Below, in pieces: positions 1-31,124 of a DNA stretch of 31,124 nt. A program made the translations under genes and the position numbers. How positions within the stretch are numbered: the first letter of the stretch is position 1; each line of letters starts with the position of its first letter. This stretch comes from Candidatus Asbonarchaeum danakilense (GTDB lineage Archaea; Nanohalarchaeota; Nanosalinia; Nanosalinales; Nanoanaerosalinaceae): contig JAXINV010000059.1 of assembly GCA_034190465.1 (NCBI GenBank), forward strand, positions 2,993-34,116. The letters run 5' to 3'. The notes under the pieces were generated by a model. The model did not search any database. It was not told the DNA's origin and was given only the letters and a program-made list of their open reading frames with translations.

Positions 1-204
1 GTCCTTTCCTTTCTGTCGGGTTCGTTCGTTGCATAGGAGGTAATATGTCCGTCTCCACAGAGTCTGGCATGTATTCGCAGGAGGGCGGTTTTCATGTTTC
101 AAAGGAGGGTTTTCTGTATTTACAAGACTGATCGGGTGGTTGCCGCAACTTCCACCCTGAGACTTGGAGCAACATTTATGAGCACCGGCTGCACAGTTCG
201 GTGC

Positions 205-1374
205 ATGCGTCGACGGACCGGTGCTGTCCTGTTGCTGGTGCTGGCGGTCGTGCTGTCCGGCTGCCTGACGGTGAACATGCGGGCGGAGCTGCACAGGGAC
301 AAGAGCATGGATTTCTCGATCGGTGTGGACTCCCAGTATGAGTTTGTGCGAAACATGATGGAGAATGCGATCACGAAGCAGTTCAATAACGGTTCTGCGA
401 CGCTTTCGGAGTCATCGAACTCGTTCAAGTACACATGGGAGCGTGTGCGTCCGCCGGAGATCGACGGACCGACGACGAACAACCTGAGCAAGATGCTGGA
501 CTGGAACGTATCGCACAACTATTCGTTCCCGGTCTCGTACGTCTACCGCATCGAGTTCACGACCGAGGGCATGAATCTGTCGGGGATGGAAAACCTTAGC
601 GGTTCAGAGGGGTCCGATAGCTCGCTGGGTTCGTCCCTGTTCGGTGGCGGGCTTTCATCGCTCGGCTTCAACTTCTACCTGGATCCGTTCGGCTCGATTA
701 CGGACACGAACGGTATCAGGACGGATACGGGAGCTGTCAAGTTCGATCTGCTGAAGGACAAGACATACTACGTCGAGTTCAAGGACCATGTGTGGAACAC
801 ATGGATCGCGAACTTGGGTGGTCCTGCCTGCCAGGAGCAGTGGTCGTGCGGTGAGTGGTCGGCCTGCACCAACGGCACGAAGACCAGAGACTGCACAGCC
901 TCGAACAAGTGCAGCAACTACCTGTACCGGCCGAAGGAGACGAAGGAGTGCGGGGTCGGCGCTGACTCAGGGCTCGGGTTCGGTGACACGGAACTGGGCG
1001 GTGACACGGGGTACGGGTTCAACAGCTGTTACCGCACGTCGCCCTCGTTCATCGGCACGCCGTTCGAACTGAGGAACTGGACGTTCGAGGGGCAGAGCGG
1101 TGTCACGCTCCAGTTCGCGATGGACGAGTACACCATCGCGGACAACGTGACAATCCGCGATGTGACGCTGTCGTTCGAGGAGCAGGGCAACGTGTCGATG
1201 GGCTATGACCGGACGCTGACACCGGACAACCCGGCCAACATCACGGTGAGCGGTATCGACTGGCTGTCGTCAGGCGACTGCGCCTCGGCCAAGCTGTTCG
1301 TGACGTATGACACGCCGGACGAGCCGGTCGCCACGGAGTCGGGCTACAGCGATATCCAGGGCGAGGTCCCGTAA
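205..1374 (+). CDS. Secreted lipoprotein / surface protein with a thrombospondin type-1-like Cys/Trp module
   Basis: ATG at 205 gives MRRR, a hydrophobic stretch and the lipobox LSGC. TTTATG lies ~27 nt upstream. Contains CQEQWSCGEWSACTNGTKTRDC (WxxWxxC..C TSP1-like), many N-x-S/T sequons and Gly/Ser linkers. Confidence 0.7.
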   Translation: MRRRTGAVLLLVLAVVLSGCLTVNMRAELHRDKSMDFSIGVDSQYEFVRNMMENAITKQFNNGSATLSESSNSFKYTWERVRPPEIDGPTTNNLSKMLDWNVSHNYSFPVSYVYRIEFTTEGMNLSGMENLSGSEGSDSSLGSSLFGGGLSSLGFNFYLDPFGSITDTNGIRTDTGAVKFDLLKDKTYYVEFKDHVWNTWIANLGGPACQEQWSCGEWSACTNGTKTRDCTASNKCSNYLYRPKETKECGVGADSGLGFGDTELGGDTGYGFNSCYRTSPSFIGTPFELRNWTFEGQSGVTLQFAMDEYTIADNVTIRDVTLSFEEQGNVSMGYDRTLTPDNPANITVSGIDWLSSGDCASAKLFVTYDTPDEPVATESGYSDIQGEVP

Positions 1375-1389
1375 GACGGACCCGGTCAC

Positions 1390-1396
1390 TTTTTAT
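1390..1396 (+). promoter_or_regulatory. Probable TATA box of gap
   Basis: TTTTTAT ~33 nt upstream of ATG 1429 in an otherwise GC-rich intergenic gap. Confidence 0.5.
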
Positions 1397-1428
1397 GGTT
1401 CTGCGCCGCGTATCCGTACGTGGTACCC

Positions 1429-2454
1429 ATGCCGAAGATCATCGTCAACGGGCTTGGCACGATCGGGAAACGCGTCGCCGCTGCTGTGCGGCGGCAGGAA
1501 GATATGGAACTTGCAGGCGTGGCGGATGTCGCACCGACCGGTGAACTCCGCACCGTCATGAGCGAGGACGGCCCGCTGAGCGGCGTCGACCTGTACGGCT
1601 CCACGGCGGAGGGCGTCCAGAAGCTGGAGGAGGGCGGCTTCGATGTCGCCGGTGATCTGGCAGGCGTCCTTGACGATGTCGACCTCGTGGTCGATGCGAC
1701 ACCGAAGGGTATCGATGCGAAGAACAAGGAGAACCTGTACGAGCCTAACGACGTGAAGGCGATCTTCCAGGGCGGTGCTGACGGCAGTATCGCTGATGTC
1801 AAGTTCAACGCCAACGCCAACTACGATGAGGCGCGGGACGAGCAGTTCGTCAAACTGGTGTCGTGCAATACGACGTCGCTGTGCCGGACGCTGCATGCTG
1901 TCGACGACAACTTCGGTGTGGATGAGGTCGTCGCCAACCTGGTGCGGCGTGGCGGCGACCCGAAGCAGGATTCGCGCGGTCCGATCAACTCGATCATCCC
2001 TGTACAGGACGTGCCGTCCCATCACGGCCCGGACGTGCAGGAGGTGATGCCGTACATCGACATCAAGACGCTGGCGGTCAAGGTCCCGACCACGCTGGCG
2101 CACGTCCACATGGTCAACGTCGAGCTGGAGTCGGACGCGACTGAGGACGAGGTCAAGCGGGCGTTCCGCGACGAGCCGCGCGTCGTGCTGGAGTCCGCCG
2201 GTGACGGCTACGAGTCGACCGCCAAACTGCACGAGAAGATGCGTGACCTAGAGCGGCCGCGCAACGATATGCAGGAGGTCGCGATCTGGGAGGAGACGGT
2301 CACGGTCGACAACGGCACGCTGTACTGGATCCACATGACGCACCAGGAATCGATCGTCGTGCCGGACAACATCGACGCGATCCGTGCGATGCTGGGCATG
2401 GACGACCGGAAGGCGTCGATGGAACGCACCGACCAGTCCCTGGGGCTGGAGTAG
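1429..2454 (+). CDS. gap: Glyceraldehyde-3-phosphate dehydrogenase, archaeal type II
   Basis: NGLGTIGKRVA Rossmann start, catalytic VSCNTT, and RRGGDP, SHHGPDV and HQESIVVPDNIDAIRAM motifs. Confidence 0.95.
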   Translation: MPKIIVNGLGTIGKRVAAAVRRQEDMELAGVADVAPTGELRTVMSEDGPLSGVDLYGSTAEGVQKLEEGGFDVAGDLAGVLDDVDLVVDATPKGIDAKNKENLYEPNDVKAIFQGGADGSIADVKFNANANYDEARDEQFVKLVSCNTTSLCRTLHAVDDNFGVDEVVANLVRRGGDPKQDSRGPINSIIPVQDVPSHHGPDVQEVMPYIDIKTLAVKVPTTLAHVHMVNVELESDATEDEVKRAFRDEPRVVLESAGDGYESTAKLHEKMRDLERPRNDMQEVAIWEETVTVDNGTLYWIHMTHQESIVVPDNIDAIRAMLGMDDRKASMERTDQSLGLE

Positions 2455-4128
2455 CTACCGCCCCAGGATGTCCTCCACTTCTTCTTTCGTCGCTGCTTCT
2501 AGCGCCTGCTGTGCCTTCTGCCGTGCCTCCTCTGTGTCGGTCTCCCGGATCCGCTGCTTGACGCGTGGCACAGACGGCGAGCTCATGCTGAGCTCATCCA
2601 GCCCGAGACCGACCAGCAGCTCGGTGACGGAGCGGTCACCGGCCATCTCCCCGCACATGCCTACCCAGGCGTCGCCGGCGTGCCCGTCCTCGACGACCTT
2701 CGATATAGCGCGGAGCACGGCTGGATAGAGCGGGTCCTGGAGCGATGCGACGCGATTATCCGTCCGTGAAGCCGCCATGATGTACTGCGTCAGGTCGTTT
2801 GTTCCTATGCTGAGGAAGTCGACCCGGTCCGCCATCTCGTCCGCGGTCAGCACGGCGGCGGGTGTCTCGACCATGATGCCGAGCTCCGGTCGTGCGTGCT
2901 CGACGCCGTCCTCGTCCAGCTGCTCGGCGACATCGTCCACGACTGCCAGCGCCCGGTCCAGTTCCTCGACGCTGGCGACCAGGGGGAACATGACCGCCAG
3001 GTCGTCGCCGTGCTCGGTCGCGGCAGCGCGGAGCAGCGCCCGGAGCTGCGTCCTGAACAGCTCATCGCCCTCGCCGAGGGACAGCCGGATGCCGCGGACG
3101 CCGAGAAACGGGTTGTCGCCGGGATCAAGGTCGACGTACGGTACCGGCTTGTCCCCACCGATGTCCAGTGTCCTGACGACGACACGCTCCCCGTCGAATG
3201 TTTCCAGTGCGTTGACGTAGTATTTGTAGTGTTCGTCCTCTGACGGCGGCTCGTCGCGTTTGAGGAACATGAACTCGGTCCGGTACAGGCCGATGCCGTC
3301 CGCACCCTGCGCCGCGGCCCGGTCAAGCTCGCGGTCGTTGGCGATGTTGGCTGCGACCTCGATCTCCTCGCCGTCTTCCGTCGCGACGTGGTCCTCGATG
3401 ATCTCGATCTCTATCTCTTCCTCCGCCTCGGCGATGCGTTCCTCGCCGGGGTCGGTGACGACCTTTCCCTGTTCGCCGTCGACGACGATCTGCTGCCCGT
3501 CCTCCAGTGCATCGATCTGCCCGCCGACGCCGACGACCGCCGGGATGCCGAGCGATCTGGCGAGGATCGCGGCGTGAGAGGTCCTGCCGCCTTCCTTCGT
3601 GACGATGCCGGCGACCTTTGCCGGATCTAGCTGCGCTGTGTCGCTGGGTGTCAGCCGCTCCGCGACGATGACGGAGCCGTCGGGCACGTCGCTGAGCCCG
3701 GTCTCCTCTGCCCCGGTCAGGATGCGGATGACGCGGTCACGGACGTCGCGCAGGTCGTCGGCCCGCTCCGCGGTGATGCCGCCGGTCTGTTCGAACTGCT
3801 GGATTGGGTCTTCGAACGCGTGCTGGACGGCCTGTTCCGCGCTCTCGCCGTCCTGGACGTGTTCCTCGACGCTCTCCTCGATCTGCGGGTCGTTGAGGAA
3901 CTGGCGCTGCGCCTCGAAGATCTCGGCCTCCTTCTTCCCGACGTCCTGTTCTGCCTGTTCCTGCCGCTCCTGGAGCTGGTCCAGTGCCTGTTCCTTCGCA
4001 TCGTGGAACCGTTCCAGCTCCTGGTCGGGCTCCTGCTGGGCGTCGCGCAGGACGAGCTCGTCGGGCCGGTACCGGTGTACGGTGCCGACGCCCTGCCGCT
4101 GTGTGACGCCGACGCCGTCAATCGGCAT
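2455..4128 (-). CDS. ptsI: PTS enzyme I (PEP-protein phosphotransferase)
   Basis: GGRTSHAAILARS phospho-His motif, plus GIGLYRTEF, RTLDIGGDK, SIGTNDLTQY and GMCGEMA. Confidence 0.97.
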   Translation of the reverse strand: MPIDGVGVTQRQGVGTVHRYRPDELVLRDAQQEPDQELERFHDAKEQALDQLQERQEQAEQDVGKKEAEIFEAQRQFLNDPQIEESVEEHVQDGESAEQAVQHAFEDPIQQFEQTGGITAERADDLRDVRDRVIRILTGAEETGLSDVPDGSVIVAERLTPSDTAQLDPAKVAGIVTKEGGRTSHAAILARSLGIPAVVGVGGQIDALEDGQQIVVDGEQGKVVTDPGEERIAEAEEEIEIEIIEDHVATEDGEEIEVAANIANDRELDRAAAQGADGIGLYRTEFMFLKRDEPPSEDEHYKYYVNALETFDGERVVVRTLDIGGDKPVPYVDLDPGDNPFLGVRGIRLSLGEGDELFRTQLRALLRAAATEHGDDLAVMFPLVASVEELDRALAVVDDVAEQLDEDGVEHARPELGIMVETPAAVLTADEMADRVDFLSIGTNDLTQYIMAASRTDNRVASLQDPLYPAVLRAISKVVEDGHAGDAWVGMCGEMAGDRSVTELLVGLGLDELSMSSPSVPRVKQRIRETDTEEARQKAQQALEAATKEEVEDILGR

Positions 4129-4390
4129 ACTCGTCCTCCGGTGTTGTGAGCACCTTTTCGAGTGCGTCGAGCGCCTCTTCGGCGTCGTCGCCCTCGGCGA
4201 TCAGTTCGACGATGTCGCCCTGTGCGGCGCCGAGCCCGGTGACTGACAGCATGCTCCGCGCGTCGACCGGTTCCTCGCCTTGCTTCCCGACCTTGAGATC
4301 GCAGTCGAACTGGTTGGCGGTCTCGACGAACTTGGAGGCGGGCCGGGCGTGCAGTCCTTCCTCGGGGACGATCTCGACCTCGCGTTTCAC
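4118..4390 (-). CDS. ptsH: Phosphocarrier protein HPr
   Basis: GLHARPA (His15 equivalent) and DARSMLSV (Ser46 equivalent); 90 aa; GTG start overlaps the IIA stop. Confidence 0.95.
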   Translation of the reverse strand: MKREVEIVPEEGLHARPASKFVETANQFDCDLKVGKQGEEPVDARSMLSVTGLGAAQGDIVELIAEGDDAEEALDALEKVLTTPEDEYAD

Positions 4391-4854
4391 TCGCTGACCG
4401 CCTCCTTCAAGGTGTCGATGACGTCGTCGGGCGTGGCGGCGTCCATGAGTGCCTCCCTGACCTCGTCGTGGACGAGCGCCCGGGACAGGGTGCTGAGCAG
4501 TTTGAGGTGTTCGTCGCTGCTGCCCTCGGGGACGAGGAGCATGAAGATGAGGTGGGCGAGGCTGTCGTCCATGGCGCCGAAGTCGACGCCGTCCTCTGCC
4601 CTGACGAACGCGACGGTGGGTTCGTCGACCCCGCTGGTCTTGGCGTGTGGAATGCCGATGCCTTTGCCGACACCGGTGTTTGTCTGTTCTTCCCGGGCCA
4701 TGATATCGTTGTGGACCTGCTGTCTGTCGTTCAGACGTCCTGCCTGGTACACGAGGCCGATGAGGTACTGGATGCAGTCGTCCTTATCCTGGAAGTCCTG
4801 ATCGAGTTCGATGAGGTCGGGGGAGATGAGGGAGTCGAAGTAGTCCGGATCCAT
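4387..4854 (-). CDS. ptfA: PTS fructose-family IIA component
   Basis: RE..TGVGKGIGIPHAK motif, GVDFGAMD, HLKLLSTLSR. Confidence 0.92.
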   Translation of the reverse strand: MDPDYFDSLISPDLIELDQDFQDKDDCIQYLIGLVYQAGRLNDRQQVHNDIMAREEQTNTGVGKGIGIPHAKTSGVDEPTVAFVRAEDGVDFGAMDDSLAHLIFMLLVPEGSSDEHLKLLSTLSRALVHDEVREALMDAATPDDVIDTLKEAVSE

Positions 4855-4878
4855 ACACGAAGGTAGGGCGTCTGGCGG

Positions 4879-4885
4879 TATAAAG
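4879..4885 (-). promoter_or_regulatory. Probable TATA box for the IIA-HPr-EI unit
   Basis: CTTTATA on the minus strand ~25-30 nt upstream of ATG 4854. Confidence 0.55.
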
Positions 4886-4912
4886 TTTGGTGGCTTGCTG
4901 GGTTGTTGGTGG

Positions 4913-4953
4913 AGAAAGAAAAAGAAAGGCGGCGAACGGTGTCAGCGTTCGCC
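4913..4953 (-). terminator. Hairpin plus U-rich terminator after IIC
   Basis: Minus strand GGCGAACG-7nt-CGTTCGCC stem followed by TTTCTTTTTCTTTCT, 10 nt after the IIC stop. Confidence 0.65.
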
Positions 4954-4963
4954 TCAGTTTGTG

Positions 4964-6115
4964 TCACGTCCACTTTTGGATGCCTTCGCCTTCTGCCTCT
5001 CGCTTGTCGGGCTTGAGGTAGGTGACCATCGCTGCGGTCACGATCCCTCCGAGCACGATACAACCGATGAAGGCTGCTGCGCTCATGAGGGTTCCTCCCA
5101 GACCGCCTGCGAGCGGGATGACGAAGATTCCTCCGTGGGGTGCAGGCATTGTCAGCCCGAGGTACATGGATGATGCGGCTGCTGTTGCGCTGCCGACCAT
5201 GAGGCTCGGGATGACTCTGAACGGATCTGCCGCTGCGTACGGAATTGCTCCTTCTGTGATGAAGGATGCTGAAAGTACGACTGCGGCCTTTGCCTGCTCG
5301 TACATTTCCTTGGGGTACTTCTGTGGCGCGACGAAGTTGGAGATCGCCATGCCGAGTGGTGGTGACATTCCTGCGATCATGACTGCCGCCATCGGCTCGT
5401 AGATGCCCTGGCTGATCAGTCCTACGCCGAAGACGTAGGCGACCTTGTTGACGGGGCCTCCCATGTCGAATGCCATCATCAGTCCGATGACGGCTCCGAG
5501 GAAGACCGCTTGTCCTGTTCCGATCGTCTGGAGCCAGGCTGTAAGGGCGGTGTTCGCCACTGCCACAGGAACACCGACGACGAGCAGCATGACTGGAGCG
5601 AGGATTGCTGTGGTGCCGATCGGTATTATGAGGATCGGCATCATGGGCTTCAATGTCTCCGGGAAGTCCATGTTCTTGATCCACTTGGCGACGTAACCTG
5701 CTGCCAGTCCTGCTACCAGTGCTCCAAGGTAACCTGCTCCTGCGGGCCCGACCTGTCCGGTCGAGACACCGATGGCCTTTCCTGCTGCCTGGAGGACGTT
5801 CCCCTGCTGCAGGATGTAGGACAGGATGAACCCTGGGGCGAGACCTGGTCTGTCGGCTATCGCGTACGCGATGTACGCACCGAGGACGGGCACCATCAGT
5901 GTCAGACCTGCGACACCGATCTGTGCCAGGAACCATCCAAGGGAGCCGGTGTTCTGGAACACCTGCTCGGTGTTACCCACGCCGAACGCGACGGCCAGGA
6001 AGATACCGCCGACCGTCACGAACGGGATCATGTACGAGACACCGGTCATCAGGTCCTCTTCCGTGGACTTGAGCCGGTCCATAAACGAACGCTCTGATTC
6101 GTCTCCAGAAGCCAT
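4964..6115 (-). CDS. ptfC: PTS fructose-specific IIC membrane component
   Basis: LMTGVSYMIPFV, IADRPGLAPG, MMAFDMGGPVNKVAY, FITEGAIPYAAADP and APHGG motifs; SD AGGTGA upstream. Confidence 0.95.
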   Translation of the reverse strand: MASGDESERSFMDRLKSTEEDLMTGVSYMIPFVTVGGIFLAVAFGVGNTEQVFQNTGSLGWFLAQIGVAGLTLMVPVLGAYIAYAIADRPGLAPGFILSYILQQGNVLQAAGKAIGVSTGQVGPAGAGYLGALVAGLAAGYVAKWIKNMDFPETLKPMMPILIIPIGTTAILAPVMLLVVGVPVAVANTALTAWLQTIGTGQAVFLGAVIGLMMAFDMGGPVNKVAYVFGVGLISQGIYEPMAAVMIAGMSPPLGMAISNFVAPQKYPKEMYEQAKAAVVLSASFITEGAIPYAAADPFRVIPSLMVGSATAAASSMYLGLTMPAPHGGIFVIPLAGGLGGTLMSAAAFIGCIVLGGIVTAAMVTYLKPDKREAEGEGIQKWT

Positions 6116-6150
6116 AGGGTTTCACCTAAAGACAGCTATGCGCTGGCTCG

Positions 6151-6180
6151 TATATAAGAGTAAGCCAGCCATTTATATAT
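6151..6180. promoter_or_regulatory. Divergent promoter region ptfC/pfkB
   Basis: TATATAAG (6151-6158) and ATTTATATAT (6171-6180) lie between the divergent starts. Confidence 0.5.
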
Positions 6181-6231
6181 CAGAAGCGCGTGTCCTCCGG
6201 TTTCTTATGCGAGAGGCGCGCATGGAGGAGT

Positions 6232-7140
6232 ATGATTGTGACGGTCACGTTCAACCCGGCGGTCGATCACACCGCGCTGGTCGATGAGGACCTTGAACCG
6301 GGGACGGTGGCCCGTGGCCACGATGCTGTGTTCGACGCGGCCGGGAAGGGTATCAACGCTGCCAAGTATATGACAGGGTTGGGTGTGGACAGTATCGCGA
6401 CCGGGCCGGTCGGTGGGTTCCTCGGTGACTTTCTGGAGGACGACCTGGACGCGCAGGATGTGCCCCACGACTTCGTCCGCATCGACGGCCTGACACGGTT
6501 GAACACGACGATCGATGCGCCGGATGCCGAGTACAAGGTCAACCTGGACGGTCCCGAGATGCTGGATGGTATCGAGGACCAGCTCCTTGCTGCGGTCGAA
6601 CGCCACGACCCTGACGTTGTCGTGATGGGTGGTAGTCTCCCGCCGGGAATGGATGCGACGGTCATCACACGGATCATGGACGGTGACTGGCGGACTGTGG
6701 TCGATGTGCATGGTGACGTGCTGCGACGGATTTCCGGTTCGTTTTTCCTCGCCAAACCGAACAGGGAGGAGCTCAGAGAGGCCACTGGCCTGCCTGTAGA
6801 TTCGATCAATGACGTTGTTGCGGCTGCGGATGAGCTCTGCGACCAGGGCATTGAGAACGTTCTCGTCTCCCTCGGCGAGAAGGGGGCGGTCTTTGTGACC
6901 GAGGACAGTGCGCTGTACGCAGATGCACTGGATGTGGATGTTGCTGACACGGTCGGGGCCGGCGATGCGATTGTTGCAGGCGTGATTGCAGCGCTGGAGA
7001 GAGGGGGAGGGCTGGAGGAGATGCTGCGTGATGGGATAGCGGTTGCCTCCCGGGTTGTCCAGGTCTCTGGTGTCAGGACTCCTGAGTTCGATGATCTGGA
7101 TGTGGTCCGTGACCGGGTAACGGTGGAACGGCTTCGCTGA
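6232..7140 (+). CDS. pfkB: 1-phosphofructokinase (PfkB family)
   Basis: MIVTVTFNPAVD start after SD GGAGG; AAGKGINAA, KPNREEL, VSLGEKGA and DTVGAGDA motifs; fructose PTS context. Confidence 0.92.
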   Translation: MIVTVTFNPAVDHTALVDEDLEPGTVARGHDAVFDAAGKGINAAKYMTGLGVDSIATGPVGGFLGDFLEDDLDAQDVPHDFVRIDGLTRLNTTIDAPDAEYKVNLDGPEMLDGIEDQLLAAVERHDPDVVVMGGSLPPGMDATVITRIMDGDWRTVVDVHGDVLRRISGSFFLAKPNREELREATGLPVDSINDVVAAADELCDQGIENVLVSLGEKGAVFVTEDSALYADALDVDVADTVGAGDAIVAGVIAALERGGGLEEMLRDGIAVASRVVQVSGVRTPEFDDLDVVRDRVTVERLR

Positions 7141-7548
7141 CTACTGGAAGAAGCTCTTGATCTTGTCGATGAAGCTGCCTGTCGCGTCTTCGATCGCGGC
7201 GGACTTCATGTCTTCGTCGGCCTCCTCGAGCTCGACGTCTTCACCCTTAGCTTTCTTGACGGCGGCGTCCAGGACGGCTTCAGGGTGGGTGACTGCTTTC
7301 TGTACGCCAACCTTGACCCGGGGCTTGTCGCCGAACCGGTCGGTGGGGACGGAGATGTCGGCTGCGATGATGACAGCGTCCGCCTCTTCGATGTCTTCGT
7401 CAGTCAGTTCGTTCTCTGTACCGATCGATCCTCGTATCTCGACCTTGATCTCGTGTTCGGAGTCTTCTGCGGCTTCTTCGAGTGATTCTGCGGCCATCTC
7501 GCTGTGGGCGATGCCTGTCGGGCAGGAGGTGACGGCGAGGAATTTCAT
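7141..7548 (-). CDS. ptfB: PTS fructose-specific IIB component
   Basis: MKFLAVTSCPTGIAHSEMAAE with the phospho-Cys; ADAVIIAAD. Confidence 0.93.
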   Translation of the reverse strand: MKFLAVTSCPTGIAHSEMAAESLEEAAEDSEHEIKVEIRGSIGTENELTDEDIEEADAVIIAADISVPTDRFGDKPRVKVGVQKAVTHPEAVLDAAVKKAKGEDVELEEADEDMKSAAIEDATGSFIDKIKSFFQ

Positions 7549-7594
7549 CGTCCTATGTGTAAGAGTGCGGGGCTGCCATAAAAACCTGTCCCGG

Positions 7595-8770
7595 TCAGGA
7601 GTACTGCTCCAGGGCATCGACCACGACCAGATCCTCGCCGCTCATGTACCGGACGAACGCGCCGCCGGCGATCGAGACGTGCGAGAAGTCGTCGACCTGG
7701 TAGCCGAACCGTTCGACCAGCGACGATGTGTGGCCGCCGCCGAGTACGGTGTAGCCGTCACAGTCGGTGATCGCGTCCAGTATCGCGACGGTGCCGTCCT
7801 CATGGCCTTGCTCGTACGCGCCCATCGGCCCCTTCATGACGACGGACTCCGCGTCGCGGATGATGGAGACGAAACGGTCTTGTGTCTTCTCGCCTATGTC
7901 CCAGGTCATACCGGAGTCAGGCACGTCGTCGACGGGCACGGTGCCGCTGTCGGTGACGGCGTCTTCGGGAAGCACGACCTTGTCCTCGTACCGGTCCAGC
8001 ACGTCGCGGAACGCGTCGACCTTTTCGTCAAAGTCGTTCTCCTCGATCCAGTCCCACTTGTCGCCCAGTGAGACTCCTTCGAGGTGGAGCGCTATCTCGC
8101 CGGGGATGCCGCCGAGGAGGATTCTGTCGGCGCGGTCGCCCATCCGTTCCAGCATCTTGACGAGGTCGGCGGCCTTCTCCCCGCCAAGCACGAGGACCGG
8201 GTTCTCGACGCTGTCACGGGCCTTCTCACAGCTTGCGAGCTCCTGCTCCATGACCGGGCCGGCGTACGACTCCATGACTGGTGCGAACCCGACCAGGGAG
8301 GCGTGGGAACGGTGCGCCGCGGAAAACGCGTCGTTGACGTAGATGTCGAAGTGTGGGGCTGCCCAGTTGACGAAGATGGACTTGGCGTGGTCGCCGGGCG
8401 GTTGTACCTCCAGTTCCTCGGAGAGGAACCTGACGTTCTCCATGAACGCGATCTCGCTGTCCTCCATGCCATCGAGCGTCGATCCCAGCTCGGCGCCGAA
8501 CAGGCTCTCGATGAACGCGACCTCATGGTCGAGGTGCTTTGCTGCGAGTTCTGCGTGCTGCTCCAGCGAGGTGAAGTCGTCACGTCCCGGTCTGCCCTGG
8601 TGAGCCATGACGACGACCCGTGCGCCGCGGTCGCTGAGTTCCTGCAGTGTCTCCATGTATGTTTTGAACCGGAGGTCGGGCACGGGATTGCCGTCCTCCA
8701 GTGACAGGTTGAGGTCGGATCTGAGCAGCACGTTCTTCCCCTGCAGGGCGGTCCCGTCGAGCACGTTCAC
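7595..8770 (-). CDS. pgk: Phosphoglycerate kinase
   Basis: GTG start 4 nt after the fba stop; RSDLN, AHQGRPG, ENVRF, NDAFSAAHRSHAS, GGGHT and SIAGGA motifs. Confidence 0.93.
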   Translation of the reverse strand: MNVLDGTALQGKNVLLRSDLNLSLEDGNPVPDLRFKTYMETLQELSDRGARVVVMAHQGRPGRDDFTSLEQHAELAAKHLDHEVAFIESLFGAELGSTLDGMEDSEIAFMENVRFLSEELEVQPPGDHAKSIFVNWAAPHFDIYVNDAFSAAHRSHASLVGFAPVMESYAGPVMEQELASCEKARDSVENPVLVLGGEKAADLVKMLERMGDRADRILLGGIPGEIALHLEGVSLGDKWDWIEENDFDEKVDAFRDVLDRYEDKVVLPEDAVTDSGTVPVDDVPDSGMTWDIGEKTQDRFVSIIRDAESVVMKGPMGAYEQGHEDGTVAILDAITDCDGYTVLGGGHTSSLVERFGYQVDDFSHVSIAGGAFVRYMSGEDLVVVDALEQYS

Positions 8771-8774
8771 GGTA

Positions 8775-9566
8775 TCACAGCATGTCGAAGGCGTTTTCTG
8801 CAGTGTTTCCGTCGTGGACGATGGAGCCGAGTGCGTCGAGGAAGGTGTCGGCGTCCTCCCGCTGCCAGACGTTCCGTCCGACGGCCAGCCCGCTCCATCC
8901 GGCGTCGACGACGGCCTCGACGGTCTCGAGGAAGCCCTGGTCGTCCGTCTTGGCGCCGCCGGAGAGGACGACGTTGGTCTTCCCTGCGACCGCGGCTGCC
9001 TGGGCTGCTGCGTCGCTGGAGCCAGGGTACTTGACCTTGACCATGTCGGCGCCCAGTTCCAGGCCGAGCCGTGCTGCGTAGGAGATGACATCGGGGTCCT
9101 GGTCGTCCGCGACGGCCTCGCCACGGGGGTACGACCACATGACGGCGGGCATGTCGAAGTAGCGGGCCTGTTCCTGGGCCATCCCGAACTCGCGCAGCAT
9201 CTCGTCCTCGCGGCGGGACCCGGCGTAGACTGTGTAGCCGACCGCGTCTGCGCCGAGCTCTGCCGCGCGTTCCACGGAGCAGTTCTGCGCTGAGTATGGC
9301 GGGTTGTCGTGCAGGTTTGTGGTGCCGTTGAGCTTGAGCAGGAGGTTGATCTGGCTGCTGTAGTCCGGGTAGTATCGCTCTGCCAGGCCTTTCTGCACGG
9401 CGAGCGCTGTCACACTGTCGTGTGTCGCTGTCTCGAAGATGTTTGCTGGGTCGGGTCCCCGCGGGTTGTTGAGAACATCGTCCGGCCCGTGTTCCAGGCC
9501 GTGGTCGTAGGCGAGGACCAGTGCGCTGCCGTCCCGTGCCAGTCCTGTGGCCTCGAGTCGGTCCAT
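8775..9566 (-). CDS. fba: Class I (DhnA/archaeal-type) fructose-bisphosphate aldolase
   Basis: LAYDHGLEHGP, LGADAVGYT, WSYPRG, Schiff-base VKVKYPG, SGG.K and GLAVGRNVWQ motifs. Confidence 0.92.
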   Translation of the reverse strand: MDRLEATGLARDGSALVLAYDHGLEHGPDDVLNNPRGPDPANIFETATHDSVTALAVQKGLAERYYPDYSSQINLLLKLNGTTNLHDNPPYSAQNCSVERAAELGADAVGYTVYAGSRREDEMLREFGMAQEQARYFDMPAVMWSYPRGEAVADDQDPDVISYAARLGLELGADMVKVKYPGSSDAAAQAAAVAGKTNVVLSGGAKTDDQGFLETVEAVVDAGWSGLAVGRNVWQREDADTFLDALGSIVHDGNTAENAFDML

Positions 9567-9607
9567 GTGGCAAAGGTAGGCGCGTCTGGTTTAAATCAGT
9601 TCGGCCG

Positions 9608-10120
9608 CTACGGTTCGTCCTGGTCCCTGTACCGGCCGTCGTAGCTTGCGGTGCCTTCTGTGCGCTGGAGGATGATCTGGCAGATTCTGGTCCCGGGCTT
9701 GAGTTCGAGCGGGACGGGAGAGACGTTCCCGATCTCGAGGACGGTCCTGTTTGACGTCCCTGGCTGGATGAAGCCTGCGGTGATGTGGACGAGAAGGCCG
9801 AGGCGTGCGAACCGGCTCCTGCCCTCGATCCAGCCGCAGAGGTCGTCAGGGAGGCTGATCTTCTCCTGTGTGATGCCGTGCATGGTCTGCCCTGGCTTGA
9901 GCAGGATGGAGTCCTCGACCTCGATGACCCGGGTCAGGTTGTCGGGATCGACGTCCTCGTCGACGGGGTAGACGTCCTGGACCTCGTTGTAGACTCTGAA
10001 CTTGTTGTCGAGGGTCAGGTCGATGGAGGCCGGCCCGATCTGTTCTGCGTCGAGCGGATCGATGTCGAGGTCGCCGTTCTCCAGTTCGTCGATGATGGCG
10101 TCGCGTGCCAGGACTGACAT
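9608..10120 (-). CDS. dcd: dCTP deaminase
   Basis: QIGPASIDLTL, EGRSRFARLGL, TAGFIQPG, LEIGN and RICQI motifs; ATG at 10120. Confidence 0.92.
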   Translation of the reverse strand: MSVLARDAIIDELENGDLDIDPLDAEQIGPASIDLTLDNKFRVYNEVQDVYPVDEDVDPDNLTRVIEVEDSILLKPGQTMHGITQEKISLPDDLCGWIEGRSRFARLGLLVHITAGFIQPGTSNRTVLEIGNVSPVPLELKPGTRICQIILQRTEGTASYDGRYRDQDEP

Positions 10121-10172
10121 ACGCGGCTGTTGGCCGCAAACCTTTATCACCTTTAAGTGCGCTGCCGGGTCC

Positions 10173-11135
10173 GTGCGAACGACGGAACTGTCCGAACTGG
10201 AGAAGACGGTCGACGGCGATGGCGCTGTTGAGGTGGGGTTCCGCCCGTCCGGGGAGCTGCACATCGGCAACCTGGTTTCGATCGCCTCGGCGGCGCTAAT
10301 CGCTGCACGGAACGATATGAAGCTGCAGGTGACGTGCTGCGACACGGACTGGGCTGCCCATACACACGAGCTGGTCCGTGAGGACAACAAGCAGATCATG
10401 AAGCACTACTTCGAGCGGGAGGACCCGGATGGCTGCCACGAGGATCTGGCGAAGCACCGGTTCGAGCTCGCGAGGCCGTACATCGAGGCGATCATCGAGG
10501 AGGCGGCGGTCGATGCGGAGATCGAGTTCATGTCGGAGCTGCAGAAGGACCCGGCGTTCCGCGAGTCGCTGAAGCGGCTGCATGAACGGATGCCGGAGTT
10601 CGACGCTGTCTGGGACGGCGGGTTCAGGCGGCGGTGGAAGAGCCCGGTGGCGCCGGTCTGTGACTGCGGGTTCTCGCCGGCGAAGGGTGCGGCCTATGCT
10701 CCGGACAGTGAGTCGATGGTGTTCCCGTGCTGGGCGGAGGACTGCGACCGCGGCTACCACGAGGCGGATCTGGACGGTGACAATATGCTGGGGATCTACT
10801 ACCTGGTCGACCCGATAAGGGACACGTCGAGCCGGGACACGGAGGTCCACGTGTTCGGTGGCGACTACAGGAAGGCGGAGAAGGGGCAGAAGACGTCGAA
10901 GATCTACAAGGTGTCGGAGATCACGATGATTGCGAACCGTGAGACGCCGGACTACTTCCTGGCGCCGCTGATCGTGTCGACGGAGGGCAAGCCGCTGAGC
11001 AAGTCAAAGGGGACGGGCGTCTTCCTGTCGGAGCTGGATGAGCCGGAAGCGTTCGTTAGCCCGTTCATGGAGGAGGTCGCGGCCGTCCTCCGCCACGGGG
11101 AGAACGCGGTCGTGGTCTCGGACCTGGTCCCGTAG
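10173..11135 (+). CDS. Class I lysyl-tRNA synthetase-like protein, catalytic domain only (no anticodon-binding domain)
   Basis: PSGELHIGN (HIGH), DPDGCHE (LysRS1 DPxGCH), Zn knuckles PVCDCG and CWAEDC, FGGDY, and GKPLSKSKG (KMSKS). Ends ~40 aa after KMSKS; 320 aa from GTG 10173. Confidence 0.75.
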   Translation: MRTTELSELEKTVDGDGAVEVGFRPSGELHIGNLVSIASAALIAARNDMKLQVTCCDTDWAAHTHELVREDNKQIMKHYFEREDPDGCHEDLAKHRFELARPYIEAIIEEAAVDAEIEFMSELQKDPAFRESLKRLHERMPEFDAVWDGGFRRRWKSPVAPVCDCGFSPAKGAAYAPDSESMVFPCWAEDCDRGYHEADLDGDNMLGIYYLVDPIRDTSSRDTEVHVFGGDYRKAEKGQKTSKIYKVSEITMIANRETPDYFLAPLIVSTEGKPLSKSKGTGVFLSELDEPEAFVSPFMEEVAAVLRHGENAVVVSDLVP

Positions 11136-11216
11136 ATATTTAACCCGCGTTAACCAATCGTGTGGTGGTCTGTTTCTGCCCGCTGCTTGATCGTTACCCC
11201 CCCTGTGGTGAGACCG

Positions 11217-11888
11217 ATGGGCAAGAATGTCGTGATTTCGCTGGGCGGTTCTGTGTTCACGGAGGTCCTCGACGATCTCGAAAACAAGCTGAACGAGCTG
11301 CGCGAGTTTAAGGACAAGGTGGACAAGCTGATCATCGTGGTCGGTGCTGGCTCGCTGAAGTCCCATATCTCGGCCTCATCGGAGAAGGCGTCCCAGGCGG
11401 AGCTTGATCTGGTCGGCATCCAGGCGACGCGGCTGAACGCGTCGGTGCTGAAGACGTATTTCGACGACGCTCACCCGACGATCCCGACGACGCTTGATTC
11501 TGTGGTGGAGGCGGTGGAGTACTCTGACTTCATCGTGATGGGTGGGACGGAGCCCGGCCACTCGACGGACGCGGTCGCGGCGCTGGCTGCGGAGCTGATC
11601 GAGGCGGATATGATGGTTAACGTGACGGATGTGGACGGTATCTACGACAGCGACCCGGACGAGGGTGAGGCGGAGAAGCTTGACAGGATCACCTATTCGC
11701 GGCTGCTGGACATGGTCGCGCAGAAGGAGGTCGCGGCCGGCAGCTACGCGTTGATGGATCTGACGGCGTGCAAGATCTTGGACCGGTCGACGATCCGCAC
11801 GGTGATTATCAACGGGCTGAAGGACGGCGAGCTGCTCCGGACGCTGGACCGCAGCCACTCCGGTACCGAGGTCGTGAAGGACCTGTAG
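11217..11888 (+). CDS. pyrH: UMP kinase (archaeal type)
   Basis: VISLGGS, VVGAG, D..GIQATRLNA, GGTEPGHSTDAVAA and TDVDGIYDSDP motifs. Confidence 0.93.
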   Translation: MGKNVVISLGGSVFTEVLDDLENKLNELREFKDKVDKLIIVVGAGSLKSHISASSEKASQAELDLVGIQATRLNASVLKTYFDDAHPTIPTTLDSVVEAVEYSDFIVMGGTEPGHSTDAVAALAAELIEADMMVNVTDVDGIYDSDPDEGEAEKLDRITYSRLLDMVAQKEVAAGSYALMDLTACKILDRSTIRTVIINGLKDGELLRTLDRSHSGTEVVKDL

Positions 11889-11958
11889 CCGTTTCCACGC
11901 CGCGGGCCCGGTGGAACGATGCTGGCCGTTTAAGCTGCTTGCTGCCGCGTTGCCGTGC

Positions 11959-12387
11959 ATGTATGGTTTCACCCATGCGGTGTTCGGTCTGGCGCTGTGC
12001 CGGGTGCTCCGTGTGCCAGTCGTGACGGGGGTAGTGGCGGCGGGGATGCCGGATGTGGATACGCTGTTCTCGTTCGGCTACCCGTTCGGGCACCGGGGGG
12101 CGCTGCATACGCCGATCGCTGCGGTTTTCGTCGGTCTGCTGGTGTTCGCGTGGACTGGCAGACGGTCGTCCGGCGCTGCGGCGTTCGCTGGCTGGATGTC
12201 GCACCTGTTCCTGGACACGTTGACGCCGTCAGGCATCCTGTGGCTTTTCCCGGTCCGAGCACGGTTCTCGCTGGATGTGGCGCTGGCGGCGTCGCTTGAG
12301 GCGAACCTGGCGATCATGGCGGTGTCGTTCGCCGTGTTCAAGCTCTGGGTGGAGCGGATGAGGTGGCTGCAGTGGATCCCGAGGTGA
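11959..12387 (+). CDS. Membrane-bound metal-dependent hydrolase (YdjM/DUF457 family)
   Basis: TH..., PDVD, HRGALHT, SHLFLDTLT and G..WLFP motifs, with hydrophobic helices. Confidence 0.85.
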   Translation: MYGFTHAVFGLALCRVLRVPVVTGVVAAGMPDVDTLFSFGYPFGHRGALHTPIAAVFVGLLVFAWTGRRSSGAAAFAGWMSHLFLDTLTPSGILWLFPVRARFSLDVALAASLEANLAIMAVSFAVFKLWVERMRWLQWIPR

Positions 12388-12755
12388 GGCGTCTGGCGGC
12401 GCTCGTCGTGCTGTGCGGCTGTGTGGTCGCTGCCGCTGCGGTTGTAGGTGACGTGGAGGTGCGGTACGATCGGTACACGGTCCCGCAGGTGCTGGAGAAG
12501 CGTCCTGTTGGCCGGACTGTGGTGGTGACGGGGACGGTGTCCCGGGTGAAGGGCGTCAGTAACAGGTCGGGCTACAGGTATCTGGAGTTCGTGCTGGGGG
12601 AAGGCGACCGGCGGCTGCCGGTCTACTGTTCGCTGTTCAACGCGCCGGTGGAGGTGGCGCCGGGCGACCGGGTGTGGGTGGAGGGGACGTTGAAGGAGTA
12701 CAGGAAGATCCTGGAGGTGTCGACCCAGTGTTTCCGGGTCCAGCGAAAAGGTTAA
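12384..12755 (+). CDS. Membrane-anchored OB-fold nucleic-acid-binding-like protein
   Basis: GTG overlaps the upstream TGA. N-terminal TM/signal, then an OB-fold pattern (V.VTGTV, L.EGD..LPVY, PGDRVWVEGTL.EY...LEV). Confidence 0.65.
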   Translation: MRRLAALVVLCGCVVAAAAVVGDVEVRYDRYTVPQVLEKRPVGRTVVVTGTVSRVKGVSNRSGYRYLEFVLGEGDRRLPVYCSLFNAPVEVAPGDRVWVEGTLKEYRKILEVSTQCFRVQRKG

Positions 12756-12810
12756 AAAGTTGGACGGTGGTTTGCGGGAATACCTTCTACGGCGACGGGC
12801 TGTGGTGACG

Positions 12811-13131
12811 ATGAAGGAAGCGCAACTGGCGATGCGGGCTCTTGAGGAGCTCAACAGGAGGGAGTGCAACGGCCATGTCAGGTTCAGGGTCGGCCGTGCC
12901 CGGGTACGCCCTGAGAAGTTCCGCAACGCGTTCAAAAGGTTCTCCCGCGGGACGTACTTCGAGGACACGCGGATCGAGATCGAGACGGTGCAGCCGGTGG
13001 CGGGCTGTGACTGCGGCTACAACCGCCGCCTGAGCCGGCGATCGTACCTGCCGGAGGCGGAGTGTCCCCGCTGCGGCGACCAGCTGACGCTGCAGCAGGG
13101 CGAGGAGTTCGAGATCGTGGAGCCGCAGTGA
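12811..13131 (+). CDS. HypA/HybF-like zinc-finger protein (divergent)
   Basis: MKE start (MHE in HypA), RVG...V.PE.FR.AF...SRGT, CDCG and CPRCG, C-terminal GEEFEI. Confidence 0.7.
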   Translation: MKEAQLAMRALEELNRRECNGHVRFRVGRARVRPEKFRNAFKRFSRGTYFEDTRIEIETVQPVAGCDCGYNRRLSRRSYLPEAECPRCGDQLTLQQGEEFEIVEPQ

Positions 13132-13178
13132 CCTCTTGCTGCCAAAGGCTTAATTACTGCGGATACTAAGCTGTCACC

Positions 13179-13511
13179 ATGACGGACGAGGAAGATATGC
13201 ACGAGGTGGCGGACGAGGTCAATGATATGGCGGAGACGCTACGACCTGATCCGGGGCCTGGACGGCTTGAAAGGTATCTTATCCGTCCTTTTAAGGCTCT
13301 GGTGATTGCTTCACCTGTTGCTGCCGCGGTAGCAGCGGTTGTGGCGACTGCAACGAGGACTTACGATGTCCCGTACCTGGCGCAAGGGGGGGTGGCGTAT
13401 GCTGGTGTTGTCGTCGCTGGTTCTGCTCTGAGCTATATTTTCTACCGCCTGCTCCGTGATGAGGACGATGATTCGTATATTGCGGGGCCAGGTTCCCGGC
13501 TTCCGATCTGA
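13179..13511 (+). CDS. Hypothetical membrane protein (2 TM)
   Basis: Acidic N-terminus, two hydrophobic helices, CTTAATTA upstream. Confidence 0.6.
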   Translation: MTDEEDMHEVADEVNDMAETLRPDPGPGRLERYLIRPFKALVIASPVAAAVAAVVATATRTYDVPYLAQGGVAYAGVVVAGSALSYIFYRLLRDEDDDSYIAGPGSRLPI

Positions 13512-13524
13512 GGAGGTCTTATGG

Positions 13525-14109
13525 ATGCTGCGAGCAAAGCTTGACGCGTTACGGGAGACCCTGCAGCGGGAGGAGGTGAAGTCGATCTCCCGCCGGTACT
13601 TCATCTCGAACGGGTTCGACGGCACATTGACGAGCATCGGGATAACGGTCGGATCGTTCCTCTCAGGTGTCGAGGCCGGTATGACGGTCGTGACTGTCGG
13701 TATCGGTGCAGCGATCGGTCTGTCGACCTCAGGGGTCTGGAGCGTCTGGGAGATCGAGAAGGCGGAGAAGCTGTCCGATTTGAAGAAGAAAGAGGACGCT
13801 ATGTTCCGCGATCTGAAGGATTCGGAGCTGATGGAGCGGATGAAGGAGGCGCGGGTCGTCAACGCGTTGATGAGCGGGCTCGGCCCGTTGATCGGTATCC
13901 TCGGCCCGGTCTCGCCGTTCGTGTTCGCCGGTGTGTTCTACTCGATGCTGGTGGCGACGGTGCTGTCGGTGCTGATCGGTGTCCTGATCCTGTTCATCTT
14001 CGGCGCGTACATGGGCAAGGTCTCCCGCCGTACCTGGTACGTGGCAGGGGCCCGGATGGGGCTGGCAGGGCTGTTCGTCGCCGCGATCAACATCATGCTG
14101 CCGGGCTGA
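13525..14109 (+). CDS. VIT1/CCC1 family metal transporter
   Basis: SD AGGAGG; RRYFISNGFDG, SG......EKAE, and GAYMGKVS...G.RM motifs typical of archaeal VIT-like proteins. Confidence 0.8.
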   Translation: MLRAKLDALRETLQREEVKSISRRYFISNGFDGTLTSIGITVGSFLSGVEAGMTVVTVGIGAAIGLSTSGVWSVWEIEKAEKLSDLKKKEDAMFRDLKDSELMERMKEARVVNALMSGLGPLIGILGPVSPFVFAGVFYSMLVATVLSVLIGVLILFIFGAYMGKVSRRTWYVAGARMGLAGLFVAAINIMLPG

Positions 14110-14150
14110 CTGCCGTGTGAATTTTAAGCGACCGTTCCTCATCTGGGGGC

Positions 14151-14684
14151 ATGCCTGGCACAGTCTTCCTGGACGGCGAGACGGTGACGCTGCGGACGAT
14201 TGAGGAGGAAGACCTTGAGTTCCTCCGTGACGGTGTCAACCATCCGGATGTGCGGGTCGATGTCGGCAACCACCGGCCGCAGAACCTGGCTGATGAACGC
14301 GAGTTCTTCGAGGAGGCGGTCTGCGGCGACGGCCCGGTCCAGCTCCTGATCTGCCGCGATGAGGAACCGCTCGGCGTCGTCGGGTTGGAGCCGCGGGAGA
14401 GCGACGCGGAACGGATCGGACGGCTGGGTATCTGGCTCCACCCGGAATTCCACGGCCAGGGCTACGGTACGGAGGCGATGGAGCTGTTCGTGACGTACGC
14501 GTTCGACCAGCTGAACTACCACAAGCTGTACGCCCGCACACATGCGGACAATGAGGCGTCACGGCGGCTGTTCGAGAAGCTCGGCTTCGAGCAGGAGGGT
14601 GTGTTCAGGGACCACGCGTACCTGGATGGCTCGTACACGGACCTGATCTACCACGCGATGTTTGAGGAAGAGTGGGGGCACTGA
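14151..14684 (+). CDS. GNAT N-acetyltransferase, RimJ/RimL family
   Basis: PEFHGQGYGTEA acetyl-CoA motif, NEASRRLFEKLGF.QEG. Confidence 0.88.
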   Translation: MPGTVFLDGETVTLRTIEEEDLEFLRDGVNHPDVRVDVGNHRPQNLADEREFFEEAVCGDGPVQLLICRDEEPLGVVGLEPRESDAERIGRLGIWLHPEFHGQGYGTEAMELFVTYAFDQLNYHKLYARTHADNEASRRLFEKLGFEQEGVFRDHAYLDGSYTDLIYHAMFEEEWGH

Positions 14685-14779
14685 CTACGGTGACTGGAGC
14701 TACCGCAGCTAGGTCTATCTTCGAGGCCGGTAAGGACGTCTGATTGAGGTGAGCTCATGGTGGCGGAAACCAGCGTTCG

Positions 14780-15076
14780 AGGGACAGGTCTCGAACGCGA
14801 GAATCACGGATTTTTCTATCGGTTCGATCCTGCCATGAGCAGCGAAAGGACGAGATGCAGGGGGGCAGGACTCGAACGTCGCAAACGTGCGTTTGCTCCG
14901 GATTCGAGTCCCTGGCGAGCTGGCAGAAGGAAGTGCGGGGGGCAGGTACGAAAACCTCTGTGAGGTTTTCTAGAGCGGAAATTCTCTCCGAGAATTTCAA
15001 GACTCGAACCTGAAGAAGCAAGGATTTTTCTACTGGTTCAATCCTGCTGTAAGCAACGAAAACTGGCAAAAGGAAG
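14780..15076 (-). repeat. Three degenerate tandem copies of the tRNA-Leu 3' end (T-arm plus acceptor strand), each paired with an inverted copy
   Basis: Plus-strand TGCGGGGGGCAGG..ACTCGAAC-like units at ~14934, ~14856 and ~14780, each followed by GTTCRATCCTGC or TTCGAGTCC. The flank CTGGCARAAGGAAG is also duplicated (14920 vs 15063). Confidence 0.8.
14947..15001. repeat. 55-bp double-palindrome insertion within a tRNA 3'-end copy
   Basis: GAAAACCTC-tgt-GAGGTTTTC and GAAATTCTC-tcc-GAGAATTTC split the copy between GCAGG and ACTCGAACCTG. Confidence 0.65.
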
Positions 15077-15221
15077 TGCGGGGGGCAGGACTCGAACCTG
15101 CGAACCTCTGAGGGACAGGGTATCTCAATTTGAAAATCCTGACGGATTTTCTGCTCCCCCCACCTCTGACGAGGAGCCGGGTTCCTAAGCCCTGCGCCTT
15201 TGACCGCTTGGCTACCCCCGC
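15077..15221 (-). tRNA. tRNA-Leu(TAG) with a 62-nt intron at 37/38 (intron 15122-15183)
   Basis: Acceptor GCGGGGG/CCCCCGC-A, D-arm GCCAAGCGGTCAAAGGC, anticodon stem CAGGG/CCCTG with loop CTTAGG|A, long variable arm, T-arm GCAGGTTCGAGTCCTGC. Relaxed BHB: CTTA/TGAG helix with GG|A and AT|A bulges. CCA not encoded. Confidence 0.92.
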
Positions 15222-15316
15222 AACTGGCTGGCGATCCAGTTGGCAGATCGCATTTCCCAGTATTCACGACTGCGGGCGGGAGATTTAAAATTGCCGAGGC
15301 ACAGTCACGGTGTGCT

Positions 15317-16324
15317 ATGCTGATGCTTCTGGCATATCTCGCTCTGGCCGCGGTCTCGACCGGCGTGGTCTGGAAGGGCAGCACGATCCTGGAGGAGACC
15401 AGCGGCGAGCTCGCGGCGTACTACGAGCTGCCGGCGATCGTCCAGGGCGCGGTCATCGCAGCGGTCGGCTCCAGCTTCCCGGAGCTGACGTCCACTGTGC
15501 TGGCGACGTTGCTTCACGGCCAGTTCGAGCTCGGTGTCGCGGCCATCACGGGGTCGGCCGTCTTCAACATCCTCGTCATCCCGGGGCTGTCGGCCCTGGC
15601 GGGGAAGAACGAGCTGCAGAGCAACCGTGACCTGGTCTACAAGGAGGCGGAGTTCTACATGGTTTCTGTCGCCGTCCTGCTCCTCACGTTCTCGTTCGCT
15701 GTCATCTACAACCCGGTCGCGGGTGACAAGCTCGTCGGCGTCCTCACCCGCCCGCTCGCCTTGATCCCGGTCGGGCTGTACCTGCTGTACCTGTTTACGC
15801 AGTACCTGGACTCGATGGACTTCGATGCGCCGTCTGTCGACAAGGGGAGCATCAGGAAGGACTGGCTGCTGTTGGCCGCGAGTCTCGTCATCATCACGGT
15901 CGGGGTCGAAGGGCTGGTGAAGTCGGCGCTCGGTCTTGAGGAGGTTCTGGGTGTCCCGAGCTTCCTCTGGGGGCTGACGGTCATCGCTGCGGGGACAAGC
16001 CTGCCGGACGCGTTCGTCAGTGTCAAGGCGTCGGAGAAGGACAATGCGGACACCAGTCTGGCGAACGTGCTGGGGAGCAATATCTTCGATCTGTTGATTG
16101 CGATCCCGATCGGCGTGCTGATTGCGGGCTCGACGACGATCAATTACACCCGTGCCGCCCCGATGATGGGCTTCCTGACGCTGGCGACTGTTGTGCTGTT
16201 CACGTTCATGCGGACGAAGATGGAGATCGATACGAAGGAGGCCTACGCGCTTCTCGGGCTGTACGGGGTCTTCGTGCTGTGGATGGTGCTTGAGACGCTC
16301 GGTATCACGTCACTCGTGCTGTAG
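15317..16324 (+). CDS. Na+/Ca2+ antiporter (CaCA, YrbG-like)
   Basis: Alpha repeats AVGSSFPEL...GSAVFN and AAGTSLPD...GSNIFD; TTTAAAA ~28 nt upstream. Confidence 0.92.
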   Translation: MLMLLAYLALAAVSTGVVWKGSTILEETSGELAAYYELPAIVQGAVIAAVGSSFPELTSTVLATLLHGQFELGVAAITGSAVFNILVIPGLSALAGKNELQSNRDLVYKEAEFYMVSVAVLLLTFSFAVIYNPVAGDKLVGVLTRPLALIPVGLYLLYLFTQYLDSMDFDAPSVDKGSIRKDWLLLAASLVIITVGVEGLVKSALGLEEVLGVPSFLWGLTVIAAGTSLPDAFVSVKASEKDNADTSLANVLGSNIFDLLIAIPIGVLIAGSTTINYTRAAPMMGFLTLATVVLFTFMRTKMEIDTKEAYALLGLYGVFVLWMVLETLGITSLVL

Positions 16325-17050
16325 CTCCTGGACGAACGATGCGAGCAGGCCGGCAAGCTCGCCGGGCCGTTCCTGCAGCATCAGGTGGGAGCAGTTCAGC
16401 ATTTCCCGGCGGCAGTCCAGCAGTGCTGCGAGTTCTTCTGTCTTTCCCGGTGTGATGGCGCCGTCGTCCCTGCCGCCGACGACGAGCGCGTGGCAGGAAA
16501 GTTCTCCGAGTCTTTCCCGGACGTCGTACGCGATCATGCCTTCCAGCCCGGACCTGAGGACGGTCTCGCCTGCCTGGGCGAGCTCGTTCCGTGCCATCCT
16601 GCCGTAGTCGCTGTCACCGGGCGCGTAATTGTCGACGATCGCGTCCGCCCATTCGTCCCGGTCCATGTCTCCGAGCCGGTCGAGGAAGTACTGCGGCGAC
16701 CTGTGCCGGGGTTCCGGGGTGGATGCCGCGGTCCCGGCGAGGAACAGGCCGCTGACAGGGTTTTCGAGCGCGTACAGCAGTGCTACCATGCCGCCCATGG
16801 AGTGGCCGGCGAGGACGGGCCGGTCGATGCCTTTCTCGTCGAGCAGCTGGTCCAGGTCGTCCGCGAGGTCTTGGAAGTCGAACGGCTGGCAGGGTGAGTC
16901 GCCGTGGCAGCGCTGGTCGTAGAACAGTCGCGGGTTGTCCAGGTCCGCTGCCTGGTCGACCTGTTCCCAGGACTTTCTGGAGCCGATCCAGCCGTGGATG
17001 TAGACGATCGGTGTGCCGCTGCCGGCGACGGTCCGGGAGGCGAGGTCCAT
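16310..17050 (-). CDS. Alpha/beta fold hydrolase
   Basis: IHGW, DQRCHG, nucleophile GHSMGG, G..D, and C-terminal SH. Confidence 0.88.
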   Translation of the reverse strand: MDLASRTVAGSGTPIVYIHGWIGSRKSWEQVDQAADLDNPRLFYDQRCHGDSPCQPFDFQDLADDLDQLLDEKGIDRPVLAGHSMGGMVALLYALENPVSGLFLAGTAASTPEPRHRSPQYFLDRLGDMDRDEWADAIVDNYAPGDSDYGRMARNELAQAGETVLRSGLEGMIAYDVRERLGELSCHALVVGGRDDGAITPGKTEELAALLDCRREMLNCSHLMLQERPGELAGLLASFVQELQHE

Positions 17051-17198
17051 CGTTCTGTCACGGTATGTGCTGTTGCCAGCTACAAATAGTGGTGGGGCGG
17101 ATGATTGTATTTTTCCGGGGGCATAAGCCGTTGATCCGTGCTGGAAGGAGAGGGGGCAGAGGATCAGTTTTAAGTCCGTTGAACGTGATGATTTTTCT

Positions 17199-17468
17199 AT
17201 GCGCGGCAAGGCATCTGTCAAGGTACCGGGCGGCAAGCTCGTCCGGGTGGAGGCGGAGTACTCCGACGTGTTCGAGGATGTCAACATCACGGGCGACTTC
17301 TTCCTCGAGCCGCCGGACGCGCTCCAGGAGATCGAACAGCGGATCGAAGGTATGGCGACGGACGCCGACCAGGACGACTACGCGGAGGCCGTCAGACAGG
17401 TCGACGCCGAAATGGTCGGCTTCTCGGCCGACGACGTCGCCGAGGCGCTCAGTGAGGTGGTGGCATGA
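17199..17468 (+). CDS. Lipoate-protein ligase C-terminal/accessory subunit (LplB-like)
   Basis: KVPGGKLV...ITGDFFLEP motif; ATGA overlap with lplA. Confidence 0.8.
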   Translation: MRGKASVKVPGGKLVRVEAEYSDVFEDVNITGDFFLEPPDALQEIEQRIEGMATDADQDDYAEAVRQVDAEMVGFSADDVAEALSEVVA

Positions 17469-18214
17469 ACGTGCGCATCATCAAGGACGACGAACCGCGG
17501 AGCGAGGCGATGCACCATGCGCTGGACGAGACCCTGACCGAACGCCTCGACCAGGGTGACATACAGCCCACGCTCCGGTTCTGGTACCGTGAGAACGAGG
17601 CCATCCCGATCGGCCGGTTCCAGTCGTTCGAGGACGAGGTCCAGGAGGAGTACGTCGCTGACAACGGTATCGACGTGGTCAGGCGTGTCACCGGTGGCGG
17701 CGCGATGTTCGTCCAGCCGGGCAGCGTCGTGACGTACTCCATGTACCTCCCGGCGGACCGGGTTGCGGACGACATCGAGCAGAGCTACGCGGACCTGGAC
17801 GCCTGGGCGGTCGATGCACTGCAGTCCGTCGGCCTGGACGTCAGCCACGAGCCGCTGAACGACATCGTCCACCCCGACGGCAAGATCGGGGGCGCTGCAC
17901 AGCTCCGGAAGGGCTCGGGGGTCCTGCACCACGCCACGCTGAGCTACTCGCTTGACACCGAGGAGATGCTGCGCTGTCTCCGGATCGGCAAGGACAAGAT
18001 ATCCGACAAGGCGATCCAGTCGGCGGAGAAGCGTGTCGCTGTGATGCGTGACTACGTCGACCTCGACCGTTCCGAGATCATCGATGCTATGGTTGCCACG
18101 TTCCGGGACAGGTACGGCGGCGAGGACGGCGCGTTCACAGACGATGAACTCAGCACCGCGGAACGCTTGGCTGCTGAGAAGTTTTCCAGCGATTCCTGGA
18201 ACCGGATGATGTGA
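17465..18214 (+). CDS. lplA: Lipoate-protein ligase A catalytic subunit
   Basis: IGRFQ, VVRRVTGGGAMF, NDI....KIGGAAQ and LHHATL motifs. Confidence 0.9.
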   Translation: MNVRIIKDDEPRSEAMHHALDETLTERLDQGDIQPTLRFWYRENEAIPIGRFQSFEDEVQEEYVADNGIDVVRRVTGGGAMFVQPGSVVTYSMYLPADRVADDIEQSYADLDAWAVDALQSVGLDVSHEPLNDIVHPDGKIGGAAQLRKGSGVLHHATLSYSLDTEEMLRCLRIGKDKISDKAIQSAEKRVAVMRDYVDLDRSEIIDAMVATFRDRYGGEDGAFTDDELSTAERLAAEKFSSDSWNRMM

Positions 18215-18253
18215 TGTCTGGTTTATCCGTGCATCCGGAAGAAGTCGCTGTCT

Positions 18254-19066
18254 CTAGGGAAGTTCGCTCCGGATGGCGGCAGCGACCGCGCCGTAGGTCC
18301 AGGTCCGGGTCTGTTCGCCGTTGACGAACACGGTCGGTGTGCTGCTGACGCCGTTGTCGATGCCGGTCTGCTTGTCGTCAAGGGCTTTCTCCCTTGTCTC
18401 ACTGTTGATGATGCACTGCCGCGTGCTGCTTGACAGGTTGCCAAGTGCTTCACGGGCCGTGTCCAGCACCAGCTCCTGCGTCACCCACCGCGTGTGCTCC
18501 GACTGCTGCTGTTCGTACATCGACTTGTGGAACTCCCAGAACGCTTCGGCGTCCTGCTGGTAGACACATTCTGCCGCTGCCGCGGCCCGGTACGATCCCT
18601 GGCCGAGGAAGGGGAAGTGCAGTAGGGCGAACCGGATCTTTCCGGTCTGCACGAACTCCTGCTTCAGTCGCGGGACAACGGACAGCTCGAACTGCCTGCA
18701 GTAGGGGCAGCGGTAGTCGGTGAACGCGACGACCGTCACCGGCGCGTCAGATTCTCCGAGTACCGGCTCGTCTGTCAGGTTGAACGCGGTGGTCTGCTCG
18801 GGGGCGGTGTTGATCTGAAGCTGGCTGGCGACCAGCCCCACCACGCCGAGAAACAGCGCGGCGAACACGGCGTAGCCCGCGTATTTTTTCATCTTCGCGC
18901 GCTGCCGTTCCTGCTGTGACTCCTTCTGTCGTTCTTGCTCACGTTTTGCCTTCCGGTACGTGTCCTGCTGGTGCGAGTTGAGCTCGTCGCTGTGCTGTTC
19001 GCCCCAGTGAAGGTGGAGTTCCTGTTCGGTGTCGAACGTCTCGTTACAAAACCCGCAATCAACCAT
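18254..19066 (-). CDS. DsbA-family thioredoxin with N-terminal C2H2 zinc finger and TM anchor
   Basis: CGFC..F.....LHLH...H, a TM helix, then FTDYRCPYC and GVSSTPT (cis-Pro loop). Confidence 0.88.
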   Translation of the reverse strand: MVDCGFCNETFDTEQELHLHWGEQHSDELNSHQQDTYRKAKREQERQKESQQERQRAKMKKYAGYAVFAALFLGVVGLVASQLQINTAPEQTTAFNLTDEPVLGESDAPVTVVAFTDYRCPYCRQFELSVVPRLKQEFVQTGKIRFALLHFPFLGQGSYRAAAAAECVYQQDAEAFWEFHKSMYEQQQSEHTRWVTQELVLDTAREALGNLSSSTRQCIINSETREKALDDKQTGIDNGVSSTPTVFVNGEQTRTWTYGAVAAAIRSELP

Positions 19067-19167
19067 AGCAAGCGTTTTCCTGTCATACGTTTACTTTGGT
19101 TCTGGGACAAACGCCGGAACGTCCGACCAGGCCAGTGGTTTAAAGGATTGGATGTGTTCTGACGGGT

Positions 19168-19425
19168 ATGGACATCGAGGACTACCGTTCGATGATCGAT
19201 TCGGTCAACCGCGAGATCGTGGCGGCGGTCGCCAGGCGCCGCGACATCGCGCTGGAGATCGGGGAGCTGAAACAGCAACGTGACATGGAGGTAGAGGATA
19301 CAGACCGGGAGGAACAGGTCATCCAGCAGTTCGAACGGCTGTTTGAGGAACACGGCCTGCCGCGCGACCGTGCCGACGACCTGGCGGAGCTCCTGATCGA
19401 TATCGCGAAGGAGGCACAGCGATGA
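19168..19425 (+). CDS. Chorismate mutase (AroQ type)
   Basis: R..ID..N.EI.....RR...A.EIG.LK.......D..RE pattern; overlaps pheA. Confidence 0.85.
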   Translation: MDIEDYRSMIDSVNREIVAAVARRRDIALEIGELKQQRDMEVEDTDREEQVIQQFERLFEEHGLPRDRADDLAELLIDIAKEAQR

Positions 19426-20189
19426 AGGTGGCGCTGCTCGGCCCCTGCGGCACCTACACGCACCAGGCAGCGGAACGGTGTTTCGACGAGTACGACCCTG
19501 TGTTCTGCCGGACGCTACATGACGTCATGGAGCACGACGCGCGGAAGGTCATACCGTTTGAGAACTCGCTGGGGGGTGGTGTTGGCGAGGCGGTGGACGT
19601 GTTGCGCGCGGAACGGCCGAGGGTCACGGGGGAGCAGTTCCTGGAGATTGAGCACTGCCTGGTCGCGGCCGAGCCACTGGCCTCGATCGAGACGGTGGTC
19701 TCCCATCCCCAGGCGCTGGACCAGTGCAGGGCGTTCATCCGGGAGCACGGCTGGGACACGGTGGAGGCGGCCTCGACCGCAGCAGCGGCCGCCGGCCTGG
19801 AAGAAGGTCAGGCGGCGATCGCGTCACGGCTCGCTGCCGAGGTGAACGGTCTTCGCGTGCTCGAGGAAGGTGTCCAGGACAGGAGGTCAGTCACGCGATT
19901 CCTGGTGCTCGGCGGTGAACCGGAGGCCGCTGAGAAGACTTCGCTCATCCTGGAGCCGGGCGAAGACGCACCTGGACTGCTCCACGACCTGCTCGGTTGC
20001 TTCGCGGACCGCGGCATCAACCTGAGCTACATCCAGTCCCGCCCGACGAAGGCCGGCCTCGGGGAGTACTTCTTCTACCTGGAGGCCGACGCGGGAAGCA
20101 GTGATCCTCGTTTCGAGGAGGCGAGGAACTGCTTGGAGGAGAAGACGGACGTCACGGTGCTGGGATCGTACGCGGCAGGGGAGCGCTAG
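19422..20189 (+). CDS. pheA: Prephenate dehydratase with ACT domain
   Basis: LGP.GTYT, PFENSLGG, SHPQALDQC, TRF, PGLL.....F....INL..IQSRP motifs. Confidence 0.92.
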   Translation: MKVALLGPCGTYTHQAAERCFDEYDPVFCRTLHDVMEHDARKVIPFENSLGGGVGEAVDVLRAERPRVTGEQFLEIEHCLVAAEPLASIETVVSHPQALDQCRAFIREHGWDTVEAASTAAAAAGLEEGQAAIASRLAAEVNGLRVLEEGVQDRRSVTRFLVLGGEPEAAEKTSLILEPGEDAPGLLHDLLGCFADRGINLSYIQSRPTKAGLGEYFFYLEADAGSSDPRFEEARNCLEEKTDVTVLGSYAAGER

Positions 20190-20806
20190 TCGGTGTGCTC
20201 CTCGATGAACCGTTCCAGGTTCCGGCGTGCCCTGGCGTGGAACTTTGAGACGCCGCGGTGGTCGTGCTCCGGTGTCAAGCGGATGTCCTGCTCCAGGTAG
20301 TGGCCGATGGTGTCCCTGACCTGCTCGATCCATTCCTCGTCGGACAGCTCGGTGTCATGCAGCTGTTCGACCTCGTCCCGGAGCCGTTCCGCGTTCTCCT
20401 CTAAGACGGTGTAGCTCCCACCGATCTGCGCCAGGTCCGCGGCCCGCACGATCTTCTCCTCCGGCGTGTCGAACGAGGCACCCTCCTCGGTGGCGAGGAT
20501 GCACTGCCTGACTTCATCGATGGTCTCCTGATCCCTCCCGTGGCGTTCCAGTTCATCAGCGGCGATCGCTGCGCTGTACTGCTCTTTAGTGTCGTAGCCT
20601 TCAGCTTTGTGGTCCTCGTGGTAGCCGGCGTCGTGGAACAGCACCGCGTACCGCACGATGTCGCTGTCGACCGGGATCCCGTACCGTGCACACCGTTCCA
20701 GCAGCGTCTCGGCGAACTCGAGCGCGTGCTGGATGTGCTGGAAGTTGTGGTATGGGAGTTCGTCGCTGTACTGCTGCTCTGCAGCGTCCCTGATCTCCTC
20801 GTCCAT
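20186..20806 (-). CDS. HD-superfamily phosphohydrolase
   Basis: LPYHNFQH, LFHDAG, ILAT and RAADL motifs. Confidence 0.85.
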   Translation of the reverse strand: MDEEIRDAAEQQYSDELPYHNFQHIQHALEFAETLLERCARYGIPVDSDIVRYAVLFHDAGYHEDHKAEGYDTKEQYSAAIAADELERHGRDQETIDEVRQCILATEEGASFDTPEEKIVRAADLAQIGGSYTVLEENAERLRDEVEQLHDTELSDEEWIEQVRDTIGHYLEQDIRLTPEHDHRGVSKFHARARRNLERFIEEHTD

Positions 20807-20808
20807 CG

Positions 20809-21279
20809 TCACAGTTTCCGGTACATGATCTTGACGGGTTTCGGTGGCAGCGGGACGCTGAGCCTCTCCTCGACCGTCCCGGCGAAGGGGAGCCATGGTT
20901 TGAGGCTTGGCAGCCACGGCAGCAGTGTCCTGAAGCCGTGGTCCTGGTAGAACGAGGTGCCGGCGATGTTCTCCCGGTGGACGCCGAGAACGGCGATCCG
21001 GCACCCGTCCCGGGCCAGCCGCTCGCACAGCGCCTCCAGCAGCTCGCCGCCGATGCCCTGGCCGCGGTGCTCTTCTTCGACGTACATGCCGCCGACGACA
21101 CCGATCTTCCGGAGGAGGGTCCGGGTCCACCCGGTGCCGACGGTCTCGCCGTCTTTCCGGGCGAGGTAGTGAATTTTGCTGCCGGCGTGGCTTGTTGGGG
21201 CGTTGACGTGTTCGTTGTCCCCTGCCATGCTGGCGACGAGGCCGAGGTCCTCGGTCTCGGTTACCGTGACATCGGTCAC
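20809..21279 (-). CDS. GNAT N-acetyltransferase
   Basis: MYVEEEHRGQGIGGELL and N.....FY..HGF motifs. Confidence 0.85.
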   Translation of the reverse strand: MTDVTVTETEDLGLVASMAGDNEHVNAPTSHAGSKIHYLARKDGETVGTGWTRTLLRKIGVVGGMYVEEEHRGQGIGGELLEALCERLARDGCRIAVLGVHRENIAGTSFYQDHGFRTLLPWLPSLKPWLPFAGTVEERLSVPLPPKPVKIMYRKL

Positions 21280-21803
21280 AGTAAGTCACCGGCTTTCTGG
21301 ACCCGTATCGAGCTGATGTTGAGGAAGGAGACGAGGAATGCGACGATGGCTACAGCGATGGTCGGTGGGTTGCTGAAGAAGAGGAATGGGTAGAGTACCC
21401 CGTTCAATGTTGTCGGTACACCGATGAAGTCGTCACCGTCCCGGACCTGGAACCTTGCAAGCCGTAGAAGGCTGCTCATGACGATGGCCGTCCCTGCCAG
21501 GTGGCCTAGCATCGTTTGACCCATCCATACTGTGACGAAGAAGCCTGTTGCCGCACCGAAGGAGACGAGATCGGCGATGTCGATGGCTTCGCCGAACGCC
21601 GTAGGTGTGGAGAAACGACGCGCGATAAAACCATCCAGTCCGTCAGCGATTGCGGCACCGATGAGGCACAAAGCTCCAAGGCTGAGCCGTCCCTGATGGA
21701 CGGCGATGATGGAGGCAAACCCGAAGACCATGTTGAGCACGGAGATGAGGTCTTTTGGCTTGGCAAAATGCGTCATGGATGCTGACGGTACGCGTTCCAT
21801 CAT
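21276..21803 (-). CDS. pssA: CDP-alcohol phosphatidyltransferase, archaetidylserine synthase (PssA-like)
   Basis: DGLDGFIARR.....FG..ID.ADLVSFG signature, LRLARF, FIGVPT. Confidence 0.8.
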   Translation of the reverse strand: MMERVPSASMTHFAKPKDLISVLNMVFGFASIIAVHQGRLSLGALCLIGAAIADGLDGFIARRFSTPTAFGEAIDIADLVSFGAATGFFVTVWMGQTMLGHLAGTAIVMSSLLRLARFQVRDGDDFIGVPTTLNGVLYPFLFFSNPPTIAVAIVAFLVSFLNISSIRVQKAGDLL

Positions 21804-21835
21804 GTGTCACCTCCTCCTGCAAGTGGCTGCTGGAG

Positions 21836-21868
21836 ATATTTATGTCTGGCTCTGGATGGGGCTTATAT
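21836..21868. promoter_or_regulatory. Divergent TATA boxes pssA/carS
   Basis: ATATTTAT (21836-43) and CTTATAT (21862-68) lie between the divergent starts. Confidence 0.5.
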
Positions 21869-21891
21869 CTTGCCACCTTCCATACAGGGGC

Positions 21892-22443
21892 GTGGTGTTG
21901 ACGGTGTTGTGGACGATCATCGCCGCGGTCTGGACTATCCTGCCTGCATATGTCCCGAACAGTGCTGCTGTTGTAACGGGGGGCGGCCCACCGATCGACG
22001 GGGGGCGGACCTGGGCGGGGTGCCGTGTCCTGGGTGACGGCAAGACATGGCGGGGTGCTTTCGGCGGTACTGCTGCCGGTGTAGTGATGGCGTTCCTCCT
22101 CAATTTTTTCAGATCCTCTGCGTTTCCTATTGTGGGGGCGCGGGTGCCTGTTTTTCCGGTGCAAGCTGCTGTTGCACTTCCTCTCGGTGCTATCTGTGGG
22201 GATATTGTGGCTTCGTTCATCAAGCGACGGATGGGGCATGAAAGAGGGGCTGCTGTACCTCTGCTTGATCAGCTTGATTTTTTAGCCGGAGCTCTCGCCC
22301 TTGCATATATTGTCGCTCCTGGATGGGCTGCTGAATGGCTTGGAAGACTTACTGTGGCGGTTCTGGTCGTCCTGACACCGCTTTTTCACCGTATGGCGAA
22401 CCAGATAGGGTACAGGATCGGTCTGAAGGATGAGCCGTGGTGA
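21892..22443 (+). CDS. carS: CDP-archaeol synthase (DUF46)
   Basis: LPAYVPN, PIDGG, LGDGKTWRG, GD...SFIKRR, PLLDQLDF and C-terminal K.EPW motifs; GTG start approximate. Confidence 0.9.
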   Translation: MVLTVLWTIIAAVWTILPAYVPNSAAVVTGGGPPIDGGRTWAGCRVLGDGKTWRGAFGGTAAGVVMAFLLNFFRSSAFPIVGARVPVFPVQAAVALPLGAICGDIVASFIKRRMGHERGAAVPLLDQLDFLAGALALAYIVAPGWAAEWLGRLTVAVLVVLTPLFHRMANQIGYRIGLKDEPW

Positions 22444-22445
22444 GA

Positions 22446-23334
22446 TCAGATAAGTTCTTGATAGATGCTGTAGCCGAGTTCGGCAAGTTCTTCATCGTCG
22501 ATGGAGTCCAGATCGCCGTTGCATGACCTGCCGTACGCTTCCAGGTCGTGGCAGTAGTCCTGTCGCGCTGCGCTGATGTCTTCGAGCAGCTGGAACAGGT
22601 GCTCGCCGCTGCTGATCCCGTCGATCCTGTCGATGTCGACCAGCCGGTAGTCGCTGGCATCGTCGAGGTGTTCGTTCCTGGCGCGCTCCAGGGCGCGGCC
22701 GTACCGGATGTGGGCGCCGCGGCACTCGCTGTAGCCGGCCTCACGTTCCTCCATCTGGCGGATGATCTCGTCCTCGAAGAAGCTGTTGAGCTCGACCAGG
22801 GCGGCGCCGTACAGCCCGTCGTCAAGCAGCGATGCGAGGCGGTCGCCGTGTTCCCTGCCAGTGCTTCCCTGGCTGCCGGTCGAGGTCGTGGAGCAGGCCG
22901 TGCTCCGAGCGTTCACGTATCCGGTTATAGGCGTCGACCGCTTCGTCAAGCATGTTGTTCTCGTGGCTCTCGTCGTGGCCGTGGACGTGACTGTTCCGCT
23001 CCTGCCTGAGGTCGTCGAGCATGTCGTACAGGTCGTCGTCGATGATGTCGGCTGCCGCTGCACCGTCGAGCAGCTCCGCGCCGTAGATATGGTCGTGTTC
23101 GATGTCGTCGAGGAACTGGTCGACGAGGTGCGCTTCCAGGCCGTCGCCGTCCGCCTCGATGTCGCGGCACGCCTCTGCGATGGCTGATTCGTAGCAGGTA
23201 TACAGCATCACGGCTGCATCGGACAGGTAGCCCTCCTCGAGGCAGCGTGCGAGCTGCCGGGAATGGCTCCTGACCGCCTCCCTGCTGTACTGGTCGAGGC
23301 CGTCCGCCAGCCGGTCGATGCTGTCGTCGCGCAT
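22446..23334 (-). pseudogene. Tandem HEPN-HEPN domain protein split by a +1 frameshift near 22853-22855
   Basis: Frame 1 from ATG 23334 carries RNSHVH and frame 2 carries RQDYCH. The halves share a repeated helical pattern. Deleting one G from CAGGGAA gives a 295-aa ORF. Confidence 0.65.
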
Positions 23335-23357
23335 GGGTCCTGATTGCCGCACCCGGT

Positions 23358-23383
23358 ATTTAAAATCTGCGGAAGTTTTATAA
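23358..23383. promoter_or_regulatory. Back-to-back TATA boxes for the HEPN gene and the divergent small ORF
   Basis: ATTTAAAA and TTTTATAA, each ~25-30 nt from ATG 23334 and ATG 23407 respectively. Confidence 0.6.
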
Positions 23384-23406
23384 CTCGATGGAGACAACAC
23401 TGCTGC

Positions 23407-23733
23407 ATGTGGCCGCGACCCGAGGACGAGATCTCGCTGGAGGAAGAAAATCCACGTGAACGCATCGCTGCGCTGGACGCGCTGCTGACGGAGGAAGGAT
23501 ACGAGCTCCACCACGAGGAGTACAAGGTCTACGAGGACCGGAACGATGCGGAGATGACGATCTACGATCTTGAACCGGTCGACGGCGACGATGTCGCACT
23601 GCTCGCCGGCCAGTCGATGTACGAGTCCGACGATTCACGGGTGGAGCTACGGTACATGGACGGCGAACTCACGGTCGCGTTCTGGAACGATGGTCCGCTG
23701 TCCGACCGGGTCAGCTCGCTGCTGGACGATTAG
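23407..23733 (+). CDS. Hypothetical acidic protein (108 aa)
   Basis: Acidic composition typical of real genes here; TATA upstream; stop overlaps the aminopeptidase stop. Confidence 0.7.
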   Translation: MWPRPEDEISLEEENPRERIAALDALLTEEGYELHHEEYKVYEDRNDAEMTIYDLEPVDGDDVALLAGQSMYESDDSRVELRYMDGELTVAFWNDGPLSDRVSSLLDD

Positions 23734-25037
23734 AGGTCGTCGAGGCCGACGAACTCGCCGTCCTCGAGGATGAGCTGGTCGTCGAGCCACAGCTCGCCGT
23801 TGTCCCTGAGGTCCTTGATCATGTCCCAGTGGACGACGGACTGGTTCTGCTGGCTGTCTTTTTCGGCTTCAAGTTCCTCGTACCGGTCACGTATCCGTGA
23901 CATGACGGTGCGCTCGTCGTTCGGATGCGTGTCGATGACGTCGCCGTAGCTGCCGTCCTCCAGTGCTGCGACGGTCTCGTCGACCAGTTCATCGTATCGT
24001 TCGTCGCCGATCTCGTCGTGGTCGACATCGTCGTAGGCGCCGGCACCGGCAACGATGCCTTTTCTGTAGGCGTTGCCGACGGCGAGGTGGATGGTGCCGC
24101 CGATCTTCTCGTCGAACAGGATGTCGCGGGTGGCCTGGTCGATGCCTTTGTTGGTGCCGATGCCGAACTCGCCGATGAACGATGAGCCGTCGTCGGTCTC
24201 GATCTTCTCCACGAGCAGTTCTTCGCCCTTGTCGGCCGCGTACTCCTCGATATCGCCGTCGTCGCCGAAGACGAGGTGCATGCCCTTGGCCTCCTGGCCG
24301 TCGACCATGGCGGGTAGCTCGAAGTAGATCTCGCCCTCGAACGAGTGCTTCTCCGGTGTGGTGAAGACCTCGCCGCCGGGGACGTTGGCGGTGCCGTCGC
24401 TGTACAGGCCGACCCGGTCCAGGTCGTTGTAGCCGTCGATGGAGAAGGAGAGATCGGTCTTCTCGCCCTTGATCCGGACCTCGCTGGCGTCGTCGACGAT
24501 CTGTTTGAGCTCCTGGTAGCGCCGGGTCTCTTCCTCCCAGTCCCGGACGCATGCCTCGACGACGAACTCCTCGTACTCCTCGGTGGACATGCCTGCGTTC
24601 TGGGCGAGGGCCTGGGTCGGGTACTGGGTGAGGCTCCAGTCTGTGTTCTCCAGCAGTTCTTTCCGCAGCTCGCCGCGACCGGGTGACTGCTTGGCTGCCT
24701 GCTGTTTCTCCGGGTCGATGTCGGCCATCTCTGAGGTGTTGGACGGTGCACGGATGTGCAGCCGCTTGTCAAGCTCTTCTGCCTCCTCCAGCTTGTGATC
24801 GGGCACCGGCTGCTGCAGCTGTTCCTCGTCCGCGGCCTTCATCGACAGTCTGTCGAGTTCGCTGTCGTTGATGTCGTAGTAGACGTCCGCACCTTCGTCC
24901 GCGGCGCGTTCGATGACGGCTGCTGCCAGTGGTTTGGCGTCGTAGTCGAAACTGACCCTGAAGCGGTCGCCTTCGTCGATGTCGAGCGAGTAGTCGACCA
25001 GCAGGTCTGCCCAGTCGTCGAGGTAGTCCGGTCGCAT
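23730..25037 (-). CDS. Aminopeptidase, M29 family (AmpS/PepS)
   Basis: NVPGGEVFT, GEFGIGTN, LFDEKIGGTIHLAVG.AY and S.VHWDMI motifs. Confidence 0.92.
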   Translation of the reverse strand: MRPDYLDDWADLLVDYSLDIDEGDRFRVSFDYDAKPLAAAVIERAADEGADVYYDINDSELDRLSMKAADEEQLQQPVPDHKLEEAEELDKRLHIRAPSNTSEMADIDPEKQQAAKQSPGRGELRKELLENTDWSLTQYPTQALAQNAGMSTEEYEEFVVEACVRDWEEETRRYQELKQIVDDASEVRIKGEKTDLSFSIDGYNDLDRVGLYSDGTANVPGGEVFTTPEKHSFEGEIYFELPAMVDGQEAKGMHLVFGDDGDIEEYAADKGEELLVEKIETDDGSSFIGEFGIGTNKGIDQATRDILFDEKIGGTIHLAVGNAYRKGIVAGAGAYDDVDHDEIGDERYDELVDETVAALEDGSYGDVIDTHPNDERTVMSRIRDRYEELEAEKDSQQNQSVVHWDMIKDLRDNGELWLDDQLILEDGEFVGLDDL

Positions 25038-25144
25038 GGCGTGAGATTCTCTGGCCCGGCTTAAATTTGCTTTCCTGCTGATGTCCAGACTGTTAAGAGA
25101 TGTGAACCCTACGATTTTTTAACCACCAGTTCGAGAAACGGTCT

Positions 25145-25690
25145 ATGGCTGAGGAACTGGGCTGGGTCGAGACGACGCGCCGATCAAACTATCTGTTCTG
25201 GGTCGGGCTCGGTCTTGTGTTCATCGGTGTTGCGCTCTACACGACGTTCGGGACCGGGAAGGCTTACGATCCTGCTGTCACGGTCGCGGGGTTCGGTTTC
25301 ACGATGTTCGATCTTCTCACGCTCCTCGGCGTGCCTGCCGGGGCATACATCATCCTGCGGGCTGAACAGCAGGCACGGACCCGGTACTACTTCGATGCTG
25401 ACGGCATCGTCAAGCGAGCGCCGTTCCCTGTCATCGGTGGCGAGGAGAAGATGTCGTACGATGAGATCGACGGTGCCTGGTGGAGTGAAAGCAAGCTGAA
25501 CAGCGCTGCAGGCTCCATCGGGCTGTACCGGGATGTGGAGAGCTCACCTGATATGCGTCTCCGGAACCTGGCTCGGTTCGATGCGGTGAAACAGGAGTTG
25601 GACGAGAAGGTCGACGACCTCACCTACGTGAAGCGGCGCGGCTCCGGTGGAGCGGGTGCAGGCGCGGCCGGTGGGGCTGGCGCGGTCTAG
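25145..25690 (+). CDS. Membrane protein with a bacterial PH-like domain
   Basis: Two TM helices followed by a TRYYF...GI....Y..I.....S......GSI pattern; Gly/Ala tail. Confidence 0.6.
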   Translation: MAEELGWVETTRRSNYLFWVGLGLVFIGVALYTTFGTGKAYDPAVTVAGFGFTMFDLLTLLGVPAGAYIILRAEQQARTRYYFDADGIVKRAPFPVIGGEEKMSYDEIDGAWWSESKLNSAAGSIGLYRDVESSPDMRLRNLARFDAVKQELDEKVDDLTYVKRRGSGGAGAGAAGGAGAV

Positions 25691-25695
25691 GGTTC

Positions 25696-26556
25696 TCATA
25701 CTGCCAGCCCGAGGACGTGGATGGCGACTGTCGACGCCACGATGAGCAGGATGCCGACAAGCCGGTGCAGGTTGAACGCCTCGCCCAGCTCCTCCGTGGC
25801 GATGAAGAAGACGAAGACCGGGATGAACTGGGACAGTGCTTTCGTCGTGATGACGTTGAACCTGGCGAGGGCGTACAGCATCAGCACCCACTGGCTGACG
25901 ACGAAGACGCACTTGAACCCGATGATGCCGTAGGTCCGCCGATCGATGTGGCTGAAGTCTGGCCGCAGCACGGCGAGCAGGACGGCGGCGATGGCGATAC
26001 CGCGGAGCCAGTACAGTGTCGGCGCGTTGACTAGGCTCCACTCGGTGAGCAGGTACCGCATCGGGATCGCAGAGAATCCGAACAGCATCGCTGACACGAG
26101 CACGTACAGCGTCTCCCGCCGCTGCAGGTCGTTGACGGGGTCGACCAGCTCACCGGTCTCGATGACGTAGAGCGAGAGCACGATGGCGATCGTGGCGATG
26201 AACACGCCGGGGCCGAAGTGCGCCGGGAGCAGCAGCGGCGCAAGGATCGCGGTGAACAGTGGAGACATCGCTGCGAGCGCTGTGACCTTTGACACGTCCT
26301 CGCCGCTGAGCGCTGTGAAGAACAGCAGGTTGCCGACAGCGTCCGTGGCGATGATCAGCAGGAAGAACGGGACGAAGACGGCGAGCTGTTCGACGTGGAA
26401 GAACAGCGGCGCGAACGGTGCCATGATGACGGCGACACCGACGAACGTGAGCACGGTCAGCTGCCGTGCACCGATCCGGTCGACGAGGGCCTTGGAGATG
26501 GACGTGGCGATGGCGCCGCCGAGCGCGGAGATGAGCGGGATGAGGGTCGCAAGCAT
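25696..26556 (-). CDS. EamA/DMT family transporter
   Basis: ~10 TM helices in two repeats; AL...VS....L.A.SPLFTAIL and E......RLVG patterns. Confidence 0.85.
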   Translation of the reverse strand: MLATLIPLISALGGAIATSISKALVDRIGARQLTVLTFVGVAVIMAPFAPLFFHVEQLAVFVPFFLLIIATDAVGNLLFFTALSGEDVSKVTALAAMSPLFTAILAPLLLPAHFGPGVFIATIAIVLSLYVIETGELVDPVNDLQRRETLYVLVSAMLFGFSAIPMRYLLTEWSLVNAPTLYWLRGIAIAAVLLAVLRPDFSHIDRRTYGIIGFKCVFVVSQWVLMLYALARFNVITTKALSQFIPVFVFFIATEELGEAFNLHRLVGILLIVASTVAIHVLGLAV

Positions 26557-26559
26557 GGA

Positions 26560-27075
26560 TCAGTCACCGATCAGTTCCTGTACGGTCTCTGCCAGTTCCT
26601 GGACGTGCGGGTCGTGGATGTCCATCGATTCGAGTTTTTCGTGCGTGTTGAGGACGTACTCAGCCCCTGTCCCTGCCTTCCCGGATCCTTCGACAGCCAT
26701 CCGGGCGCGTTCCTTGATGCTGTGGTCGCCGATGTAGCTTTCGTCGTGGTCGTTGACGGCGACATGGGCTTTCACGTCTCTGCCGTCCTCCAGGTGAACG
26801 GGGGCCTTCTCGAAGGAGAAGCCGCTGCCCTCGCGTTCCCTGAGGTAGTCCATGACGTCGTCGAACCGGTCCTCGGCGACGCGGAGCGCCAGCCCGACGC
26901 ATTCACCGCCTTCCTCCAGGCCGAGCGTGGGTGACGGATGTTCTGGCGTCCCCCACCTGACTGTGGAGCGCTTGTTGAAAGCGCGGTGGAAGCCGTCCAT
27001 GACGCCGCGGACGCACTCTTCTGGCTCGAACCCGGGCTGCCACATCAGGGAGCCGTAGGCGAAGATCCAGGGCAT
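26560..27075 (-). CDS. chaC: ChaC-family gamma-glutamylcyclotransferase
   Basis: WIFAYGSLMWQPG, F...S...GTPEHP..TLGL, YLRERE and G..G...EY motifs. Confidence 0.9.
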   Translation of the reverse strand: MPWIFAYGSLMWQPGFEPEECVRGVMDGFHRAFNKRSTVRWGTPEHPSPTLGLEEGGECVGLALRVAEDRFDDVMDYLREREGSGFSFEKAPVHLEDGRDVKAHVAVNDHDESYIGDHSIKERARMAVEGSGKAGTGAEYVLNTHEKLESMDIHDPHVQELAETVQELIGD

Positions 27076-27157
27076 CGCTGGACGGGATTTGGCCCGCACG
27101 GTTTTTATGTGGTGCGGTCCGCCACCTACTTCAAGCCGGGACGCCAATCATGGCGTG

Positions 27158-27622
27158 ATGGACGACTGGCTGGACGAGATCGACGACGAGGTCGACGACC
27201 TGCTCGGTGACCCGGACACGGACGGTTCCGCGCAGCCACGGCACTCCTTTCCTGACGACGGCTACGAGGACGATGCTGCCGAGGAGGTCCGGCTCGACCC
27301 GAAGCCGTACGAGCCGAAAGACACCGATCCGGGACGATACGATGTGGTGATCGACCGGGAGCAGGGATCGGCGTCGCTGGTCCCGCCGTCGGAACGCGAA
27401 GGCCTCGAAGACGACCGGTACCGGGTTCTGTCGGAGCCGCCGGCGATGGAGGAAGAGGAACGGCGGTACGAGGACGGGAAGCGGTATGAAGGACCGTCGT
27501 CGCTGGAGCATGCGGCCGCTGCGACGGTCGCGGGCACGGTGACCTCCGCGTTCATGGCTGCTGAGGCCGGGTTGGAGGCGACGTACAACGGCCTCCGGAG
27601 CCTGGTCCGGATGTTGGACTGA
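27158..27622 (+). CDS. Hypothetical acidic protein
   Basis: Very acidic, low-complexity ORF filling the gap between chaC and SPFH. Confidence 0.65.
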   Translation: MDDWLDEIDDEVDDLLGDPDTDGSAQPRHSFPDDGYEDDAAEEVRLDPKPYEPKDTDPGRYDVVIDREQGSASLVPPSEREGLEDDRYRVLSEPPAMEEEERRYEDGKRYEGPSSLEHAAAATVAGTVTSAFMAAEAGLEATYNGLRSLVRMLD

Positions 27623-27654
27623 TTTTCTTATACTGCCGCGCCCCAGTACTGTCC

Positions 27655-28635
27655 ATGTCACCGACCATCCCGGAGCAGGGTGCGGGCCAGGCCCCGCAGG
27701 TTGATATGTCAAGTGCCTCAGGCGCTGTTGTGAAACTTATCATCGCGCTGGTATCCGCTGTCGTGCTTGGTGTGGCGGGAGCGGCGTTCGCAGGAAGTCT
27801 TGGAGCGCTTGTCGGTGCTGGGATCGGTATCCTGGTGTATTTCTCGATCGTCATCAATCAGGAGTACGAGCGCGCGGTCGTGTTCCGGCTCGGCGGCTAC
27901 TCTCGCGTCCTGGGCCCGGGCTTCAATCTGAAGATCCCGTTCGTGGAGTGGACGCAGAAGGTTGACTACCGGGTGAAGACGGTTAACGTCCAGCCGCAGA
28001 AGGTGCTGACGAAGGACAATGTCACTGTTACGGTCGATGCGATCGTTTTCTACCGCGTGAAGAAGGATGCGGATCAGATCCGTGATGCTGTGCTTGAGGT
28101 CGAGGACTTCGGTGAGGTGACGGTCAACTACGGCCAGACAATGCTCCGAGCGATGATCGGGAAGAAGGAGCTGGATGAGATCCTGCAGAACCGGGATGAG
28201 ATCGCGGACGAGCTCCGTGACCGGCTCGATCAGGCGACGAACGATTTCGGCGTCCACATCCGCGATGTGGAGATTCAGGACGTGTCGATCCCGGACTCGA
28301 TGGAGCGTGCGATGGCCAGCGAGGCGGAAGCCGAGCGTGACCGCCGCGCCCGCATTACGCACGCGCAGGGAGAGCTCCAGGCGGCTGCCCGGACACGGAT
28401 GGCTTCTGAGATCCTGGGATCGGCGGGCTACAAGCTCCGGACGCTGCAGACGATCGACGAGGTCGCGAAGGAGAACTCCACGGTCGTCACCGTCCCTGCG
28501 GAGCTGCTGCCTGGGACGGGGGGTGAGGAGCTGGAGCGCGGCCCCATCCAGGACGTGATGGACCAGGTCCGCGACCAGATCGATCTCGACGACCTGCTCG
28601 GCAACGCGCAGAACTTCCTTGAGCAGGCGAAGTAA
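27655..28635 (+). CDS. SPFH/band-7 (stomatin-like) protein
   Basis: EYERAVVFRLG, GPG....IPF, LTKDNVTVTVDA and AEAERDRRA motifs. Confidence 0.92.
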   Translation: MSPTIPEQGAGQAPQVDMSSASGAVVKLIIALVSAVVLGVAGAAFAGSLGALVGAGIGILVYFSIVINQEYERAVVFRLGGYSRVLGPGFNLKIPFVEWTQKVDYRVKTVNVQPQKVLTKDNVTVTVDAIVFYRVKKDADQIRDAVLEVEDFGEVTVNYGQTMLRAMIGKKELDEILQNRDEIADELRDRLDQATNDFGVHIRDVEIQDVSIPDSMERAMASEAEAERDRRARITHAQGELQAAARTRMASEILGSAGYKLRTLQTIDEVAKENSTVVTVPAELLPGTGGEELERGPIQDVMDQVRDQIDLDDLLGNAQNFLEQAK

Positions 28636-28752
28636 ATGCTCACTGCTCCCGGGCGATGTAGACCGGGCTGTCCTCGGATGGCTGGAACGTGAAGACCATT
28701 GGGCCGGTGCTGTCTTAAGCCTCTGCCGGTAACATTGGTCTGGTGATATTGT

Positions 28753-29100
28753 ATGAGTGCGCTGTCAGATGAGAAGTGTGTCCCGTGCCAGGGCGGTATC
28801 CCGCCGATGGAACCTGAGGAGATCCAGGACCACCTCGATGAGGTGGACGACGGTTGGGAGGTGAAACGCGACCACCACATCACCCGCCACTTTGAGTTCG
28901 ATGACTTCGAGGAGGCGTTGGAGTTCGTGAACGAGGTTGGTGAGGTCGCTGAGGAGGAAGGCCACCACCCGAACATCGAGTTCACGTGGGGTGAGGCCGA
29001 TGTGACGTTCTACACCCACAAGATCGACGGACTGCACAAGAACGACTTCCGCATGGCGGCCAAGGTCGATGAGGTCTATGAGGAGGGGTTCGCGACCTGA
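28753..29100 (+). CDS. phhB: Pterin-4-alpha-carbinolamine dehydratase
   Basis: C.PC.GG N-terminus, AEEEGHHP, THKIDGLH.NDF..AAK. Confidence 0.9.
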   Translation: MSALSDEKCVPCQGGIPPMEPEEIQDHLDEVDDGWEVKRDHHITRHFEFDDFEEALEFVNEVGEVAEEEGHHPNIEFTWGEADVTFYTHKIDGLHKNDFRMAAKVDEVYEEGFAT

Positions 29101-29202
29101 TGGTTAATATCCTCCACCGCCATCCTCCATAAGTTTTAGTTTTGTTAACCTTGACCTGTTTGTTCTTAACATTTTATAAGTCCGCGGTGACAACAGCAGG
29201 GT

Positions 29203-29847
29203 ATGAGTGGTGATGACCGCGACCTCGTGCTCGGGGAGCAGACCCTGTCGACGACGTTCCTGATGGAGATGGAACTCGATACGCTGTCGATGCTGTACGA
29301 GCATGCGGTGACCCGGGTTGAGGACACGGCTGAGCTCACTGGTGTTCATGAGGAGATGGAGGAGATCCTTGATGAGGCCGCGGAGCGTGCTTCTGAGGAA
29401 CTTGCGCGGTATGGTGTCGATTTGGATATCGAGGCACGGTACAACCCGCGTCTGCAAGGGGGTAAATGGGCTGACGATGGGGCTGTTGAGGTCGGCGGTC
29501 CTGGCAGGTGTGACCGTCCGTACCGTCTCGGGACCGAGATCACGCACGAGGCGTTACACGGTTACGCGGAGGAGCAGCGCGATGCGGACCACTATACGGC
29601 GCGGGAAGAGGGGTTGATGCAGACCTGGAATCTCTACTATGATGATGTGATTGAGTCTGAGGAGGAACGTGAGGAGCACCTGGATGATGTCAGACGGGTG
29701 TATAATGAACATGGCTCGATGCCAGAGGGGTTTGGCGATGAGATCTATGAATACGCGCAGCGCTTTGTTGCGATGTACGAGGAGGTGGACGGTGACCCTG
29801 AGGAGCGGATGGAGGAGGTTCTGGATACGGGGATGGGGTTGCTTTGA
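29203..29847 (+). CDS. Hypothetical protein with an HEXXH zincin-like motif
   Basis: THEALHG followed ~15 aa later by REEG; TTTTATAA upstream. Confidence 0.6.
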   Translation: MSGDDRDLVLGEQTLSTTFLMEMELDTLSMLYEHAVTRVEDTAELTGVHEEMEEILDEAAERASEELARYGVDLDIEARYNPRLQGGKWADDGAVEVGGPGRCDRPYRLGTEITHEALHGYAEEQRDADHYTAREEGLMQTWNLYYDDVIESEEEREEHLDDVRRVYNEHGSMPEGFGDEIYEYAQRFVAMYEEVDGDPEERMEEVLDTGMGLL

Positions 29848-29853
29848 CTGCGG

Positions 29854-30846
29854 TCAGAATTCGTAGGTTTCGTTGACGTGCTCGATGCAGTTGCCGAGTG
29901 CACGCCACCGGGCTGCCTCCCACGCTGTTTCGAGGGAGTTGCCGTTACCGTGGTTGAGATCGATGGCGTCGCTGCTGTAGGCTTCGTCACGGTCGTAGAT
30001 GCCGTCGCCATTCTCCCAGTTCGCGTCGTCCAGCATCTCGTCGAGCCCGCTGTAGTCTTCTTTGTCGTCGAAGATGCCGTCTTCCTTGAGTATTGATGAG
30101 ACGTAGTCGTCGATGTCTCTGACCTGGTCGACGTAGGTCTCGACGTTCTCTTGGCTGTCGTAGTTGGCAAGGGCTTCGTCGAGGAGTGTCTCGCTCATGT
30201 CGTACAGGGTCTCGGCGACGTGGTCGAGTCCTTCGTCGAGCTGGTAGGTGCTGTTGTCGATGAAGGCTTCGTCACGTGCTTCCGTTCTCCCGTTGAGAGG
30301 TTTGGGGGCGTCGTCGCCGGGGATCTTGTCTTTTCCCCCGTCGCTGGTGTAGATGCCGGGGTCCCAGTGCACGAGGTACTGTTCGTCGCTGTCTGCAGGG
30401 CTGTAGACCTGGGTATGGACTGTGAAGAGTTCTGTTCCGTCTCCAACATCGACATTCGTGGGGTTGAGTTCGCCCTCTGAACCTGCGACTCCGCCGATGA
30501 CGGTCTCGGCGAAGCTGATGTTGTAGAGTTCGCCGTCGTCGATTGGGGCGTCGGTCTCGATGCCGTCGACGTGCCGGTAGTCTTCGTCGCGTGTCGCGTG
30601 GGCGGAGTGCTCGACGATCCCATCGTTCCCGTTGTGGAATGGGCTGTGTTCGACCATGTCGTCGCGCACGTCATCATCGATAACTGTGCCGAGCGGGTGA
30701 CTGTCTTTGTTCCCGTTAAGGTACCGGATCAGTGTATCGTACCCTCTGACGATCTCCATGCTCTGTTCGCTGCTCAGCGGGTCCTGCCGCTGGAAGCAGG
30801 AGTCTCGGTCCTCGGGGACAGAGAACGTGTTGTTGTCACCCGACAT
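29854..30846 (-). CDS. Hypothetical acidic protein (330 aa)
   Basis: Long, very acidic ORF; TTTAAATA ~25 nt upstream of ATG 30846. Confidence 0.75.
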   Translation of the reverse strand: MSGDNNTFSVPEDRDSCFQRQDPLSSEQSMEIVRGYDTLIRYLNGNKDSHPLGTVIDDDVRDDMVEHSPFHNGNDGIVEHSAHATRDEDYRHVDGIETDAPIDDGELYNISFAETVIGGVAGSEGELNPTNVDVGDGTELFTVHTQVYSPADSDEQYLVHWDPGIYTSDGGKDKIPGDDAPKPLNGRTEARDEAFIDNSTYQLDEGLDHVAETLYDMSETLLDEALANYDSQENVETYVDQVRDIDDYVSSILKEDGIFDDKEDYSGLDEMLDDANWENGDGIYDRDEAYSSDAIDLNHGNGNSLETAWEAARWRALGNCIEHVNETYEF

Positions 30847-30906
30847 GAGTAACAATTTGTTTCGTAGTATTTAAAGCTTCGCCCTCCTGCCCGCTCCTTC
30901 AAGCAA

Positions 30907-30914
30907 TTTAAAAA
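30907..30914 (+). promoter_or_regulatory. TATA box upstream of the repeat array
   Basis: TTTAAAAA ~30 nt before the first repeat at 30943. Confidence 0.55.
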
Positions 30915-30942
30915 GTTGGACGTTGTGAGTAGTACAGAGAAG

Positions 30943-31124
30943 GCGGAGGTAGCCGGGTCCAGGTGCCTGGCAACTCCGGAGAGCATCACGCAAAGTATGC
31001 GGAGGTAGCCAAGTTCCCGTGCTTGGCAACTCCGAAAATCATCGATCAGGCATGCGGAGGTAGCCAAGTGGGCTTGCCAACCTCCTTAAACCAAGTGGCA
31101 AGCAATATGCGGGGGTAGCCAAGT
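30943..31124 (+). repeat. Tandem array of tRNA-Leu 5'-end-derived hairpins, period 55-56 bp
   Basis: GCGGRGGTAGCCRRG at 30943, 30999, 31054 and 31109; units 1-3 fold back on CYTGSCAAC(C)TCC. Confidence 0.85.
31109..31124 (+). tRNA. Possible 5' end of a tRNA-Leu gene, truncated by the window edge
   Basis: The first 15 nt (GCGGGGGTAGCCAAG) are identical to those of the tRNA-Leu at 15221. It could equally be a fourth repeat unit. Confidence 0.45.

What the first reader, a model, noticed from the sequence alone, without database searches (positions are those of the whole stretch)
30907..31124. Regularly spaced array of tRNA-5'-end hairpins with unique spacers, behind a TATA box
Seen: a TATA box, then units at 30943, 30999, 31054 and 31109 (period 56/55/55). 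Units 1-3 are 32-36-nt hairpins made of a near-copy of the first 15 nt of tRNA-Leu plus an imperfect inverted copy, separated by unrelated 20, 19 and 23-nt spacers. Pairing is kept through substitutions (GCCGGG/CCTGGC in unit 1 versus GCCAAG/CTTGGC in unit 2). Known: integration usually duplicates tRNA 3' ends, so 5'-end arrays are unusual. Inference: either a structured leader of a downstream tRNA-Leu (processing control, decoys for tRNA-targeting enzymes) or a CRISPR-like repeat-spacer RNA derived from tRNA. With the 3'-end copies at 14780-15076, it suggests a process generating fold-back copies of tRNA ends. The array is cut by the window edge.
Basis: partly seen in the sequence, partly recalled or inferred. 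Interest (0 to 1): 0.72.

Follow-up and report, generated by a model that had tools for sequence, protein, structure and literature searches.

The report
Stacked cassettes before a leucine tRNA
In a tiny salt-loving archaeon, the start of a leucine tRNA gene is preceded by a stack of short folded cassettes that each carry a copy of the tRNA's first bases; they come and go between related species and look like an undescribed kind of miniature mobile element, not a CRISPR array.

Summary
The array is real and recurs in two other assemblies. It is the 5' leader of tRNA-Leu(CAG) in a nanohaloarchaeal genome; the gene falls in a contig gap, its 3' end being on another contig. It is not CRISPR-like: relatives carry identical spacers in tandem, unit 3's 'spacer' is a conserved structural part, and cas1 is missing. 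Units are cassettes: tRNA nt 1-15, an antisense arm that co-varies with the host tRNA, and a tail. A covariance model finds them in 27 of 70 genomes of the phylum; all those inspected sit before a tRNA-Leu or another unit. The common type has two covariation-supported stems that fit a pseudoknot or two-state switch. Other tRNAs carry own-5' copies only upstream and own-3' copies only downstream, and these turn over quickly between congeneric genomes. Best reading (0.55): non-autonomous cassettes that spread between tRNA ends by homology and slippage, tolerated because pre-tRNA processing removes them. No mobilising enzyme found, no RNA data, and folding did not show that the arm protects the tRNA. 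Ten literature searches found no description. The scan noted similar modules before, in this genome and in other DPANN and Patescibacteria DNA.

The parts
30907..30914 (+). TATA-like box, the probable promoter of array plus tRNA
   Evidence: Only plus-strand TATA-like site in 30800-31124; 36 nt before unit 1, within the 29-68 nt range seen before plain tRNA genes of relatives. Function inferred.
30943..30998 (+). Unit 1, type B: copy of tRNA nt 1-15, arm pairing with the copy itself, 20-nt tail
   Evidence: model R1 hit E 2e-8, but R1 was trained on it
30999..31053 (+). Unit 2, type B: same build, 19-nt tail
   Evidence: (z -5.0)
31054..31108 (+). Unit 3, type A: stem 1 = 31056-31061 with 31080-31085; stem 2 = 31072-31078 with 31097-31103; the two cross, so pseudoknot or two-state switch
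31109..31124 (+). Fourth copy, cut by the contig end: either the first 16 nt of tRNA-Leu(CAG) or one more unit
   Evidence: The 3' end found on contig C9 pairs perfectly with units 1-3 and with one G-U pair with this copy; not resolved.
29854..30846 (-). Divergent upstream gene, acidic 330-aa protein without Pfam match, with its own TATA-like box near 30875; a neighbour, not part of the array
   Evidence: G001 has other genes at this place
15077..15221 (-). tRNA-Leu(TAG) with a 62-nt intron that holds a GAA..TTC palindrome
14780..15076 (-). Trailer of tRNA-Leu(TAG): copies of its T arm and 3' end (14999-15012, 14934-14946, 14867-14880) with inverted arms and palindromes between
15222..15253 (-). 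32-nt leader hairpin identical to the one before tRNA-Leu(CAA) on contig C31

Best explanation
The array is a stack of small non-coding cassettes in the 5' leader of tRNA-Leu(CAG). Each cassette is a copy of the tRNA's first 15 nt, an antisense arm and a tail. Because a cassette is bounded by two direct repeats (its own copy and the next copy or the tRNA start), it can be copied to the 5' end of any tRNA-Leu gene by homology-driven conversion or a single insertion, which rebuilds the gene start and leaves the old start upstream; it can also be doubled or lost by slippage. Different tails in one array are different cassette bodies gained one after another. The cassettes lie between promoter and tRNA, are co-transcribed and cut off by RNase P, as trailers are by RNase Z and introns by the splicing endonuclease, which is why tRNA genes tolerate them. 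The fold is kept in step with the host tRNA, either because the moving strand needs it or because it limits mispairing with the tRNA. Shown: anatomy, polarity, covariation, patchy distribution, within-genome sharing, presence of the processing genes. Inferred: transcription, RNase P cleavage, the route of movement.
For: Identity of the gene: Leu(CAG) is the one leucine anticodon missing from G000; contig C9 ends in 21 of 21 nt of its 3' end, and the flanking genes match the G001 locus, where four units precede an intact tRNA-Leu(CAG). Polarity: own-5' copies only upstream, own-3' copies only downstream, never the wrong side, in five genomes (6 and 14 of 40, 9 and 7 of 29, 3 and 7 of 29, 1 and 1 of 29, 2 and 0 of 31 tRNA calls; 0 and 0 of 21 in a non-related archaeal control). 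Turnover: of 21 tRNA genes scored in both G000 and G001, 0 share a 5' copy, 3 have one only in G000, 5 only in G001 (Leu(CAG), which both have, could not be scored). Patchiness: 27 of 70 genomes, at different leucine anticodons. Within-genome copying: variable columns 0.64 identical within a genome (7 pairs) against 0.38 within a family and 0.33 between families (159 pairs each). Slippage: identical tandem units in G001 and G038. Shared parts: 21 of 35 GAA..TTC palindromes of G000 lie in or within 400 nt of tRNA genes, 2.85% of the genome, 0 in two shuffles, in leaders, introns and trailers. Processing genes: RNase P RNA-like match in 4 of 5 (below the gathering score), splicing endonuclease and RNase Z in 5 of 5 genomes. 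TATA-like site before the first copy in 6 of 21 but before the tRNA itself in 1 of 21.
Against: No mobilising enzyme tracks the units: Y1 transposase 2 of 41, reverse transcriptase 4 of 41, none of these six with a model hit; tyrosine recombinases are common (26 of 41) but missing from one single-contig unit-bearing genome. How the first target-matched arm arises is unexplained. Conservation of two stems across three families is more than a passive passenger needs. Equilibrium folding does not show that the arm shields the tRNA: acceptor-stem probability 0.24 with the native unit against 0.16 with a shuffled arm and 1.0 for the tRNA alone (8 loci; native better in 3, worse in 1), and 0.06 in G001. 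No empty and filled alleles from strains of one species were seen.
Confidence: 0.55

Rival explanations
1. The unit is a selected RNA device: a leader switch or pseudoknot whose anti-acceptor strand pairs either with the upstream copy or with the tRNA's own 5' strand and so sets how fast the pre-tRNA folds and is cut by RNase P; or RNase P cuts at every copy and releases stable 55-nt RNAs that act as decoys for tRNA-directed enzymes.
For: Both stems carry two-sided changes (7 pairs, 22 cells, 0 of 500 shuffles). In G029 the tRNA, the copy, the arm and the tail all change together, and these units were not in the training set. One fixed A joins the stems and the linker is 55% A (187 of 339 nt), as in H-type pseudoknots (recalled). 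Copies start at tRNA +1, mostly after AT (13 of 24).
Against: 43 of 70 genomes have no model hit (many are incomplete); the genes that carry 5' copies differ between congeneric genomes; units 1 and 2 here have lost stem 2; copy number runs from 0 to 4. None of five highly expressed ncRNAs listed for a cultured nanohaloarchaeon holds the motif (PMC10266531 supplement, read by eye).
Confidence: 0.22
2. Neutral replication errors: template switching at stalled forks makes a direct plus inverted copy of the tRNA end in one step (a miniature inverted triplication), and slippage amplifies it; nothing is mobile.
For: The layout copy / inverted copy / copy is what such switches give (PMC4689423, search listing only; otherwise recalled). 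No enzyme found. The same layout occurs behind at least two protein genes, where each copy is followed by its own matching arm.
Against: Fresh switches would give perfect complements, but the arm has fixed mismatches (24 of 24 and 21 of 24) and a conserved tail partner across three families; the same palindromic modules recur at unlinked loci and in different genera.
Confidence: 0.12
3. Eroded scars of integrase- or casposase-mediated insertions that target the tRNA 5' half, each leaving a 15-nt att or target duplication.
For: pTN3-like integrases use the 5' half of tRNA genes (PMC8371274, passages); a casposase makes a 15-bp duplication at a tRNA gene end (PMC5137440, abstract). The genes next to this tRNA differ between G000 and G001 and the tRNA is inverted relative to its conserved neighbours.
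Against: Inserts are only about 40 nt with a conserved fold and near-constant length; no cargo, no integrase fragment in the units; cas1 in 1 of 27 unit-bearing genomes; the exact motif was not found in viral contigs.
Confidence: 0.08
4. A CRISPR-like memory array with tRNA-derived repeats and acquired foreign spacers.
For: Regular period, promoter-like leader, three unlike tails. Tail 1 has one exact 20-nt match in a viral contig.
Against: That match lies in a tail tape-measure-like gene of an AT-rich phage with a non-acidic protein, so not a halophile virus and most likely chance; tail 2 has none; tandem identical spacers; tail 3 is structural; no cas1 in G000 or G001.
Confidence: 0.03

Closest known systems
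att-site duplications of tRNA ends left by archaeal tyrosine-recombinase elements, especially pTN3-like integrases that use the tRNA 5' half (PMC8371274, passages)
   Same: A piece of the tRNA end is duplicated and an intact gene is kept; strict polarity.
   Different: Inserts of about 40-200 nt without integrase or cargo; copies of 12-25 nt from +1; an antisense arm matched to the host tRNA; the original promoter stays upstream; both ends and introns are affected.
Casposons and the CRISPR leader-repeat junction (PMC5137440, abstract)
   Same: About 15-nt duplication at a tRNA gene end; repeated insertion next to a leader would give an array.
   Different: The casposon duplication lies at the 3' end and flanks large elements with terminal inverted repeats; cas1 does not track the units; tails are not foreign DNA.
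REP/REPIN/BIME and other palindromic miniature elements moved by Y1 HUH transposases (recalled; MITE survey PMC11602168 seen as search listing only)
   Same: Short non-coding hairpin modules, clustered, patchy, shared between loci, some inside or behind protein genes.
   Different: The main stem is made of the target's own end; strong bias to tRNA genes; no Y1 transposase in most carriers.
Transposed tRNA introns of Thermoproteales (PMC4033280, passages)
   Same: Similar inserts shared among different tRNA genes of one archaeal lineage and removed by tRNA processing.
   Different: Here the inserts also sit outside the mature tRNA, in leaders and trailers, and come with duplicated tRNA ends.

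Membership tests
CRISPR array | Near-identical repeats with unique, unrelated spacers | tested here: not met
   Identical spacers in tandem in G001 and G038; tail 3 homologous across genomes
CRISPR array | cas1 or other adaptation genes in the genome or lineage | tested here: not met
   cas1 0 in G000 (92% complete), 3 of 70 in the phylum, 1 of 27 unit-bearing genomes; other cas genes not searched
CRISPR array | Spacers match viruses or plasmids of the host | tested here: inconclusive
   Tails 1 and 2 scanned exactly against viral contigs: one hit in a non-halophile-like phage, one blank; tail 3 not scanned; plasmids not scanned
Integrase att-site remnant (attL/attR) | Duplicated tRNA end with the intact gene on one side | tested here: met
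Integrase att-site remnant (attL/attR) | Integrase gene or fragment, or cargo, between or beside the repeats | tested here: not met
   About 40 nt between copies; the single weak integrase match of G000 is on another contig
Casposon | Casposase (solo Cas1) and terminal inverted repeats around a large element | tested here: not met
REP/REPIN | Many dispersed palindromic copies per genome | tested here: inconclusive
   35 GAA..TTC palindromes in G000, clustered at tRNA genes; the Leu unit itself has only 4 model hits
REP/REPIN | Associated Y1 HUH transposase (RAYT) | tested here: not met
   0 in G000, 2 of 41 relatives, neither with a model hit
Known RNA family (Rfam 15) | Covariance-model match | tested here: not met
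   No match on the units in the window or five related loci; only the tRNAs score
tRNA 5' leader removed by RNase P | Lies between promoter and tRNA +1; RNase P present | tested here: met
   (RNase P RNA match 81.9 bits, just under the gathering score of 84)
tRNA 5' leader removed by RNase P | Co-transcription and cleavage at +1 | not testable with these tools
   No RNA holder listed
H-type pseudoknot (type A unit) | Two crossing stems, each with compensatory changes | tested here: met
   3 of 6 and 4 of 8 pairs with two-sided change; rows were chosen with the tail motif, so conservation of stem 2 is partly circular, its flanking pair (8 two-sided changes) is not
H-type pseudoknot (type A unit) | Both stems formed at the same time | not testable with these tools
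   An alternative inner hairpin also keeps pairing; needs probing

The most novel reading that the evidence does not exclude
Nanohaloarchaea carry a self-propagating class of cassettes whose ends are the target gene's own end and whose RNA folds into a conserved pseudoknot or switch; the host has adopted them, so that RNase P cuts the stacked leader into unit-length RNAs or the switch gates tRNA maturation. That would be a tRNA-derived repeat array processed by a housekeeping nuclease and spreading without any dedicated enzyme.
Probability: 0.2. Interest if true: 0.85.

Novelty: new variant of a known kind. Interest (0 to 1): 0.58.

Why it matters
Streamlined symbiont genomes of about 1 Mb are expected to shed such DNA, yet a third of the sampled phylum keeps a structured cassette in front of tRNA-Leu genes and many tRNA genes carry similar leaders, trailers and introns. 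If they are mobile, they show a route of spread that uses tRNA processing as a safe haven and needs no resident transposase, which bears on the open question of how archaeal tRNA introns are gained. If they are functional, they are an undescribed layer of tRNA control. Cultured nanohaloarchaea exist, so both can be tested. In practice these repeats break assemblies at tRNA genes and could be mis-called as CRISPR arrays.

Tried and rejected
Assembly artefact: rejected, the array is letter-identical in two other assemblies and has an orthologue. Spacer matches: one viral hit rejected as chance; no second site for any tail in G000 at up to 3 mismatches. Viral contigs hold no exact unit motif; metagenome scan gave 2 true units among 73 hits. 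No RNA holder listed; this is no evidence on expression. Sigma-70 and terminator scan blank and not suited to archaea. A loose genome-wide scan for direct-plus-inverted repeats gave 253 hits, mostly coding noise, and was dropped. A strict test on protein-gene ends gave 2 of 1853 against 5 of 4653 internal controls, so the protein-gene cases are examples, not an enrichment. Masking by the arm not shown by equilibrium folding (one search failed on an empty pattern). GTAG-type REP idea dropped: Pro, Val, Gln and Ser units lack that motif. Bulge-helix-bulge or kink-turn geometry not seen in units 1-2 (3x2 internal loop; motif definitions recalled). Extending the contig beyond 31124 was not possible: X1 and X2 run 13 and 8 nt further but the letters are not shown. 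Ten paper searches found no description; the library lacks most subscription papers, and supplements of the bioRxiv preprint were not seen.

Full report
Observation. The window ends where contig C13 of G000 ends. G000 is a 1.2-Mb, 92% complete genome; titled records with the same unit are Nanohaloarchaeota and the proteins are acidic. Two other assemblies from salt-lake metagenomes of one study hold the array with no differing letter; one may be the source sample, so this rules out an assembler slip better than it shows independence. Folding strength differs: z -2.0, -5.0, -0.2 for units 1-3.

What the array leads into. G000 has tRNA-Leu genes for GAG, TAG, CAA and TAA but none for CAG. In the same-genus genome G001 a TATA-like box, one worn unit and three further units with identical tails precede an intact tRNA-Leu(CAG). 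The last 21 nt of that gene match the end of G000 contig C9 exactly, and the conserved neighbours (a glyoxalase-like gene, name recalled from the sequence, and a pterin dehydratase gene) flank it in both genomes. So the gene spans the C13/C9 gap. Whether 31109 is the tRNA start or a fourth unit is open: the C9 acceptor strand pairs perfectly with units 1-3 and with one G-U pair with the fourth copy. The region at 14780-15076 is the trailer of tRNA-Leu(TAG), which ARAGORN missed in the window without its intron option.

Distribution. An exact motif scan of 185,579 species genomes gave 71 loci. In 15 of 71 a second tRNA 5' copy follows; 14 of these have a called tRNA-Leu and one is cut by a contig end; 13 are titled as nanohaloarchaea and 2 as uncultured archaea. 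One more nanohaloarchaeal locus is cut short; the other 55 show neither copy nor tRNA and are chance; no Halobacteria title appears. A covariance model from 24 units hits 27 of 70 genomes of the phylum in three families (training genomes match by construction, kin are not independent, many genomes are incomplete). Every hit I printed is followed by a tRNA-Leu 5' end, of the gene or of another unit. Viral contigs gave 0, metagenome contigs 2 true units among 73 hits.

Anatomy. The arm follows the acceptor strand of the host tRNA: at positions 3-5, 49 of 57 cells are Watson-Crick in the 19 of 24 units without a bulge, against 36.3 when copies are permuted (0 of 10,000; related rows inflate this). 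Yet A faces A9 in 24 of 24 and C faces C11 in 21 of 24, so the arm is inherited, not freshly templated. The C11 mismatch is explained by a second partner: a six-base arm segment pairs fully with a segment of the tail in 14 of 30 units against 0.71 in shuffled tails (the 30 include one mis-parsed duplicate and two near-identical rows, and miss window unit 3). On 27 such 'type A' units from 19 genomes and one metagenome contig, the two crossing stems give 89.4% paired cells, 7 pairs and 22 cells with two-sided change (0-2 of 500 shuffles; slid controls lower); the plain hairpin gives 4 pairs and 11 cells, and one pair never forms. These rows were picked with the tail motif, which makes the conservation of stem 2 partly circular; the flanking pair, not selected on, shows 8 two-sided changes, and the G029 units, where tRNA, copy, arm and tail all shift together, were outside the training set. 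Window unit 3 is type A; units 1 and 2 are 'type B', where the arm pairs fully with the copy and the tail partner is gone. Mixed stacks occur elsewhere (G053, G049, G012).

It is general. In five nanohaloarchaeal genomes own-5' copies occur only upstream and own-3' copies only downstream of tRNA genes; wrong-side counts are all 0, distant controls 0-2, and a non-related archaeal control has none (only up to 30 loci per relative were fetched, the G000 set includes some false calls, and 2 of its 14 downstream cases span scaffold gaps). Leaders, introns and trailers share palindromic modules, which cluster at tRNA genes (21 of 35). The same layout stands behind a few protein genes, though not as a significant count.

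Dynamics. Between G000 and G001, 0 of 21 scored tRNA genes share a 5' copy, 3 and 5 have one alone; for 3' copies 3 of 19 share, 6 and 2 alone. Units within a genome are more alike than between genomes (0.64, 7 pairs, against 0.38 and 0.33), and the two other leucine genes of G000 share an identical 32-nt leader block. Identical tandem units show slippage.

Mechanism. I commit to non-autonomous cassettes that are copied between tRNA ends by homology and stacked or doubled in place, tolerated because processing removes them (0.55). The processing genes are there and the promoter lies before the first copy (a weak pattern that finds only 41 of 130 plain promoters). Against: no enzyme tracks them, the origin of a target-matched arm is unexplained, and equilibrium folding predicts that the upstream copy often steals the acceptor strand, with little rescue by the arm, although such folding ignores co-transcriptional order, pseudoknots and tertiary contacts. 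The functional-RNA rival (0.22) rests on the conserved double stem; neutral template switching (0.12), integrase or casposase scars (0.08) and a CRISPR-like array (0.03) follow.

Known systems and literature. It works like a miniature att-type or target-duplicating insertion and resembles REP-like elements and transposed archaeal introns, but fails the membership tests for CRISPR, casposons, integrase elements and RAYT-linked REPs, and matches no Rfam family. Seen: passages of PMC3119063, 10.1101/2025.02.15.638363, PMC9897764, PMC8371274, PMC4033280, PMC10266531 and its supplement search; abstract and outline of PMC5137440; listings only for PMC4689423 and PMC11602168. None of what I saw describes these cassettes, nor did ten searches list such a paper. 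Earlier AI notes of this scan report similar modules behind tRNA-Pro in this genome and at tRNA ends in other DPANN archaea and Patescibacteria; I did not check those other genomes, and they are not counted as support.

Verdict. Real, lineage-wide, apparently undescribed; a new variant of tRNA-targeted non-autonomous elements, with a 0.2 chance of being an adopted RNA device. Interest 0.58.

Noticed in passing
G000:C11:28510-28690 (+): Behind a parvulin-like gene (name recalled from the sequence) the gene end is repeated twice, each copy followed by its own inverted arm and a palindrome; the first copy differs from the gene at five third-codon positions, all synonymous, as if it were a former working gene end.
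   Followed up: partly
G000:C16:18670-18980 and G000:C11:9040-9170 (+): The same layout behind a prolyl-tRNA-synthetase-like gene (four copies, plus an in-frame palindrome inside the reading frame) and behind a thermosome-like gene; names recalled from the sequences.
   Followed up: partly
window 29203-31124 versus L031: tRNA-Leu(CAG) with its leader and trailer is inverted between G000 and G001 relative to the conserved neighbours, and the genes between tRNA and pterin dehydratase gene differ: a small variable island beside the tRNA.
   Followed up: partly
L007:1180-1515 (-), L033, L372, L382, G000:C1:99425-99605: Inserts inside the D loop of tRNA genes, flanked by short direct repeats; they must be spliced as non-canonical introns or the genes are dead.
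   Followed up: no
G000 whole genome: 22 of 40 tRNA calls carry introns (some calls are false), against 1 of 29 in G014; intron load and flanking-copy load seem to rise together across five genomes, G012 being an exception.
   Followed up: no
window 29854-30846 (-): Acidic 330-aa protein without Pfam match, with one weak paralogue on contig C2.
   Followed up: no
G000 contigs C5/C11, C29/C53: tRNA-Pro(CGG) and tRNA-Phe loci with their flanking units appear twice on different contigs, perhaps strain variants in the bin.
   Followed up: no
window 31053-31124, runs X1-X3: Short contigs with variant type-A units, one at depth 89, show that other organisms or strains of the same lake carry sister units.
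   Followed up: no
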